A stretch of 64,000 bases of DNA from assembly GCA_049512935.1 (NCBI GenBank), contig JBEKWR010000001.1:64001-128000 (forward strand), read 5' to 3'. The position numbers and the translations under genes are program-made. Under the pieces are notes generated by a model. It saw only the letters and a list, made by a program, of their open reading frames with translations. It was not told where the DNA came from and ran no database searches. Of this stretch, positions 1 through 64,000 are shown in pieces. Source of the DNA: Candidatus Bathyarchaeia archaeon. GTDB lineage: Archaea; Thermoproteota; Bathyarchaeia; Bathyarchaeales; Bathycorpusculaceae. How positions within the stretch are numbered: position 1 is the first letter of the stretch; every line of letters begins with the position of its first letter.

Positions 1-84
1 TAACTGGCGTGCTTCGTTACAAAATAGTGTTTCCAGCAAGTTTAAGCATTACTGACCCCAAGGATATTGCTTGGAGCCGTTTGG

Positions 85-354
85 ATGGTTGAAGTTGTCT
101 CCGTTACAAAGAAGGGGCAAGTGACAATACCCAAAAGGTTGAGAGATAAGTACAGCATCAAAAACAAGGTAATCTTCGAAGAAAACGAATGCGGCCTTGT
201 CCTAAAACCAGTACCTACCCCCGCTGACTTAATGGGTTCATTCAAACCGTACGCCAATGGCAAGACAGCCCGCCAACTGCTAGATGAATCTCGAGAAGAA
301 GAATTCGCCAACGAAAAGGAACTGATGAAACGTGTCCGAAAGGCTAACATTTGA
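85..354 (+). CDS. AbrB/MazE/SpoVT-family antitoxin
   Basis: VTKKGQVTIPKRLRDKYSI swapped-hairpin signature; ATG at 85 preferred over TTG at 67; overlaps the start of a PIN gene. Confidence 0.9.
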   Translation: MVEVVSVTKKGQVTIPKRLRDKYSIKNKVIFEENECGLVLKPVPTPADLMGSFKPYANGKTARQLLDESREEEFANEKELMKRVRKANI

Positions 355-735
355 TTCTGAACCCATCTTAGCCTTCTTCCTTGGCGAACCTGGCTCTGAA
401 CCCGTTGCAAACTGCCTGTCTAAAATTCAAAACAAAGAAGCACAAGGCTTCATCAAGTAATCAACCTAGCCGAAGTCTACTACAGCCTTTACCGCTTGAA
501 TCCCGTGCTGGCAGATGAAAACTGCCGCGCACTAAGCAGCCTCGGCTTAACCGTTCTCCCAGTTGAAAACGATGACTTATGGCGTAATGCAGCAAAAATC
601 AAAGCCCAGCACCCCATGTCGCTTGCAGACGCCTTCGCAGTAACAACCGCCCAAGCCTACAAAACCAAACTAGTTGTCGGCAGCGACAGAGAATTTAGGG
701 GAGCAAACAAAAACCTGCTACGAATACGAAAATGA
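332..735 (+). pseudogene. vapC: VapC/PIN-domain toxin, frameshifted (1-nt deletion near 455-457)
   Basis: GTG 332 gives MSERLTFDSEPILAFFLGEPG...GFIK* (TAA 458-460); the shifted frame from 457 continues VINLAEVYYSL...MSLADAFAVTTA...GSDREF, together a complete PIN domain. Confidence 0.8.
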
Positions 736-772
736 AATCATACGCAGATACGATAAAAACAAATTTCTAAAT

Positions 773-805
773 CTGTATGACAAGTCTTCCTGTATGGCAA
801 GTCTT
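773..805 (+). promoter_or_regulatory. Tandem 16-bp direct repeat next to a TATA-like element upstream of ORF 854
   Basis: CTGTATGACAAGTCTT (773-788) and CTGTATGGCAAGTCTT (790-805), then TTAAAT. Confidence 0.5.
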
Positions 806-853
806 AAATTCGAAACGAACTAAATGTAAAGGCTTGAGAGTGGCTCAAAAAAC

Positions 854-1441
854 ATGAGCGCCACAACAAAAGCTAAAATTAACTTGAAAGATGGCATTAT
901 TGAACTTGAAGGCAGTGAAAACTTCGTAACAAAACAACTTGATAATTTTGCGCAGAAAATTGGAAATTTGACTTCCCCTTTTCCTCAACCGCCCAAACCT
1001 GACACCGATGAAACAGGAAATGACGCTTCGCAGGGGGCAGCCGTAGATGAAAAGAGAAGAAGAAAGAAAAATGCAACTCCACGAATTGTTCCGCCGCTCC
1101 CGTTGGACCTTAAAAAAACAAACGAAAGACCCTCCTTAAAGGAATTCTATGACCAAAAGAAACCCAAAACGGACATGGAAAGAGCGACGGTTTTTGCCTA
1201 TTATCTTAAAAGATACTTAAACATTAAAAAAATTGAACCTGGACACGTTGTTTCTTGCTGTAAAGACGTTTCTGCGAAAGTCCCCAGTGACATTGGCATG
1301 ACATTTTACAATGCTCAAAATCTCTACGCATGGTTACAATTAGATGAAACAGGTAAAGCTGAGATTTCAATTCAAGGGGAAAACATGGTAGAATCTCTGC
1401 CGAGAAAGAAAGATGTTAGCAAAGATAAGACAACAGCTTGA
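854..1441 (+). CDS. Hypothetical protein: small N-terminal domain, low-complexity linker, probable C-terminal winged helix
   Basis: 195-aa ORF; KINLKDGIIELEGSENFV N-terminus; SLKEFY..KKPKT..ERATVFAYYL...ISIQGENMV wHTH-like pattern; overlaps next gene by 29 nt. Confidence 0.6.
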   Translation: MSATTKAKINLKDGIIELEGSENFVTKQLDNFAQKIGNLTSPFPQPPKPDTDETGNDASQGAAVDEKRRRKKNATPRIVPPLPLDLKKTNERPSLKEFYDQKKPKTDMERATVFAYYLKRYLNIKKIEPGHVVSCCKDVSAKVPSDIGMTFYNAQNLYAWLQLDETGKAEISIQGENMVESLPRKKDVSKDKTTA

Positions 1442-2204
1442 GCAGACCTTTAGTCAAGAATTGCTTGATAAACTATTAGATGAATACCAATTAGTTAATG
1501 AGAATTATTATCTCGGCCATTACAGACCATGTAGTCTTAATGCTGGACGCTTTGCAGAAGTGGCATTGAGAATGCTTCAACAATTAACAACCGGAGCATT
1601 TACACCTCTTGGAGAGCAAATAACAAAATTCAGCAATGAAGTTTTGACTTTGGAAAAAGCTGACTCAAACAGTTTTCCTCAATCTCTTCGAATACAAATT
1701 CCTCGAACGCTTCAAATCATGTACGACATTCGAAACAAAAGAGATATTGGTCATGTCGGAGGGGACGTAAATGCAAATTATACCGATGCAACACTCTCCT
1801 TAACCTGCTGCAATTGGGTTATGACTGAATTTATTAGGATTTATTTTACTACGAACATCGACACCGCTCAAAAAATGGTTAATTCTATCATTAAAGTAAG
1901 AATACCTCTTATCCAAGATTTCAATGGTTTTTTAAAAGTTTTAGACCCCAAGCTGAGTGTTCCTGACAAGATAATGGCTCTTCTCTACTATCGCGATAAT
2001 GAAGGCGCGTCTGTCGACGAGCTAGACAATTGGTTTAAAGAACAAACTTCACTTAACTACATCAAAACGGCACTTGGCAGACTGGAACATGATAGAGCTT
2101 TCATTCACATAGACGAGATTTCGGAGAATTGGGTTCAAAATATATGTTTAATCACTGAAACTGGAAAAAGATACGTTGAACAAAACATTGAACTATCCAT
2201 CTAA
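1413..2204 (+). CDS. Putative HEPN-like RNase with C-terminal winged helix (defence/toxin candidate)
   Basis: Helical N-terminal domain with an R-x(4-6)-H-type motif YDIRNKRDIGH; C-terminal ...LITETGKRYVE wHTH-like end. Confidence 0.55.
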   Translation: MLAKIRQQLEQTFSQELLDKLLDEYQLVNENYYLGHYRPCSLNAGRFAEVALRMLQQLTTGAFTPLGEQITKFSNEVLTLEKADSNSFPQSLRIQIPRTLQIMYDIRNKRDIGHVGGDVNANYTDATLSLTCCNWVMTEFIRIYFTTNIDTAQKMVNSIIKVRIPLIQDFNGFLKVLDPKLSVPDKIMALLYYRDNEGASVDELDNWFKEQTSLNYIKTALGRLEHDRAFIHIDEISENWVQNICLITETGKRYVEQNIELSI

Positions 2205-2251
2205 CCCTCTTAGTTCATTCGTAGGATAAGCTGTTAACGTGAAGATAAGTT

Positions 2252-2638
2252 CTATTTTCGGGTCGAGGTCTTATGCGGACGTATTTCTTGTAGCCTATCA
2301 TACAGAGATTTCGCTGAGCTTTTCTTTGCGCGCCGAGGATACGGTCCTGAGTCGCTTCTTGCCCAGATTATTTTGTTCTCAATAATCCAATAGTGTGATT
2401 GACAGGCAAGGCTAAAATTTCCGATTGATGGCTTCAATGTTACCGTTTCTCCATTCCACGTTAGAAACCAGTCCTTAGGCTTGATGGGTGTTACCACAAT
2501 TTCTCCACACCCACAGGGACACTTATGGACCGCAGTCGCGTAAGGTATTGAGATATAGAGAACTCCATCCGCCACATCTTCAGGAATGTAACGAACAAAC
2601 TTAGGTTTAATCGTCGTTATTTTCATCAGGTATTTCAT
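2252..2638 (-). CDS. DUF6527-like protein (putative peptidase of the Ubl operon)
   Basis: GVLYIS..Y.TAVHKCPCGCG..VVTP, W.LTWNG..VTLKPSIGN, CQSHYWI motifs. Confidence 0.75.
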   Translation of the reverse strand: MKYLMKITTIKPKFVRYIPEDVADGVLYISIPYATAVHKCPCGCGEIVVTPIKPKDWFLTWNGETVTLKPSIGNFSLACQSHYWIIENKIIWARSDSGPYPRRAKKSSAKSLYDRLQEIRPHKTSTRK

Positions 2639-3800
2639 CGTTTGTTAGTGCGTTTGTAGAGATGCCATAGGTAATATTATTTTCGTGCCCAAAGTCAACG
2701 TAAAATCCCCTTATTTTCTTCCACTTTATTACTGCAAGGGCAGCATTTAGCGCATTCATATCCGCAATTTGAATATTCTGTGAATAGTCATCTTCGTTAT
2801 CCTCTCCGAAATTTATTCTTCTTGCAACATGTTCTTGAAAAGCTGGTGAAACGAAAGTTACTCGGGAATTTCCGCTCAAAGACCCATTCTGCACATACAT
2901 TCCAATCCCTACATCAACGAATGGGATTTTGTTTCCAATAAGATATTCAACAATGGCTTTTTTATGCGTGCCTTCGATGCAAAGAAAAACAAACTCCATT
3001 TGCTTTAATTCACTAACATTATCTTCATTAATGAACTGAGAATGCGGAAATATGTTCTTTCGCATACGCGAATAAATCTCACTAAACCATTGAACTTTTT
3101 TTTGCTTTTTTAATAAATCATCTTTCGACGGAGCGCCAGGAGAGCGAAAAGCATTGTGTTGAAAAAAATCATCTCCATCAAATAGGTGAATCTCTGTAAT
3201 TGGTGTCTTAGCAACCAGATCCAAAACATATGCTCCAGTGCCACCCAAGCCTACGATAGCAATCTTGCCGTTCTTAAGTTTGTCATTTACAGCTGAAATT
3301 CCAGCACGACTGGTTGCAGTATCTAGGTAACAAAAGACGGACTCTTGGTCATCAGAGTCGGTAACGTGAAAGGTTTGCGCAGTAGCGTTCGGGTCAAGGG
3401 CTCGTGCTTGTCCTTCGAGTATTTTTATGTAAGTTCTCATTTTTTCACAATAATCTGCATAACCTTGTGGACCTGGTTTCTGGGAGAAGGAAAAATTCGC
3501 AATAATTCCTGCTCTTATCTGCAGATTCTTGTTTTTTTCGTTAATGAGGTTCTCCATTTGCGAACCATTCGAGTCACACGGGTAGTCTCCTACCCAAAAT
3601 ACAACATGATTCTGTGGTTTTATTGTCTTATCACCAGAAAGGTCAAGGGCTGAGACCAATATTCCATGGACTACCTTCTTGTCAGCATTTACGTATGGAA
3701 CATTACCAATTAAGAGATAAGCCCCTTCCACACTTACCTCGTAACCATCGTCACGAAGTCGCTTAAGGTCCGGATTAAGACTTATCAGTCCGGGTGACAT
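2607..3800 (-). CDS. E2-like (DUF6791-like) + ThiF/E1 adenylyltransferase fusion
   Basis: C-terminal half KIAIVGLGGTGAYVLDLVAKT, LFDGDDFFQHNAFRSPG, PFVDVG; N-terminal LIGNVPYVN...NHVVFW...FSQKP domain. Confidence 0.85.
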   Translation of the reverse strand: MSPGLISLNPDLKRLRDDGYEVSVEGAYLLIGNVPYVNADKKVVHGILVSALDLSGDKTIKPQNHVVFWVGDYPCDSNGSQMENLINEKNKNLQIRAGIIANFSFSQKPGPQGYADYCEKMRTYIKILEGQARALDPNATAQTFHVTDSDDQESVFCYLDTATSRAGISAVNDKLKNGKIAIVGLGGTGAYVLDLVAKTPITEIHLFDGDDFFQHNAFRSPGAPSKDDLLKKQKKVQWFSEIYSRMRKNIFPHSQFINEDNVSELKQMEFVFLCIEGTHKKAIVEYLIGNKIPFVDVGIGMYVQNGSLSGNSRVTFVSPAFQEHVARRINFGEDNEDDYSQNIQIADMNALNAALAVIKWKKIRGFYVDFGHENNITYGISTNALTNDEIPDENNDD

Positions 3801-4053
3801 CGAAAACCATGCCGCCCTTTACAAACACGCTCTGCCCTTGGACAAGAGTCCCTTGGCGGTTCTCCTTTGGTCCGCGACTATACTGAACCGTAAAAATTTC
3901 AGTAGGCTTGTGAGGAGAAGCGAATGCCAAATCGACTGCTTGCGAATAGCTAATTTTATCCTCATCCCACGGTTTAAGCGTAGCATTAACGATAATTTCA
4001 TATTTTTTGTGATCCGCAGACGTTTTAATTTCCCCTCGGAACAATTGACTCAA
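3775..4053 (-). CDS. Ubiquitin-like (multi-ubiquitin-family beta-grasp) protein
   Basis: YEIIVNA...ISYSQAVDLAF...FTVQYSRGP...GTLVQGQSV.VKGGMVFDVTRTDKS; overlaps the E2-E1 start. Confidence 0.8.
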   Translation of the reverse strand: MSQLFRGEIKTSADHKKYEIIVNATLKPWDEDKISYSQAVDLAFASPHKPTEIFTVQYSRGPKENRQGTLVQGQSVFVKGGMVFDVTRTDKS

Positions 4054-4204
4054 TTGGTTGGTTGGCAGAAATAAACTTTTGCTTGCTACTCAAAGTTTTT
4101 ATTAGCAAAAGTATAACAAAATAGCAAGATTATTGCCAGCAATCTCAACTTTTTTGGTTTGACGCAATTTACTAATTATTTTCATTTTTTGACCACTTAG
4201 TTTA

Positions 4205-4246
4205 GAAAAGTTAGCGTAGGTGGACATTAAGCCTTCACTTACGCAA
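4205..4246 (+). repeat. Imperfect copy of the ino1 upstream region (partner at 5487-5533)
   Basis: Exact 18-mer ACATTAAGCCTTCACTTA at 4224-4241 and 5509-5526; similar AAAAGTT..AGCGTAGG flanks. Confidence 0.8.
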
Positions 4247-4355
4247 ACGTTTGACTGGTTACGGTTTTAGCGGGCTCCCCCTTTGAAGCCGTAAGCATTG
4301 ATAAATCTTATATACGGTTTAGAGCGCAATCTAGGAAAAGCTGAGTGCCCATTCA

Positions 4356-4790
4356 TTGGTTGTACGTAAGATATGTGAGGGCGATTGTTGCCAAGAGTTT
4401 ACAACTGGTGAAGCCAAGTTTGATCTAGATGAACATGGAAATCTGATACCGCTTTCGTTTTATCTAGATCGGGACCGTTCAGGGCAATATCAGTCATTCG
4501 TTTACGAGGAAAATGGTGAAGTTATCGGCGTTTTGTGTGTAGAAATAACGGAAAATTTGCTTTATCTAAGCCGAATTGGCATCAAAAACACGTATAGGAA
4601 TCAGCATAAGGGATATTATTTGCATAAGTATATGATGGATTTAGTGCAAGAAAAAAGAATTAAGGCAATATCAGCAATGGCACATTATGGTGTTTTCGGC
4701 TGGTTTGAAGACCTTGGATACCGCAAAGTCCACGAATACAACGACCCATTATGGGGAAAATCGGCGCTTATGCTTTTGCTTATTGGCTAA
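4356..4790 (+). CDS. GNAT-family acetyltransferase
   Basis: ENGEVIGVL, YLSRIGIKNTYRNQHKG (motif A), WFEDLGY (motif B). Confidence 0.75.
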   Translation: MVVRKICEGDCCQEFTTGEAKFDLDEHGNLIPLSFYLDRDRSGQYQSFVYEENGEVIGVLCVEITENLLYLSRIGIKNTYRNQHKGYYLHKYMMDLVQEKRIKAISAMAHYGVFGWFEDLGYRKVHEYNDPLWGKSALMLLLIG

Positions 4791-5089
4791 GTATCTGTTA
4801 TCGGTTTTGAGGTAACTAGTTCACCCATTTTATCTGACCAGCAATCTTTGCAAATTACGCCATACTTAGGTGTATCTATCTTTATGTCTTCAGCTTTAAA
4901 CGAGGAGTGGCATAGTTCGCATACTGTTGCGCTCCTAATCTGGTAATTGTTGATTGCTTTTACAATTTCTGGATTCTCACGCAAGCAAGTCTCTATTAAC
5001 CTACTTTTTGAAACTGTCTTGTCAGTCGATAGCTTACTGAGCGCTTGATCAAGTTCCTTTGAGATGGATATGGCTATTTTATTGACCAA
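4787..5089 (-). CDS. Ribbon-helix-helix (CopG-like) regulator with C-terminal CxxC...CxxC Zn finger
   Basis: KIAISISKELDQALSKL...SKSRLIETCL; CELC and CKDC. Confidence 0.7.
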   Translation of the reverse strand: MVNKIAISISKELDQALSKLSTDKTVSKSRLIETCLRENPEIVKAINNYQIRSATVCELCHSSFKAEDIKIDTPKYGVICKDCWSDKMGELVTSKPITDT

Positions 5090-5105
5090 TTTCTTACCTC
5101 CGTCA

Positions 5106-5126
5106 TACCATAGTATTACTATGGTA
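5106..5126. promoter_or_regulatory. 21-bp palindrome, likely operator of the RHH gene
   Basis: TACCATAGTA-T-TACTATGGTA between a minus-strand TATA-like box (~5140-5147) and the start at 5089. Confidence 0.6.
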
Positions 5127-5222
5127 ATAACTATTCCCTTATTTAAGTTTGTGTATAGCTAATGCTACAACAGACTTTCCGATGTTGCTAAATCTAGAGA
5201 TAATTAGGATTTTAACTACGAC

Positions 5223-5372
5223 ATGACAACCTTCAAGGCTTTTTCCAGCGGAAGAACGGCGAGGCAACTCTTAGAAGAGGCGCGAAAAGAGGAATTCGTC
5301 CAAGATAAGAAACTGGAAGAGCTTGCCAAAAAGTATCTCAAGAGGCAGCAATCACACCATTTGCACGGTTAA
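5223..5372 (+). pseudogene. C-terminal remnant of a second AbrB-type antitoxin
   Basis: MTTFKAFSSGRTARQLLEEARKEEFVQDKKL aligns with MGSFKPYANGKTARQLLDESREEEFANEKEL of 85..354; in-frame TAG at 5205; no DNA-binding domain. Confidence 0.7.
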
Positions 5373-5558
5373 CCTCCAAATGTAGGCTGCGAGTGTATTG
5401 ACTTTCTCTATCTACTTTCTGTATTGACACCCGCCCCCTATCGGGGGTTGTTGCATGCGCACACTCAATTCGAGGTTTGGGGTTGGGAAAAAGTTATAGC
5501 GTAGGCGAACATTAAGCCTTCACTTAACGTAAATAGGACTTGGGATGGTTATCTTTCG

Positions 5559-6644
5559 ATGCCTGAAATTCGTGTAGCTCTTGTCGGCGTTGGCAACAGC
5601 GCTTGCGCCCTGGTTCAGGGAACCCAGTATTATAAGGATGCTAAAGAAGACACCACCGTGCCCGGCTTAATGCACGTGAACTACGGCGGCTACCACATCC
5701 GCGACATTCATTTCGTTGCCGCGTTTGAAGTTAACAAAAACAAGATCGGCAAAGACCTCTCAGAAGCCATCTGGGTTAAACCGAACTGCTGCGAAAAATT
5801 CAGCGACGTCCCCAACCTCGGCGTAAAGGTTTCGCCGGGAATCATTCTTGACGGCGCAGCACCCCACATGCGGGAAACCTTCAACGTTTACGACGACGCA
5901 AAAACCACCAAGGAAAGCATCGTCAAAACCCTTAAAGACGCCAAAACCCAAGTCCTCGTCAATTATCTTCCAGTCGGAAGCCACGACGCAGTCCGATTTT
6001 ACGCCCAATGCGCCATCGACGCGGGATGCGCCCTTGTTAACTGTATGCCTGAATTCATCGGGTCAGACAAGTCGGGGGAGTGGCCGAAGAAGTTTGAGGC
6101 GGCGGGGTTGCCCGTTTTGGGTGATGACATCAAAAGCCAGGTGGGCGCGACCATTCTGCATCGGACGCTTGTGCGGCTTTGCCTTGACCGCGGCGCCATT
6201 GTGGATGAAACTTACCAGCTGAACCTTGGCGGCGACACGGACTTCCAGAACATGACCGTCGAAAACCGCCTCACAAGCAAGCGCATCAGCAAAACCGAAG
6301 CCGTCACCAGCCTCGTCCCCTACAACCTGCCGACCCGCATTGGGCCCAGCGATTATGTACCTTTCCTCAAAAACAAGAAAATATGTTATCTGTCAATCAA
6401 GACCCGAGCGTTCGGCGACCGACCCATCAACATCAGCGCCAAACTCGAAGTGGAAGACTCTCCGAACAGCGCAGGCGTCGTCATCGACCTGATCCGCGCC
6501 GCAAAAATCGCGCTGGACCGCAAAATCTCAGGAACCCTCATCAGCATGCCTTCTTACGCGTTTAAGCATCCGCCGGTGCAGGTGCCTGATTCGCAGGCGC
6601 GGCAGTGGACGGAAGACTGGATAGCGGGCAAACGCGAAAGATAA
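5559..6644 (+). CDS. ino1: myo-inositol-1-phosphate synthase
   Basis: VGVGNSA, VNYLPVGS, GDDIKSQVGAT, QLNLGGDTDF, EDSPNSAG. Confidence 0.95.
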   Translation: MPEIRVALVGVGNSACALVQGTQYYKDAKEDTTVPGLMHVNYGGYHIRDIHFVAAFEVNKNKIGKDLSEAIWVKPNCCEKFSDVPNLGVKVSPGIILDGAAPHMRETFNVYDDAKTTKESIVKTLKDAKTQVLVNYLPVGSHDAVRFYAQCAIDAGCALVNCMPEFIGSDKSGEWPKKFEAAGLPVLGDDIKSQVGATILHRTLVRLCLDRGAIVDETYQLNLGGDTDFQNMTVENRLTSKRISKTEAVTSLVPYNLPTRIGPSDYVPFLKNKKICYLSIKTRAFGDRPINISAKLEVEDSPNSAGVVIDLIRAAKIALDRKISGTLISMPSYAFKHPPVQVPDSQARQWTEDWIAGKRER

Positions 6645-6792
6645 ACCCGCTTTTTCCTTTTTGAGGCGCCAAATGAGAGCCGCCTTTTCTTGGTGCTGTA
6701 TGGCTAAGCGACTAGACTTTTGGAATATTCCAAAACTGCAAATAAAAAACCGCCCTTTCCACGCCACCTCCAGCTCAAACCCGCAAAAGAAT

Positions 6793-6897
6793 CCAAGCCC
6801 AAACCAAAAAAGCAACCCAAAACAAGCCCCGAGCAGAACACGCCTAAGGGGGGGAGGGGGCCTCATATTTACAATGGAATTCCATCACAAATATGGG
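6793..6897 (+). repeat. Dispersed intergenic repeat, copy 1 (module A + palindromic module B)
   Basis: CCAAGCCCAAACCAAAAAAGCAACCCAAAACAAGC, then AGGGGGCCTCATATTT...CCATCACAAATATGGG. Confidence 0.7.
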
Positions 6898-7029
6898 TTA
6901 AAGGCAAGCTTCCATCAACCAACGAAAACCCGGGGCAACCGCAAATTTTCGCCGCTTGAGCCCGCTGTGAAAGCTTTTATCTTTGAACCTTAAATTGGTT
7001 AACTGTCAAAAATCTGGAAGGTTCATGTC

Positions 7030-7446
7030 ATGGTAAAAGTTGAATCGTTCGAAGTGCCTGAAGGGCTATTTTTCTCCAAAGATTTTGAGTGGATAAAAAT
7101 CGAAGGCGACAAAGTCCGCATGGGCATAACAGACTACGCCCAGAAAGCGCTAAGAGAAATCGTCTACGCTGAACTGCCAGGCGTCGGCACCCAAGTCACG
7201 CAGGGCGAACCCTACGGAACATTAGAGTCCGTTAAAGCCGTGTCAGACCTGGTTGCCGCCGTAAGCGGAACAATCGAGGAAGTCAACGAAGAAGTCCAGT
7301 CGAAACCCGAAACCCTCAACGAAGACCCGTACGTGAAAGGCTGGCTGATCGTTGTTAAACCCTTTAACCTGCAGGCGGAACTTGCCAACCTAATGGACTT
7401 CGACAAAGCCGTCGAGTGGCACAGGTGCCAGGTTAAATCCAAATAG
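7030..7446 (+). CDS. gcvH: Glycine cleavage H-like lipoyl carrier
   Basis: MGITDYAQ, LESVKAVSDL (lipoyl-Lys), NEDPY.KGW. Confidence 0.92.
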   Translation: MVKVESFEVPEGLFFSKDFEWIKIEGDKVRMGITDYAQKALREIVYAELPGVGTQVTQGEPYGTLESVKAVSDLVAAVSGTIEEVNEEVQSKPETLNEDPYVKGWLIVVKPFNLQAELANLMDFDKAVEWHRCQVKSK

Positions 7447-7460
7447 AGAAGGCAAACGGG

Positions 7461-8807
7461 ATGGCTAGACGCGTAATCGTCATCGGAGCCAACGCCTCAG
7501 GCGTCGAAGCAGCCTCGGCAGCACGCAAAAAGGATCGAACAGCCGAAATCACCCTCATAACGCAGGAGAAAAACGCTGGTTACTCACGCTGCGGCTTACC
7601 ATTCGTCATCGGTGGGCAGATACCCAGCTTCAGCGACCTCATCGTTTACCCGCCAGCGTACTTCCAGATGCTCAAGCTGAACCTGCGCAGCGAAACACGG
7701 GCCACAGCCATAAACACCAAGGAAAAAACCGTCACCGTCGCCACCAAGGAAGGAGCCACGGAAGTGCTGCCGTACGACAGCTTGGTGATTGCAACAGGCG
7801 CTGACTCGTTCACGCCGCCGATCAAAGGCAGGGAAAAACCAGGAGTGCTCAGCCTACGCGGCATCGAAGACGGCGAAAAGATCAGCGCAGCGGTCAAGGC
7901 GGGCGCGAAATCAGCGGTCATCATGGGCGCTGGCTTGATCGGGTTGGAAGTCGGCGTCGGCTTGATAGAGAAAGGCTTGAAAGTCACCGTTGTGGAAATG
8001 CTGCCGCAGATTCTGCCGCAGCTGCTTGACGCGGACATGGCGAAGCTTGTGCAGGATCATCTGGAGGAGAAGGGCATGCGCATCCTCATCAGCAAGGGCG
8101 TGGAAGAGTTCCTCGGCGACGACAAAGTCACGGCTATCATGGCGGGCGGCGAAAAAATCGAGGCTGACCTGTTCATCAGCGCTTTCGGCGTGAGAGCTAA
8201 CACGAAACTCGCGGTTGACGCGGGCATACCTCTTGGCGAGTCACGCGCCATCAAAACCAACTCGCGCATGGAAACCGACGTGAAAGACGTTTACGCCGTG
8301 GGCGACTGCGCTGAAGCCCCAAACATCATCACGCACCGTCCCATGTGCGCGCAGCTGGGCACAATCGCCGTACGCCAAGGCAAGGTTGCAGGAGCAAACG
8401 CGGGAGGCGACTACTCCCAGTTCACAGGCGTCCTGGCATCCGCCGTCACACGGCTCTTCGAGATTGAAGCAGGCAACACGGGGTTAACTGAAGCCGCCGC
8501 GGCACGAAACCGCATCGAAGTCGTCACGGGCGCGATCAGCAGCAAAACCAAAGCAGACTACTTCCCAGGCGCCAAACCCATCAAGGTCAAACTTGTCGTC
8601 GAGAAAGAGTCGCAGCGAATCGTGGGCGGGCAGATCGTCGGCGGAGAAGAAGTCACGCAGCGCATCAACTGCATAAGCTTCGCCATCCAAAAAGGCATGA
8701 ACGTTCGGGAACTCGCGAAGGCAGACACGGCTTACGCGCCGCCACTGTGCGAAACGTGGGAACCCATGGTTTTAGCCGCAGAAATGGTCCTCATGAAACT
8801 GCGTTAA
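7461..8807 (+). CDS. FAD-dependent NADH oxidase / CoA-disulfide reductase family
   Basis: YSRCGLP redox Cys, ATG, GAGLIGLE, YAVGDC, YAPP. Confidence 0.88.
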   Translation: MARRVIVIGANASGVEAASAARKKDRTAEITLITQEKNAGYSRCGLPFVIGGQIPSFSDLIVYPPAYFQMLKLNLRSETRATAINTKEKTVTVATKEGATEVLPYDSLVIATGADSFTPPIKGREKPGVLSLRGIEDGEKISAAVKAGAKSAVIMGAGLIGLEVGVGLIEKGLKVTVVEMLPQILPQLLDADMAKLVQDHLEEKGMRILISKGVEEFLGDDKVTAIMAGGEKIEADLFISAFGVRANTKLAVDAGIPLGESRAIKTNSRMETDVKDVYAVGDCAEAPNIITHRPMCAQLGTIAVRQGKVAGANAGGDYSQFTGVLASAVTRLFEIEAGNTGLTEAAAARNRIEVVTGAISSKTKADYFPGAKPIKVKLVVEKESQRIVGGQIVGGEEVTQRINCISFAIQKGMNVRELAKADTAYAPPLCETWEPMVLAAEMVLMKLR

Positions 8808-8879
8808 GCAGCTTTCTCTTTCTTTTTGTTTTTTGTTTGATTCTTTCGATTGGTAAAGGTCGCTTTATCGGTTTGGGTT

Positions 8880-10703
8880 TTAGATGAGGTAGGCTTCTGT
8901 GATGTATCTTCGTACAACCCACTGCGTCTGGAAGTAGTAGGCGATTTTCGCAATGGAGTTTTTCATGAGGTGTATCCATGCGTCTTTTTGCCTGTTGAAT
9001 GTTGGGGCAATCAGGTATTCGAGTTTGCTGTAGAGGTCTTGGAGCTCTAGTTCTCTTCTTTCGTTTTCAGCCAGCAACTCTCTGGGGTGAGGCCCAATTG
9101 CCCACCCAGTCACGCCTTCGATGCATCCCTCCATCCACCAGCCGTCAAGGACACTGAAGTTTACGACGCCGTTGTGGGCGGCTTTCATGCCGCTGGTTCC
9201 GGAAGCCTCAAAGGGCGGCAAAGGCGTGTTAAGCCAAACGTCGACGCCTGAAGTAAGCTTAGCTGCGATGTCCATGTCATAATTCTCCAAGTAAACGACG
9301 CTTACTTGACCTTCCAACGCACGCGCGTAGTCATGAATTTGCCTTATGAGTCCCTTTCCATCGGTGTCCTTTGGATGTGCTTTCCCAGCGAAAATCATCT
9401 GGATTTTTTCTTTCCGATTAATATCCCTCAGCCTGTGCAGATCGCTAAAGATGAGGGTTGCACGTTTGTAGCCTGTGGCTCTTCTAGCAAAACCAATCGT
9501 TAACGCCTGCGGATCCAGCGTTTTCCCGTTGGTTCTTTCAACGAAACTCAGCAGGTCCGTTTTTGCTTTGGTGTGGGCATCCCAGACTTCACGGTTAGGA
9601 ATCTCGGTGGCTTTGGCAAGAAGTATCGGTTCGTTTGCCCAGCCTGGAATGTATTTGTCGAAGAGTTGTCTGAAGTAAAGGCTCGTCCATGTGGAGGAGT
9701 GGACTCCGTTGGTTACCGCGCGGATGTAGCGACCTGGAAAAAGTTTTCTGGAGTAATCCACGTGCGCCAAAGAGACGCCGTTTATGTATTTGCTTAAGTT
9801 CAGCGCGAGGAAAGCCATGTTGAGGTTTTCTTCTCCTGCATACTGCTTCATTTCAGCCAGCGGGTACTCTTTGTCAAGCATTTGCTGGACAAGGTCATAG
9901 GAGAACTGGTCAAAGGCAGCTTCCACCGGGCTGTGAGTGGTGAAGACACAGAGGTTTTGGACTTTTTCCGCGTCCATGCCGTTTTCCTTTAGCAGTTCAA
10001 GCGTCAGCAGGCTAGAGTGGCCTTCATTCATGTGGTACTTTCGGATTTTGAAAGGCAAGTTCCTCAGGAGTTTGGTGCCTCCTATACCCAGAACAATCTC
10101 CTGTTTCAACCTGTAGGTTTTGTCGCCGCCGTACAATGAATCTGTGATCCTTCGATCTTCAGGGGTGTTTTCTTCCATATCAGTGTCCAAAAACAGAATC
10201 GGCACCATGCCGCCCGTAACGCTCTGCCACTCATGAAGCCAAGCCTGCACCTTCACGGGGCGCCCCTCTATGCTTACGGTGACAACGTTAGGCATCCGAG
10301 TTAAGGTTTTGGCAGGATCCCACTCGTCAGGAAACTCAAGTTGCTCCCCTTGCTCGGTGAGTTTCTGCCGAAAGTAGCCTTTCCTGCTTGCAAGTGTGAT
10401 TGCAACCATCTGGAGCCGAAGGTCGGCGCTGGATTTCACTATGTCGCCCGCAAGAATGCCTAAGCCGCCGCTGTAGGTCGGAATGTTGCTGGAAATGCCT
10501 ATTTCCATTGAGAAGTAGGCTATTCGGCGGTCTTCAAGGAAGTGTCGGCGGCAGTTTTCGCTGCAGAAACAGTGTTTTTTGCCTCCGAAGCTTTCGCATG
10601 CCGCTTCGATTCTTGTCGCCATGTTCTCTGCGTCTATCTGAATTCCGCAAACGGGGCATCTTAAAAACATGGGACTATCCAAACTCGGCACCAATGAAGA
10701 CAA
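8880..10703 (-). CDS. glgP: Alpha-glucan phosphorylase with N-terminal YHS/TRASH-like domain
   Basis: AYFSMEIG, YSGGLGILAGD, HMNEGH, EASGTSGMK; N-terminal CPVCG...FCSENC. Confidence 0.9.
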   Translation of the reverse strand: MSSLVPSLDSPMFLRCPVCGIQIDAENMATRIEAACESFGGKKHCFCSENCRRHFLEDRRIAYFSMEIGISSNIPTYSGGLGILAGDIVKSSADLRLQMVAITLASRKGYFRQKLTEQGEQLEFPDEWDPAKTLTRMPNVVTVSIEGRPVKVQAWLHEWQSVTGGMVPILFLDTDMEENTPEDRRITDSLYGGDKTYRLKQEIVLGIGGTKLLRNLPFKIRKYHMNEGHSSLLTLELLKENGMDAEKVQNLCVFTTHSPVEAAFDQFSYDLVQQMLDKEYPLAEMKQYAGEENLNMAFLALNLSKYINGVSLAHVDYSRKLFPGRYIRAVTNGVHSSTWTSLYFRQLFDKYIPGWANEPILLAKATEIPNREVWDAHTKAKTDLLSFVERTNGKTLDPQALTIGFARRATGYKRATLIFSDLHRLRDINRKEKIQMIFAGKAHPKDTDGKGLIRQIHDYARALEGQVSVVYLENYDMDIAAKLTSGVDVWLNTPLPPFEASGTSGMKAAHNGVVNFSVLDGWWMEGCIEGVTGWAIGPHPRELLAENERRELELQDLYSKLEYLIAPTFNRQKDAWIHLMKNSIAKIAYYFQTQWVVRRYITEAYLI

Positions 10704-10781
10704 CCCATCAACCTACGTTGATATATGTATTTGCTAGAAAGCGGGATGCTCCGATTTGCCTAAAACGGTTTTTTCTCTTTG

Positions 10782-11240
10782 TTATCCTGTTTGGGAAGTT
10801 TCTGGCTGGGTGAAGGGCTCCGTCATGCCGACAAGCAGTTTCCCAAAAGTGTTAACGTGGGTTTCCTCATCCGCGAGAATTTCCTCCAGCAGGCGCCGTG
10901 TCGTGTAGTCACCCTCGTGCGCCGCGTATTGAATTGCTTCCTTGTAGAGCTCGATGGCGTCCTCCTCATCTCGCTGATCCTGCGTAAGCATCTCGAGGAT
11001 GCTGCCTCCGACGAAAATCGGGTCAGGCTTAACTGTTGGCACCCCGTTGAGGTAGTCCAGTTGCTCGGCTAAGCGTTCGGCATGCTTCATTTCGGCGATG
11101 GCTGTTTTGCGGAAGATGTCTTCGACGGCTGCGCCGTCCATGCCCGTGACTTGAACGTGCTGCCACATGTACTGGATGCTGACTTGGAGTTCACGGGCTA
11201 TGGCTTTGTTTAAAAATTCTAAAAGCTTTTCAGAAACCAA
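10782..11240 (-). CDS. Bacterioferritin/ferritin-like di-iron protein
   Basis: ELQVSIQY, EMKHAE, EEDAI..Y, DEETH; TTG at 11240 preferred over 11372. Confidence 0.85.
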   Translation of the reverse strand: MVSEKLLEFLNKAIARELQVSIQYMWQHVQVTGMDGAAVEDIFRKTAIAEMKHAERLAEQLDYLNGVPTVKPDPIFVGGSILEMLTQDQRDEEDAIELYKEAIQYAAHEGDYTTRRLLEEILADEETHVNTFGKLLVGMTEPFTQPETSQTG

Positions 11241-11330
11241 AGCTTGTTCACCTATAAAAATGGATGGTTGTTCATTATATAAACTAAGCTGCCGCCTCAC
11301 CCTGAATTTGCCTGAATCTCTTGCACATAG

Positions 11331-11354
11331 TTTGCCCAGATATATTTGGGCAAA
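11331..11354. promoter_or_regulatory. Palindrome in the divergent ferritin/Rieske promoter
   Basis: TTTGCCCA-GATATATT-TGGGCAAA. Confidence 0.5.
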
Positions 11355-11445
11355 ATATAAGTATCCGATCATGCACGGCTAATTTGGAGTCAAGGCTGAA
11401 AAATGGGGAATGAAAGAATTAAATTAACGGAGAAGAGGTGGAAAA

Positions 11446-11781
11446 ATGGTTTTTGAAAAAGTCGCTGAAACCCAAGAGATATCTGCTGGGCAAATGAAAG
11501 CCGTAAAATTTGGGGCCGAACAAGTTTTGCTTACAAACGTAAATGGTACGTACTACGCGATCGGAAACTTTTGCACTCATGAAGGCGGGAACCTTTCAAA
11601 GGGAACCTTGCAGGGAAACATCGTTTCTTGCCCCAAGCATAAGGCACAGTTTGACGTAACAACAGGCAAGGTGGTTTCTCCTCCAAAAGTGCTGTTTATG
11701 CATCCTAAAATCAACGACGAAAGCGCTTACACGGTCAAGGTTGAGGGAACAGCTATCCTGCTTGAACGCAAGCTTCAGTAA
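11446..11781 (+). CDS. Rieske [2Fe-2S] ferredoxin
   Basis: CTH...CPKH. Confidence 0.9.
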   Translation: MVFEKVAETQEISAGQMKAVKFGAEQVLLTNVNGTYYAIGNFCTHEGGNLSKGTLQGNIVSCPKHKAQFDVTTGKVVSPPKVLFMHPKINDESAYTVKVEGTAILLERKLQ

Positions 11782-11995
11782 ATAAGCCAACAAATAACCG
11801 CTAGCGCATTCGAAGAATTTCAAGACAGAACATGATTTCGTCTATGAGTTCTTGAGTTCTTTATTTTTTATGTTATGCAGCCTTAATGGCTTTTTTGATT
11901 ATGAAACAGGAAGTAGAGGGATAAGTTGCCTATCATTCATGCGCTAATAAGTTTATATATGAAGTGAAACTAAGTGAATTATTGAGGTTTTCTGA

Positions 11996-12217
11996 ATGAT
12001 GGAGAAAGATGTTGTTATGAATAATATGCAGTTGGGTGCAATTGTTGCGGATGTGATAGGAATAATCTTGGTGCTAGTTGGAGGATTAGTAACGTACGCT
12101 AAAGCAAGATCTGGTGTAGGCATCGGCTTGTTCTGGGTAGGGTGGGTGCTGCTGATAATTGCTCTAATAATAATCTTGTTAAGCATGAGAAAACCCATGA
12201 CGAAGACTAGTTCCTAA
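11996..12217 (+). CDS. Small two-TM membrane protein
   Basis: Two hydrophobic helices and a basic tail. Confidence 0.55.
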   Translation: MMEKDVVMNNMQLGAIVADVIGIILVLVGGLVTYAKARSGVGIGLFWVGWVLLIIALIIILLSMRKPMTKTSS

Positions 12218-12435
12218 ATGGATTCTTTTTGAAGACACACATCCATCTTTTCTTTTTTTTTGAAAGAAAAGTTATCTGAGTTCACTTAAAGTTAAGAGTG
12301 CGAAAACGTCATTCAATGGTTAACGGAACGAGCGTAAATGGAATTAAACTCTTGGGAATGAATGGCAAATCAGCCAATTCTTGCCCGATAAAGAAAAAGG
12401 TCAAATAGGGCTTAAATGAGAAAATAACCGAGCAG

Positions 12436-12510
12436 GGGCCGGTCGTCTAGCTTGGTTAGGACGTTGGCTTTACGAGCCAAAGGTCGCCGGTTCAAGTCCG
12501 GCTCGGCCCA
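12436..12510 (+). tRNA. tRNA-Val(TAC), intronless, CCA not encoded
   Basis: Acceptor GGGCCGG/TCGGCCC, anticodon arm TTGGC-TTTACGA-GCCAA, T-arm GCCGG-TTCAAGT-CCGGC. Confidence 0.95.
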
Positions 12511-12616
12511 CTTTTCATCATTTTTTCTGCAGGATTAAAGTTGTTTACTCAACATTAATGAACGGTTTTTGTTTTTGGTGAAGCTTTTCCTTGAAAAAAC
12601 GATATGAAGCGGAGGC

Positions 12617-12684
12617 GGGCTCAGAGTTGTGTGGAAGATGCAAAGGGTGATGGCGAACCATCAATTGCAGTTCCCTCTGAGCCC
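12617..12684. other. Long nested stem-loop (ncRNA, terminator or MITE candidate)
   Basis: GGGCTCAGAG/CTCTGAGCCC, GGAA/TTCC, TGCAA/TTGCA, TGATGG-CGAA-CCATCA. Confidence 0.5.
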
Positions 12685-12786
12685 AATTCAACAAGAACAG
12701 GACTTATCTCTAAAGCTTTATGAATGTAGAATTTGTACTAGAAGAATAGATCTGTAGCGGATGTTTTCCATAGGCTGAACCGTTTG

Positions 12787-12812
12787 GGTTCAAGTTCGGC
12801 TCGACCCACTTT
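12787..12812 (+). repeat. Degenerate copy of the tRNA-Val 3' end (att-like)
   Basis: GGTTCAAGTTCGGCTCGACCCACTTT vs GGTTCAAGTCCGGCTCGGCCCACTTT (2 mismatches). Confidence 0.75.
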
Positions 12813-12840
12813 AAGGAAACAATCAGTTTTGCAGCTGGCT

Positions 12841-13070
12841 TTAATCTTTGTCATCTCTTATGATTACTTCAAGCGCAACTGCAACTATTGCCACTGCAGC
12901 TACACCATATAGAATTCCATAGATTACTTAAAGCCAACTTGATTGCCCTGACTATCCTGGGCTTTGGCTGTAAGGAAGCATCGGGCTTGGGGGTGTTGGT
13001 TGAGAACTTGTTATGCTTTCGCTTCCTGCGGAATAAGCCGTTGCGCCGTTAGCCGCGATGTTTTCTGTTG
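12841..13070 (-). pseudogene. Relic of a surface protein C-terminus (S/P/T linker + TM anchor)
   Basis: ...SSQPTPPSPMLPYSQSPG*SGQSSWL*VIYGILYGVAAVAIVAVALEVIIRDDKD*. Confidence 0.5.
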
Positions 13071-13191
13071 TCTGCAATAATTGTCAACGCTTCATCTTTC
13101 ACATTTGCGGTTTTACCAGATTTCCAGAGCGCCTCTTATTTTTCCGTAATGCTTAACCGTGACCATTTAGCTATAAATGTACTAAAAGTTC

Positions 13192-13899
13192 ATGTTGAGA
13201 GGTAAAAGTTTGGCGGCTGCAAAAAGCATCTGGAAAAACGAGTACTTCAAAACCGCGGTTGCAGTCGTTTTGATCATCGCCGTGGTTCTCGGCTTGTTCT
13301 TAGGCTTGAAGTACGGGCTGAACACGCCTTATCCCGCGTTGACGGTGGTGTCCGGCAGCATGAGCATCCCCTACGACGCCGCCGACTACAACTTCTGGCT
13401 GACCATAGCCACCCCGTTTGACCGAACCTTAAGCGTGGGCGACATCATCATCGTTCAGGGAGTAAACCCCAAGGACCTAAACACGCATTACCCTAACAGC
13501 GACATAATCGTGTTCCATAACCCATACAACCCAAGCGAGCTGATTGTTCACCGCATCGTCAGCGCCGAAACATACAACGGCGAACTGTACTTTGTCACTA
13601 AGGGCGACGGCAACGGGAACCCTTGGCCCCAAACGCCAACTTCAGACCTTGACCAGTGGGACGGCAACAACCCGCCGGGAGTTCCAGCGAGCGATGTGAT
13701 CGGCAAGGTGGTTATGCGTATTCCATGGTTCGGCTGGATAACGATTTTCGTTAAGGATAACTCTTGGGGTGTGCCAGCGATCATCCTGATCATAATGGTA
13801 ATCGCAATCCTCGAGTTTGTCGCGCCCATCCTTAAAGAAAAGAAACCTGATCAGAATAACGAAAAACAAACTCAGCCAATCGGCAACGAGCACAGGTAG
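13192..13899 (+). CDS. Signal peptidase I (Sec11-like)
   Basis: VVSGSM, GDIII, IVHR, TKGD.N, GKV..RIPW.G. Confidence 0.9.
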   Translation: MLRGKSLAAAKSIWKNEYFKTAVAVVLIIAVVLGLFLGLKYGLNTPYPALTVVSGSMSIPYDAADYNFWLTIATPFDRTLSVGDIIIVQGVNPKDLNTHYPNSDIIVFHNPYNPSELIVHRIVSAETYNGELYFVTKGDGNGNPWPQTPTSDLDQWDGNNPPGVPASDVIGKVVMRIPWFGWITIFVKDNSWGVPAIILIIMVIAILEFVAPILKEKKPDQNNEKQTQPIGNEHR

Positions 13900-13939
13900 T
13901 CCTTTTCATGTCTTTCCCAAGACTAACCTAAAGTTGACT

Positions 13940-14039
13940 CAAGCCCCAAACCAAAAAATCAACCCAGAACAAGCTCTGATGAAGAGCCTTTGACCCTAAG
14001 AGGGGGTCTACTATTTGTGACAAAAATCCATCACAAAAA
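13940..14039 (+). repeat. Dispersed intergenic repeat, copy 2 (A + B)
   Basis: CAAGCCCCAAACCAAAAAATCAACCCAGAACAAGC; AGGGGGTCTACTATTTGTGACAAAAATCCATCACAAAAA. Confidence 0.75.
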
Positions 14040-14053
14040 GCAAAAAGAGAAAA

Positions 14054-14950
14054 TCAGACTTTAGTGCCCTGCGAGGGGTCTTCGATTACCTTTTGGAACT
14101 CCGCCATAAGCACCTTTGTGATGGGCCCAGGTTTTCCCGTGCCGATTGTGCGTTTGTTGACTTCCCGTATCGGAACGAGCTCCATGGCTGTTCCAGTGAA
14201 GAAGGCTTCGTCAGCGGTGAATATCATGAACGGCGTCAGGTTGGTCACTCTCAGTTTTATGCCCAGTTCAGCCGCCAGCTTAGTCACGACTTCAGCCGTG
14301 ATGCCTGCAAGCGCTCCCGTTGAAGTCGGCGGGGTTAACAATTCGCCGTTCTTGACGATGAAGACGTTTTCTCCGACGCCTTCAGCTATGCAACCGTTGC
14401 TTTCCAAGCAGAGGGCTTCATCAACGCCGCACGCGTTAGCTTCTATTTTAGCCATGATGCTGTTGAGGTAGTTGAGCGATTTTATCTCATGTGAAGTTGC
14501 ATCCACGGAGTTTCTTCGAACCCAAGAGAACATGGTTGTTATGCCTGTTTCTTTAGCGTTGCTGGCTCTTATGGAAATGGTGTCAGTGATTATTATGACG
14601 GTAGGCTTGGGGCACTTGCGCGGGTCTAAACCGAGGTCTCCGACTCCGCGGGTCACGACCAACCGTATGTACGAGTCTTTCATCCTGTTTTTTCTCAAAG
14701 CGTCAACGACGGCTTGAATCATTTCTTCCTTGGTCAACGGAATTTTCAGCGTTAACGCGTGCGCTGAACGGTAAAGACGGTCGATATGCTCCTTCAGCTT
14801 GAAGACAACGCCGTTGTACTCGCGGATGCCCTCAAAAACGCCGTCGCCGTAGAGCAAACCGTGGTCGTAGACTGAGATTTTAGCCTGAGACTTAGGGTAG
14901 TATTGCCCGTCGATGTAAACTGACAGTTCATCCGTCATTTCGGTTTCCAC
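14054..14950 (-). CDS. ilvE: Branched-chain amino acid aminotransferase
   Basis: YGDGVFEG, KSLNY, EG.GEN.F, L.GIT, F.TGTA. Confidence 0.95.
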   Translation of the reverse strand: METEMTDELSVYIDGQYYPKSQAKISVYDHGLLYGDGVFEGIREYNGVVFKLKEHIDRLYRSAHALTLKIPLTKEEMIQAVVDALRKNRMKDSYIRLVVTRGVGDLGLDPRKCPKPTVIIITDTISIRASNAKETGITTMFSWVRRNSVDATSHEIKSLNYLNSIMAKIEANACGVDEALCLESNGCIAEGVGENVFIVKNGELLTPPTSTGALAGITAEVVTKLAAELGIKLRVTNLTPFMIFTADEAFFTGTAMELVPIREVNKRTIGTGKPGPITKVLMAEFQKVIEDPSQGTKV

Positions 14951-15022
14951 TTCCTTGCTGGCTGTTTCATATTATTCGATTATTTGATATAGTTTATGCC
15001 AGTGATACACACGATTCGTTTG

Positions 15023-16921
15023 TCAACCATGGAACTGCGGTCGCTTGGAGAGGTACAGTGGCAACGGCAGAGGCTTGAACGGTTTACCCGCGATTTTCTC
15101 AGACACCTTAGCCACCAGCTCGTCAACAGTCATGGTTTGCTGCTGACCCTTGAGCCCGCGTTCCCTGACCGAGAGAGTGCCTGAATCGATTTCCTTCTCG
15201 CCCACGACGATGATGTAGGGTACCCACTCCTGCTCACCTTCACGAATCTTCTTCTGCAAGGTTGACGCGCTGTCGTCGATGTCTACGCGGATGCAGTGCG
15301 CAGCGATTTGCCCTGCGATTTCCTCCACTTTACTGAGGTACTTGTCAGACACTGGGATAAGCCTAACCTGGGTCGGTGAAAGCCACAGGGGCAACATGGG
15401 CGCTTTACCCTGCATCTGTTCCCGGTAAGCCTTCTCCAAAAGCGCGTAGATGTCCCGTTCTATGGCGCCGCTTGGGCTGCAGTGCAATATCAGCGGGTAC
15501 TGTTTTTCGCCTTTCTCGTCAACGAAGGTTATCTCGTAGCGTTTAGCGTTCTCAACATCAATCTGATCCGTACTTAACGCGGCGGCTTTATCCTGGTTGT
15601 CCACGAAGTTGAGGTCCCATTTGAGGACGAAGTAGAAGAACCGCTCGTTCCACACCTCAGCCAGCATGGGTTTGCCAAAAGCCTTCACGATTTCAGTGAT
15701 GAACTCTTTTTGCTCATCATAGAAGCCTCTTGTGAAGCGCATGGCAATTTCATAATCATCTTTAACGAGTCCAATGTTGCTTAGAACATCGATGCAAAGA
15801 TTGAAGCGAACCATGAACTCTTTTTTCGCTTGGTCCAAGTCAGCGCAAAACGCGTGGCAGTCTGGCATAGTGAAAGCTCGCAGACGCTTCAACCCGACAA
15901 CTTCGCCGCTTTTTTCCCGCCTGAAACTGTAACGGGTTAACTCGTAGAGTTTGATCGGAAGCTGCTTGTAGCTCATCTGTGCGTCGTGCGCCATGAGGAA
16001 CTGCCCGAAGCATGCCGCGAAACGCAGGAACAGTTCTTTGTCTTCTGATTTAAGCGTGTACTGGCGTGCTGGGAAACGATTAAGGTAGCTTGCTAAGCTG
16101 GGATGGTTGAAGTCGTACATGATCGGAGTTTCAACTTCCATGCCGCCGTAAGCCGCCACCCTAGCAGAAACATACTGCTCCAGCAGCGACTTGATCATGC
16201 GTCCCTTGGGGTACCAGCGTAGGTTTCCAGGGTCACTTCCCGGCTCATAATCCGCTATCTCAAGCCTCTTCATCAACGTCACATGCGGAGGCATCACAGT
16301 GACCGCCCGAGCTTTCTTAATCTCGTACTGCGAAAACTTCTGCAGGTTAACATGACCCTTGAACTTGAACTCTTCAATAGGCACCAGTGAACCGTCAGGC
16401 AGCAGGACATGCCAGAAAGACTGCATCTTGTCCTCAGCTTTCAACGCGGCGGAAACGGGCTCCTCCTCTTTCTTGCAGACCGCCTCAGCCTTTGCTTCCC
16501 CGGCAACGGGTGCCTGTGCGTAGCTGCGTGCCTGTTCGGCAAGCGGGTGCCCCTTGATGGAGATGGTGAACTGCTTGTTCCAGCCGAACGGAGCACGATA
16601 GGTCTCTATGCCCTTTTCTTTTGCGTAGGCTTCCATGTCTTTTATGATTTTAAGTGCTTGGCTGGGGTTGCTGAGGTTGCTGCTCAGGTGAGCGAACGGG
16701 TAAATGAGGATGCGGTTGGTTTTCTGTTTGCCCAAGAAGGCTCGCACGTCGTCGATGGCTTTCTGCGCTGTCGCGCTGTTGTCGCCTTCTTCTATCGCCG
16801 TGAACAAAACCACGACTTCTTCTATACGGTTTTCTTTCTGCTCCGCTTCTTCGGCGATGGCGATTTCTTTTTGGACAGGTTTGAAAACTATGTAGTTAGA
16901 ATGCAATTGAAGTATTCGCAT
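15023..16921 (-). CDS. thrS: Threonyl-tRNA synthetase (archaeal type)
   Basis: YPFAHLS editing domain, RFAACFGQF, FTMPDCH, HCSPSGAIER. Confidence 0.96.
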   Translation of the reverse strand: MRILQLHSNYIVFKPVQKEIAIAEEAEQKENRIEEVVVLFTAIEEGDNSATAQKAIDDVRAFLGKQKTNRILIYPFAHLSSNLSNPSQALKIIKDMEAYAKEKGIETYRAPFGWNKQFTISIKGHPLAEQARSYAQAPVAGEAKAEAVCKKEEEPVSAALKAEDKMQSFWHVLLPDGSLVPIEEFKFKGHVNLQKFSQYEIKKARAVTVMPPHVTLMKRLEIADYEPGSDPGNLRWYPKGRMIKSLLEQYVSARVAAYGGMEVETPIMYDFNHPSLASYLNRFPARQYTLKSEDKELFLRFAACFGQFLMAHDAQMSYKQLPIKLYELTRYSFRREKSGEVVGLKRLRAFTMPDCHAFCADLDQAKKEFMVRFNLCIDVLSNIGLVKDDYEIAMRFTRGFYDEQKEFITEIVKAFGKPMLAEVWNERFFYFVLKWDLNFVDNQDKAAALSTDQIDVENAKRYEITFVDEKGEKQYPLILHCSPSGAIERDIYALLEKAYREQMQGKAPMLPLWLSPTQVRLIPVSDKYLSKVEEIAGQIAAHCIRVDIDDSASTLQKKIREGEQEWVPYIIVVGEKEIDSGTLSVRERGLKGQQQTMTVDELVAKVSEKIAGKPFKPLPLPLYLSKRPQFHG

Positions 16922-16936
16922 GTTAAACCACTCGTG

Positions 16937-17152
16937 TTAGCGACCCCAACGCCACCTATCAAGCGTCTTGTCTTTTTTAGTTTTCTTCTTGTACTCTTTG
17001 TAGTGCTCTTTACAAATTAAAGCGCGTTTTTCCTTGGTGCTAACTCCAATCCCGGCAGCCTTAACTTTATCAGCTGAGATTGAACGGACAGCTTCTCTAC
17101 TGCAGCCTGACACGCTGCATTTAGCTCCTTTTTCTATGCGACCCACAGTCAA
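16937..17152 (-). CDS. Small basic Zn-binding hypothetical protein
   Basis: CSVSGC...ICKEH, Lys-rich tail; in the NAC-pfkB-thrS run. Confidence 0.7.
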   Translation of the reverse strand: MTVGRIEKGAKCSVSGCSREAVRSISADKVKAAGIGVSTKEKRALICKEHYKEYKKKTKKDKTLDRWRWGR

Positions 17153-17187
17153 AGCCTCACGTGCACTGTTTTAACTTGTAATGTGCG

Positions 17188-18111
17188 CTATTGCTTAAGT
17201 TCCTTTTCATGCAAAACCTTTGCTCTCAGGTAGATTTCCTCTTTCTTGCCGAGGTAGGTGGGACCGATTCCTTCGACGACCAGCGAAGCAGCCGCTGAAC
17301 CCACACAGGCGCACCATAATGATTCTTTCTGCCGCAGGTACTCGGTTAGGAAGCCGCCGATGAAAACGTCTCCTGCGCCTGTTGGATCGACCAGGACTTG
17401 TGAAGGGCAGGCTGCAATGTTGTACTGTGCGCCTCCGACTGAGAGTACGGATCCTTTAGCGCCCATCGTCACGATGACTGTTGCAACGCCCATGTCGTGA
17501 ACGGCTTCAATAGCGGCTTTAAGCTCGGACGTCCCGGTTAACGCGAAAATTTCTTTCTGGGCGGACTTGTAGATGTTGATGCAGCTGAATATTCGTTTGT
17601 CAACCGAAGCGTTTTCGGTTACGTTTCCCGCTTCGTCGAAGCTTCGAAGCAACCCTTGAGGGTCAAGCGACAGGACGTCTGCGCGACGCTTCAGGTGCTC
17701 AATCACTTCGAATGACACTTCGTTAGCGATGGGCGCAACATGAATCGCCTTGGCGTTCAAATCCGCTGGCAAATCAGCCAACTCTATGGGGGCTCCCTTA
17801 CTCTTCAAAATCAAGGTTCTCTCAGACAGATCTTTGCTGTAACTCAGCTCGAAGCTTGTGGTTGGCTCTTCAGCCTTTCTAACCACACCAGACAGGTCAA
17901 TTCCTTCCTGCCTTAGCCACCAGAGGTAAGCTTCTGGAAAATTCCCGCCTACTTTAGAAATTACGGAGGCTGTTGCGCCTAACCGTCTTGCAGCCAACGA
18001 AGTGTACGTGGGCGAACCGCCTAAAACGGTGAACGGGGCAGTTCTGCTGGGCAGCAGAATTCTGTCAATGGAGAGGTGCCCGATGACTGCTAAATCCACG
18101 TTTTGAAGCAC
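17188..18111 (-). CDS. PfkB-family carbohydrate kinase
   Basis: LGGSP.Y, DPTGAGDVF. Confidence 0.9.
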   Translation of the reverse strand: MLQNVDLAVIGHLSIDRILLPSRTAPFTVLGGSPTYTSLAARRLGATASVISKVGGNFPEAYLWWLRQEGIDLSGVVRKAEEPTTSFELSYSKDLSERTLILKSKGAPIELADLPADLNAKAIHVAPIANEVSFEVIEHLKRRADVLSLDPQGLLRSFDEAGNVTENASVDKRIFSCINIYKSAQKEIFALTGTSELKAAIEAVHDMGVATVIVTMGAKGSVLSVGGAQYNIAACPSQVLVDPTGAGDVFIGGFLTEYLRQKESLWCACVGSAAASLVVEGIGPTYLGKKEEIYLRAKVLHEKELKQ

Positions 18112-18171
18112 TGCCCTTTAGCCCCTCGATTTAATATGTGGTCATCCAAGATATAATTAACTGTTAGCAAG

Positions 18172-18537
18172 TTAGGATTGAAGCAGCAGTATAGCCTTCG
18201 CCAAATCGCCTTGGCACTCCTCAAGCGCTTCTTTGGCTTTCTCTAAGCTTTTGCCAGTTTGATCCGCCACCAGCTTTACATCTTCTTCGGAGAAAGTTGG
18301 CTGCGCTGCTTTTGCCGTTTGGCGTTGGGATGGGGTTTGCTCTGAAACTTCGCCGCCGATGACTTGATAAATTTTTTGTCCTTGCACCTGTAAAATTGCA
18401 ACTTGGGGCTCGTCGATGACGATGTCTTTGCCGCTGGTTCTGATGACAACTTGCTGAACGTCGGGGACGGTGTCCATGTTCATGCCCATACGCTGCATCA
18501 TGCGTCTCTGCTCTCTGGGGTTCATGCGCCTGTTCAT
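18172..18537 (-). CDS. nac: Nascent polypeptide-associated complex protein
   Basis: MNPREQRRMMQRMG, C-terminal UBA (GDLAKAIL). Confidence 0.93.
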   Translation of the reverse strand: MNRRMNPREQRRMMQRMGMNMDTVPDVQQVVIRTSGKDIVIDEPQVAILQVQGQKIYQVIGGEVSEQTPSQRQTAKAAQPTFSEEDVKLVADQTGKSLEKAKEALEECQGDLAKAILLLQS

Positions 18538-18756
18538 TATTGCTCACTTCAACGAAGTAATCTTTCAGTGGAACTTGATATAAACTTAACTTTACCAAGG
18601 TGCCCTTTACGATTTTGGCCTCATGAATAAGGCTAAACTACGGTGAAATAGAAAAGACGCAAAGCTCCCAGCAGGTACGCCGTGGTCATGCCGCCCTTGA
18701 TTTGCAGATAATTATTTTAGGCATGTTGGGGAAAATAATGAGCAGGAAATCAAAAG

Positions 18757-19980
18757 TTGAAAATCTTAAAACTGTCCCTTGTTTTACTGTGCCTTCTTTC
18801 AGTTTCTTTAATCACTGGCAGTTTGCAGCGAACGATTAGTTTTGAACAGGCCGCTGATGAGGGCGGGATGGTGAGTGGAGTGGTTGCGCATGAGATGTCT
18901 GCTGCGGAAGCGCAGTTGCTGGCGTCCTCTAACATAACGTGGGTTAGTTGTGATGTTACGTTCAATCCTTCGGACATCAGCGAATGGTACCAAGTTTATT
19001 CTTTAGCGCAGCAGTATCACCTGAATGTTGTGGGCATTCTCGACCAGCACCTTATGAACTACACTACCTTCACGTTGTCAGATTGGAGCAACGCTGTGAA
19101 GCAAGCCGTGCACGCGTTTGGAAGGTTCGTTAAAACCTGGGAAATATGGAATGAACCCAACTACAGTTGGAACGCTCTCGGCTATTTTGATGGAACCCCG
19201 CAAGCCTACGTTACTATGCTTCAAACAGCCTATAACGACATTAAAGCCATAGCGCCTTCTGACACGGTGATAGGTTTAGGAGGCATGCCGCTGTACACGA
19301 GTAACGAACCGACTTATCCCGACACGTATGCGAATCAATCCTTGGTGTGGGCGCAGCAGGTCGTTCAACTGGGCGGCATGTCTTTTTGTGATGCCATCGC
19401 TGTCCACGCTTACCCGTACGGGCAATACTATCCTCAAATTGCTGGTTATTTCTTTGAATATTACTTGCAGCAGTATAGCCGATTGTGCAACAAGCCGATT
19501 TGGCTCACGGAAGTCGGTCAAGAATCATACAGCACAAATTGGACCGCTTCAAATAGCGCGCAATCATCGTTCCTTTCGGAAAGCTACTCTTTGTTTCAAG
19601 GTTTAGGCGTCAAGGCTTACTTATGGTATGAGCTCAACGATAATTACACAGCGATTCCCGACTCTAACTTCGGTCTTTTCGACAACAGCGGAAATCAGAA
19701 ACCTGCATTCGACACGTACGTCGACGTAGTTAACGGCTTGACGCCTCCGACCGCAACTTCCACACCAACATCCGCGGCTTCACCCACGCAAAACCCAGCA
19801 ACAACCCCCGCGCCCTCGACGTCGCCTAATGCGACAGACACACCTACGCCCTTTCCTGCGGCTACCCCCACATCTGTTCCTGAGGAAAACTTTGTAGTTG
19901 ACTTAATCGTTGCTTTAATAGTTGCATTCAACGTTGCAGCATCAGTTTACGTAAAAAAGCACAGGTTAAAAAAAGAATAA
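18757..19980 (+). CDS. Secreted clan GH-A glycoside hydrolase with P/T linker and VPE-TM anchor
   Basis: WEIWNEPN, AVHAY, PIWLTEVG; signal peptide; VPEENF + TM + basic tail. Confidence 0.85.
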   Translation: MKILKLSLVLLCLLSVSLITGSLQRTISFEQAADEGGMVSGVVAHEMSAAEAQLLASSNITWVSCDVTFNPSDISEWYQVYSLAQQYHLNVVGILDQHLMNYTTFTLSDWSNAVKQAVHAFGRFVKTWEIWNEPNYSWNALGYFDGTPQAYVTMLQTAYNDIKAIAPSDTVIGLGGMPLYTSNEPTYPDTYANQSLVWAQQVVQLGGMSFCDAIAVHAYPYGQYYPQIAGYFFEYYLQQYSRLCNKPIWLTEVGQESYSTNWTASNSAQSSFLSESYSLFQGLGVKAYLWYELNDNYTAIPDSNFGLFDNSGNQKPAFDTYVDVVNGLTPPTATSTPTSAASPTQNPATTPAPSTSPNATDTPTPFPAATPTSVPEENFVVDLIVALIVAFNVAASVYVKKHRLKKE

Positions 19981-20283
19981 CACTTTTTAAAACTTGGCAG
20001 AAACGGCTTTGCAGTTAACAAACTTGTTTCAATGGTTTTTTCGGCTAATTAACTTTGGTTCAAAGTAAGTCTTGAGCTGAAGCTGAAGACCTTTGAGTGA
20101 AAACTGAAATTCTCCTTAAAAAGTTCAATCCGACAGATTATTCAGTCTTTCTTCTTGAACAAATTTAGTGTAGATGCGGCGTTTCTCAGTAAAACATAGG
20201 AAGAACTGTCTCACGATTATTTTCTTGACAATCCTTTTTTCAGCAAAATTTTAAAAAACAAATTCAGCTACATGTTTTAGTAG

Positions 20284-21825
20284 ATGAAGAGATTACACGT
20301 GAAACAGGGCATTTTCGATTGGCGGAGTAAGGGTGCAAGTAGAAAACTTTCTTTAAGAATCGTAGTCCTGTGCATGGCGCTATTAATTATTCTTAGCGGT
20401 TTCTTTGAATATCAAATTGTGAATTTACAGAGCCAACTCTCAAGAGACCAGTCAACAATTAATTCGTTGAACACGAAAGAGGCAGCCATGAACTCGACAA
20501 TAACAAACTTAGACAACCAACTTTCGTTAGACCCAGACAGGATCGTCGACGGATTCAGCATCGTTCAAATAACGGACACCCAGTTTTTGAGCGATTCGCT
20601 TCCAGGCCTCTACAGCGGGTTAACCAGTTGGATAGCAAACAAGGCAAGCGCTTTGAATCTTACAATTGTCGTGCACACTGGCGATATCGTGCAGGTAGCC
20701 AGTTCAGCCGGTGATTGGCAAAACGCAAGCAACGCCATGATGACCCTTTACAATAACGGAGTACCATACTGCTGGAACGCTGGAAACCACGACCAAGACG
20801 AAATCAACAACACCGTAGGCCGAGGAAATCCTGACGCTTCATGGATTGGCGGAAACTACCCTGGCTTCAACGTGACAATGATGCGGAAGGAGCCTTACTG
20901 GGTCGGAGACATTTTCGACGGAAAAAGCACGGCTGTGCAATTTATCTGGGGCAACTATCATTTTATGGTTATCAACATCGAATACAACGCTAACCAAACC
21001 GTTCTCGACTGGATGCAGACTCTCGTCAAAACCAATCCGAACGTAAACGTTATCGTGGCAACGCATGATTTTCTTAATGCAACCGGCGGGTACGGCACCT
21101 TGAACCATGCAGACGTAGTTTGGGCTACCAACTTCGAAAAGCTGCTAAACAACTATCCTAACGTGTTTATGACCATAAACGGTCACGCCACTATTCCAAG
21201 CAACAGCACGGCTACGGGGTACAACAAGAAAGCAGGTAAACGAGAAGAGGTTTTCTTCAACAGACAACAATTAAACAGCCTGCAGGGTGCGGCAGCCGCG
21301 CGAATCTACACTTTTGAAATGAGCCACCCAGCCAACCCCGGTGTTGACGTTTACACTTATCAAACCTTCGGAACGCCTCATTACATCACCGACCCCATGG
21401 ATCAATTCAACTTTTCAACAAGCCTCAAAGCATACTCACCTTCCACGGTCAGCATCCCAAGCGGCACAGAATTTCTGGGATCAAGCGGCTACAGCGTGAG
21501 CTTCGCGACCTCTACAACCCTGGCGCACTTCAGCCAGAACGGTTACACGCTCAGATTCAACGATTTGACCTTGAACGGCTTTACCTCGAACTTGACAGCG
21601 ACCGCGGTCGGCGCCGACATCGTGGTAACCAACTACAACCCCGACAAAGTGCTAAGCTACATGGTTAGCCAAAGCGGCGGCACCCAAACTTTCTCGGTGA
21701 ACGCGGCGCCATCGTCCGTCGTCATCGACGGCTCACCAGCCAAGAGCGGCGACGGGTGGAGCTACTCGAAAGGTGAAGTCACAGTTACAGGCGCTGCCTC
21801 GTCAGTGACGATAAACTTAACGTAA
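20284..21825 (+). CDS. Membrane-anchored extracellular calcineurin-like metallophosphoesterase
   Basis: DTQ, HTGD, GNHD, TH, GH; N-terminal TM + coiled coil. Confidence 0.85.
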   Translation: MKRLHVKQGIFDWRSKGASRKLSLRIVVLCMALLIILSGFFEYQIVNLQSQLSRDQSTINSLNTKEAAMNSTITNLDNQLSLDPDRIVDGFSIVQITDTQFLSDSLPGLYSGLTSWIANKASALNLTIVVHTGDIVQVASSAGDWQNASNAMMTLYNNGVPYCWNAGNHDQDEINNTVGRGNPDASWIGGNYPGFNVTMMRKEPYWVGDIFDGKSTAVQFIWGNYHFMVINIEYNANQTVLDWMQTLVKTNPNVNVIVATHDFLNATGGYGTLNHADVVWATNFEKLLNNYPNVFMTINGHATIPSNSTATGYNKKAGKREEVFFNRQQLNSLQGAAAARIYTFEMSHPANPGVDVYTYQTFGTPHYITDPMDQFNFSTSLKAYSPSTVSIPSGTEFLGSSGYSVSFATSTTLAHFSQNGYTLRFNDLTLNGFTSNLTATAVGADIVVTNYNPDKVLSYMVSQSGGTQTFSVNAAPSSVVIDGSPAKSGDGWSYSKGEVTVTGAASSVTINLT

Positions 21826-21889
21826 ACGTAGTTTGCCAACACTTCAAACGCTAAACAGCAAAAGCAGATGGCAAAAAAAGAGTAAAGAA

Positions 21890-22369
21890 TCATGGACGTG
21901 CCGCACTTTTCTTTGCGCCATGCCGCACCTTAACGGCTACACCGCTTTTGAAGGCAGTCATCTCCACGCTTGAAAGAGTGGCCTTCCCAACCGCCAAAAC
22001 AGCCCCCGCCTCGTCAAGAACAATTACCTCGTCACCAGCACGGACTTCAACATCAACTTTGACCACGTGAACGGCGAAAACGTCTCCCCCAGCGGCGATG
22101 AATTCGGAAACGTCGCTCTTTGCCGTGACAAAGCAATGAGCGAAAGCCGTGTTTTCAGCCATTAACTTGGCTGCTTTAACGCTTAACGAAAGCAACCCGT
22201 CGGTTGGGCGAAGAGTAGCTAACCTTTGACCGCCTAGGCTGATGAAGCGGATTCTGCCTGTCCTCGGCGAATACTCAACCTCCACGTTCTCGGGAAACAG
22301 CTTTGAACCTACTCCCTTTCCGAATTGGTAGTCGGCAACCGCCCTTATTTTCGCGAGATCGTTCTTCAA
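21890..22369 (-). CDS. PUA-domain protein (archaeosine TGT C-terminal-like)
   Basis: IRAVADYQFG, TGRIR, GVAVKVRHG. Confidence 0.85.
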   Translation of the reverse strand: MKNDLAKIRAVADYQFGKGVGSKLFPENVEVEYSPRTGRIRFISLGGQRLATLRPTDGLLSLSVKAAKLMAENTAFAHCFVTAKSDVSEFIAAGGDVFAVHVVKVDVEVRAGDEVIVLDEAGAVLAVGKATLSSVEMTAFKSGVAVKVRHGAKKSAARP

Positions 22370-22455
22370 CTGTTCACCGTCAATATGTTTTTGCGTCTTT
22401 CGACAAGTATAAACATAACAAGATAATAAACACAGTGAAAAGGAGCAAGTTCACG

Positions 22456-22983
22456 TTGAGATGCGAAGTCTGCGGTCACAAAATCCACACCGAACCCATA
22501 ACCGCCGTAATCGAAGGGGCAAGGCTAACCGTCTGCGTAGAATGCGCAAAACACGGAAAAATAGTGCACCAAGAAGAAGTCCCGCTTCAAAAACCAGCCC
22601 TTAAAAAACCGCAGACGCCGATAACCGTCGTTCAAAAGAAACCAGCAGTTGCCAGCGTTCAAATCACTCAGGAGCTCACTCAAGACTACGCGAACAAAAT
22701 AAGAGCGGCACGGGAAAAACTGGTTCTCACGCACGAGGAACTTGGCAAAAAAATAAACGAGAAAGCCTCGGTTCTAAGAAACCTTGAAGCTGGCAAAATG
22801 GAGCCGAACAACCAGCTTGCGTCGAAGCTTGAGCACATGCTAAAAATCAAGTTGCTCGTGCCGATCTCTGAAGAAAAAGTTGGCCAGATGACTAAAACCT
22901 CCAACCCAGAGTTGACTTTAGGCGACCTGATCGAGATAGGGAAGAAAGGCGGGGAGGCTGCCTCAGAACGAAAGCCGTCATAG
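22456..22983 (+). CDS. Archaeal multiprotein bridging factor 1 (aMBF1)
   Basis: CEVCG...CVECAKHG Zn ribbon + HTH; TLGD; TTG start at 22456. Confidence 0.92.
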   Translation: MRCEVCGHKIHTEPITAVIEGARLTVCVECAKHGKIVHQEEVPLQKPALKKPQTPITVVQKKPAVASVQITQELTQDYANKIRAAREKLVLTHEELGKKINEKASVLRNLEAGKMEPNNQLASKLEHMLKIKLLVPISEEKVGQMTKTSNPELTLGDLIEIGKKGGEAASERKPS

Positions 22984-24239
22984 TTCAGCGTCGACTGAAC
23001 CGTGAAGAATCCAGTTTAGAAGAGCTCAAAAGATTAGCAGAATCCGCCGGGTACACTGTTGTCGGTACGCTGGAACAGACAAGACCGCCCGATGCGCGCT
23101 ACCAAATAGGCGCTGGAAAAGTAGAAGAACTCGCCAAGATGGTTCAGGAAACAGGCGCTGGCAAAGTAATTTTTGATAACCAACTGAGAACGCGTCAAAC
23201 ATACAATCTTGCAAAAGCGACACACGTGGAAGTCATTGACCGCTTTGCGCTTATACTTGAAATCTTCACCAGAAGAGCCACAACAACAGAAGCGCAGCTC
23301 CAGATTCAACTGGCAACCCTGCGAAACGAACTCAAACATGCAAAGGAAAAAGTCAGATTAGCCAAAGGAAGCGAGCAGCCTGGCTTTATGGGTCTTGGAG
23401 CTTATGAAGCAGACGTTTACCGTGACGCCATAAAACGGCAGGTTCAGACAATCCTTAAAAAACTCGTCAGAATCAGGGAAAAAAGAGTTTTGCAGCGAGA
23501 AAGGCGAACCGAGCTTGGCTTCTTGACTATTTCGCTTGCTGGATATACCAAGGCTGGAAAAAGCTCCTTGTTTAATGCTTTAACGGAAGCAACCACGATG
23601 GTTGACAAAGCGTTATTCACGACGCTTTCAACGACCACCAGGATACTGGAGTTTTCTAACCGCAAATTTCTTTTAACCGATACCGTTGGCTTCATTGACC
23701 GTTTACCCATAGCTTTGATTGAAGCGTTTCACTCCACTCTTGAAGAAACAATCTTTTCAGATCTAATAATACTGATTTTAGACTTAAGCGAGCCAATGGA
23801 AACTATTGAGAAAAAATATAATGTTTGCTTGGAAACAATCGACCGTTTGGGTGCATCTGGAATTCCAACCATAACCGCTCTAAACAAGATCGACCTGCTA
23901 ACTGAAGAAGAAAGAAACCAAAAACTCGAAGCTCTCAAAGATAAAACCAAGAATCCAATCCTCCTATCCGCAAAGTGCCAAACAAACCTTGACGAATTAA
24001 AACGGAAAATTGTCGCGACTCTTGAAAGATATGTTCAAGCACGGTTTTCTGTTCCGTTAAATGAGAGGACTATGCCGTTTATCTCATGGGTTCACGGGAA
24101 AGCAGACGTGCGGAAGGAGAATTTCACCAACGATTCAGTTGAAGTAGTCTTCGAGGCTACGCCCGAGTTAACTGACCATATAAGACGAAAAGTGGCAGAA
24201 TTAAATGGCAGATTCGAAACCAACCCAAAAACCAAGTGA
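22968..24239 (+). CDS. hflX: GTPase HflX (conserved N-terminus extends to ~22968; non-canonical start)
   Basis: SLEELKRLAESAGY..V, YQIGAGKVEE upstream of ATG 23139; GYTKAGKS, DTVGF, NKID. Confidence 0.9.
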   Translation, partial: TKAVIVQRRLNREESSLEELKRLAESAGYTVVGTLEQTRPPDARYQIGAGKVEELAKMVQETGAGKVIFDNQLRTRQTYNLAKATHVEVIDRFALILEIFTRRATTTEAQLQIQLATLRNELKHAKEKVRLAKGSEQPGFMGLGAYEADVYRDAIKRQVQTILKKLVRIREKRVLQRERRTELGFLTISLAGYTKAGKSSLFNALTEATTMVDKALFTTLSTTTRILEFSNRKFLLTDTVGFIDRLPIALIEAFHSTLEETIFSDLIILILDLSEPMETIEKKYNVCLETIDRLGASGIPTITALNKIDLLTEEERNQKLEALKDKTKNPILLSAKCQTNLDELKRKIVATLERYVQARFSVPLNERTMPFISWVHGKADVRKENFTNDSVEVVFEATPELTDHIRRKVAELNGRFETNPKTK

Positions 24240-24792
24240 CACACCCCAGATTGTCGTTTTAAGGTGGGGTCACCGACCACAGCGAGACGTGCGATTAACT
24301 ACCCATGTTGCCTTGACAGCGAGAGCGCTGTGCGCTTCAGGCTTCATCCTTTCAGACGTAAAAGACCCAAGCATAGAAGAAACAGTCAGAAAGATAACTG
24401 ACCGCTGGGGCGGCACCTTCCACTTCGAGATGGGAACCCCATGGAAAAAAGCCGTCCGCGACTGGAAAGCAAACGGCGACGTCATCGTTCATTTAACGGC
24501 TTACGGCGAAAACATTCAAACCAGCGATGTGCTACAGAGGATTAAGAGTTCAAACCGCGATGTCATGGTTGTTGTCGGCAGCCAAAAGGTCCCAGGCGAC
24601 TTCTACTCAAGCGACGTATCAGACTTCAACGTCTCCATTGGAAACCAGCCGCACTCAGAATGCGCCGCCCTCGCCGTTTTTCTGGACCGTTTCTTTGCGG
24701 GTGAAGAGTTGGCTAAGGATTTCGGCGGGGCAAAAATGAGGATTGTGCCGTCTACGAGGGGAAAGAAAATAAAAAGCGACACAGACCCCTAA
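24205..24792 (+). CDS. trm56: tRNA (cytidine56-2'-O)-methyltransferase
   Basis: LRWGHRPQRDVRLTTHV, VHLTAYG, NQPHSE. Confidence 0.93.
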   Translation: MADSKPTQKPSDTPQIVVLRWGHRPQRDVRLTTHVALTARALCASGFILSDVKDPSIEETVRKITDRWGGTFHFEMGTPWKKAVRDWKANGDVIVHLTAYGENIQTSDVLQRIKSSNRDVMVVVGSQKVPGDFYSSDVSDFNVSIGNQPHSECAALAVFLDRFFAGEELAKDFGGAKMRIVPSTRGKKIKSDTDP

Positions 24793-24815
24793 TTTGTTTG
24801 CTTTCTGCAATTGGT

Positions 24816-24917
24816 TTATGGTAGTGGGTTATCGGTTAGGAATTTGATTATCTTGGCAGCTAATGTTTCGCCTATGTCCTCTCGGATGAAATGTCCCGCG
24901 TCGAAGCGTTCGTGAGG
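24816..24917 (-). pseudogene. C-terminal fragment of an alpha/beta hydrolase (haloalkane dehalogenase-like)
   Basis: PHERFDAGHFIREDIGETLAAKIIKFLTDNPLP*, preceded by an in-frame TAG. Confidence 0.55.
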
Positions 24918-25154
24918 CTAGCGCGCTTAAACAGTGTTAAGCTGGACTGAAGATTTTTATGCCGAGAGTAACACAAAATCTAAGCTCAAAAGGCTTAATC
25001 TTCTAAACCGCTGTTCGAATATTAATACGAATTGCATTAGGGCTTAAAAGCAGCGCCACAACAGAAGACTTAACAGTTTCAACACAGGCAAAAGATTAAA
25101 CGCATCCGCGAGCTATAAGTGAATTTTGTTTAAGGTCGAAACGAGGAAAGCGCG

Positions 25155-26102
25155 TTGGCTAGAAGAATAAGAAGGACTCCTCAGAAAAAAATGTCGTTAA
25201 TAAGAAATTGCACAATGGGATCATTAAACAAGCCCATTGCAAAGATAACGCCCGGTGAAACGGTTGAAGTGGAAACGTGGGATGCTAGGGGTAATATCGT
25301 GAGACCCGGTCAAACTCTGGAAGATGCGTTTCAGAAAGGCCTTCAACGCTATACAAATCCTATCACAGGTCCCATCTACGTTGAAGGCGCTGAGTCAGGA
25401 GATGCTCTAAAGATCGAGATAATCAACATCAAGCTCCCAGACGTTGGCTGGACCGCTGTTATTCCTGGATTTGGCGGGCTTGAGGGTTGGCTTCAATTAT
25501 CTCCATCTGTAACAAAGTTTTCAAAGATCAATGGCGGAAAGATCATTTACGCGTTGAATGACGGGAGGTCAATTGAAATTCCGGCCAAACCCTTCATTGG
25601 AACGATTGGTGTTTCACCAGAATTTGAGGCTGTCTCTACAGTTGTTCCAGGAAGACACGGCGGAAATATGGATGTTCCCGACATCTGCGTTGGTAGCACG
25701 CTATACCTTCCCGTGGCGGTTGATGGAGCACTTCTTGGGTTAGGTGATGTTCACGCAGTTCAAGGAGACGGAGAAATCTGTGGAACTGCGATGGAAGTTT
25801 CCGCAAAGGTTACACTAAAGGTCGAGTTGGAAAAAAACAAAAAGTTGGACTGGCCACGCGTCGAATCAAAGGACGAAATCATGTCTATCTGCAGTGCCAA
25901 ACCGCTTGAGGATGCAGTTAGATTAGCTTTTCTCGAACTGATAAAGTGGTTAGAGACAGACTACGGTTTTGAACGCTACGATGCCTACATGTTTCTAAGC
26001 TTAGCGGCAGAAGCGAGAATCGCCCAAATTGTCGATCCCCTGTTTACTGTTGTCGCAAAGCTACCGAAGAATATACTGCCGAAAAGCAGGAATCCTAAAT
26101 GA
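25155..26102 (+). CDS. Acetamidase/formamidase family protein
   Basis: NPITGPIYVEGAE.GD, HGGNMD, LGDVHAVQGDGE. Confidence 0.9.
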   Translation: MARRIRRTPQKKMSLIRNCTMGSLNKPIAKITPGETVEVETWDARGNIVRPGQTLEDAFQKGLQRYTNPITGPIYVEGAESGDALKIEIINIKLPDVGWTAVIPGFGGLEGWLQLSPSVTKFSKINGGKIIYALNDGRSIEIPAKPFIGTIGVSPEFEAVSTVVPGRHGGNMDVPDICVGSTLYLPVAVDGALLGLGDVHAVQGDGEICGTAMEVSAKVTLKVELEKNKKLDWPRVESKDEIMSICSAKPLEDAVRLAFLELIKWLETDYGFERYDAYMFLSLAAEARIAQIVDPLFTVVAKLPKNILPKSRNPK

Positions 26103-26185
26103 CAGAAGACTAAACTTTGATCGAGCCGCGCGTAAATTTATCTGTCTTGAAAGCAGACTGTTGAATAAGAAAACGTCAACTTAAG

Positions 26186-27106
26186 GTGAGCCAAATGCTA
26201 GATGGAAAATTTAACAGTAATCAAAAGCCCTATGCAAATGAGACCATGAAGCTGCTTTTTGAACGATCGAGCTGCCGGAGTTTTCTAGACAAGACAATTC
26301 CGCAAGAAGTCCTAAACGCGGTTCTTGAAGCAGGGACTCATTCAGCCAGTGCAGGAAACCTTCAACCATATTCCATCATAAAAATCGAAAAACTTGAAAA
26401 CAGGCTGAAACTAGCAGAGATGTGCGGTCAGAGTTTCATAGGGAAAGCTCCAGTGCTTCTGCTGTTCTGCCTCGATCTTCACCGCAACGAACGATGGGCG
26501 AAACTTGAGGTCGCGCCCTTCACGGCGACAAGTTCCTTTCGTCATTTTTGGGTATCTTTTCAGGACACGATTATCTGCGCACAGAACATCTGCACGGCTG
26601 CCGATTCAATGGGACTCGGATCAGTGTACATTGGCACCGTGATCGATTATCCAGCAGATATTAAGAGGATGTTCAAACTGCCGAAAGGCGTTTTTCCCGT
26701 CGTCCTATTGTGCCTGGGATATCCTAAAGTGAGACCGAAACCGGCCAATAAACTGGGCCCTGAAGTGGTAGTTCACTCAGAATACTACAGCCAGATGGAG
26801 GATCAACAGCTTCTGTCGGCTTACAGCAAAAAGTACAAAGACGAAAAATTGCAATTGACAGATGAAAGAATGGAAAAAATACTTCAGGTCTGTCGAAGTG
26901 TTCACGGACGAGAATTTGAAGAAAAGTGCGCTGAAAGAATGAAAAAAGATGGATTTGTGAACAGAGCACAGCATTACTTTGGACTGCACTACAGAGCTGA
27001 CCTTATGCCTGAAGGAAACGATCAGTATCTCAAAATCATGGAGGAATCGGGATTCAACTGGTTCAAGAAGTATAACCCAACAATTCCTTCTGCCCCGATG
27101 ATCTAG
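26186..27106 (+). CDS. Nitroreductase family (NfsA-like)
   Basis: RSSCRSF, ASAGNLQPY, MGLGSVYIG, LCLGYP. Confidence 0.88.
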   Translation: MSQMLDGKFNSNQKPYANETMKLLFERSSCRSFLDKTIPQEVLNAVLEAGTHSASAGNLQPYSIIKIEKLENRLKLAEMCGQSFIGKAPVLLLFCLDLHRNERWAKLEVAPFTATSSFRHFWVSFQDTIICAQNICTAADSMGLGSVYIGTVIDYPADIKRMFKLPKGVFPVVLLCLGYPKVRPKPANKLGPEVVVHSEYYSQMEDQQLLSAYSKKYKDEKLQLTDERMEKILQVCRSVHGREFEEKCAERMKKDGFVNRAQHYFGLHYRADLMPEGNDQYLKIMEESGFNWFKKYNPTIPSAPMI

Positions 27107-27294
27107 CTACCCGAATGACTTGTACACGTTTGTGAGCCCGCGCGATAGGTATGGAGTTTCTGAGGACACGCGCGCCAAACCACTCTTTTTCCTCAGGTAA
27201 CATGGCGTAAAGTCGTCGTGGTCGTCGTTGGTTGGATTAAAATTTAATCCCAAAACAAGCCCAAATGACATAATTAAGACTAAATCAATAACTG

Positions 27295-27322
27295 CGGCGG
27301 CGGGGGAAGGATTTGAACCCTC
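27295..27322 (-). repeat. Isolated tRNA 3'-half fragment (att-like)
   Basis: Minus strand GAGGG-TTCAAAT-CCTTC-CCCCGCCG; no D or anticodon arm upstream. Confidence 0.55.
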
Positions 27323-27361
27323 AACCCAGAAAATAGGGGGCTGACCAAGCGAAGGGATTAT

Positions 27362-27634
27362 ATGGGCAGTGGTGGTAATGGTATATGGTGTTGCCATTTG
27401 GAAGTTGCCATTGACAAGCAAGGACGCATCGTCATACCGAAAGAGATTAGGGAAAAATATGGTCTTTCAGAGGAAGGTAAACTGGAGTTGGTAGCCCGAG
27501 AAGACGCAATCGAGCTGATTCCACTGACTAAAGAAGACGATTTGGCAATTCGTTCTCTAAGAGAGCCTTGCAAAACTGGCAACTCAGAAGCACGTGATAA
27601 GGCTTTCTCGCGGGAGAATGCTTGGAAACGATGA
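27362..27634 (+). CDS. AbrB/MazE antitoxin (true start probably TTG ~27398)
   Basis: IDKQGRIVIPKEIREKYGL. Confidence 0.88.
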   Translation: MGSGGNGIWCCHLEVAIDKQGRIVIPKEIREKYGLSEEGKLELVAREDAIELIPLTKEDDLAIRSLREPCKTGNSEARDKAFSRENAWKR

Positions 27635-28077
27635 GGATAATCGACGCGGATATCCTTTCCTATGCTCTCTTCCAGAAACATGATGCTCACCAGTATTGTT
27701 GGTCACTGTTGCAGAATGCAATTTACGGAAAAATGAGCGCCGCAATCGCGACTGCAAATCTGCTGGAAGCATATCACGCATTAGTAGAAGATTATGGTGT
27801 GGAAAGGGAAGAAGCATCATACAAACTTGATGCGCTGACTAGAAGTACAAGAATACGATTTCTTCCCTTAACGGTTGATATTGCCCGAAAAGCCCTGGAA
27901 ATAGCCAAGCTTCACAAGGTCAGGTCGTTTGACGCGAACCTTATAGCTTCTGCAGAAATAAATGGGATATCCGTGATCGTAAGCAACGACGCCCACGTCG
28001 CTAGACTATGCAGGGAGCGAGGTCTCATTATCGAAAATCCGATACCTAAAGAAGCGGCAAGGAAAATGCGGCTTTAG
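27622..28077 (+). CDS. vapC: VapC/PIN toxin
   Basis: IIDADIL, LLEAYH, SFDANLIA, SND; coupled to the antitoxin. Confidence 0.88.
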   Translation: METMRIIDADILSYALFQKHDAHQYCWSLLQNAIYGKMSAAIATANLLEAYHALVEDYGVEREEASYKLDALTRSTRIRFLPLTVDIARKALEIAKLHKVRSFDANLIASAEINGISVIVSNDAHVARLCRERGLIIENPIPKEAARKMRL

Positions 28078-28084
28078 AGCGCGC

Positions 28085-28537
28085 TCAAGAAAATGCTCCG
28101 GCTGCGTTAGGGGCGCCTTCAGGTATGAATTGTGTGATGTCCCAGTACTCGACGATTTTGTCGCCCATGAATCGGAAAAGGTGAATCTGCCGCAACCCGC
28201 CTGCTTCTGGGTTGGAACTGGACAGTGTCGTGTGCACTGCAACGAGGTCACCTTCAGCGAGCACCTGCCGCACAGAGAGTTTAAAGTCAGCTGTTGAACC
28301 CTTCACTATTCCTCCGCTGCCCTGCTTCTGCACCGCGATCATCGCGTCTGTTAACGCTTCCATGTTGCCAGCGGTGTAGGGATTATGCGTTATGCAGTCA
28401 GGGGCGAAGAAGACCAAGCCGTCTTTGGGTCTACCGGCTGTAATTAAGCTTAGAAACTTAATTGCGGCTTCCTTGCGGAGCTTATGCACATCGTTTTCAG
28501 CCACCTCAAAAAGCAGTTCGTTATCCATGCTTGTCAC
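28085..28537 (-). CDS. SnoaL/NTF2-like protein
   Basis: THNP, LAEGDLVAVH, FRF..DKIVEYWD. Confidence 0.85.
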   Translation of the reverse strand: MTSMDNELLFEVAENDVHKLRKEAAIKFLSLITAGRPKDGLVFFAPDCITHNPYTAGNMEALTDAMIAVQKQGSGGIVKGSTADFKLSVRQVLAEGDLVAVHTTLSSSNPEAGGLRQIHLFRFMGDKIVEYWDITQFIPEGAPNAAGAFS

Positions 28538-28683
28538 ATTAAAAACGTGCCGTTAAACGTAGTTAAATATTCCTAGCAAAATTCCATCGGTAGCTTGCCC
28601 CTTCGCCGAAACAGGAAGAAACACCCGAAGCTTTCAGGCTCAGCGCCCCGTTTTGAAGGCGCCGCCGCCAGCAACCTAAAGAT

Positions 28684-28980
28684 AAAGTCGCAGCCCACCG
28701 AAGCCTTCAAGCTGCCCTAATTTTTGGAAGCTGAAACCTAAGCAACCCCTAAACCGAAGCCCTAATCGGAAACCCGCCCATAACCGACAATGCCGTCAAC
28801 ATGGGGTCAACATGGAAAGTCGCAATCCGCCCATAGCAAAGTCGCAACGTTCTTGCAAAAGCAAAGCCTAAACCAAGAAAGCAACATGAAAAGCAACCTG
28901 CCGCCCGCGAAAGTCGCAACTTATCCATAGCAAAAGTCGCAACTTAAAAAAAATAGAAAAAACAAACAAAACGTCGCAAA
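28684..28980 (+). repeat. Cluster of AAAGTCGCAAC direct repeats upstream of tfe
   Basis: Copies at 28816, 28838, 28910, 28933; degenerate copies at 28684 and 28970. Confidence 0.75.
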
Positions 28981-29094
28981 ACCCAAAAAAACCAGATTCA
29001 GCAAGAAAACAAACCATGGCAAATTTCCTTAATCAGGCAAGAACAGTTTTATTGTAGGAAGTTCCATTATTATGAGCTAAGGGAACATTAGACT

Positions 29095-29607
29095 ATGTTA
29101 TCGACCATTGACGACGCAACTTTGATGAAGGTTGCCATGGCACTAGGAGAAGAAGAAGCCGTCAAACTTATCGAGTACCTAAAAGGCGTAGACGAAATAA
29201 CCGACGACGAAATAGCCAACAAAACAGGCATCCGCCTAAACAGCGTACGCAAAATCCTCTACAAACTCTACGACCACAGCCTAGTAAGCCTCAGAAGAAC
29301 ACGAGACCCAAAAACAGGCTGGTTCATCTTCCACTGGAAACTACAACCTGACCAGCTAGAAGGATTCATCCTAAGCCAAAAAAGACGCGTCCTAGAAAAA
29401 CTCAACGTCAGGCTGGAATACGAAAAAAACCACGACTTCTACTACTGCGGAAGCCCAGAATGCAAACGCGTCCCATTCGAAGAAGCCGTTGAGCTGGTTT
29501 TCCACTGCTCAGGCTGCGGCAAACCACTCGTGCATTTCGCAAACGAAAAAATGATAACCAAACTCTCCGAAAAAGTCGACCTGCTAAGGAAGGAACTCGG
29601 TGAGTAA
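29095..29607 (+). CDS. tfe: Transcription factor E alpha
   Basis: TDDEIA, VRKILYKL, GWFIFHW, Zn ribbon. Confidence 0.93.
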   Translation: MLSTIDDATLMKVAMALGEEEAVKLIEYLKGVDEITDDEIANKTGIRLNSVRKILYKLYDHSLVSLRRTRDPKTGWFIFHWKLQPDQLEGFILSQKRRVLEKLNVRLEYEKNHDFYYCGSPECKRVPFEEAVELVFHCSGCGKPLVHFANEKMITKLSEKVDLLRKELGE

Positions 29608-30130
29608 TCCGCTTCCTTCAAGGGAGCAAGCAATCAAACTTCTCCGAAAAAACAATTGTCCACCGCAAGTCATCAGCCACTGCAAAGCCGTTGCAGACCT
29701 GTCTTTAGAAATAGGAAGCCAACTCCAAAAAAAAGGCTTAAAACTGGATATGAAACTTGTCGAAGCAGGCGCACTTTTACACGACATAGGCCGTTCAAAA
29801 ACAAACACAGTCGACCACGGCATGATAGGCGCCCAAATCGCCCAGTCAGAAGGACTGCCCGAACCAGTTGTCAACGTAATTAAGAGGCATGTCGGCGGCG
29901 GAATCACGGCTGAAGAAGCAGCTGGGTTTGGTTGGCCAAAAGATGTTTACGTGCCGCTTAGTTTGGAGGAGAAAATCGTTTCATACTCTGACAAGCTGAT
30001 TGATAACCATAGAAAAGGGCGTGTTTCCATCGACGTTGAGGTTGATCGTCTTTTAGCAAATGGGCACAGAGACGCGGCGGAAAGAGTTAGAAAGCTTCAT
30101 GAAGAAATGACCACTTTGCTGGGTAACTGA
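29600..30130 (+). CDS. HD-domain protein (TIGR00295-like)
   Basis: HC..V, LLHDIGR, RHVGGGI, EEKIVSYSD. Confidence 0.88.
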   Translation: MSNPLPSREQAIKLLRKNNCPPQVISHCKAVADLSLEIGSQLQKKGLKLDMKLVEAGALLHDIGRSKTNTVDHGMIGAQIAQSEGLPEPVVNVIKRHVGGGITAEEAAGFGWPKDVYVPLSLEEKIVSYSDKLIDNHRKGRVSIDVEVDRLLANGHRDAAERVRKLHEEMTTLLGN

Positions 30131-30132
30131 AC

Positions 30133-30876
30133 ATGACCGTTTTAACTCTGCTTGTGAAAGCGCGCAATTCGGGGCAACTGAAACGGGTAGATGACCTTTT
30201 GAAGGCCGAGTTTGAAAACTTGGATTTAGACTTTAAAGTCTTAGGCGCTCCAGTTAACTGTTGGGTGCAGGTTTCTCTTTCAGGAGAAGATGAAGTGTTA
30301 GCTACAAACTACATCAACAAGGAAATAGGCATCTGCCCTGTGAGCGCAAAAAGAGTCGAAAAATCCTCAAACCTCAAAGGATACATCACAAAACTCGACT
30401 TGACCAAAAACGAGTTGATGGTAGACGTCGGCATTTTTGAACCAGAAATAACCCTAGCAACAGTCCCTCTGGCGAATTTGCAGGCTCAACTTGCAAGGGG
30501 AAAAAAGGCTGACTTGAAAAAAATCGTCGAAGTCTACGGGTTACGGGAGAATTTGCCGTTGAACGTGAAAATCGTCAGTTTAGGCGGGGAGAGCGAAGAC
30601 GCAAGGTTGCAAGCTGAACTATCAACGGTTCAGACTGAAAAAATGTTTCTGTGGCAGCATTCGCTTTTGGATAGGCTGATCGTTTTAGGCGCAACTGACG
30701 AAGAGATCGAGTCGGTGCTGGCGCGAACAGGACTTAACAGGGACGTTATTGACGCTGAGCGGCTAGGAATGTTTGAATACGCTTTAACGTGCAAATTTGG
30801 GACTGAAGCGGCAGGCTTGATTCCGAAGTTGGGTCGGTACATGCGGTATGCCGTTTTTGTCGTTTTTGCCCCATGA
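30133..30876 (+). CDS. DUF2110-family protein
   Basis: LDRLIV.G, ERLGMFE...CKFGTEAAGLIPKLG; syntenic with tfe. Confidence 0.75.
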   Translation: MTVLTLLVKARNSGQLKRVDDLLKAEFENLDLDFKVLGAPVNCWVQVSLSGEDEVLATNYINKEIGICPVSAKRVEKSSNLKGYITKLDLTKNELMVDVGIFEPEITLATVPLANLQAQLARGKKADLKKIVEVYGLRENLPLNVKIVSLGGESEDARLQAELSTVQTEKMFLWQHSLLDRLIVLGATDEEIESVLARTGLNRDVIDAERLGMFEYALTCKFGTEAAGLIPKLGRYMRYAVFVVFAP

Positions 30877-30954
30877 AAGTGTTTGGCTTTATCGGTGAAT
30901 CGCCATTAACCTTATAAGTATTTTCAAATTATAGGTAAATAATCTGTTACCTGA

Positions 30955-31152
30955 ATGAGTCTAACAGGAGAGGGGGAGATAGAACATATGAGTGAACCAG
31001 ACGACCGAGGGGAGAGAAGAAAATACAGGATCGATATAGGAGCTTATGGCAGCATAGGCATAGAAGCACCAACCAAAAAGGAGTGCTTGGAACTGTTCAT
31101 GGAAGTCACGAAAACAAAACGTGACTCAAGGATAGACGAAGCAATCAGATAA
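30955..31152 (+). CDS. Small hypothetical protein (start possibly 30988)
   Basis: ORF with purine-rich SD-like region and upstream TATA-like TTATAA. Confidence 0.5.
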   Translation: MSLTGEGEIEHMSEPDDRGERRKYRIDIGAYGSIGIEAPTKKECLELFMEVTKTKRDSRIDEAIR

Positions 31153-31242
31153 GCAACAGAATTAAGTCAAGCGCCAGCATGCTTCTGTTTTTTTCTTCAA
31201 AGGAGGTGGAGATGAAAAAATGGCTGGCGTGCCTTTATTTTT

Positions 31243-31398
31243 CTAGAGAACGTCGTGTTCTTCTTTGCAGTGTGCATTATAGTCTTTTTTGTTGTCGTAG
31301 ACTTGTTGGTCTAAGGGGCACTTGAACTTTTTATCGGCTGTCATTTCAGGTTTAGGTCTGGTGATGTTTGATTTTTCTCTTGATCGCTTTGCTGCCAA
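31243..31398 (-). CDS. 51-aa C2H2-like zinc-finger microprotein (absent from ORF track)
   Basis: MAAKRS...FKCPLDQQVYDNKKDYNAHCKEEHDVL*; AGGTGA SD before TTG. Confidence 0.65.
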   Translation of the reverse strand: MAAKRSREKSNITRPKPEMTADKKFKCPLDQQVYDNKKDYNAHCKEEHDVL

Positions 31399-31515
31399 AA
31401 GTTATCACCTCGTCGTGGCTTTAATGGAAACTTAAGGCGTGAACTAATAACGTTATGTGACTGTACAGGCACAGCAACAATCATTTTGGGATGGAATGGC
31501 CAAAGTGCTGATGGA

Positions 31516-31929
31516 CTATTGAGTTTCTTTTAGTGCCTCTTTGAGCTGGTCGAAACTCTTCACCACCTTGTCGGAGTGCGCGATTATCCATGGGCTTAGG
31601 CAGTTGATTTCTGAAACTACAATGATTTTCTTGCCCCTGCGTTTGGCGTAAAACAGTTCCATGCATGCTCCAGCCGAGAGTATGGGCAGGTAAACCACCA
31701 TGATGTCGCATCGGTCGGCGTCGTCAAGGTCCCGCTGGATAAAGTCGAATGTAGGAACCTTATCCCACCAGCATCTTTCGTCTCCGTTGTAGAGGACTTT
31801 TTCCCTGTTCCACGGGTCGATAACCTCAAACCCCGCGCTGTTGAGGATGTCGGTTATTTTTGTCCTGTATTCCTGATGGTTTTCCATGCCCAGAATCGGG
31901 CCTGAAATGAAAACTTTCTTCGTCATGAT
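31516..31929 (-). CDS. Nucleoside 2-deoxyribosyltransferase-like protein
   Basis: KVFISGPI, DL..ADRCD, SAGACMEL.YA. Confidence 0.8.
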   Translation of the reverse strand: MMTKKVFISGPILGMENHQEYRTKITDILNSAGFEVIDPWNREKVLYNGDERCWWDKVPTFDFIQRDLDDADRCDIMVVYLPILSAGACMELFYAKRRGKKIIVVSEINCLSPWIIAHSDKVVKSFDQLKEALKETQ

Positions 31930-32060
31930 GGCTACCTCCGCAGTTTGCTTCCAACACGTCTGCGTCTTGTTTGCATGGATATTCAACTCTGGTTTTTCTT
32001 AAACTTTCTTGTCGCTGTTTCTAGGCGGCGGGTTTTGGCGGGTCGCCTGTTTTCGGGCGC

Positions 32061-32285
32061 TTTTTGTGTTGGTTTTTTGTCACAAATAGTAGCCTACCCT
32101 ATAGGGTCGTAATGAGTCAAAATACGCCATTTTTGTGATGGTTTCTGGTCACAAATACTAGACCCCCTCCCCCGTCTTTGTGAACCCATATTTACCTTGG
32201 TTTTGATGTAAATATTAGGTACCCCTGTAGGGTAGGCGGATTGTTTGAAGGGGAAGTTTTGGGTTGGTTTCTTGGTTTGGAGCCC
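32061..32285 (-). repeat. Dispersed intergenic repeat, copy 3 (A + three B modules)
   Basis: Reverse complements: A at 32256-32285; B at 32185-32226, 32130-32168, 32061-32100. Confidence 0.75.
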
Positions 32286-32471
32286 AAATCAAGCAGAGGG
32301 CACCCGTGTTCTCCAGCTTGGAATAAAGACTTTTAGCCCATTTTTCAGGTATAAACCCATTCATACCTGTTCTCCTTGCCTTCCCCATTCAATCAGGGCT
32401 TGTTTCAGGTTGTTTTATTGAGTTAGAGCTTGAATTGGGCTCAAAATAGCTTGGGCTAAAAACGGGGAAAG

Positions 32472-33680
32472 TTATCTTGCTTTGCTTTTCTTCATGAATC
32501 CTTCCAGCGCGTTGAACGCTTCTTCCAGCTCTGCAATCGGCGGCAGAAAAACAGCCCTTGCGTGACCTTTGCCGTAGACTGGGTCGAAGCCTGAGCCGTT
32601 GACGGTTAGGACGCCTGTTGCCTTGAGCAGGTCGACAACGAAGTCCATGTCGGTCTTCCACGTTGAGCCTATGCCGCTGATTCTTGGGAAGATGTAGAAT
32701 GCTCCTTCAGGCTTGGTTGTGCTTATGCCTTGGATTTCGTTGAGCCGTTTCCACGCGAAATCTCTTCGCTCCTTGAGCCTTTCCACGATGTCTTTGACGC
32801 AGTCCTGCGGACCGTTGAGCGCGGCGTTCGCGGCTATCTGCACGGGCGTGTTGGCGCAGATGCGTATTCGGCACTCCTTCTCAACGCCCTCCTTGAGCCG
32901 TTCGAGCCTTTTGCCCTCGCCTTTGAAGTACATGTATCCTAAACGCAGACCCGTCATCGAGTAGACTTTTGAGAAGCCGTTTAACCCGACGACTGGCACG
33001 TCTTTAGAGAGGTACGCTGCGCTGACGAACTCTTTCTCGTAAGTTAATTGGTCGTAAATCTCATCCGACAGAACGGGCAGGTCATGTTCGCCTGCGATGT
33101 CCAAAATGTCCTTAATCATTTTCCTGTCGTACACTGAACCAGTCGGGTTGTTAGGGTTAATTATTACGATAGCGCGGGTTTTCTTGCTTATTTTCTTACG
33201 CAGGTCATCGATGTTTGGGTGCCAACATTCCTTCTCGATGGTTTCGTATGAGACAGGGGTCCCGTCGAAAAACCTTGTGTAGGAAATGTACGGTGGGTAG
33301 GTTGGGCCTGGAAAAAGGATTTCATCGCCTTTTTCAACTAAGGCGCCGAGAAGCATCTGGATTCCTTCAGAGATACCCTCGGTTATCAGCACCTTATCTG
33401 CTGTGATGTCTACGTTGTTGACTTTTTTCTCTTTTCTAACGATGGATTCCCTGAGGTCAAGTCTTCCTTCTGAAGGCGAATAGTAGTTATCATCCTTTTG
33501 AACTGCTGCGCATAGGGCGTCTTTGACGTTTTGCGGGGTTTTAAAATCGAAAGCCGCGGGGTCGCCGATGTTTAGATAATAGATTTTTCTGCCGTCGGCT
33601 ACAAGCTGCGTAGTGTACGCTATCACGTCCCGTATTGCATATTCGATGTTTGAGGCTCTGCTGGTCACCTTGACGCTCAA
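32472..33680 (-). CDS. Class I/II PLP aminotransferase (AlaA-like)
   Basis: LNIGDP, INPNNPTG, SDEIY, GFSKVY..TGLRLG. Confidence 0.92.
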   Translation of the reverse strand: MSVKVTSRASNIEYAIRDVIAYTTQLVADGRKIYYLNIGDPAAFDFKTPQNVKDALCAAVQKDDNYYSPSEGRLDLRESIVRKEKKVNNVDITADKVLITEGISEGIQMLLGALVEKGDEILFPGPTYPPYISYTRFFDGTPVSYETIEKECWHPNIDDLRKKISKKTRAIVIINPNNPTGSVYDRKMIKDILDIAGEHDLPVLSDEIYDQLTYEKEFVSAAYLSKDVPVVGLNGFSKVYSMTGLRLGYMYFKGEGKRLERLKEGVEKECRIRICANTPVQIAANAALNGPQDCVKDIVERLKERRDFAWKRLNEIQGISTTKPEGAFYIFPRISGIGSTWKTDMDFVVDLLKATGVLTVNGSGFDPVYGKGHARAVFLPPIAELEEAFNALEGFMKKSKAR

Positions 33681-33800
33681 GTTATGTTACCTGTTACCCA
33701 AACACTTGCTAACCCAAAAATCAAGCTTCCGAACGGCTGGGTTTAGATGAAGAGGCTAAACAGCTTGAGGCGCAGGGTGATTTAAGAGCTGAGAGTTCTG

Positions 33801-35243
33801 TCAGTATGATCGTGCAAAGTACGCTGTTTCCTTGGCTTTCTGCCCGCAGTAGATGCAGCCAGTTTCTGGTTCTTCCTTCTCGAACGGCAAAACCCTGATG
33901 GTTGCGCCCGTCTCATCTTTAAGCTTAGCTTCGCAGTCAGCGCTACCACACCAAGCTGCCTTCAAAAAGCCGCCTTTGTCACAGAGGACTTTCTTGAACT
34001 CCTCGTAGCTTCGCGCGGTGCTGGTGCTGCTTTGCATAAAGGTTTTTGCCTTTGTAAACAGGTTTTCTTGAATTTCCTGCAGAAGCTTCTCTGTGGCTGC
34101 TGGTATGTCGGCTTCTTTAACTGGGGTTTTTTGGCCGTTGTCCCTTCTGACCATGATGACTTGTCCTTGTTTGAGGTCCCGTGGACCAATCTCTATTCTG
34201 ACTGGGACGCCTTTGAGTTCCCACTGGTTAAACTTCCAGCCAGGCGTGTACTCCTGGCGGTCGTCCAAAATGACGCTGAAACCCTTGGCCTTTAGTGTTC
34301 CAGTTATTTCTTGTGCCTTTGCAACAATGGCGGCTGCTTCGGCAACCTTGAAGAGAATCGGAACAATAACGACTTGAACTGGCGCGACTTTAGGCGGAAT
34401 AACTAATCCTTTGTCGTCGCCGTGAACCATAACCATCGCGCCGATGAGCCGTGTGCTGATGCCCCAGCTGGTTTGCCAAACGTAATGGTCCAGCTTGTCC
34501 TCGCCTATGTATTTGACGTCGAAGACCTTGGCGAAGTTCTGTCCAAGGTTGTGGCTGGTTCCCATCTGCAACGCTTTCCCGTCAGGCATCATCGCTTCCA
34601 ACGACGTGGTGTACACTGCTCCAGCGAACTTTTCACTTTCGCTTTTAACGCCCGCGAGTACTGGGATAGCTAGGTAGTTTTCGATTACGTTCCTGTACTC
34701 GTTCAGCGCGTAGAGGACTTCTGCTTCGGCTTCCTCTTTTGTGGCGTGGGCTGTGTGACCTTCTTGCCAGAGGAATTCTCGTGTCCGCAGGAAAAGCCTT
34801 GTGGATTTAGTTTCCCAACGGACGATGTTGCACCACTGGTTAATCTTGATGGGTAGGTCTCGCCAACTGCGAATCCACTTGGAAAATGTAGCGTACATTA
34901 TCGTCTCGCTGGTCGGTCTGATAGCCACCTTCTCTTCCAGCTCCGTGTCTCCGCCCTGGCTAATCCAAGCGACTTCAGGCGTGAAACCTGCAAAGTGTTC
35001 AGCCTCTTTCTTAAGCAAGCTTTCAGGGATAAACATGGGAAAATACACGTTGCGGTGCCCCGTCGCTTTGATTCTCTGGTTGAATGTTTCCTGGATTTTC
35101 TCCCAAACTGCGTAGGCATCCTCGCGGATTATCATGCAGCCTCTAACGGGCGCGTAATCTGCAAGCCCAGCTTTTAGGATGACTTCCACGTACCACTCTG
35201 AGAAGTCCTGACTTTTCTTTATGGTGACTCCAGTGTCTGACAT
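33801..35243 (-). CDS. proS: Prolyl-tRNA synthetase (archaeal/eukaryote type)
   Basis: RPTSET, REFLWQEGHT, GTSHNLGQNF, FARSY end; ATG at 35243. Confidence 0.96.
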   Translation of the reverse strand: MSDTGVTIKKSQDFSEWYVEVILKAGLADYAPVRGCMIIREDAYAVWEKIQETFNQRIKATGHRNVYFPMFIPESLLKKEAEHFAGFTPEVAWISQGGDTELEEKVAIRPTSETIMYATFSKWIRSWRDLPIKINQWCNIVRWETKSTRLFLRTREFLWQEGHTAHATKEEAEAEVLYALNEYRNVIENYLAIPVLAGVKSESEKFAGAVYTTSLEAMMPDGKALQMGTSHNLGQNFAKVFDVKYIGEDKLDHYVWQTSWGISTRLIGAMVMVHGDDKGLVIPPKVAPVQVVIVPILFKVAEAAAIVAKAQEITGTLKAKGFSVILDDRQEYTPGWKFNQWELKGVPVRIEIGPRDLKQGQVIMVRRDNGQKTPVKEADIPAATEKLLQEIQENLFTKAKTFMQSSTSTARSYEEFKKVLCDKGGFLKAAWCGSADCEAKLKDETGATIRVLPFEKEEPETGCIYCGQKAKETAYFARSY

Positions 35244-35423
35244 GGCTCTTTTCTCTTCTTTGCTGTCTTTACGGCTACAGGATATAAAACCGTAACGGGT
35301 GGGGAAACAAAAATGTTGGCTGAGAAATTCGGTAAAGAGGTTGACTTTAGCGCTTGAATTGTGAACTTGCGAAAAAGTTATCTGCCAACCGCTTCTAAGT
35401 AGCATTCAAGGAAGCGATGCCCG

Positions 35424-35861
35424 ATGGCAGAAGAGCGTTATGCTTACATGCTGATTGTTGACAAAAAGTATTGGGAAGCCTTCCTCGCCAAAAGCAAAGC
35501 CGCCCCTAAAGCACAGGCTTTTGTGAGGAGAAACCAGGTTGGACCCAAACAGGTTGAGAAGTTGCTGTTCTACGTTACGGGGAAGAAGCAGGTTTTGGGT
35601 TCGGCTGATTTTCTGGAGCGTTTAGCAGGGAACTTTGAGGATTTATGGGCGAAGTACGGTGGCGAAAGCTGCTTTGAGTCCTTCGAAGAGTACAAGAAAT
35701 TCGCCGACGACAGGTTAAAGATGACTTTCATCAGGTTCAGCAATCTTACCGAAACAGCTAACCCGAAGCCTAAGGAGGAAGTTTCGAAGGTTCTTGGTTC
35801 AATACGCGGCTTTGGTGCGGGAAGATTCTTGGATAAGCAGACTGCAATGCAGTTAGTGTAA
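35424..35861 (+). CDS. EVE/ASCH (PUA-like) domain protein
   Basis: LLFYVT..KQVLG.A, LW.KYG pattern. Confidence 0.55.
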   Translation: MAEERYAYMLIVDKKYWEAFLAKSKAAPKAQAFVRRNQVGPKQVEKLLFYVTGKKQVLGSADFLERLAGNFEDLWAKYGGESCFESFEEYKKFADDRLKMTFIRFSNLTETANPKPKEEVSKVLGSIRGFGAGRFLDKQTAMQLV

Positions 35862-35909
35862 ACGATTAAATGTGTGACCTAATACTCCTAAGCTAGAAGT
35901 GAAGACGTA

Positions 35910-36233
35910 ATGTTCCGCGTAAGAGTAAACAAAATCGAGTCAACCCGTGATTTAGACGGCAACCTTGGAAAAAGAATTGAGTTGATGGAAGAGCGAGAAG
36001 TTAACCCGTACGTGCTCAGACCCCAGTCGGACGAAGGGAAAATGGCTCAGGACATTATGCAGGCACTTCAACAGCAAATGCCCTTTCTACCGCAGAGAAC
36101 CCAGCTTTCCACGCCGAAAATCATTCTGTTCCTAACCGAGCAAGAATACGACAGTTTAGGCATAGTCTTCGATGTCAACCAAGTCTACGAAGTTGCACTG
36201 GAAAACCAAGCGATCTGCTTTAGGAAAGTTTGA
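35910..36233 (+). CDS. Arcadin-1-like protein
   Basis: GNLGKRIEL.EE...QQQMP...PKIILFLTEQEY..LG..FDV, matching my recollection of arcadin-1. Confidence 0.65.
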   Translation: MFRVRVNKIESTRDLDGNLGKRIELMEEREVNPYVLRPQSDEGKMAQDIMQALQQQMPFLPQRTQLSTPKIILFLTEQEYDSLGIVFDVNQVYEVALENQAICFRKV

Positions 36234-36663
36234 GAATTTCTTTTCTCATCTGCCGCAGCGCCGTGTGCTTCGGATGAAAAGACAAGACGAACATCATGCT
36301 TCTTAACGCTGAACAAATCTCGTCTAAATCAGACATTTTTCCTTCGTCGCAGTAAAGCGGCACAGGCTCATCGAAACCGTCATCTTCATAATAAACGTAG
36401 ATCGGTGACGACGCCTTCAACTTTACCATTTCAAAGTTCAGGTTCAGCCGTTTAGCCGTTTGCTGTGTCGCTGTTCTAACTGACTCCAACCGTTTCCTGT
36501 GTGGCACGCCGCTTGACGCGTAAACCATTAGTTTCCCGCTGTTTTCCTTGAACATGACACAATCACCAGCACCCCCTCTGCTGAGAACTCTTTTAAAGAA
36601 AACCTTGAAACGACTGTTCAGGGCAGGGGAGGGGTAACTGAAAGTGAACGCTGCCACGCTCAA
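36220..36663 (-). CDS. Hypothetical protein (start probably ATG ~36555)
   Basis: SPIYVYY...PVPLYCD, MMFVLSFHPKH. Confidence 0.6.
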   Translation of the reverse strand: MSVAAFTFSYPSPALNSRFKVFFKRVLSRGGAGDCVMFKENSGKLMVYASSGVPHRKRLESVRTATQQTAKRLNLNFEMVKLKASSPIYVYYEDDGFDEPVPLYCDEGKMSDLDEICSALRSMMFVLSFHPKHTALRQMRKEILKLS

Positions 36664-36704
36664 GAAAACGGCATCTAAGTTTGGTTAATAGCCAAAAAAG
36701 CCGG

Positions 36705-37205
36705 CTACCGTGCGAGGGTGTTAAGCTCCAATGGTACCTTGAGCTTACCGCACCACTCTGATATTTTGTTCTCAGCGTCCTCTTTGTTTTCACGCAGCCT
36801 AACGATGATTAGGTCCACAGCCGGATTGCTTTCGGGCAACAGTTCTTTCGTCTTCTCGATGGCTTTTTCCCCTCCGTTTCCCTCATTTGTGCAGAAAATC
36901 GCGACTCTTTTTCCTGCGAGGCTGTTTTTCTTCAAGTAGGTTCTGATGGCAGGTGTTGGCCTCGTAAACCAGACGGGAGTTCCGACAACTATGAGGTCGT
37001 AGAGCTCAGGGGATTTTGCGGTGGCAGATATCTTGGTTTCTCTGCCGAGCATAGCGTCAAGAGAAGCCTTCATGAAGGCGGACATCCCGAATCGTTTCTT
37101 TAAGTCAACAACCTCTTCAATGTCTGCCCCGAGATGTTGAGCTACTGTCTCAGCAACGAACTGAGTGTTACCCGTTCGAGAATAGTAAACGACTAAGGTC
37201 TTCAT
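36705..37205 (-). CDS. Flavodoxin
   Basis: YYSRTGNT, GTPVW. Confidence 0.88.
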   Translation of the reverse strand: MKTLVVYYSRTGNTQFVAETVAQHLGADIEEVVDLKKRFGMSAFMKASLDAMLGRETKISATAKSPELYDLIVVGTPVWFTRPTPAIRTYLKKNSLAGKRVAIFCTNEGNGGEKAIEKTKELLPESNPAVDLIIVRLRENKEDAENKISEWCGKLKVPLELNTLAR

Positions 37206-37420
37206 TATTTCTTCTCCGTTGGCTAAATATGACAAGCAAGTTTTAAATGCTTGCCAGCGTAAAAACGCAGTGCGACGCCATTTTCTAAGTAAAAAATCGT
37301 TTGCCTGAATAAATTTTTCTTGCACACTTTGGGCGAAAAAATCAAAGCATTTTAGAACAGGAAATATTTTTTTAAATTAATCTTAAATTTGAGCCACCCA
37401 GTATAGAATTGGAATGGCAA

Positions 37421-37699
37421 ATGGTTAACGTTAGGGCGCACGTGTTCGTGAGCGGCAGGGTTCAAGGCGTCTTCTTCAGGCAAAAAACCAGGCGGCTGGC
37501 AGAAGGCCGCGGCGTTACAGGATGGGTTCGCAACTTGGATGATGGCAGGGTGGAAGCCGTTTTTGAAGGCGAAGAAGCCGACGTTAACGCGCTTGTGGAT
37601 TTCTGCAGGGGCGGACCGAGGGGCGCGGTCATAACGAACGTTGACGTCACATGGGAAGAGTTTGAGGGCGAATTTCAGAGTTTTGAAGTTACCTATTAG
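37421..37699 (+). CDS. acyP: Acylphosphatase
   Basis: GRVQGVFFR, GWVRN..DGRVE. Confidence 0.95.
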   Translation: MVNVRAHVFVSGRVQGVFFRQKTRRLAEGRGVTGWVRNLDDGRVEAVFEGEEADVNALVDFCRGGPRGAVITNVDVTWEEFEGEFQSFEVTY

Positions 37700-37749
37700 C
37701 CGCCGCTTATCTGCTTAAATCTTAGGCTTCACCTTAATCTTGGCGAGGC

Positions 37750-38292
37750 ATGTTCATGACCGTGCTCGGTTTAGTCGGTAGCCCGCGGAGGGGCAGCAAC
37801 ACTGACCTGCTTGTAAGCGCCGTTCTGGAAGGCGCATCCGCAAGCAATCATCCCGTGGACAAGGTTTACCTCTACGACGTTGACGTGGCGCCATGCGTCG
37901 ACTGCAAAGCGTGCAAAAAAGGCAGCTTCAAATGCGCGGTCAACGACGGAATGCAAGCGCTTTACCCGAAGCTGGAGGAAGCGGACGTGATAGTTTTCGG
38001 AACCCCGCTGTACTGGTATGGACCCTCGGCGAAGATGAAACTGCTCGTAGACAGACTGCGGCCATTTGCAGCATCGGGAAAGCTTAGAGGCAAAAAAGCA
38101 GTGTTAGTGATTCCCTCCGAGGAAGGAGCGGAGGCGTGCGAATTCGCCGTTGGCATGTTTACCCTGTCTTTCAAGTATTTAGGGGTGGATTTGGCGGGCA
38201 CAATGTTGCCGAAAGCCTCGGAACGCGCAGAAATCAAAGAGCAGCCTCAAACGCTTAACGAAGCGTGGAAACTTGGAAAAAACCTGAAGTAG
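37750..38292 (+). CDS. Iron-sulfur flavoprotein / NADPH-FMN reductase family
   Basis: GSPRRGSNT, CVDCKAC...C, GTPLYW. Confidence 0.88.
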   Translation: MFMTVLGLVGSPRRGSNTDLLVSAVLEGASASNHPVDKVYLYDVDVAPCVDCKACKKGSFKCAVNDGMQALYPKLEEADVIVFGTPLYWYGPSAKMKLLVDRLRPFAASGKLRGKKAVLVIPSEEGAEACEFAVGMFTLSFKYLGVDLAGTMLPKASERAEIKEQPQTLNEAWKLGKNLK

Positions 38293-38304
38293 ATGACGCC
38301 GAGT

Positions 38305-38724
38305 TTACGCTTTTTTCTTGGGCACCCTGAAATGCGAGTCTTTCCCGGCGCTGATGTATTCCCCGCCCATGCCTCTGACTGCCGAGGCGATTTTCGCGAA
38401 TTTTTCGGAGCCCAAGTACCCTTGCAGCTTGATTATTATGTAGTCGCCTTTTTCTTCGAAGCCAAGCAGGTTTTCGAGTTCTTCAGGAAAAGACATGCGA
38501 ATGTCGTCAACACCCCGAAGTTTCGGCGCGGTCTGTGCCGCTGGCGCTGGAGCAGGCGTTTGAACGGGTTGGGCGGGCGGCGGCGTCTGGGCAACTTGCC
38601 CCGTTGATAGCGCCTTAAGCGAGGCGGAGACGGATCGCAGCTGTTCTGAAACTTTGCTCAGTGTTACGGCAAGCTCCTCTACTTTGCCGACTATCTCATT
38701 TAGCTTTTCCTTGTCAGTGCTCAT
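38305..38724 (-). CDS. Hypothetical protein (coiled coil, Pro/Ala linker, small C-terminal domain)
   Basis: YLGSEKFAKI...GGEYISAGKDSHFRVP. Confidence 0.65.
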   Translation of the reverse strand: MSTDKEKLNEIVGKVEELAVTLSKVSEQLRSVSASLKALSTGQVAQTPPPAQPVQTPAPAPAAQTAPKLRGVDDIRMSFPEELENLLGFEEKGDYIIIKLQGYLGSEKFAKIASAVRGMGGEYISAGKDSHFRVPKKKA

Positions 38725-38818
38725 CCCTAACGCTTCCTCTTAAACTTCTAAATAACCCAAGACGCTTATTAATTATTTGCAACTTCAAATCGAGCTTGAC
38801 CTCTGGAAGAATAACGGC

Positions 38819-39856
38819 ATGATTGAAATTGACGGGAGCCAAAAAAGCGGCAGCGGAACCATACTTCGCCTCTCAGTAGCCCTGGCAGCCATCATAAACC
38901 AGCCGCTACACATCTACAACATCAGGCAAAACCGCCCGCAGCCAGGCTTGAAGCATCAGCATTTGGAGGCGGTTCTGACGGCGGCGAAGCTTTCCAACGC
39001 AAACGTGCAAGGCGCAACCTTAGGTTCAAGGGAGATCTGGTTCACGCCTCAGCACGTAGGAGGCGGCGAGGTTGAGGCGGAAATCGAGACCGCTGGAAGC
39101 ATCCCGATGCTGCTGTTAGCGGTTCTGCCAGTCTGCCTGTTCGCCGACAAACCCGTCCGCCTGCACGTTGCCAAGGGGGGAACGGACACCACTCACGCGC
39201 CAACCATCAACTACCTGCGAAACGTGTTTTTGCCCACGCTGGCTCGGATGGGCGTTGAAGCCGAACTAAACGTGCAGAAATACGGGTACTACCCGAAGGG
39301 CATGGGCGAGGCAACGATGACGGTTAAGCCGAACCCCGCGTTAAAACCAGTTACGCTGGAGAATTTCGGCACGCTGAAGCGGGTCAGCGGCGTTTCCGTG
39401 TGCACTTTCCTAGCTGACAGGCACGTCGCCGAAAGGCAGGCGAAAGCGGCAAAGGGCGTCCTGTCGCAAAACAGGTACAGCGCTGACGTTCAGGTGGTAA
39501 ACGACGAGTCAAACCCTTTCCAGAAGGGAAGCTCGATGGTTCTGTGGGCGGAAACCGACACGGGCTTAAGGATAGGCGCCGACGCCATCGGGCAACTGCG
39601 GAAAACGGCGGAGGAAGTCGGCAGGGAAGCCGCGGAAAAACTCGTTGCCGAGCTGTCTGCGCAGCCGACGGTTGACGTTTTCTTGGCGGACATGCTTATC
39701 CCCTACGTGGCGCTTGCAAGGGGCAAATCATCATTCTACGCCAGAGCCGTCACAGAGCACATCGAGTCGAACGTGTGGCTGATGGAGAAAATGTTAAACG
39801 TAAAATTCACCGTTCAGAAAGTAAACAGCCTCTACAGGATAGAGAAAAGCAGCTGA
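38819..39856 (+). CDS. rtcA: RNA 3'-terminal phosphate cyclase
   Basis: MIEIDGS, RPQPGL..QH, GYYPKG.G, D.FLADML. Confidence 0.93.
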   Translation: MIEIDGSQKSGSGTILRLSVALAAIINQPLHIYNIRQNRPQPGLKHQHLEAVLTAAKLSNANVQGATLGSREIWFTPQHVGGGEVEAEIETAGSIPMLLLAVLPVCLFADKPVRLHVAKGGTDTTHAPTINYLRNVFLPTLARMGVEAELNVQKYGYYPKGMGEATMTVKPNPALKPVTLENFGTLKRVSGVSVCTFLADRHVAERQAKAAKGVLSQNRYSADVQVVNDESNPFQKGSSMVLWAETDTGLRIGADAIGQLRKTAEEVGREAAEKLVAELSAQPTVDVFLADMLIPYVALARGKSSFYARAVTEHIESNVWLMEKMLNVKFTVQKVNSLYRIEKSS

Positions 39857-39860
39857 TCCC

Positions 39861-40931
39861 ATGGTCAAAACAGCCGTGTGCCTAAAAGTTCCGAAGAAAA
39901 AAGGCGAAACAGCAATAGTGTTAGCCAGCAAACTCGGGCTTTTGGACAAGTCGCTCAAGATTCAACGGGACAGCGATAGCCTCTGCATCCCCATGGTCAG
40001 GCAGCCATTTGAAGACGAGTTGGCGGCGCTCAACAGCCAAGTGTCCGATTACCAGTTGGAAACCAGAGCCTTCGCCGAGAAGCCGTCTGCTGCTGGAACA
40101 GTCCTGCAAACGCTCGAAGACAAGCTGCCGCCTCATCTGCTGGCAATCCTGCCTCAAGCCTTAGACATAGTAGGCGACATAGCAATCGTTGAAGTCCCGC
40201 CCGAGCTTAAACCCCACGAAAAACTGTTGGGCGAAGCAATCCTTCAAACACACAAAAACGTCAGAACCGTACTTGCCAAGGCGGGTGCGGTAGGCGGAAC
40301 CTTTCGGCTGCGTGAGTTCGCCTTTATCGCTGGGGAACGCAGGACGCAGACGGTTCACTGCGAGTTCAGCTGCCAGTTCCATGTTGACGTGGCTAAGGCG
40401 TATTTTTCTCCTCGGCTTTCACACGAGCACATGCGCGTCGCCATGCAGGTGCAACCGGGCGAAACCGTCGTGGACCTCTTCGCGGGCGTCGGACCCTTCT
40501 CGGTGCTCATCGGCAAGAAACAAGCAGACGTCCGAGTCTACGCCGTTGACATTAACCCAGAAGCCGTTGAGCTGCTCAAGGTTAACGTGAGGGTTAACAG
40601 GGTTGAAAACCGAGTCTTCCCCGCTCAGGCGGACGCGAGGCAGATTGCTACAGCCCAGCTTAAAGGCTCAGCTGACAGGGTCATAATGAACCTACCTGAA
40701 ACCGCCATCGACTTCGTTGACGCCGCTTGCTTGGCAGTTAAGCCGCAGGGTGGGATAATTCATTTTTACGCTTTTGCCCGTTCGCCCGACTCGATGGAAA
40801 AGCAGAAACTGCGTTTCGCAGAAGCCGTGAAAGACGCGGGCAGGAGGGTGGAGTCATTTCTTTGCGCCAGAAGCGTTCGTGAAACCGCGCCTTACGAGTC
40901 CCAGATTGTTTTAGACGCTAAAATCACTTAG
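39861..40931 (+). CDS. Trm5/Taw2-family tRNA methyltransferase
   Basis: YFSPRL..E, DLFAGVGPF, MNLP. Confidence 0.88.
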   Translation: MVKTAVCLKVPKKKGETAIVLASKLGLLDKSLKIQRDSDSLCIPMVRQPFEDELAALNSQVSDYQLETRAFAEKPSAAGTVLQTLEDKLPPHLLAILPQALDIVGDIAIVEVPPELKPHEKLLGEAILQTHKNVRTVLAKAGAVGGTFRLREFAFIAGERRTQTVHCEFSCQFHVDVAKAYFSPRLSHEHMRVAMQVQPGETVVDLFAGVGPFSVLIGKKQADVRVYAVDINPEAVELLKVNVRVNRVENRVFPAQADARQIATAQLKGSADRVIMNLPETAIDFVDAACLAVKPQGGIIHFYAFARSPDSMEKQKLRFAEAVKDAGRRVESFLCARSVRETAPYESQIVLDAKIT

Positions 40932-41359
40932 ACAACGATGAGGGTGACTTTGATCTTCTTCTCGGGGTTCTTGAGTTTTTCAACAAGTTCCCGAGGCAGC
41001 TCGCTGGAAGATTTGTCGGCGTGGATTGCCAGGGTTCGGTCAGAGACGTAATCGCTTTTTCTAATCACCATGTCTGTCTGGCTGGTTAGAGTCAGTTTCG
41101 GGGAGCCCAACGCTTTGACGGTTTGCCTTAAGCCGCCGGCTTCAATTATGATTGTTAGCTTGGCGTTTGGTTTTTTCAGTTTTTCCTTGAATTCAGTGCT
41201 TAAGCCTGCGACGGCTTTGTCTGCTGCGACCCCGATGATGCAGTCACCCGTTTCTGAAAGATGCTTTTCTCTGGTGAACATAAGCGTGGATGGGTGAACG
41301 GCTTGAATGTTAGGGTGCCCAAAAGCCAGAAAAGTTTCTTTTGCCTGTGCGGGGCTCAA
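40928..41359 (-). CDS. DUF371 protein
   Basis: GHPNI.A.H, GDCIIGV.A, MVIRKS. Confidence 0.85.
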   Translation of the reverse strand: MSPAQAKETFLAFGHPNIQAVHPSTLMFTREKHLSETGDCIIGVAADKAVAGLSTEFKEKLKKPNAKLTIIIEAGGLRQTVKALGSPKLTLTSQTDMVIRKSDYVSDRTLAIHADKSSSELPRELVEKLKNPEKKIKVTLIVV

Positions 41360-42322
41360 CTACTCGCTGACCTCGATGGAGTCGACTTTGCCGTCCCCGT
41401 CCATGTCGAAACCCTGAATCACAACCGCAAAAGTGTCCTGCCCCTTGTACTTCTGCAGGGTTTTCTTCCAGAAATTAGCCAACGCCAAAACGCACGCTTT
41501 CGTTCCGACAGCCTTGTTGCCTGCCAAAACGACTATGCGTTTGGTGTTGTCCCACGGGTTAACGATCTTGGCTATTAGCCCAGAAACATCCGACGTGTAA
41601 ACCTGCAGGGTTTTTTCTGAGGATAAACCGCCTAGCAGGAATCCTTGGTCGGATGATTGCATTATGAATTTGATGGGTAAGTACTCGTTTATTTCCTGCG
41701 TGAGAAGGTTGGTTCCGGGTCCGCCAACAAGGATCAGGTTGTTTTTCTCCTCCTTCTCCGCTTTAACGTCAACGTCAAGTTTAACGGCGAATTCGGTTGG
41801 CATCTTGGCAAATTGCCCCAAGAAAAGCGCCAGGTGCGCGGCGTAGTGTCCGTCTCTTGCGCTGGTTTTGAAGGGGCCGTGCGGTTGGGGGCTGCCCACG
41901 ACTATTTTGCCGTCGAAGACGCCGTTGCTGATGAATTCTTTAAAGAAGTCTTGAAGCTGCTTGTCAACGCTTAAGGTGCAAACGTTCTGGATCGGCTTGT
42001 ACCCTTGTGGGAACTCGATCCCGAAGGCTGTCGAAACGGTTTTGTAGTATTTTGCCGTTGCGCCTTTCTTCTTTTCTTCTCTTACAACGGTTATTGCTCC
42101 AGCTTTGGCGAGTTTTCTTATGTGGTAGTAGACTTTCTGCTCATGCATGCCTAGCTGCTTCGCGATTTCTAAGGGGTACATTTCCTTTTTTGACAGCATT
42201 GCCAAGATTTTCCAGCTTAGGCTTCCGAGCACCATTTTGAGTTTTTGTGAATCGTTTATCATGCTGATTTCTTTTACTTCTTGCGTGTTGCCGTTGTCTT
42301 GGAGAAGAAGTTTTTTGTCCAT
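41360..42322 (-). CDS. ArsR-like wHTH regulator with S-layer-C-like ligand domain
   Basis: MYPLEIAKQL..HEQKVYYH; NLILVGGPGTN, NPW, LAG...GTKA. Confidence 0.75.
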   Translation of the reverse strand: MDKKLLLQDNGNTQEVKEISMINDSQKLKMVLGSLSWKILAMLSKKEMYPLEIAKQLGMHEQKVYYHIRKLAKAGAITVVREEKKKGATAKYYKTVSTAFGIEFPQGYKPIQNVCTLSVDKQLQDFFKEFISNGVFDGKIVVGSPQPHGPFKTSARDGHYAAHLALFLGQFAKMPTEFAVKLDVDVKAEKEEKNNLILVGGPGTNLLTQEINEYLPIKFIMQSSDQGFLLGGLSSEKTLQVYTSDVSGLIAKIVNPWDNTKRIVVLAGNKAVGTKACVLALANFWKKTLQKYKGQDTFAVVIQGFDMDGDGKVDSIEVSE

Positions 42323-42439
42323 ATGCTATCCTAAGGTGAGTAAGGCAGGTGTACTATAAAAAATTTATTTATAATGGTGCGAAGAATTTGGGCTTCTCCT
42401 AAGCTTGCGGTCGCCCGATTGCACGGTAAACCTGGTAAA

Positions 42440-42465
42440 ACTGCTAAAAGATTTCTTTTAGCAGT
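42440..42465. promoter_or_regulatory. Perfect 11-bp-arm palindrome in the regulator/glmS divergent promoter
   Basis: ACTGCTAAAAG-ATTT-CTTTTAGCAGT. Confidence 0.65.
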
Positions 42466-42550
42466 CAAACTGAAGTCTTAACAATGCTTATTAACGAAAT
42501 TTCTCCTCCATAAAGTCAATGCTATTATTGGTGATAGTGAGGATTCGGAA

Positions 42551-44380
42551 ATGTGTGGAATATTCGGTTGCGTTTTGAAAGAGGGTAACGCCGCTCCCCT
42601 GATACACTCGTCGCTTAAACGACTTGAATATAGAGGCTACGACTCAGTGGGAATAGCGACAATCTCCGACGGCAAGATTTACCTAAAGAAGGATCAGGGA
42701 AAAATCGATGACGTTCACAAAATGTTGAACCTTGACGATTTACCTGGCAGCATAGGGATTGGCCACACGCGGTGGGCAACTCATGGCGCGCCGTTGAAGG
42801 TTAACGCTCACCCTCACGCCGACTGCACAGGCGAAATAATGGTTGTGCACAACGGCATCATTGAAAACTTTACTGATCTCAGGGCGGAACTGCAAAACCT
42901 CGACCACACGTTTGTCTCCAAAACAGACACGGAGGTAATCCCGCACCTGATCGAGCAAACCCTCAAACAGAACCCTAAATTATCCCTTATTGAGGCAGTT
43001 CAAGAAAGCATCAAGCGGCTTGAAGGCTCCTATGCCCTTGCCGTGATCTCCACAAAAGAGCCAGACAAAATCATCTGTGCCAGAAACGAGAGCCCTCTGG
43101 TTATAGGTGTAAACGGTAAAGGTGTTTTCTGTGCTTCTGACATTCCCGCGTTTCTCCCAGTCACCAACAAGGCGGTCATGGTGAATAACGGTGAACTCGT
43201 CATTCTGTCGCCTCAAGGCTACGAAATCAGGAAAATCCAGGACGGCAGCCCCGTTATTCGGGAACCTGAGACTATTGAGTGGACGGCTGAAATGGCTGTT
43301 AAACAAGGGTACCCACATTTTATGATTAAGGAGATTCATGAGCAACCCGAAACCCTGCGCAACACTCTAAGAATGCAGGAGCATTATCTGGATTTGCTTA
43401 CGACCTTCCTTGACCGCGCCAACGAAGTTTTCTTAGTCGCGTGCGGAACAAGCTACCACGCCTGCTTAGCCGCGTCATACATGTTTAGCAAACTTGCATT
43501 CTTGCCCACCCACCCAGTTTATGCTTCAGAATTCATAGAGCAGCACGGCAAGTCGGTCAGTATCGACAGCACAATCTTAGCCGTCAGTCAATCAGGCGAA
43601 ACGGCAGACACGTTGGCGGCTGTTACCTGTGCTCAACAGCGTGCAGCAACGATTCTGGGTTTAACCAACGTTATCGGCTCAACCCTAACACGTATCTCAC
43701 GGGTTTACATTGGCACGCAGGCTGGTCCAGAGATCGGCGTTGCCGCAACCAAGACGTTCACTTCGCAGCTTTCGGTTTTAGCGCAACTGGCTCTCAGGTT
43801 GTCTAAGAAACGTGGGAAGATTTCGCAGGACGAAATGGATTGCTTAGAAAAGCAGCTTTCCGACTTGCCCAACACTGTTGACACTATAGTTAAGACGCAG
43901 GAAGAAAAAGTGAAGCAAATCGCCCAGAAGTACAAGGACAGCAAAGTCTTCTTCTTTTTGGGCAGAGGAATCAGCACCGCCACCGCCTACGAAGGCAGAC
44001 TGAAGCTGATGGAGATCGCGTACATCCCGTCAATAGCGTTTCCCGCGGGCGAAAGCAAGCATGGCCCAATCAGCCTTGTCGAGAACGGTTTTCCAGTGGT
44101 TTTTGTCTGCCCCAAGGATGACTGCCACAAGACGTTGATCGGTAACATCATGGAGATGAAAGCCAGAGGCGCTCACATAATCGCCGTCATCGAGGAGGGA
44201 GACGAGGAAATCAAGGCGTTGGCTGACGATTACATTGAGGTTCCCAAGGGCATTCCTGGTGTTCTGTCGCCTATTCCTTTTGTTGTGCCCCTGCAGCTCT
44301 TAGCGTATTACGTTGCTCTTGAGAAAGGATTCAACCCCGACATGCCAAGAAACCTGGCGAAGTGTGTTACTGTAAAGTAA
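42551..44380 (+). CDS. glmS: Glutamine-fructose-6-phosphate transaminase
   Basis: MCGIFG, HTRWATHG, SQSGETADT, PRNLAKCVTV. Confidence 0.97.
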   Translation: MCGIFGCVLKEGNAAPLIHSSLKRLEYRGYDSVGIATISDGKIYLKKDQGKIDDVHKMLNLDDLPGSIGIGHTRWATHGAPLKVNAHPHADCTGEIMVVHNGIIENFTDLRAELQNLDHTFVSKTDTEVIPHLIEQTLKQNPKLSLIEAVQESIKRLEGSYALAVISTKEPDKIICARNESPLVIGVNGKGVFCASDIPAFLPVTNKAVMVNNGELVILSPQGYEIRKIQDGSPVIREPETIEWTAEMAVKQGYPHFMIKEIHEQPETLRNTLRMQEHYLDLLTTFLDRANEVFLVACGTSYHACLAASYMFSKLAFLPTHPVYASEFIEQHGKSVSIDSTILAVSQSGETADTLAAVTCAQQRAATILGLTNVIGSTLTRISRVYIGTQAGPEIGVAATKTFTSQLSVLAQLALRLSKKRGKISQDEMDCLEKQLSDLPNTVDTIVKTQEEKVKQIAQKYKDSKVFFFLGRGISTATAYEGRLKLMEIAYIPSIAFPAGESKHGPISLVENGFPVVFVCPKDDCHKTLIGNIMEMKARGAHIIAVIEEGDEEIKALADDYIEVPKGIPGVLSPIPFVVPLQLLAYYVALEKGFNPDMPRNLAKCVTVK

Positions 44381-44397
44381 CCGAGGCGCATGTCCGC

Positions 44398-44868
44398 TCA
44401 TAATTTTTGGATGAAGTTGTAACTAACCGGTTCGAATCCCAAGGCTGCCCATGCCGCAATAGCCGCGGCGTTTTTGACAACAACGTTCAGGTCGACGTAT
44501 TCAACTTCACGGTTTTTCATCCATTTCAAAGCTGCCTTAATCATTGCCGCGGCGATTCCCCGACGGCGATATTCTGGGATTACATATACTGGTCCGATGT
44601 GACCAAGCCTTCGAATTTCCCAATTCGGATTACCTCGATCCATGATGGAACAACTCAAAAACCCAACTATGTCGTCGTCTTGCGCGACGAGCACAAGCCC
44701 GTCTCCTGACATTGACTTTTCGATTTTGTCTTTCACGTAGGCGAGCGCCACGGACGCGTTTTCTTTCACGTGGTATATCGGATGATAAGAAACATGATGA
44801 AAATTCAAGTCCCAGGTAAGTTCAGCTATTCGCGTTGAATCCTCAGGAGTTGCCATTCTCACGTGCAA
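44398..44868 (-). CDS. GNAT acetyltransferase
   Basis: VYVIPEYRRRGIA, N..A...W..LGF. Confidence 0.85.
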   Translation of the reverse strand: MHVRMATPEDSTRIAELTWDLNFHHVSYHPIYHVKENASVALAYVKDKIEKSMSGDGLVLVAQDDDIVGFLSCSIMDRGNPNWEIRRLGHIGPVYVIPEYRRRGIAAAMIKAALKWMKNREVEYVDLNVVVKNAAAIAAWAALGFEPVSYNFIQKL

Positions 44869-45074
44869 TTAATTCACCAAAAATATGTGTTTCATTCCTT
44901 AGTATAAAAGCTGGTGCGTTTCCCTTGTGTTTAGAAAATTGCCAAGTAAACCCTTTTTTAGTTAAAGTCTTGCGATAAGACAACTTGACGGAAGGGTTGT
45001 GGTCTTTTCGGCGGTAAACGGCTAAACGCTTTATCGTTGCAAATTTAAATACCGAATCTTTGCAAGGTTAACTT

Positions 45075-45410
45075 ATGAGCAAAAAAGATTCGTCTAAACT
45101 CGCCGCCAAAGCCTTGAGCCTTTCAGGGCTGATTGATTACCAGGAAGGCTCAGTGGTCAGCCGCACCTTAATCGATAAGAATGCTGGGACAGTTACCGTT
45201 TTCGCTTTTGACGAAAACCAGGGTTTAAGCGAGCACACGGCACCGTACGACGCGCTGATTTATGTCATTGAGGGCGAAGTGGACCTCACCATATCAGGCA
45301 AGCCGCTTAAACTGACGCAGGGAGAAGTGACCCTTCTACCCGCCAACGAGCCCCACGCACTAACCGCAAAAACAAAACTCAAAATGCTCCTGACAATGAT
45401 AAAATCCTAG
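45075..45410 (+). CDS. Cupin domain protein
   Basis: LSEHTAP, EG, P.NEPHAL. Confidence 0.88.
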   Translation: MSKKDSSKLAAKALSLSGLIDYQEGSVVSRTLIDKNAGTVTVFAFDENQGLSEHTAPYDALIYVIEGEVDLTISGKPLKLTQGEVTLLPANEPHALTAKTKLKMLLTMIKS

Positions 45411-46024
45411 CAAAAGCTGATGCCCCACTTATCCCTAAAACAATACTCCCCGAGACTTTTCCTATTCGGCACAGGCGGTTTCTCAGCCGGGTAGCCCAAC
45501 GCAATGAGCGCTTCAGGCTCAACCTCGTCTGGAACCCCGAGGACTTCGCGGACGGTTTCTTTGCAGAAAGCTGGCGCGCAGAACCAGCATGCACCCAAAC
45601 CCGAAGCATGCGCCGCCAACAGCAAGTTCTCAACGGCAGCCGCCAAACTCTGCATCGCCAAATCCCGCTCCAGCCTTTGCCTTTCAACGTCGGGAAAAGT
45701 CGCCATGCCATCCATGCTTAAACACGCAAGAACCAGCGTGGGCGCGGTTGCGAGTCTTTCAACCCGAAGCTTAAATTTTTCTGGCTCAATGGAGACGCCG
45801 TCTTTAGCCATGTCAGCAGCCCAAGACCCCTCCATAGCCTCAGCCAGCTTCCTCTTAACCTGCGGGTCCGCTAAAACGATGAATCGCCACGGTTGAGCGT
45901 TATGCGCTGAAGGCGCCCATCCAGCAGCCGACAAAACCTGCTTGATTAATTCTTCTGGAACGGAAAGGTTTTGATATTTCCTGACGCTCCGCCTCTCCCC
46001 AAACATATCTATCAAGTTTGACAT
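45407..46024 (-). CDS. Nitroreductase family
   Basis: RRSVRKY, APSAHNAQPW, GLGACW, LGYP. Confidence 0.88.
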   Translation of the reverse strand: MSNLIDMFGERRSVRKYQNLSVPEELIKQVLSAAGWAPSAHNAQPWRFIVLADPQVKRKLAEAMEGSWAADMAKDGVSIEPEKFKLRVERLATAPTLVLACLSMDGMATFPDVERQRLERDLAMQSLAAAVENLLLAAHASGLGACWFCAPAFCKETVREVLGVPDEVEPEALIALGYPAEKPPVPNRKSLGEYCFRDKWGISFC

Positions 46025-46065
46025 GCGTATTGGTATGTCGGTTTTTCTTTTTATCTTTTAATGCC

Positions 46066-47115
46066 TTAATCTCGGTTAGGTTCCAGAATAACCTTGAGCG
46101 ATTGCCCCGCTTCAGCCATCAGCCTGAACCCTTCCTGAGCCTCGCTTAAAGGGAGCCTATGTGTAATCATGTTTTTGACGTTGAGCCGTTTTGTCGCTAG
46201 AACCCGCAACGAATCGTCCAAGTCGTTTGGCGCCGCGCCGTAAGTTGTGAGAAAGGTCACTTCGTTTCTCCAGAACTGGCTGATCGGCACAGGCAACTTC
46301 ACGCTCGGGTCTGGAACGGCAAAAAACAATATTGTTCCCCCGTTGTCCACGCAGTCCATTGCTGAAAGCGACGCGGATGTGGCTCCTGTGCAAACGATAA
46401 CTTGGTCGGCTAGTCTTCCCTCGTTGACTTCCTTGAGCTTCGCTGGCAGGTTGTCCCTTGCGTCAAGCGCGTGGTTTGCGCCGAATTTCTTGGCAAGCTC
46501 CAGCCTGTACGGGTTAATGTCAGCAACCACGATGTTTTGCAAGCCCTTGAACTTGGCAAGCTGCACATGCAGGATTCCTGCTATGCCGCTGCCGATAATC
46601 AGGACCGTGTCCTCTTTTTGCAGGTTAGCCAAACGTTGACCCCGTGAAACGCACGCCAAAGGCTCGATAAAGGTGCCCTCCTCGAAAGACATGTCGTCGG
46701 GCAGCCTGTAGACGCCGAAGTCAACGTTGATTTTGGGCACCCGTATGTACTGTGAGAAGCCGCCCGGATAATAGTTCGTTGAGTGAAGGGTGTGACAGGC
46801 AGTGTGGTAGCCCCGTTTGCAGTAACGGCACTGGTTGCAGGGAACATGATGGGAAACGAAAACGCGGTCGCCGACCTTGACGCTTTTGACTTTGCCGCCG
46901 ACCTTGTCGATGACGCCTGTAGCCTCATGACCTAAAACCAACGGTGCCCTCGGGACACGGTACCATTCGATGACGTCGCTGCCGCAGATGCCGCTCGCCA
47001 TAACTTTAAGCAACGCCTCATCCTCGCCGACCTGCGGGATCGGCACCTCTTGGATGCGGACGTCATGGTTGTTGTAGTAGACGGCGGTCAGCATGGTCTT
47101 CACCGAAAAAGGCAA
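46066..47115 (-). CDS. Zn-dependent (MDR) sugar-alcohol/threonine dehydrogenase-like
   Basis: GICGSD, GHE, CNQCRYC...C, G.GIAG. Confidence 0.9.
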   Translation of the reverse strand: MPFSVKTMLTAVYYNNHDVRIQEVPIPQVGEDEALLKVMASGICGSDVIEWYRVPRAPLVLGHEATGVIDKVGGKVKSVKVGDRVFVSHHVPCNQCRYCKRGYHTACHTLHSTNYYPGGFSQYIRVPKINVDFGVYRLPDDMSFEEGTFIEPLACVSRGQRLANLQKEDTVLIIGSGIAGILHVQLAKFKGLQNIVVADINPYRLELAKKFGANHALDARDNLPAKLKEVNEGRLADQVIVCTGATSASLSAMDCVDNGGTILFFAVPDPSVKLPVPISQFWRNEVTFLTTYGAAPNDLDDSLRVLATKRLNVKNMITHRLPLSEAQEGFRLMAEAGQSLKVILEPNRD

Positions 47116-47124
47116 GGTTGCTGG

Positions 47125-47919
47125 TTAGGCTTTGCCAGCTTTCACTTGTTCGTAGAGGTCCATGGCTTCATTCGGAGTGTAGCCGTCGTGGACAACTGCT
47201 CTTAAGCCTCGTATGGCGGCGACTGGGCACTCGGTTTGCCAAACGTTCCTACCTAGGTTGACGCCGATTGCGCCTGCCTGCATGCCAGCGTAGACAAAGT
47301 CGAAAACTTCCTTCTGAGTTTCAGTTTTGGGTCCCCCCGCCATGACGACTGGCACTGGGCATCCTTCAACAACCTTGTGGAAGTTCTCACAATAGTAGGT
47401 TTTAACGACGCGTGCGCCGATTTCAGCGGAAATTCTCGCTGCCAAAGCCAAGTACCTTGCTTCGCGCTTCTCAAGCTCTTTGCCGACGGCTGAAACAGCC
47501 ATAACTGGAATCCCGTAGTCTTCGCATTCGTCGACGAGTTTGGCTAGGTTGCTTAGGCTTTTGTTTTCGTATTTGCTCCCGACAAACACAGACATAGAGA
47601 CTGCCGAAGCGTTCAGCCTGATGACTTCCTGGACGGATGTAACGATGCTTTCGTTCGCCAAGTCTTCCCCGACCACGGAAACCGCGCCTGAAACACGCAT
47701 GATGATGGGTTTCTCAATGGCTGGATCGATGCAGTTGCGCAGGATGCCGCGGGTTAACATAAGGGCGTCTGCGTACTGGTAAATCGGCTTGATTGTTTCC
47801 CCGGGCTTCTCAAGGCAGTGCGTTGGTCCTTGGAAGTAGCCATGGTCAACGGGTAAAAAGACTGCTTTGCCGTCTTTCTGGATAAGTCGGCTTAACCTGT
47901 TTTTCATACCCCACTCCAA
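47125..47919 (-). CDS. lsrF: LsrF-like thiolase / DhnA-type class I aldolase
   Basis: MEWGMKNRL, DHGYFQGP, VKTYY, AGGPK, GRN. Confidence 0.85.
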   Translation of the reverse strand: MEWGMKNRLSRLIQKDGKAVFLPVDHGYFQGPTHCLEKPGETIKPIYQYADALMLTRGILRNCIDPAIEKPIIMRVSGAVSVVGEDLANESIVTSVQEVIRLNASAVSMSVFVGSKYENKSLSNLAKLVDECEDYGIPVMAVSAVGKELEKREARYLALAARISAEIGARVVKTYYCENFHKVVEGCPVPVVMAGGPKTETQKEVFDFVYAGMQAGAIGVNLGRNVWQTECPVAAIRGLRAVVHDGYTPNEAMDLYEQVKAGKA

Positions 47920-48175
47920 AGTTTATCTCACCGCCGAACTCTTTGGCTTAAGAATTAAATTAACCTTTTCTTCACGTTGCCCCGAAATAAGAGCAAACGG
48001 ATAATTTGCGTTTTTTCATAAAATATGAAAAGAGAAACTTTAACGGAAGACCAATTACTTAACGTGCTCGTGGCATTTGCAGCCGTGCGGCTTATACCCT
48101 CCGCAATGAGGGCAAATGATGCTTTCGAGCGCGACAAGTTTTCCGCAGTACCTACAAGGGTGCATATAAGTTCAT

Positions 48176-49054
48176 TCACCGCCTGTTTGTGGTGCCCTGT
48201 GAATCTTTTAGCGCAGGAGCCATTGTTTTTGCTTTCTTTCGTTTCGTCAAGACTGCCGCAGAAGCCACCGCTGACGCCGCGATGATTACGGCGCCCGCGA
48301 AGACGCCGACAAGAAAGATCGACGTCTGCTGAGGCTTAGGATTCGAAGCGACAGGTACTCCCGTCTTGGTAACGGTCGGTACAGGCGAGGAGGAGGGCGC
48401 AGGCGTCAATGTAGAGTTTTGGGCTGCCGTCGTTTCGTTGGACGGCAAGGGCGACGTGTTGGGTTGGAAAATTGTTGGCGGCACAGTTTCCTGCACCGAG
48501 GAACCAGTTATTACTGCGTTGTCTGGGTACCCTTCGCTTTCCTCTGTGCCTAAGAAGTTGTAGTTTACAAGCTGGATCTGAGTAAGGGCGTCTATCCACT
48601 TGTAGCCCCAGTCGCCGGGCACAACCAATCGCAGTCCGCCTAAAGGTTGGTCGTTTACTTCGTAAGCCACCAAGATGTTAGTGTTTTGCGTCGCCGCTGA
48701 GACGGTAAGGTCTGTGGTGAAGCCGTCGGTTGCGAAGAATGCGACCTTGACGGCGCTTGAGGACACGTTAGCCTGTTGAAGTAAGTAAGAAAGTTGGACG
48801 CCCGTCCAGGAGCCCTCTTCAAGAGGCGTCGGACCATCAACGCAGACCAAAGCGGCGTTTTCGGTAGTTTGAGGCATTGCCTCGATTTGGTCAAGAGTTA
48901 GACTTAGTGGGTTTTGGACTAGACCAGTTATTGTGAGCGCCGTTGCTGGGTTGGGAGTTTGGGCGCGGGTTGAGGGCAGTTTTGGGCTGTAGGCTATGAG
49001 GGCTAAAGCTGTTAGGACTGTCAAGGTGATGGCTAAAAGGCGTTTTTTGTTCAT
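48176..49054 (-). CDS. Surface-anchored molybdopterin-binding (sulfite oxidase/MsrP-like) protein
   Basis: LVCVDG, WTGV.L, LRLVVPG.WGYKW; signal peptide, S/T/P linker, C-terminal TM. Confidence 0.82.
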   Translation of the reverse strand: MNKKRLLAITLTVLTALALIAYSPKLPSTRAQTPNPATALTITGLVQNPLSLTLDQIEAMPQTTENAALVCVDGPTPLEEGSWTGVQLSYLLQQANVSSSAVKVAFFATDGFTTDLTVSAATQNTNILVAYEVNDQPLGGLRLVVPGDWGYKWIDALTQIQLVNYNFLGTEESEGYPDNAVITGSSVQETVPPTIFQPNTSPLPSNETTAAQNSTLTPAPSSSPVPTVTKTGVPVASNPKPQQTSIFLVGVFAGAVIIAASAVASAAVLTKRKKAKTMAPALKDSQGTTNRR

Positions 49055-49077
49055 TTGAGGTCAGGCCCAACCATAAG

Positions 49078-49099
49078 AAATATGACACATGTCATATTT
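49078..49099. promoter_or_regulatory. Perfect palindrome at the Mo-protein promoter
   Basis: AAATATGACA-CA-TGTCATATTT. Confidence 0.6.
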
Positions 49100-49210
49100 A
49101 AGGCTTGTTTAAAAGAAAACTCAACCGTTGCCACATAACCCACTTAGCGCCCGCCGTTTGCCTTCACAACCAATTCTTCTAAAATTACCAAACGGCGCCG
49201 CTTGCAATTT

Positions 49211-49438
49211 CTATTTTGATGCTGGTTTCAAAATTAAGTAGCCTTTCTCTATGAGCCAGTGATGAAACTGCCATGTCGTGTACAGGCAACTGCTGCTGCA
49301 CTTCTGCCGCACCTGCTCGTAAGCGACCGACCCCTCCGAGAGCGTGTTCAACTCCACTTGGACCGGGCACTTCACGTCCTTGCAGAATTCCCTTCGCTTG
49401 TACTCAACAAACCCTTCAGGCGCCATTTTCCATCGCAC
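49211..49438 (-). CDS. Small Cys/His-rich hypothetical protein
   Basis: FCKDVKC...CSSSC...FHHWL. Confidence 0.65.
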   Translation of the reverse strand: MRWKMAPEGFVEYKRREFCKDVKCPVQVELNTLSEGSVAYEQVRQKCSSSCLYTTWQFHHWLIEKGYLILKPASK

Positions 49439-49605
49439 GCTACTTCACAGTCTACACTAATAAGCCCTTTGCCGCACCGCAATCAAACCAGCAGATTCCA
49501 AGTTGCACCTGCGGCTTTTTTATTTAAACCGCATTCAGTGCTTTCAGTTCGAGGCAGGCGGATGTTTAGGTTCCCTTTTAAGCTGGTTTTTAATTTGTTG
49601 CGTGT

Positions 49606-50235
49606 ATGCCCAAACTTTACCTGTTAGGCGGAGAAAACGTGTTTAAGCGAAGCGCGTGGGAAGTAAACGAGAGCGCTTTCAAAGAGGCAGGAGGGCACCC
49701 GTCTGTCGCTGTGTTTCCTTGGGCGCGAGCATCTTTTGACAGAATGTACCGTGAACGCAAGATTCTCTTTGACTACTTTGTCAGCCTCGGCGCCAGCACA
49801 GTGGATTTCATTGAGTACTCCGATTCCAACGAGGCAATCGCCCAGAAAATCGCGTCTTCAAACCTGATTTACCTGACGGGCGGACTAGTCACCGCGTTAG
49901 TTGAGCGTTTCAGAAAGATGCAGGTAGACAGCCTGCTTAAAGATTACCCAGGCGTCATCGTTGGCAGAAGCGCTGGGGCACTGGCTCTCTGCAAGAGATG
50001 TGTAATAACTGGTCGCTGGAACAGGGAGGTCAGGTTGGTCGATGGTTTGGGCTTAGCCGACCTTACCCTTAAGGCTCATTATAAACCTCGAAAAGACGAG
50101 GCGCTGCTGCAGTTGTCGCAAGATGAAAAAATTTACGCCGTACCCTCACGGTCAGCAATCCTTTATGAGAATGGCTGTTGCTCTTTTATCGGAAAAATTT
50201 ACCTGTTTGCGAACGGCGAAAAAACCATGCTATAA
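49606..50235 (+). CDS. Peptidase S51 (dipeptidase E-like)
   Basis: YLTGG, GRSAGA, HY. Confidence 0.82.
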   Translation: MPKLYLLGGENVFKRSAWEVNESAFKEAGGHPSVAVFPWARASFDRMYRERKILFDYFVSLGASTVDFIEYSDSNEAIAQKIASSNLIYLTGGLVTALVERFRKMQVDSLLKDYPGVIVGRSAGALALCKRCVITGRWNREVRLVDGLGLADLTLKAHYKPRKDEALLQLSQDEKIYAVPSRSAILYENGCCSFIGKIYLFANGEKTML

Positions 50236-50262
50236 TTGTTCTGCGGCGCTTTCCCAAGATGT

Positions 50263-50505
50263 TCACTTGTTGTCTTGCCGCGGTTTTCTTTGAGCAACCG
50301 CAAGAATGACAGTGACCAAAATAAGCACAAGAAGTACCGTGCCGAAGAACATCAGGGGAATCCTGACCGCAGGCTGGTTCTGAAGAACATTTGTGGTAGG
50401 CATCCCTCCAAGATAGGCCGCTAAATAAATAATCACGAAGACCGCGCCTACCCCTTCAAGAGAGAATAGCACGGTACTGGCTAATTTTTGGTTTGTAAAC
50501 GCCAT
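50263..50505 (-). CDS. Small two-TM protein
   Basis: Two hydrophobic segments. Confidence 0.6.
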   Translation of the reverse strand: MAFTNQKLASTVLFSLEGVGAVFVIIYLAAYLGGMPTTNVLQNQPAVRIPLMFFGTVLLVLILVTVILAVAQRKPRQDNK

Positions 50506-50661
50506 TGAAATTAACTCTTTTGACTTTGTCGATTTAACAATTTAAGACGAATTTATATTTAAATTAATCCTTTCACGGGGAAGAATGAAAATAACAAAAA
50601 ACTAATTTGCGTCAAACCGAAAAAATAATATACTCTGAAAAGAAGAAGTTGTGGCAATTGG

Positions 50662-51615
50662 TTGAGGGCTATGGCTGAAAGTAAATTCTACACGCCGCTG
50701 AAAATAGGGTTATTCACGGTTGTTTTAGCCTATTTTCTGTTTGCTTTGCACGACACTTTCACCCTCTCATGGGTTGGCGAATGGAACCGCATAGGCGGAG
50801 CACACCACTTTCTGATGGACATCTTCGTGGAAGACATCGTTGGCTTCGTGGGGGTCGTCTTCAGATTCGCAGCCGGCATCATAGCCTTTGCGGCAATAGT
50901 CTATTACTTTGCCAAGAAAAACTTCTCGAAACCCGCATTGTTCAAGGTGGCAAGGTGGGTTGTGGTTTTCGAAGGCATTTACTGGTTTACGCTTCTTCCA
51001 ACAGGATTGTACGAGGTGCAAGACTTGTTTTTCACCAAAAGTTTCAGTCACCACACCTTAACGTCTGTTCTGAGTTCATTCGCGACAAACGGATTGCCTG
51101 TGTTGGTTGAATCTTTAGCCATTCCCGCTGTCTTGTTTGTTTTAGCTTACAAACTGAACCCAAACAAACCCTTTAAGGGAGTGATACAATGGGGACTGAT
51201 TGGCGGCACAGTTTACATCTTCGTGTTCTGGCTGCTTAACTTAACCATGTGGGTCACGACAACAAACATCAAAGGAACAATATACCTAACTTCCTACCCG
51301 CAGAACCTACTCAGCTACGTTCTAACCGCGTTCGGCATGCTGGCTTTGGCAATTTTCACCGCGGGATTTGCCGTGAAATCAAGAAGGGCAGAAACCATGG
51401 AAGAATTGAGCCTGAAAATCGTCGGCGTTATCATATTGGCTCTTGGACTCTACTACCTGTGGAACTATCTGACGTGGATTTACTTCGGAGGCTGGAGCAC
51501 CTGGTACGCGTGGTTCCTTGGACACAACGAGGACTTATGGATACTTTCCCTCCCGCTGCTTGGGCTCCCGCTGCTCTTTGCAGCTAAACCCAAAGAAAAA
51601 AATGCTTCAAAGTGA
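50662..51615 (+). CDS. Multi-pass membrane protein
   Basis: About 8 hydrophobic helices. Confidence 0.75.
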   Translation: MRAMAESKFYTPLKIGLFTVVLAYFLFALHDTFTLSWVGEWNRIGGAHHFLMDIFVEDIVGFVGVVFRFAAGIIAFAAIVYYFAKKNFSKPALFKVARWVVVFEGIYWFTLLPTGLYEVQDLFFTKSFSHHTLTSVLSSFATNGLPVLVESLAIPAVLFVLAYKLNPNKPFKGVIQWGLIGGTVYIFVFWLLNLTMWVTTTNIKGTIYLTSYPQNLLSYVLTAFGMLALAIFTAGFAVKSRRAETMEELSLKIVGVIILALGLYYLWNYLTWIYFGGWSTWYAWFLGHNEDLWILSLPLLGLPLLFAAKPKEKNASK

Positions 51616-51697
51616 CGTCAATGTTGCAGGGGATTTCACTCAGGTTCGAACAGCTTTTTTTGTGATACCTTTTTAAAACAGTTAAACAGCATTCAAA

Positions 51698-52393
51698 TTG
51701 GTTTCCATGCGTAAATCAATCGTCTTTGCAGTCAACCTAATCGTGCTGTTAGGCGTTTCACTGTTGGGGGTAGCTTTTGCCCAGAGCAGTTTGGTCGGCG
51801 TCAAGGCAGGCGACTGGATTCAGTACCAAGTGACCGAAACAGGCAACCCCGCGTCAGAGTACAACATAACTTGGGCAAGAATGAACATCATAAACGTTCA
51901 AGGCGAAGTCATAACCGTGAACGTCGTAACCGCGTTCGGCAACGGAACCCTGTTTCCAGAAAACAGCATTCACCTCAACTTGGCAACTGGCGCAATCGGA
52001 GACGGCTTCTTCGTGCCCTTGAACTTAACCGTGGGCGACCAGTACCGCACCGAGTACGAAGGCGTCATAAACATGACAGGCACCAAACAGATTGAAGCGG
52101 GCGGCGCACAGCGAACCGTACTCATCGGCGTCACTAACGAGAGCACGTACAACTGGGATAGGCAAACAGGCATCATGGTTGCGGCAACGTCAAACCTGCC
52201 CGGATGCGTCATGTACACGACGACAAACCAAACCAACCTTTGGGCACCGCAAACATCTTCGCCACAGCCTCAGATTTTCGGCATAAACCAAACCACCTTT
52301 TACGCGCTTATAATCGGCGTAATCGCTGTCGTAGCGGTGTTGGTGGTTGCAAGCGTGCTGTTTATTCGCCGAAGGAAAAAGCCTGTGTCTTAA
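51698..52393 (+). CDS. Secreted protein with C-terminal TM anchor
   Basis: Signal peptide, VGVKAGDWIQY, WDRQTGI, TM + RRRKK. Confidence 0.78.
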   Translation: MVSMRKSIVFAVNLIVLLGVSLLGVAFAQSSLVGVKAGDWIQYQVTETGNPASEYNITWARMNIINVQGEVITVNVVTAFGNGTLFPENSIHLNLATGAIGDGFFVPLNLTVGDQYRTEYEGVINMTGTKQIEAGGAQRTVLIGVTNESTYNWDRQTGIMVAATSNLPGCVMYTTTNQTNLWAPQTSSPQPQIFGINQTTFYALIIGVIAVVAVLVVASVLFIRRRKKPVS

Positions 52394-52447
52394 CCAACAT
52401 GCCAAAGCTTATAGGTATCTTGCAGAATAGCCAAGAATGGAAGAACC

Positions 52448-53785
52448 TTGTTAAAACATAAGAGAAAAATTCTTCGGGTTTCAATCTTAAGCTTAGCCTG
52501 CACAATGCTTTTCTTGCTTGCCGCAGGCTGCTTCCAGGGTTCCGCGGCGGTCGCTTCTGCCCAGCCAGTGGCTAACCCGAATGGCCCTGTGATCATAGCC
52601 AACTTTAACGTGCCAGTCGACCCAGGCTCATCCACCTTCATGTCGCGCGTCGTCTCCACCGCGCAGGGCCAACACGCAGCCGCTATTGTTATCGAGATGA
52701 ACACGCCTGGCGGATTCCTCAGCGACATGCTCGACATAATAAGTTCTATCACGGCTGCGAACGCTTCAGGCATCCCAACTTACACGTTCATCGTGCCTAG
52801 CGGTCTTGGCGCTTCAGCAGGCAGCTACATAGCCATGGCAACAAACAGCATTCTGATGGGCCCAGGCTCCGAAATAGGTCCAAGCACACCCATCGTGGAG
52901 GGCGGCACGGCGCTGCAGCAAAACCATACCGAAGACGCGATGATAAGCCTGATGCAAGGTCTCGCAGAGCAATGGAACCGCAACCCAAACGCGACTGCCA
53001 ACATGGTCATTTCTGACATTGCATATTCGGCTAACGATGCCGTGTCACTAAACGTTGTTAACGGCATTGCAAACTCTCTGTCAGACGCCATCAACCAATG
53101 GGGCTTGTCTGCCAATCCGCAGATAACGCTTAGTGAAAACCTATATGAACAACTGCTCAGCGCTTTAAGCAACACCATTCTGGACGGCATCCTCTTCCTC
53201 GTCGGAATCGTGGCAATCGTGCTTGACTTTTTACACCCAACCATCGTGTTGACTGTGCTGGGAGCCATCGCGATAGTTGCTGGTTTGATCGGCGCAGAGG
53301 TCGTCGGCGCCTCGCTCCTAGGCATCATCATTCTGATTGTGGCTGCGGGACTAATTGTTTTGGAGTTGAAGCTTGGACACGGCTTTGCACTTATCGCAGG
53401 CGTAGTTCTAGGAGCCATCGGAATCTACTTCCTCTCCTTCAACCTTTCCTACTCGCCTTCTCCGATAGGGGACTTGGCGATTCTTGAACTTAGTCTGCTG
53501 GTCGTGTTCGGAGTACTCGCAGGCTTGTACATCAGATTGGTCATCGGGCCGATAAGACGACGCTCAAAACTCACAGGCGCGGAATCTTTGATAGGGAGAA
53601 GAGGCATCGCGATAACCGACCTCAACCCCAAAGGCGAAGTCAGAGTTGAAGGGGTAATTTGGCGCGCCGAATCAGCGTCAGGCGAAATCGCGAAAGGCGA
53701 GCGGGTTACCGTAAAGGCGCTCAAAGGTCTGGTTGTCACGGTTGAAAAAGCGGAAGAGCCGACAAATCAAGCGTCCAAACCGTAA
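52448..53785 (+). CDS. nfeD: NfeD-family membrane-bound ClpP-like protease
   Basis: NTPGG, ASAG, TM bundle, L.P.GEVRVEG.IWRA OB fold. Confidence 0.88.
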   Translation: MLKHKRKILRVSILSLACTMLFLLAAGCFQGSAAVASAQPVANPNGPVIIANFNVPVDPGSSTFMSRVVSTAQGQHAAAIVIEMNTPGGFLSDMLDIISSITAANASGIPTYTFIVPSGLGASAGSYIAMATNSILMGPGSEIGPSTPIVEGGTALQQNHTEDAMISLMQGLAEQWNRNPNATANMVISDIAYSANDAVSLNVVNGIANSLSDAINQWGLSANPQITLSENLYEQLLSALSNTILDGILFLVGIVAIVLDFLHPTIVLTVLGAIAIVAGLIGAEVVGASLLGIIILIVAAGLIVLELKLGHGFALIAGVVLGAIGIYFLSFNLSYSPSPIGDLAILELSLLVVFGVLAGLYIRLVIGPIRRRSKLTGAESLIGRRGIAITDLNPKGEVRVEGVIWRAESASGEIAKGERVTVKALKGLVVTVEKAEEPTNQASKP

Positions 53786-54825
53786 CGTCCAACTGTGAGT
53801 TTTTCAGCACCAGCCTGAGTGATTAGAACGGTGTCTTCAATTCTTACTCCGCCGTAACCTGGCAGGTATATTCCAGGTTCATCCGTAACGACGTTGCCAA
53901 CTTCCAAGACGTCTTTGCTGTCAGGGCTTAAAACGGGAGCTTCATGGATCTCCAAACCCACCCCGTGACCAAGGTTATGAACAAAAAACTCGCCAAAACC
54001 ACACTCTTCAATCGCCCGTCGCGCGGCAGCATCTACATCAGCGGCTGAAACGTTGGGTTTCAGAGCATCAAAGGCGCGTTGGTGCGCCAGCTTAACTGTC
54101 TCATAGATTTTCCTCTGCTTTTCACTGGGTTTGCCTGCCGTGAACGTTCTTGTCATGTCTGACCGGTAAAAGTCGCATGTTGCACCCAAATCAACCACAA
54201 CCAATTCGCCATCGCGGATTGTTCTGCTTGAGCAGGACCCGTGCGGAAACGCGGAGTGGGGTCCCGATGCGATTATTGTGTCAAAGCTTGTCCCGTCTGA
54301 CCCCTTTTTTCTCATAGCGTACTCAACCTCAGCCGCCACTTCCCTCTCTTTCACGCCGGGACGGATCATTTCAGAAGCCACCTGCATGCCCGCAGACGCC
54401 AAGCCGCATGCGTTCCGAATCAGCTGGATTTCCTGATCGTCTTTTACCCTTCGAAGCCTAAGTATCAGGTAATTGGCTGACACCAGTTTTTCTTCGCCTC
54501 CAACTGCTTTGGCAAGGGCACGCCAACTTTCAATCGGCAACGAGTCAACAGCAAACTTGCTGGCTGACGCCTGGTTTGTGATTTTCTCCATGAGGTTCTC
54601 GCCTCTTTTTAAGAGTTCAACGGTTAAGCCTTTAGCTTCCGCCTTTGCCTGGGCATAGTTCACTCCTGAAACGAAGAGTACATTTTCTCCCTGCTCCGGA
54701 ATCAGCAGCGCGGTTGCTCCCGGAAAACCCGTAAAGTAAGTCAAGTTGTTGGGGTTGAAAATTATGAAGTTGCAGGACATGCCTTGTTTAGTCGCTGATT
54801 GTTTTAGGGCGTCAGTTCTTTTCAT
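53767..54825 (-). CDS. Xaa-Pro aminopeptidase (M24)
   Basis: [36 protein letters not shown]. Confidence 0.92.
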
Positions 54826-55007
54826 TTTTTCGCCTGCGTACGGAAAAAATGGCTTTTGGACTGCTTTAACTTTTCGCTTCATTTTTGTTTTTTGTGTTGT
54901 GCATTGAAAAACAATTCGGTTTAAGCCTTGAAATTTTAAACAAAGTTCCCATTAACTTAATATAGTTTTCAATTAGATTCCCTTCATCAGGAATTTGAGG
55001 GGAAAAT

Positions 55008-56903
55008 ATGTTTGCTTATGCGGGAAAAATTTTATACGTAAACCTCACAACTGGAGAAATCAAAACAACTCCATTATCTGAGCAGATGGCGAAGGATTAC
55101 ATCGGTGGCATAGGCTTAGGCATCCGCTTGCTGTTTGACAATTCAAAACCGGGAACCGACGCTTACGACCCTGATAACCCAATAATCTATTTGACGGGCC
55201 CACTCAGCGGCACTATGGGGCCAACAGGCGGAAACAGCTACGCCGTCGTATCCAAATCTCCCGCAACGGGCGGCATCGGCAACGCTGAAGCCCACGGCTT
55301 CTTCGGTCCAGACCTGAAACGTGCAGGATACGATGCTGTCGTTATCAAAGGTAAAGCTCCGAAGCTTTCTTACTTGTGGTTAGACGATGACAAAGTTGAA
55401 ATCCGAAACGCTGAACACCTGAAATACGCGACGGTTAACGAAACTGACCATAAAATCCGAGATGAACTTGGCGACTTCTACATCCGTGTCTCAGCCATCG
55501 GCGAAGCAGGCGAAAAAATGTGCAGGTTCGCCGCAATCATAAATGATGAGTTCCGCGCCATAGGAAGAAGTGGGATGGGCGGAGTCATGGGCTCCAAAAA
55601 TCTCAAAGCAGTGGCTGTGCGGGGAACACATGACGTTAACGTTGCAAACCTAGAAGGATTCAAAGAATTTATCAAAATGATTTATGAACGCATGAAGGGT
55701 CCATCAACCAAGAAATATAAAACCTTAGGCACACCCGAAAACGTTCTTGTTCTCAACTCACTTTCAGCGTTGGCAACGAGGAACTGGACGAACGCAAGTT
55801 TTGAAGGCGCCGAAAAAGTCAGCGGCGAGTACTTCAACGAGCATTATGTCAAGAAAATTGTCGGCTGCGCAACTTGTGGCATGCGTTGCGACCACATCGG
55901 TGTCGTTCCTGAAGGACCGTACAAGGGCTCAACCTCAAGGCTTGAGTTCGAGTGCCTCTGGAGCATGGGACCACTCTGCGGCATCGACAGGTTAGACGCA
56001 ATTATCGAAGCAATGCGCATAGTAAACGAGTACGGCATGGACGGCATATCCATCGGTGTCGTTGTAGCATTCGCAATGGACCTCTATGAGCACGGCATAA
56101 TCACGAAAGAACAAACTGACGGAATTGATCTCAAGTTTGGAAATGCTGAAGCGTTGATTGCAGAAATCCACAAAATCGGCAAACGTGAAGGCTGGCTAGG
56201 AAATGCGCTTGCTGAAGGAGTAGCTAGAGCAGCTGAAATCATCGGTGGGGACGCGTACAAGTACGCCTGCCACATCAAAGGCTTGGAGTTGCCAGGCTAC
56301 GACCTGAGAACCTTAAAGACTGCGGCACTTGGCTTTAGTGTCTCGTTCCGTGGAGCATGCCACCTCAGAAACGGCGCTTACTCACCTGACGTTAAAGGCA
56401 AAGTAAACCGCTTCAAGATTGAGAAAGGCAGAGGCAAAATGATCACAGATGAAAGCTACATGTACAACATCATCGACTCACTCATCGTCTGCAAATTCAG
56501 CAGAGGCACATACTATGACGGTTGGAAAGACCTGACAAACTACTACACACTTGCGACAGGAATCCCGATTACACCTGAAGAAATGATCAGAGACGGAGAC
56601 AGAATTGAAAACCTAGCAAGACTCTTCAACATACGCGAAGGCAAAGGAACACGCAAGTACGACGATGTACCCTACAAAATAAAGCATTTCCCAGTCCCCG
56701 ACGAGGGACCAGCTAAAGGCGCCTGCGTCAACGACGAGGAAATGGCGGTAGGCTTAGACGATTACTACGCTTCAAGAGGCTGGACAGTTGACGGCATCCC
56801 AACCGTTGAACGACTGCAACAGGTAGGCTTAGGGGACTTGGCATACATTGCTGAAAACGCAATGAAAGCCGCTCAAGAAGCCAAACCACAAGGAGGCGCG
56901 TAA
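55008..56903 (+). CDS. aor: Tungsten aldehyde:ferredoxin oxidoreductase family
   Basis: KSPATGG, GRSGMGGVMGSKNLKA, CATC..RC, RGACH, DSLIVC. Confidence 0.92.
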   Translation: MFAYAGKILYVNLTTGEIKTTPLSEQMAKDYIGGIGLGIRLLFDNSKPGTDAYDPDNPIIYLTGPLSGTMGPTGGNSYAVVSKSPATGGIGNAEAHGFFGPDLKRAGYDAVVIKGKAPKLSYLWLDDDKVEIRNAEHLKYATVNETDHKIRDELGDFYIRVSAIGEAGEKMCRFAAIINDEFRAIGRSGMGGVMGSKNLKAVAVRGTHDVNVANLEGFKEFIKMIYERMKGPSTKKYKTLGTPENVLVLNSLSALATRNWTNASFEGAEKVSGEYFNEHYVKKIVGCATCGMRCDHIGVVPEGPYKGSTSRLEFECLWSMGPLCGIDRLDAIIEAMRIVNEYGMDGISIGVVVAFAMDLYEHGIITKEQTDGIDLKFGNAEALIAEIHKIGKREGWLGNALAEGVARAAEIIGGDAYKYACHIKGLELPGYDLRTLKTAALGFSVSFRGACHLRNGAYSPDVKGKVNRFKIEKGRGKMITDESYMYNIIDSLIVCKFSRGTYYDGWKDLTNYYTLATGIPITPEEMIRDGDRIENLARLFNIREGKGTRKYDDVPYKIKHFPVPDEGPAKGACVNDEEMAVGLDDYYASRGWTVDGIPTVERLQQVGLGDLAYIAENAMKAAQEAKPQGGA

Positions 56904-56905
56904 AC

Positions 56906-57418
56906 ATGGTACGCCCGCAAGACAGAAAATTTGTAACAGCTGACCCAGAGAAATGCATAGGCTGCTGCGTCTGCGAGTACGCTTGCAGCATGGTTAACGA
57001 GAAAACATTCAACCCGACCAAATCACGCATCCGTGCGATGCGCATGGGGCCGCTCGTGAATCTGGCAGTCACATGCAGGCATTGTGAGGAACCCGCGTGC
57101 GTTGCGGCGTGTCCAAGGGACGCACTGAGCCAAGAAGAGGATTCGGGAATAATCCGTGTTGACGAGAACGCGTGCAACGGCTGCGGATGGTGCATCAGCG
57201 CGTGCCAATTCGGCGCAATGAACATGCATCCCGACAAGAAAGTCGTCTTCACATGCAACAGCTGCACAGACAACGAAACAAAAGAACCGCAATGCGTCAA
57301 ATGGTGCCCCGAAGAAGCCCTGACTTACGTTACGGCTGAAACGCTTGCGCAGAAGTACCGACAGAAAGCCGTCAAGAACCTGTTCCAAACGGCAGAAACA
57401 GAAGCCAAATCAAAATAA
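56906..57418 (+). CDS. 4Fe-4S dicluster protein (AOR partner)
   Basis: Four Cys clusters. Confidence 0.9.
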   Translation: MVRPQDRKFVTADPEKCIGCCVCEYACSMVNEKTFNPTKSRIRAMRMGPLVNLAVTCRHCEEPACVAACPRDALSQEEDSGIIRVDENACNGCGWCISACQFGAMNMHPDKKVVFTCNSCTDNETKEPQCVKWCPEEALTYVTAETLAQKYRQKAVKNLFQTAETEAKSK

Positions 57419-57482
57419 ACACTTTCACCTTAGCGCGTTTTTAAGCGCTCTCTCTTTTTTAGAATCTGGTTTTCCGCATTTG

Positions 57483-59540
57483 TCAGGTTGTTTTCTGTGT
57501 TATCGTACCTTTAGTGTATGGCACAAACTCCCTAATCTGCTCAATCGAAGTTTTCCCAGCTTTTTCCCGTTGCTCCTTAGGCAGCTTCAGCATCAGCGAT
57601 CTGAGGATTTGCTTCAAAAGCTCTTTACCAGCATAATCGCCAGGCACAAGGGCAACATAAGTTTTAGTTTTTGCCTTTACGGCGTCCACTGGTCCACCGA
57701 CAAAACATGTTTCCTCATTGACGATTATGCCTACGGCGGTTTTAAGCGGAACATTCCGTGTCCAATTGCGTTTGCCGACAACTGCAAAGGCGCCATGTGG
57801 AACAGATTCGCCCGAGGGCCCGCTCTTGCTTAGCTGGTCAACCTTAACCCAGTAGACGTCGGCTGACCCTGCGTTTTCACGCCATGCACGGGAAAACGAC
57901 GCCGCAAACTCGCCTGCTTCGCGGAGTGTTTGTTCTGGTATGGGTTTGCCTTCTGCTTTGACGACGGTGAAGGGTGCGCCTGAGATTTCCGCGTGAAAAA
58001 CGACATCCTCCTGCGTTGTGTATTTTTTTATTAGGACTTCGTTGCTGACGGTGTCTTTGCCTGCAACCACCAAAAACCCGTCGGAACTGTTGAACCAGCG
58101 GAATTTTTCATACCACTCCTTGTTCTCCATCGCTATCTTGCGTTTAGAGAGTGCCTCCACGATTTCCGCTGGCTTAAGACTCTTCAGCTCTTCAGCCGCA
58201 TTTAGCTCCTTCTCAATTTGGCTTAAGCGTTTCTTTGAATCCTCAAGCGCCGCCAGTGCCCCAGCAGTTTTCTCCTTGGCTTTTTTTCCGCGCTCGTAAT
58301 ATTCGTTGGCGTTGTCGAAAAGTGAGTGGCGCAGGGTTATGCTAAACTGCAACTCATCGATGCAAAGGTTCAAAGCCAAATTCCGTGCATCAAACGATTC
58401 GAGGAAAACTTCAGGAGGTTTGCCAGCTTTTTTAGCTGCTAAGGCTTCACTGATAAGGGTGTCCCAGTCTTTGCCTTCTCTATTTTCCCGCAAAAGCTTG
58501 TCCACAAATGTTTGAAGCTCGTTAAAATGGCTGTAGATTGTGTTGCCGATGGCTTTGTCGCGTTCAGTCTTCTTCTCTTCATCGTGAATTGATTTTTCTT
58601 GTTCAGCAACCACTCGTTTTAGCCGCTCTGACTCATGCTTTAGCTTTTCAACTTCCACGCTTGCAAGTGCCGTTTCAGCCGCCTTTACCTGAAGATAAAA
58701 CTCATCCAACGCCTGATTAAAAGTGGCGTAGGCTTGAGTTTTGCAGCCATCATACCTCTTAAGCTTAAGAGGCACAACATCCAAAAAACTTCCATCATCA
58801 TCAACAACAATGTTTGGATCCAAATTGCCTGCTGAAATCTTTGAAAGCAGACTTTGCAGCACATCAAAAACGCCGCTGATTTCCACATCCGTTAGGTCTT
58901 TGCATAGCTTAGTTTTATCCACGTTAGCTCTGAGCAGAACTTCCTCAGCGTAAACCCCGCCTAAGCCCAGTAAACGCGCCGCTGCCCTAACAACCTCAAC
59001 TTCGCCCGCATTCTTTAGCGCTTCTTTCAGCTCAGGCAGGAGGACTTTGAAGGGGTTTTTGCCGCTGGGAGGAGGAAACACCAAGATTTCGTTTCGCAGG
59101 ATGTTTCGGTCGCGCATGCGCTTAAAGAATAAAGCCTGCAGAATCTGGTTTTTCTCGTTTGTAAGGATGATGTTGCCTTCGCCGAAAATCTCCGCTATCA
59201 ATTTGAGCAGCCCATCTTTAGTCCTGAAACTCACAGTTACAATTCTTTCAAACTCGTACTGCTCAACGCCGGTCAGCCATGCCCCACGCAGACACCTCCT
59301 CAGAGACATACAAAACTCAGGCGGGGCAGCCGGGCTCTCAGGCGCGTAAACGGTGGAGTGCATTCTTCTACCCGCTTCCACGACGAACCTTATGGGCGGC
59401 GCGTCTACTTTGTGAAGCTTGAAAACCAGCGTTTTATCGTCAAGCTGGTAAATGTTGTTCACTCGGGAATCACTAATCAGCGGTTTCAGCTCGCTTGTCG
59501 CGGCGGCAACATCGAAGCTTGTGAACTCTTTTCTTCGCAA
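57483..59540 (-). CDS. rqc2: Rqc2/NEMF (NFACT) ribosome quality-control protein
   Basis: EIFGEGN, WYEKFRWF, GKD..SNE, FHA...GAP; TTG 59540 preferred. Confidence 0.9.
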   Translation of the reverse strand: MRRKEFTSFDVAAATSELKPLISDSRVNNIYQLDDKTLVFKLHKVDAPPIRFVVEAGRRMHSTVYAPESPAAPPEFCMSLRRCLRGAWLTGVEQYEFERIVTVSFRTKDGLLKLIAEIFGEGNIILTNEKNQILQALFFKRMRDRNILRNEILVFPPPSGKNPFKVLLPELKEALKNAGEVEVVRAAARLLGLGGVYAEEVLLRANVDKTKLCKDLTDVEISGVFDVLQSLLSKISAGNLDPNIVVDDDGSFLDVVPLKLKRYDGCKTQAYATFNQALDEFYLQVKAAETALASVEVEKLKHESERLKRVVAEQEKSIHDEEKKTERDKAIGNTIYSHFNELQTFVDKLLRENREGKDWDTLISEALAAKKAGKPPEVFLESFDARNLALNLCIDELQFSITLRHSLFDNANEYYERGKKAKEKTAGALAALEDSKKRLSQIEKELNAAEELKSLKPAEIVEALSKRKIAMENKEWYEKFRWFNSSDGFLVVAGKDTVSNEVLIKKYTTQEDVVFHAEISGAPFTVVKAEGKPIPEQTLREAGEFAASFSRAWRENAGSADVYWVKVDQLSKSGPSGESVPHGAFAVVGKRNWTRNVPLKTAVGIIVNEETCFVGGPVDAVKAKTKTYVALVPGDYAGKELLKQILRSLMLKLPKEQREKAGKTSIEQIREFVPYTKGTITQKTT

Positions 59541-59813
59541 CGCTTGCACCAATGGGTGTTTTTTAGTAGTTACCTTGTTTATAAAATAGCCTTTCATCTG
59601 CTTATGCTTTCCTAATATACAATTGGCCCCTACAGACCCTTGTTGCACATACAAATTTGGCTATAAGCTTCAACCATAACTGAAACTAACCTGCGAAATA
59701 CCGTCCAAGCGAAAAAGCCTAAACACCGCATTTTCGAGGGCAGAAACTGTTTAAAACTAGGCATGTTTTTTAAGCAAGAACAAAATATATTTTGCCGAAG
59801 GTTACGGAATACA

Positions 59814-60104
59814 ATGACGCCTGTTGTTCAACTTTACTGGATTCGAGTCTCGTTAGGAGTGGTTGCGGGGGTGCTTAGCGCGGTGATAGCCTTGTACCTG
59901 CCTTTAACCGACCTCAGCACGTTAATCGACAGCTTCACCATAGCTCTGATGGTTTACTTGGTGTCTTACTACCCGCTCAAGGCGATTTTCGCGAAAAAAA
60001 TAGAGAAACAATCAAAAATACTGAGCACGGGCATAATAATGTACTTCTTCGTTTGGCTGCCATTCTTCGTTCTGTTCTTCACGGCGTTCAAAGTCTACAT
60101 GTAA
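59814..60104 (+). CDS. Three-TM EMC6/Rab5ip-like membrane protein
   Basis: YWIR..LGVVAGVLS, GI.MYFFVW..F.VL, ends KVYM. Confidence 0.55.
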   Translation: MTPVVQLYWIRVSLGVVAGVLSAVIALYLPLTDLSTLIDSFTIALMVYLVSYYPLKAIFAKKIEKQSKILSTGIIMYFFVWLPFFVLFFTAFKVYM

Positions 60105-60125
60105 CTGTGTGCAATTTTAAAAAAA

Positions 60126-60584
60126 TTATTCTTCGCTTTTCTGCAGGAAATTTGCGATTGTAGCTTGGCTCTTGTCGCTTCTCAAGGTCTCTATCTTTTC
60201 CTGTTCACCAGTCTTTTCTTCGCCGTTAGACGCCGCAGGGATGTCCATGCGTGTTAGAATGCGCATGCAATCTGCCCACGCCGAGAAGTACCCGCGGTCA
60301 AAGTCTCCGTGTAAACCGTTGCCCATGTGCTCAAGAAACTCTTTTCTGTAGTTGTGCAACGCGACTTTGTCGCTTAAGTCAAGCTTGGAAAAAAACGCGT
60401 AATCGTCCGTGGCGCTGTTCTTGCGGGAGAGGTAGATGCCGTAGAGCGCTCGGAAGTATCCTCTGTTCCACTCGGTTTTCTGCATCTTCTGCTTTACTCG
60501 TTCCAACTCGCGTTCTGCCTCGGTGAATTGCCTGCTGACTATGAGTTGGAAGTACCTTGTGACGAGGGCTTGTGAAATTGGCAT
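60126..60584 (-). CDS. Helical hypothetical protein, likely co-transcribed with radA
   Basis: 3-nt gap after radA; repeated RGYF.A motif. Confidence 0.7.
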   Translation of the reverse strand: MPISQALVTRYFQLIVSRQFTEAERELERVKQKMQKTEWNRGYFRALYGIYLSRKNSATDDYAFFSKLDLSDKVALHNYRKEFLEHMGNGLHGDFDRGYFSAWADCMRILTRMDIPAASNGEEKTGEQEKIETLRSDKSQATIANFLQKSEE

Positions 60585-60587
60585 ACT

Positions 60588-61667
60588 TTAGCGTCCGCGG
60601 GTTTTGGTTGCTTTCTCCTCTTCAGAGACATCTTCTATTCCGTTCTCGGTTACTTTAAGGATTTCCTCTCCTTCAGGCAAATACGGGCTTGAAACCAGCC
60701 TTGCAATCCTTATCGGACCATGAGGCGCCCTTCTGAGGTAGATGCGGGTGTGGCTTGTGTGTCCCACGATGTTTCCGCCGATCGGGTGGATCGCGTCGCC
60801 GAAGAACTGGTCGGGCTTAGCCATAACCTGGTTAGTTACAACCAAGACGGCGTTGAACGCTCGGCCTAAAGCGATTAGTTTGTGCATGTGCTTGTTGAGT
60901 TTCTGCTGTCTTGAAGCCAGCATTTCTCTTCCGATGTATTCGCTTCGGAAATGCGCGGTGAGGGAGTCCACGATGATCAGTTTGATGTTGTTTTTCTTGA
61001 TTATTTCGTCGGCGTTTTCCAGAAGGAACATCTGATGGTCGGACGTGTAGGCTTCAGCGTAAATTATGTTCTTAACCACGGTTTCAGGGTCCAAACCCAA
61101 AAACTTTGACATCTGCACTATGCGTTCAAGCCTGAAAGTGTTTTCGGTGTCAACGTACAAAGCTGCACCGTTGAGTCCGCCTCTTTCCGGGGGCAACTGC
61201 ACGTTGACGCACAGTTGATGGCAGATCTGGCTTTTGCCGCTGCCGTACTCGCCGTAGAACTCCGTTATAGTCTGGGTTTCCAAGCCGCCGTCAAGCACCT
61301 TGTCTAAGGCTTTACTGCCCGTGCTTAGTCGCAAGACTTTTTGGCGCATTTTGAAAAGTTCGTCCGCTCGGACGAAGGAGATGCCGATGGCTGAGCGGGC
61401 GGCTTCGATGATTTGGAAGGCTTTTTTCTCGCTTACTCCCACGGGCTCAAGCTCTCGCGACGTCGCCATGGCTAATGATTCCACGGTGTGGTAGCCGAGT
61501 TCTCGGAGTTTTTGTGCTGTTGCCGGTCCGACGCCTGGCAGGTCTTCCATGAACTCGTATTTTGGCTTGCTCGGTTCTGTTGTCTGTTCCGCGTCCTCTG
61601 GCTGTGGTTCATCGTCTCGGTTTTGTGTGTCTTCATCTTCTTCAGTCATCTTGTTCACACGTGGCAA
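60588..61667 (-). CDS. radA: DNA recombinase RadA
   Basis: LPGVGP HhH, GEYGSGKSQ, YVDTENTFR, VDSL, TNQV; no intein. Confidence 0.97.
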   Translation of the reverse strand: MPRVNKMTEEDEDTQNRDDEPQPEDAEQTTEPSKPKYEFMEDLPGVGPATAQKLRELGYHTVESLAMATSRELEPVGVSEKKAFQIIEAARSAIGISFVRADELFKMRQKVLRLSTGSKALDKVLDGGLETQTITEFYGEYGSGKSQICHQLCVNVQLPPERGGLNGAALYVDTENTFRLERIVQMSKFLGLDPETVVKNIIYAEAYTSDHQMFLLENADEIIKKNNIKLIIVDSLTAHFRSEYIGREMLASRQQKLNKHMHKLIALGRAFNAVLVVTNQVMAKPDQFFGDAIHPIGGNIVGHTSHTRIYLRRAPHGPIRIARLVSSPYLPEGEEILKVTENGIEDVSEEEKATKTRGR

Positions 61668-61834
61668 AAGATGTTACGTCTGGGTATTTAAAACAACCGA
61701 AGAATAAGACATATTGCAGAGTGGAGGGGTCGGTGAAAGTGAACGGCGGATGCGGCTTTTTCGCTCAGGTCTGTTTTTGCGCGGGCTTCTTGCCGCTAAA
61801 AGCAGGCCTCTCCGTCTTGTTTTTCGTTATGCCC

Positions 61835-61875
61835 GTTTCTGGTTGTTTTTTTGGTTTGGGGCTTGGTTTGGGCTC
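61835..61875 (-). repeat. Dispersed intergenic repeat, copy 4 (module A only)
   Basis: Reverse complement AGCCCAAACCAAGCCCCAAACCAAAAAAACAACCAGAAAC. Confidence 0.65.
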
Positions 61876-61880
61876 AGGTT

Positions 61881-62000
61881 ATGGTGTAAAAAGGCTAGAA
61901 AAGGTCTAAAAAGGTGTAAAAAGGTTTGGAAAGGTTAAAAAAGATACAGAAAGGTTGGGAAAGATACGGAAAGATGGAAAAAGGCTACAAAAGACGGTTT
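61881..62000 (+). repeat. 10-bp-period degenerate tandem array
   Basis: 11 consecutive 10-mers starting AAGG/AAGA at 61891, 61901 ... 61991. Confidence 0.85.
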
Positions 62001-62053
62001 ACGCGGGCTTCGCCTTCTCTTGAAGAAGCAGCCTTTTTTCACGGGCAAATCGG

Positions 62054-62440
62054 CTATTCTTTCTTGTCTGGGATGAAATCCATGGAGATCGAGTTTACGC
62101 AGTGCCTCGTGTCCTTCTCAGTGAAGCGCTCGCCCACAAAGACGTGCCCAAGATGAGCACCGCAGTTGACGCATTGAATCTCCGTCCGCACACCGTCGGG
62201 GTCAGGAAGCCGCCGAACCGCGCCCGGGATTTCCTCATCGAAGCTTGGCCACCCGCAGTTCGCCTCAAACTTGCGTTCTGAACGGTACAGCGGCGCTTTG
62301 CATCGTTTGCACACGTAGGTGCCTTTATCCCAGAAAGCGAAGTATTTGCCCGTGAAGGGCGTTTCCGTGCCTTTGTTGATGATGACGCGTTCTTCGTCAG
62401 GAGAAAGTTTCCTGCTGGCTTGTTGAGACGCAGACAACAA
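62054..62440 (-). CDS. msrB: Methionine-R-sulfoxide reductase
   Basis: GTE.PF.G, CGWPSF, RTEI.C, HLGHVF, RHCVNS. Confidence 0.95.
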   Translation of the reverse strand: MLSASQQASRKLSPDEERVIINKGTETPFTGKYFAFWDKGTYVCKRCKAPLYRSERKFEANCGWPSFDEEIPGAVRRLPDPDGVRTEIQCVNCGAHLGHVFVGERFTEKDTRHCVNSISMDFIPDKKE

Positions 62441-62547
62441 AAATCACCATTCTAAACAATGATTACGCCTGTAAAAAGGTTTCATTCAAGCGCTCGTTGC
62501 CGACAAGCAAATATAGGCGCACGTAAATTTACCTATGGGTTTGTATT

Positions 62548-62829
62548 ATGGTTGAAATCACTCGGATCTTTTGGAAGAAAGCTTATACATCGGACAATTT
62601 CCTGTTAGGCGACGTAGAAAGCGCCGACGTAGACATGAACACTTGGCAGTTGACGAGTTTTTACATCGGCTTAACTGACGAGGCAACGAAGCATCTTGGT
62701 TTCAAGCGTCCTTACCTTGGAAAAGTAACTGTCTGCTTGCCCGTATCCGATATAAAGATGGTTGAAGCCAACGCCGTACTAAACAAAACCATAGCTGAGC
62801 TTCGCGACCTCAAACAGTGCAAAGAGTAA
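62548..62829 (+). CDS. PRC-barrel-like protein
   Basis: KKAYTSD...LGDVE..DVD..TWQL. Confidence 0.65.
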   Translation: MVEITRIFWKKAYTSDNFLLGDVESADVDMNTWQLTSFYIGLTDEATKHLGFKRPYLGKVTVCLPVSDIKMVEANAVLNKTIAELRDLKQCKE

Positions 62830-62866
62830 CAGCTGTTTCTAGCTTTTTTATTAGAGTTAGCAAAAG

Positions 62867-63229
62867 TCAGCCAGCGCCATAAAAGTCAATAGCCCAGAAC
62901 CGCTCCACAACTCTGCTTCCCACACTTTTATTTCCCCTTCGCCCATGCAGGTAAATCGAAATAAGAGCACCGAAAAAAGCCACTAAGCCGACAATCCAAG
63001 CTGCGACCACAAACGGCGATGGCAAAGGCGACGATTTGGCAACTTGGGTTTGCTGCAACGCAACGGTTTCCTGCTTTGTCGGCAGCTGCGGCGGCGATGA
63101 ATTTGCCATGCAGTTTACCGCGCCGAAATTGGCAGTCTGGTTTGGGTATGCTTTAACTGCCGAAGAAGAGGCTATACATGACGCCGCAGCCAATAAGAAA
63201 ACAAACAGGACAGCGCGGGTTTTGTTCAT
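62867..63229 (-). CDS. Small secreted/membrane-anchored hypothetical protein
   Basis: Signal peptide, S/P/Q linker, TM. Confidence 0.55.
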   Translation of the reverse strand: MNKTRAVLFVFLLAAASCIASSSAVKAYPNQTANFGAVNCMANSSPPQLPTKQETVALQQTQVAKSSPLPSPFVVAAWIVGLVAFFGALISIYLHGRRGNKSVGSRVVERFWAIDFYGAG

Positions 63230-63276
63230 TTCTTCACCGTTTATTTGGGCTGTTTTTTCCCGTTAAAAGCGTTATC

Positions 63277-63340
63277 GTCAAGATTTCTTGACCAAACAGG
63301 AGCTTTTTAGTCAAGGTTTCTTGACTGGACAGGTTGTCCA
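63277..63340. promoter_or_regulatory. Twin palindromic operators GTCAAG-N4-CTTGAC plus TGGACA-N3-TGTCCA
   Basis: 63277-63292, 63310-63325, 63326-63340. Confidence 0.65.
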
Positions 63341-63534
63341 TGCTCTATGCTTAATTCATGCATATGACCGTTTTTTGTTTGCTTCTTCAGGTTTACCCGC
63401 CGCCTTCGCTGGAGCACACAAATATTCGTTGCGCCTTAAACTTCAAGGCGTCTTGCCGCAAGTATCATGCCAGCCTTGATTTGTTGAAAAAATTAAAAAA
63501 GCGAACAAGAGTAATCTATACAGTGGCGTTTCTG

Positions 63535-64000
63535 TTGGCTGATGCGGAGTGGGAGAGACTTATTGACGACTTAGTAAGACAGGGCATACTTCAAACGCCC
63601 AACGTGGCGAACGCGATGCGTCACGTGCCCCGCCTAAATTTCCTGCCCAAAGCCGCCCGCCAGCACAGCGCCGTGGATGCTCCCTTGCAAATCGGGTTCG
63701 GCCAAACCATTTCAGCCCCCCACATGGTTTCCATTATGAACGAAGCCCTGCAGCTTGAGGTCGGTCAAAGGGTTCTTGAAGTTGGCGCTGGTTCAGGCTG
63801 GCATGCCGCGACGTTAGGTGAGTTGGTCGCTCCGAAAAGTGCGCCCGAAAGCACGCGGGGACACGTCTACTCCGTCGAGATAATTCCCTCGTTGGCTGAA
63901 ACTGCGCGGAGAAACATCTTAACCGCTGGCTTCGGCGACTGCGTAACCGTGATCAACGCTGACGGGTCAAAAGGTTACCCTGACAAGGCGCTGTACGACC
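63535..64000 (+). CDS. pcm: Protein-L-isoaspartate O-methyltransferase (runs off window end)
   Basis: VPR..F, GQTISAPHMV, VLEVGAGSGW.AA, GDG-like ADGSKGY. Confidence 0.93.
   Translation, partial: MADAEWERLIDDLVRQGILQTPNVANAMRHVPRLNFLPKAARQHSAVDAPLQIGFGQTISAPHMVSIMNEALQLEVGQRVLEVGAGSGWHAATLGELVAPKSAPESTRGHVYSVEIIPSLAETARRNILTAGFGDCVTVINADGSKGYPDKALYD

What the first reader, a model, noticed from the sequence alone, without database searches (positions are those of the whole stretch)
2252..4053. Archaeal ubiquitin-like conjugation operon: Ubl(TDKS) + E2-E1 fusion + DUF6527-like protein
Seen: three overlapping minus-strand genes. (1) A single beta-grasp Ubl ends in ...TRTDKS, not the Gly-Gly of ubiquitin, SAMP, ThiS or MoaD. 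(2) A 397-aa protein has an N-terminal E2-like domain (NHVVFW, FSQKP) fused to a ThiF/E1 domain (GLGGTG, DGD..HN..R). The E1 has no CxxC Zn sites and no crossover-loop Cys (DDYSQNIQIA instead), and reads LCIEG where an Asp is usual. (3) A DUF6527-like protein has CPCGC, PSIGN and SHYW motifs. Established, from memory: bacterial operons with this composition (Bub, related to antiviral Bil and CBASS Cap2 conjugation) were reported to use oxyester rather than thioester intermediates and a Ser-His peptidase. Inference: this is a horizontally acquired, probably antiviral protein-conjugation system in an archaeon, distinct from SAMP/UbaA and from eukaryote-like archaeal ubiquitin systems. I know of no characterised archaeal example.
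Basis: partly seen in the sequence, partly recalled or inferred. Interest (0 to 1): 0.88.

Follow-up and report, generated by a model that had tools for sequence, protein, structure and literature searches.

The report
Archaeal Type II Bub conjugation operon
Three overlapping genes in an archaeal genome form a complete copy of the recently described "Bub" ubiquitin-like protein-tagging system, so far studied only in bacteria, and they belong to a branch of that family found only in archaea among the labelled genomes compared.

Summary
Window 2252-4053 (minus strand) holds three overlapping intact genes: a 92-aa beta-grasp Ubl (Pfam Multi_ubiq), a 397-aa E2-like/E1 fusion (DUF6791 + ThiF) and a 128-aa DUF6527 protein. 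This is the gene set of a Type II Bub (6E.2) operon, BubA-BubBD-BubE (Ye et al., bioRxiv 10.1101/2024.11.21.623953). All residues that paper tested are present: S106, R219 and crossover-loop Tyr (Y339) in BubBD; the Ser-His dyad and C4 site in BubE.

The TDKS end is not special. All 78 BubA found in 80 related loci end in Ser, as does the crystallised E. coli BubA.

The host is archaeal (Bathyarchaeia-like MAG). The operon lies in a roughly 4.5-kb low-GC variable slot that holds a restriction-modification-like cassette in a congener. Contigs from four metagenome runs bridge both junctions, so it is not an assembly chimera.

New here: BubBD falls in a strongly supported clade of nine sequences, all archaeal, from three phyla. 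The system is rare: 3 of 401 genomes of the class.

An antiviral role is not shown, in archaea or in bacteria. Verdict: a new member, in an archaeal sub-clade, of a known kind.

The parts
3775..4053 (-). bubA: 92-aa single beta-grasp ubiquitin-like protein ending ...TRTDKS (Ser92, codon 3778-3780). The exact start is uncertain: TTG at 4053, while archaeal relatives start a few residues later.
   Evidence: ORF. Pfam Multi_ubiq E 3.1e-12. AF2 model mean pLDDT 78.3. Best PDB fold match is 9cd2, E. coli ZDHYS365 multi-ubiquitin protein: E 1.3e-8, TM 0.74, rmsd 1.7 A. Sequence match to 9cd2 residues 146-222 at E 5.1e-12, both ending TDKS.
2607..3800 (-). bubBD: 397-aa fusion of an E2-like domain (about aa 10-161, nt 3318-3773) and a ThiF/E1 adenylation domain (about aa 172-390, nt 2631-3287). 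Key residues: H65, S106 (nt 3483-3485), K108, GxGGxG 184-189, R219 (nt 3144-3146), E276, Y339 (nt 2784-2786).
   Evidence: Conservation over 81 sequences: S106 81, R219 81, Y339 81, H65 80, K108 78. AF2 mean pLDDT 80.1. Best PDB fold matches are Citrobacter BubCD chains, E 5.4e-14.
2252..2638 (-). bubE: 128-aa DUF6527 protein with a CxCxC...C zinc site (C40, C42, C44, C79) and a Ser71/His82 dyad (nt 2426-2428 and 2393-2395). Its tail is basic, not hydrophobic.
   Evidence: Pfam DUF6527 E 1.5e-23. S71, C79 and H82 are present in 83 of 83 aligned BubE, C40 and C44 in 82, C42 in 79. Predicted complex with BubA: score 0.75 against best control 0.00, with BubE 70-77 and 82 touching BubA 85-92.
4054..4355 (.). 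Intergenic region of about 300 bp between bubA and the divergent GNAT gene. It presumably holds the promoter. It is A+T-rich, with a TTTATTT stretch about 20 nt upstream of the TTG start, and it contains one copy of a 30-nt direct repeat (4212-4241).
   Evidence: Sequence read; repeat D2. The promoter assignment is inference only.
695..5230 (.). Variable low-GC slot (37-44% G+C; genome 47.7%, flanks 50-60%) between the VapBC-like pair and the inositol-3-phosphate synthase gene. It holds two unknown genes, the Bub operon, a GNAT gene and a 100-aa gene.
   Evidence: Composition. blastn synteny with congener G187 breaks at window 694 and resumes at 5230. The G187 slot holds a DNA methylase, a GHKL ATPase and an unknown gene.

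Best explanation
This is an intact Type II Bub (6E.2) operon carried as a horizontally mobile accessory module in a Bathyarchaeia-like archaeon.

The mechanism below is inferred by homology with the E. coli ZDHYS365 system; nothing was measured for this copy.
1. The E1 half of a BubBD dimer uses ATP to adenylate the free C-terminal carboxylate of BubA (Ser92). No processing is needed, because the gene ends there.
2. Tyr339 on the crossover loop takes BubA as an oxyester.
3. BubA passes to Ser106 of the E2-like domain, which is assisted by Lys108 and His65.
4. BubA is then transferred to a lysine of a target.
5. BubE, a zinc-stabilised Ser71-His82 peptidase, grips the BubA tail and removes conjugates.

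The biological role is most likely defence against viruses or a stress response, but it is unknown for the whole family.
For: Gene set and domains. The family definition and its tested residues (E. coli BubBD R219A, Y342F, S106A; Citrobacter BubE S92A, H102A; C4 site) come from sections 5, 10 and 11 of bioRxiv 10.1101/2024.11.21.623953.

The equivalent residues are present here and conserved. Over 81 sequences: S106 81, R219 81, Y339 81, H65 80, K108 78. BubE S71, H82 and C79 are in 83 of 83.

BubA is a beta-grasp domain closest to the E. coli Type II BubA crystal structure. The E1 half is closest in fold to Citrobacter BubCD.

The BubE-BubA model scores 0.75 (runs 0.77, 0.75, 0.75) against a best control of 0.00. 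That mark was reached by 58 of 80 solved complexes and 2 of 110 mismatched pairs, and these counts hold only roughly because my own alignments were used. The runs agree in at least 95% of contacts, the partner pLDDT is at least 83, and the BubA tail 85-92 lies on BubE 70-77 and 82.

All three genes co-occur in 78 of 80 related loci. The two without bubA (L015, L066) have the BubBD match within about 120 nt of the locus start.

Mobility:
- Low-GC slot.
- The same slot holds a restriction-modification-like cassette in congener G187.
- The operon sits elsewhere in congener G353 and in a related MAG, L005.
- DUF6791 was found in 3 of 401 genomes of the class and 4 of 401 of the phylum, own genome included.
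Against: No activity, expression or target is known for this copy, and no RNA run holding it was listed.

The E2 (UBC-like) fold of the N-terminal domain was not tested directly here. A profile search of the PDB with that domain found nothing (best E 0.43), and the Atlas search was blank. It rests on Pfam family membership, conserved H65/S106/K108 and the paper.

The authors found no Bub operon that protects E. coli against phage, so a defence role is conjecture.

None of the regulators often found beside bacterial Bub operons (CapW, CapH+CapP, CapK+CapS) was recognised beside this one.

This BubE has Phe where 80 of 83 have Trp (position 75) and lacks the hydrophobic tail the paper describes.

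The adjacent PIN gene is broken, and one class-mate (G138) carries a split BubBD, so decay does occur.
Confidence: 0.85

Rival explanations
1. The module is a working conjugation system, but its role is not antiviral. It would serve a general stress or proteostasis response, or be a selfish, addiction-like cargo of mobile DNA.
For: No Bub operon has been shown to protect against phage. The authors themselves raise a stress-response role (discussion; EMBO J paper PMC13373217, passages). No conserved sensor or effector gene accompanies the archaeal operons: only the three Bub genes are shared across the 13 archaeal sets compared, the window included.
Against: The context is defence-like. A restriction-modification-like cassette fills the same slot in a congener. 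A VapBC-like pair lies next door, and a HEPN-like lead lies in the same island. The distribution is sparse and patchy. Context is suggestive only.
Confidence: 0.35
2. The operon is an inactive remnant in this genome.
For: The neighbouring PIN gene has in-frame stops. G138 carries a split BubBD. This BubE has W75F and an atypical tail.
Against: All three frames are intact at full family length, every catalytic and metal residue is kept, and the model of the BubE-BubA interface is confident.
Confidence: 0.07
3. The Ubl-E1 pair is a sulfur-carrier (ThiS/MoaD-like) biosynthetic system rather than a protein-conjugation system.
For: The E1 half matches ThiF/MoeB/TcdA-type models weakly.
Against: There is no Gly-Gly end and no rhodanese or Cys-bearing partner. 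The E2-like domain is fused, and a dedicated peptidase is invariably linked. The E. coli homologue forms protein conjugates in vitro.
Confidence: 0.02
4. The region is a mis-assembly or a bacterial contaminant joined to archaeal DNA.
For: It is a low-GC block inside a MAG contig.
Against: It lies 66 kb inside a 222-kb contig. Both flanks are syntenic with a congener. Contigs assembled separately from four runs bridge both junctions without mismatch and at even depth; one of them (X4) is not marked as a possible source. The operon's nearest relatives are on archaeal contigs of up to 2.8 Mb.
Confidence: 0.02

Closest known systems
Type II Bub (6E.2) operon, e.g. E. coli ZDHYS365 BubA-BubBD-BubE (Ye, Gong, Chambers, Corbett; bioRxiv 10.1101/2024.11.21.623953; sections 5, 10, 11, 12 and passages read)
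   Same: Same three genes in the same order, with overlapping frames. BubBD has S106 and R219 at the very same numbers, and its crossover-loop Tyr is Y339 against Y342. BubE keeps the C4 site and the Ser-His dyad. BubA ends TDKS in both.
   Different: The host is an archaeon. BubA has one beta-grasp domain (92 aa) against three in E. coli (222 aa). BubBD sits in a separate all-archaeal clade on a stem of 0.37 changes per site. BubE lacks the hydrophobic C-terminal tail in 9 of 10 archaeal-clade members, whereas 18 of 26 others in the alignment have one (my reading). No Cap-type regulator was recognised nearby.
Type I Bub (6E.1), Citrobacter BubAB-BubCD-BubE (PDB 9ea4, 9ea5, 9ea8, 9eae, 9eav)
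   Same: E1 fold (Foldseek E 5.4e-14), a DUF6527 peptidase, and chemistry free of catalytic cysteines according to the paper.
   Different: Type I fuses the Ubl to the E2 and a JAB peptidase to the E1, and its Ubl ends in Gly after cleavage. Here there is no JAB domain, and the Ubl ends in Ser at the stop codon.
CBASS Cap2 (E2-E1 fusion) and Bil systems
   Same: E2 and E1 activities in a mobile operon. PADLOC E1-E2 (Cap2) models match weakly, on the E1 half only, with a best E of 2e-7.
   Different: According to the papers those systems use catalytic cysteines and a JAB peptidase. No CD-NTase or JAB gene is present here.
Archaeal SAMP/UbaA and the eukaryote-like ubiquitin operon of Caldiarchaeum (from my own knowledge, not tested by a call)
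   Same: A beta-grasp modifier activated by a ThiF-type E1 in an archaeon.
   Different: SAMPs end in Gly-Gly and need no E2. The Caldiarchaeum-type operon has separate E1, E2, RING E3 and Rpn11 genes. Neither has DUF6791 or DUF6527.

Membership tests
Type II Bub (6E.2) operon | Gene set: Ubl (BubA), E2-E1 fusion (BubBD), DUF6527 protein (BubE), and no JAB/JAMM peptidase | tested here: met
   No JAB domain in any of the nine ORFs scanned.
Type II Bub (6E.2) operon | BubBD E2 site: invariant Ser with accompanying Lys and His | tested here: met
   Over 81 sequences: S106 81, K108 78 (Arg in 3), H65 80 (1 gap). The feature is as stated in the paper.
Type II Bub (6E.2) operon | BubBD E1: adenylation Arg and invariant crossover-loop Tyr, with no catalytic Cys | tested here: met
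   R219 81 of 81; Y339 81 of 81; Cys only at 75, 118, 157 and 274.
Type II Bub (6E.2) operon | BubE: DUF6527 fold with a C4 zinc site and a Ser-His dyad | tested here: met
   PF20137 E 1.5e-23. C40, C42, C44, C79, S71 and H82 are conserved. The fold itself was not modelled on its own.
Type II Bub (6E.2) operon | BubA is a beta-grasp Ubl of the Multi_ubiq family | tested here: met
Type II Bub (6E.2) operon | The N-terminal domain of BubBD has a UBC-like (E2) fold | tested here: inconclusive
   The AF2 model gives helix, beta-sheet, then a long helix, with S106 at the end of a strand. Foldseek on the whole model returned only E1 matches. The PDB profile search and the Atlas search were blank.
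Type II Bub (6E.2) operon | ATP-dependent conjugation through Tyr and Ser oxyesters; BubE cleaves conjugates | not testable with these tools
   Biochemistry only. Shown for E. coli and Citrobacter proteins in the paper.
SAMP/UbaA-type archaeal sampylation | Modifier ends in Gly-Gly; stand-alone E1; no E2 and no DUF6527 | tested here: not met
   BubA ends in Ser. The E1 is fused to DUF6791, and DUF6527 is present. The definition is recalled.
CBASS Cap2 / Bil | Cys-based E1 and E2 with a JAB peptidase, and a CD-NTase for CBASS | tested here: not met
   Only weak PADLOC matches, on the E1 half. No JAB or CD-NTase in the neighbours. S106 and Y339 stand where the paper places the catalytic residues.

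The most novel reading that the evidence does not exclude
An archaea-specific lineage of Type II Bub, with a single-domain Ubl and a BubE without the hydrophobic tail, circulates between Bathyarchaeia, Thermoplasmatota and Nitrososphaerota. It works there as a cysteine-free protein-tagging system against archaeal viruses or in stress. That would be a third kind of archaeal Ubl conjugation, beside sampylation and the eukaryote-like ubiquitin operons. The invariant C-terminal Ser of Type II BubA (Gly in Type I) may be a recognition or chemistry determinant that the texts I could read do not discuss.
Probability: 0.3. Interest if true: 0.6.

Novelty: new member of a known kind. Interest (0 to 1): 0.42.

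Why it matters
Bub is a recently described ubiquitination-like pathway that works through oxyesters instead of thioesters, and its biological role is still open. The work I could read treats it as bacterial.

Here there is a complete, intact copy inside a well-anchored archaeal chromosome. It belongs to a clade that, among the labelled genomes compared, is purely archaeal and spans three phyla. At least 112 further protein clusters from metagenomes group with that clade.

This extends the system to the second prokaryotic domain. It also offers small single-domain proteins for biochemistry, and it gives a natural comparison: BubE with and without the hydrophobic tail, and Ser against Gly at the Ubl end. 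It is an extension of a known family, not a new kind of system.

Tried and rejected
- **E2 fold of the N-terminal domain.** A profile of 30 DUF6791 domains against all PDB sequences found nothing (best E 0.43, a serine recombinase). The Atlas search of residues 1-150 was blank.
- **PADLOC.** No Bub model exists in that 2023 library. It gave only weak Cap2 E1-E2 matches and one stray weak methyltransferase match for BubE (E 0.0052).
- **PHROGs.** Only weak matches to families of unknown function.
- **Viral contigs (IMG/VR).** 5 relatives among 56 pattern matches, all at most 48% identical, so there is no sign of the archaeal clade on viral contigs.
- **Conserved neighbours.** The window's four island neighbours (195 aa, 263 aa, GNAT, 100 aa) have no homologue in the flanks of any fetched Bub locus. 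Among 13 archaeal sets (the window and 12 loci) only the three Bub genes are shared beyond close kin. Pfam scans of 20 neighbour ORFs from 8 archaeal loci gave scattered matches and no recurring partner or Cap-type regulator: subtilase, PLD plus ResIII helicase, weak HNH and AHJR-like, transglutaminase-like, and a second ThiF protein.
- **Two separate entries into archaea.** The free tree puts the Methanoperedens pair (L015, L016) among bacteria, apart from the main archaeal clade. The AU test does not reject a tree holding all 11 archaeal rows together: p 0.193, log-likelihood 27.9 lower (the first two calls timed out and were continued). I named the group after seeing the tree. I therefore do not claim two origins.
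- **16S rRNA.** None was found in the 93%-complete genome. The phylum rests on flank similarity to a titled MAG.
- **Expression.** No RNA holder was listed by the look-up of sequencing runs, so nothing can be said about expression.
- **Coverage gap.** In run X4 one bin (4501-4750) has no cover. No contig joins across it, so it says nothing.
- **Direct repeats as island ends.** The only notable pair (30 nt, 93%, at 4212 and 5497) brackets only the GNAT and 100-aa genes, not the operon. No integrase or tRNA lies at the borders; the tRNA-Val is at 12436.
- **Literature.** Searches, and passages, found no mention of Bub operons in archaea and no 'C-terminal serine' in the two Bub preprints. Only the held library was covered. 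The published versions cited as Ye et al 2026 and Gong et al 2025 were not seen. Table S1 (544 operons) was closed, so archaeal entries may be listed there.
Full report
**What is there.** On the minus strand of window 2252-4053 lie three intact, overlapping ORFs.
- bubA, 3775-4053: 92 aa, ends ...TRTDKS.
- bubBD, 2607-3800: 397 aa.
- bubE, 2252-2638: 128 aa.

The overlaps are 26 nt and 32 nt. Pfam assigns Multi_ubiq (E 3.1e-12) to the first, DUF6791 (E 4.1e-56) plus ThiF (E 5.8e-11) to the second, and DUF6527 (E 1.5e-23) to the third. NCBIfam NF004805 (PRK06153.1-4) matches the fusion end to end at 531.7 bits against a cut-off of 352. The PADLOC 2023 library has no model for this system and gives only weak Cap2-type matches on the E1 half.

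**What it is.** The gene set equals the Type II Bub (formerly 6E.2) operon: BubA (Ubl), BubBD (E2-E1 fusion) and BubE (DUF6527), without a JAB peptidase. This definition comes from Ye, Gong, Chambers and Corbett (bioRxiv 10.1101/2024.11.21.623953); I read the outline, sections 5, 10, 11 and 12, and passages.
- For E. coli ZDHYS365, that paper reports ATP-dependent BubA conjugates that are lost in BubBD R219A, Y342F and S106A.
- For Citrobacter BubE, it reports weak peptidase activity that depends on S92 and H102, and a C4 zinc site.

In the window's BubBD the same residues stand at S106, R219 and Y339. Across the window plus 80 genomic relatives, conservation over 81 sequences is S106 81, R219 81, Y339 81, H65 80 and K108 78. 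BubE keeps C40, C42, C44, C79, S71 and H82.

An AlphaFold2 model of BubA (mean pLDDT 78.3) is closest to the crystal structure of E. coli ZDHYS365 BubA, 9cd2 (E 1.3e-8, TM 0.74, rmsd 1.7 A, 43% identity). A model of BubBD (mean pLDDT 80.1) is closest to Citrobacter BubCD chains (E 5.4e-14). PaaA, UBA5, MccB, ThiF and MoeB follow.

The UBC-like fold of the N-terminal domain could not be tested separately. It rests on family membership and the conserved Ser/Lys/His.

**The TDKS end.** That is true, but it is the rule in this family.
- In the 80 best genomic loci, 78 have a recognisable bubA, and all 78 end in Ser, mostly as T-D/N-K/R-S.
- In the 36-row alignment, T89 and S92 are invariant.
- The crystallised E. 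coli BubA also ends ...TQTDKS at its last residue.
- The two loci without bubA (L015, L066) have the BubBD match within about 120 nt of the locus start.
- 'C-terminal serine' does not occur in the main text of either Bub preprint. The feature seems not to be discussed there, although it is implicit in the deposited sequence.
- The Glu in LCIEG is likewise a common variant: Asp 67, Glu 14 of 81.

**Predicted BubE-BubA contact.** A complex prediction of BubE with BubA, using my own alignments A4 and A2, passed.
- The score was 0.75 (runs 0.77, 0.75, 0.75) against a best control of 0.00.
- That mark was reached by 58 of 80 solved complexes and 2 of 110 mismatched pairs. These counts hold only roughly with my own alignments.
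- The runs agree in at least 95% of contacts, and the partner pLDDT is at least 83.
- BubA residues 85-92 touch BubE 70-77 and 82, so the tail lies on the Ser71/His82 dyad.
- The paper states that no BubE structure could be determined, so memory of a solved complex is unlikely.
- The result supports binding in the model. It does not show it.

**Host and integrity.**
- The window is C1:64001-128000 of a 2.30-Mb genome of 49 contigs, 93% complete and 1.8% contaminated. C1 is 221,790 nt long.
- The window encodes archaeal-type RqcH (606.8 bits against 400), archaeal ThrRS (816 bits) and class-I ProRS.
- No 16S gene was found.
- The flanks of the Bub operon in a MAG titled Candidatus Bathyarchaeota archaeon (L005) match contig C11 of this genome at 79-87% nucleotide identity over 3.5 kb. 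The host is therefore a close relative of that MAG.
- Logan contigs from four peat or wetland runs cover the region at 0-3 mismatches per contig. They bridge both island junctions: X1 with a single 6670-nt contig over window 1-5617; X2 and X3 each with two contigs; X4, which is not marked as a possible source, with contigs 530-980 and 4780-5620. Depth is even across island and flanks.
- A chimeric or contaminant join is therefore very unlikely.

**Mobile accessory character.**
- G+C is 37-44% over roughly window 400-5400, against 47.7% for the genome and 50-60% in the flanks.
- Against the congener G187, synteny holds on both sides but breaks between window 694 and 5230. G187 carries there a DNA methylase (N6_N4_Mtase, E 1e-44), a 708-aa GHKL ATPase with weak type II restriction-enzyme matches, and an unknown 442-aa gene.
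- In congener G353 the Bub operon lies about 75 kb from the ino1 gene, on the same contig.
- In L005 the operon lies beside orthologues of C11 genes.
- The L005 operon matches this one at about 70% nucleotide identity, against 79-87% for its flanks. The operons are thus more diverged than their genomic surroundings.
- DUF6791 was found in 3 of 401 sampled genomes of the class (one of them split into two frames) and in 4 of 401 of the phylum, own genome included. Three of the phylum hits are in a single family, 3 of 56. These are samples: 'not found in those searched' is not the same as absent.

**An archaeal clade.**
The top eight are all archaeal: Bathyarchaeota 74, 63 and 63%; Thermoplasmata-type 63 and 62%; Nitrosopumilus 60 and 58%; Thaumarchaeota 54%. 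Bacteria follow at 55% or less.
- A maximum-likelihood tree (quick search, LG+C20+F+G4, 81 rows) places the window in a clade of nine rows, all archaeal. SH-aLRT support is 100 and the stem is 0.37 changes per site.
- Inside the clade the phyla are interleaved. One Bathyarchaeia row groups with Nitrosopumilus, and the others group with Thermoplasmata-type rows. That points to exchange among archaea.
- In a FastTree of 200 rows, the smallest clade holding these nine contains 112 of the 119 database proteins included, and none of the 70 bacterial loci.
- A Methanoperedens pair sits elsewhere in the free tree. The AU test does not reject a single archaeal group (p 0.193), so I do not claim two origins.
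- The tree samples only the best 80 loci and is unrooted.

**Differences from bacterial members.**
- BubA is a single beta-grasp domain. The second preprint reports 40% of Bub Ubls as single-domain (passages).
- BubE in the archaeal clade has a short, basic tail after the core in 9 of 10 members. Of the other 26 sequences in alignment A4, 18 end in a Trp/Phe-rich amphipathic stretch; this is my reading, and it corresponds to the hydrophobic extension the paper proposes for membrane association.
- No CapW, CapH+CapP or CapK+CapS-like regulator was recognised next to the operon, nor among the 20 neighbour ORFs scanned in other archaeal loci.
- Only the three Bub genes are conserved across the archaeal loci.

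**Function.** The chemical mechanism is inferred from homology: adenylation of Ser92, then Tyr339 oxyester, then Ser106 oxyester, then target lysine, with BubE as the deconjugating peptidase. The role is open. The authors state they have found no Bub operon that protects E. coli from phage (repeated in the 2026 EMBO J paper PMC13373217, passages). The context here fits a defence island but proves nothing:
- a slot that elsewhere holds a restriction-modification-like cassette;
- a VapBC-like neighbour;
- a HEPN-like plus winged-helix lead in the same island.

**Novelty and score.** What is added:
- It is firmly anchored in an archaeal chromosome.
- It belongs to a clade that is archaeal in every labelled case, spanning three phyla.
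- The Ser end is universal in Type II.

I found no report of Bub in archaea in the held library. Supplementary tables and the published versions were not available, and public annotation already lists such proteins in archaeal MAGs as 'ThiF family adenylyltransferase'. I rate it a new member of a known kind, with interest 0.42.

Noticed in passing
window 331-735 (+): The PIN (VapC-like) gene next to the MazE-like antitoxin gene (67-354) is broken at its 5' end. It has four in-frame stops in the first 31 codons, and only the last 79 codons stay open. The congener G187 has an intact 134-aa gene at the same place.
   Followed up: partly
window 854-1441 (+) and 1413-2204 (+): Two overlapping genes of unknown function (195 and 263 aa) lie in the same low-GC island, tail to tail with bubE. 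They have no Pfam, NCBIfam, PADLOC or PHROG match. For the 263-aa protein the Atlas gives leads to a HEPN-like N-terminal half and a winged-helix C-terminal half, and the sequence holds an RNKRDIGH stretch that fits the Rx4-6H HEPN motif (motif recalled). This may be a separate small defence or toxin-like pair.
   Followed up: partly
window 4212-4241 and 5497-5526: A 30-nt direct repeat (28 of 30 identical) brackets only the GNAT gene (4356-4790) and the 100-aa gene (4787-5089). The second copy lies just upstream of the inositol-3-phosphate synthase gene. It may be the trace of a separate small insertion.
   Followed up: no
L088 5856-10351 (congener G187): The slot that holds Bub in this genome holds a DNA methylase, a 708-aa protein with two GHKL ATPase domains and weak type II restriction-enzyme matches, and an unknown 442-aa protein. 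It looks like a variable defence hotspot of the genus.
   Followed up: partly
L093 3535-4766 (G138, same class): The BubBD gene is split into two frames (91 and 344 aa), while bubA and bubE are intact. This is either a frameshifted pseudogene or an assembly error.
   Followed up: no
L016 7571-9007 (uncultured archaeon): A second, 478-aa ThiF-family protein lies 2 kb downstream of that archaeon's Bub operon, next to a transglutaminase-like protein.
   Followed up: no
L002-L081, bubA/bubBD junction: In most rows bubA ends 26 nt after the first codon of bubBD (4026 against 4001, or 4014 against 3989), the same overlap as in the window. The overlap seems conserved across the family, which suggests translational coupling. 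This was judged by eye, not counted.
   Followed up: no
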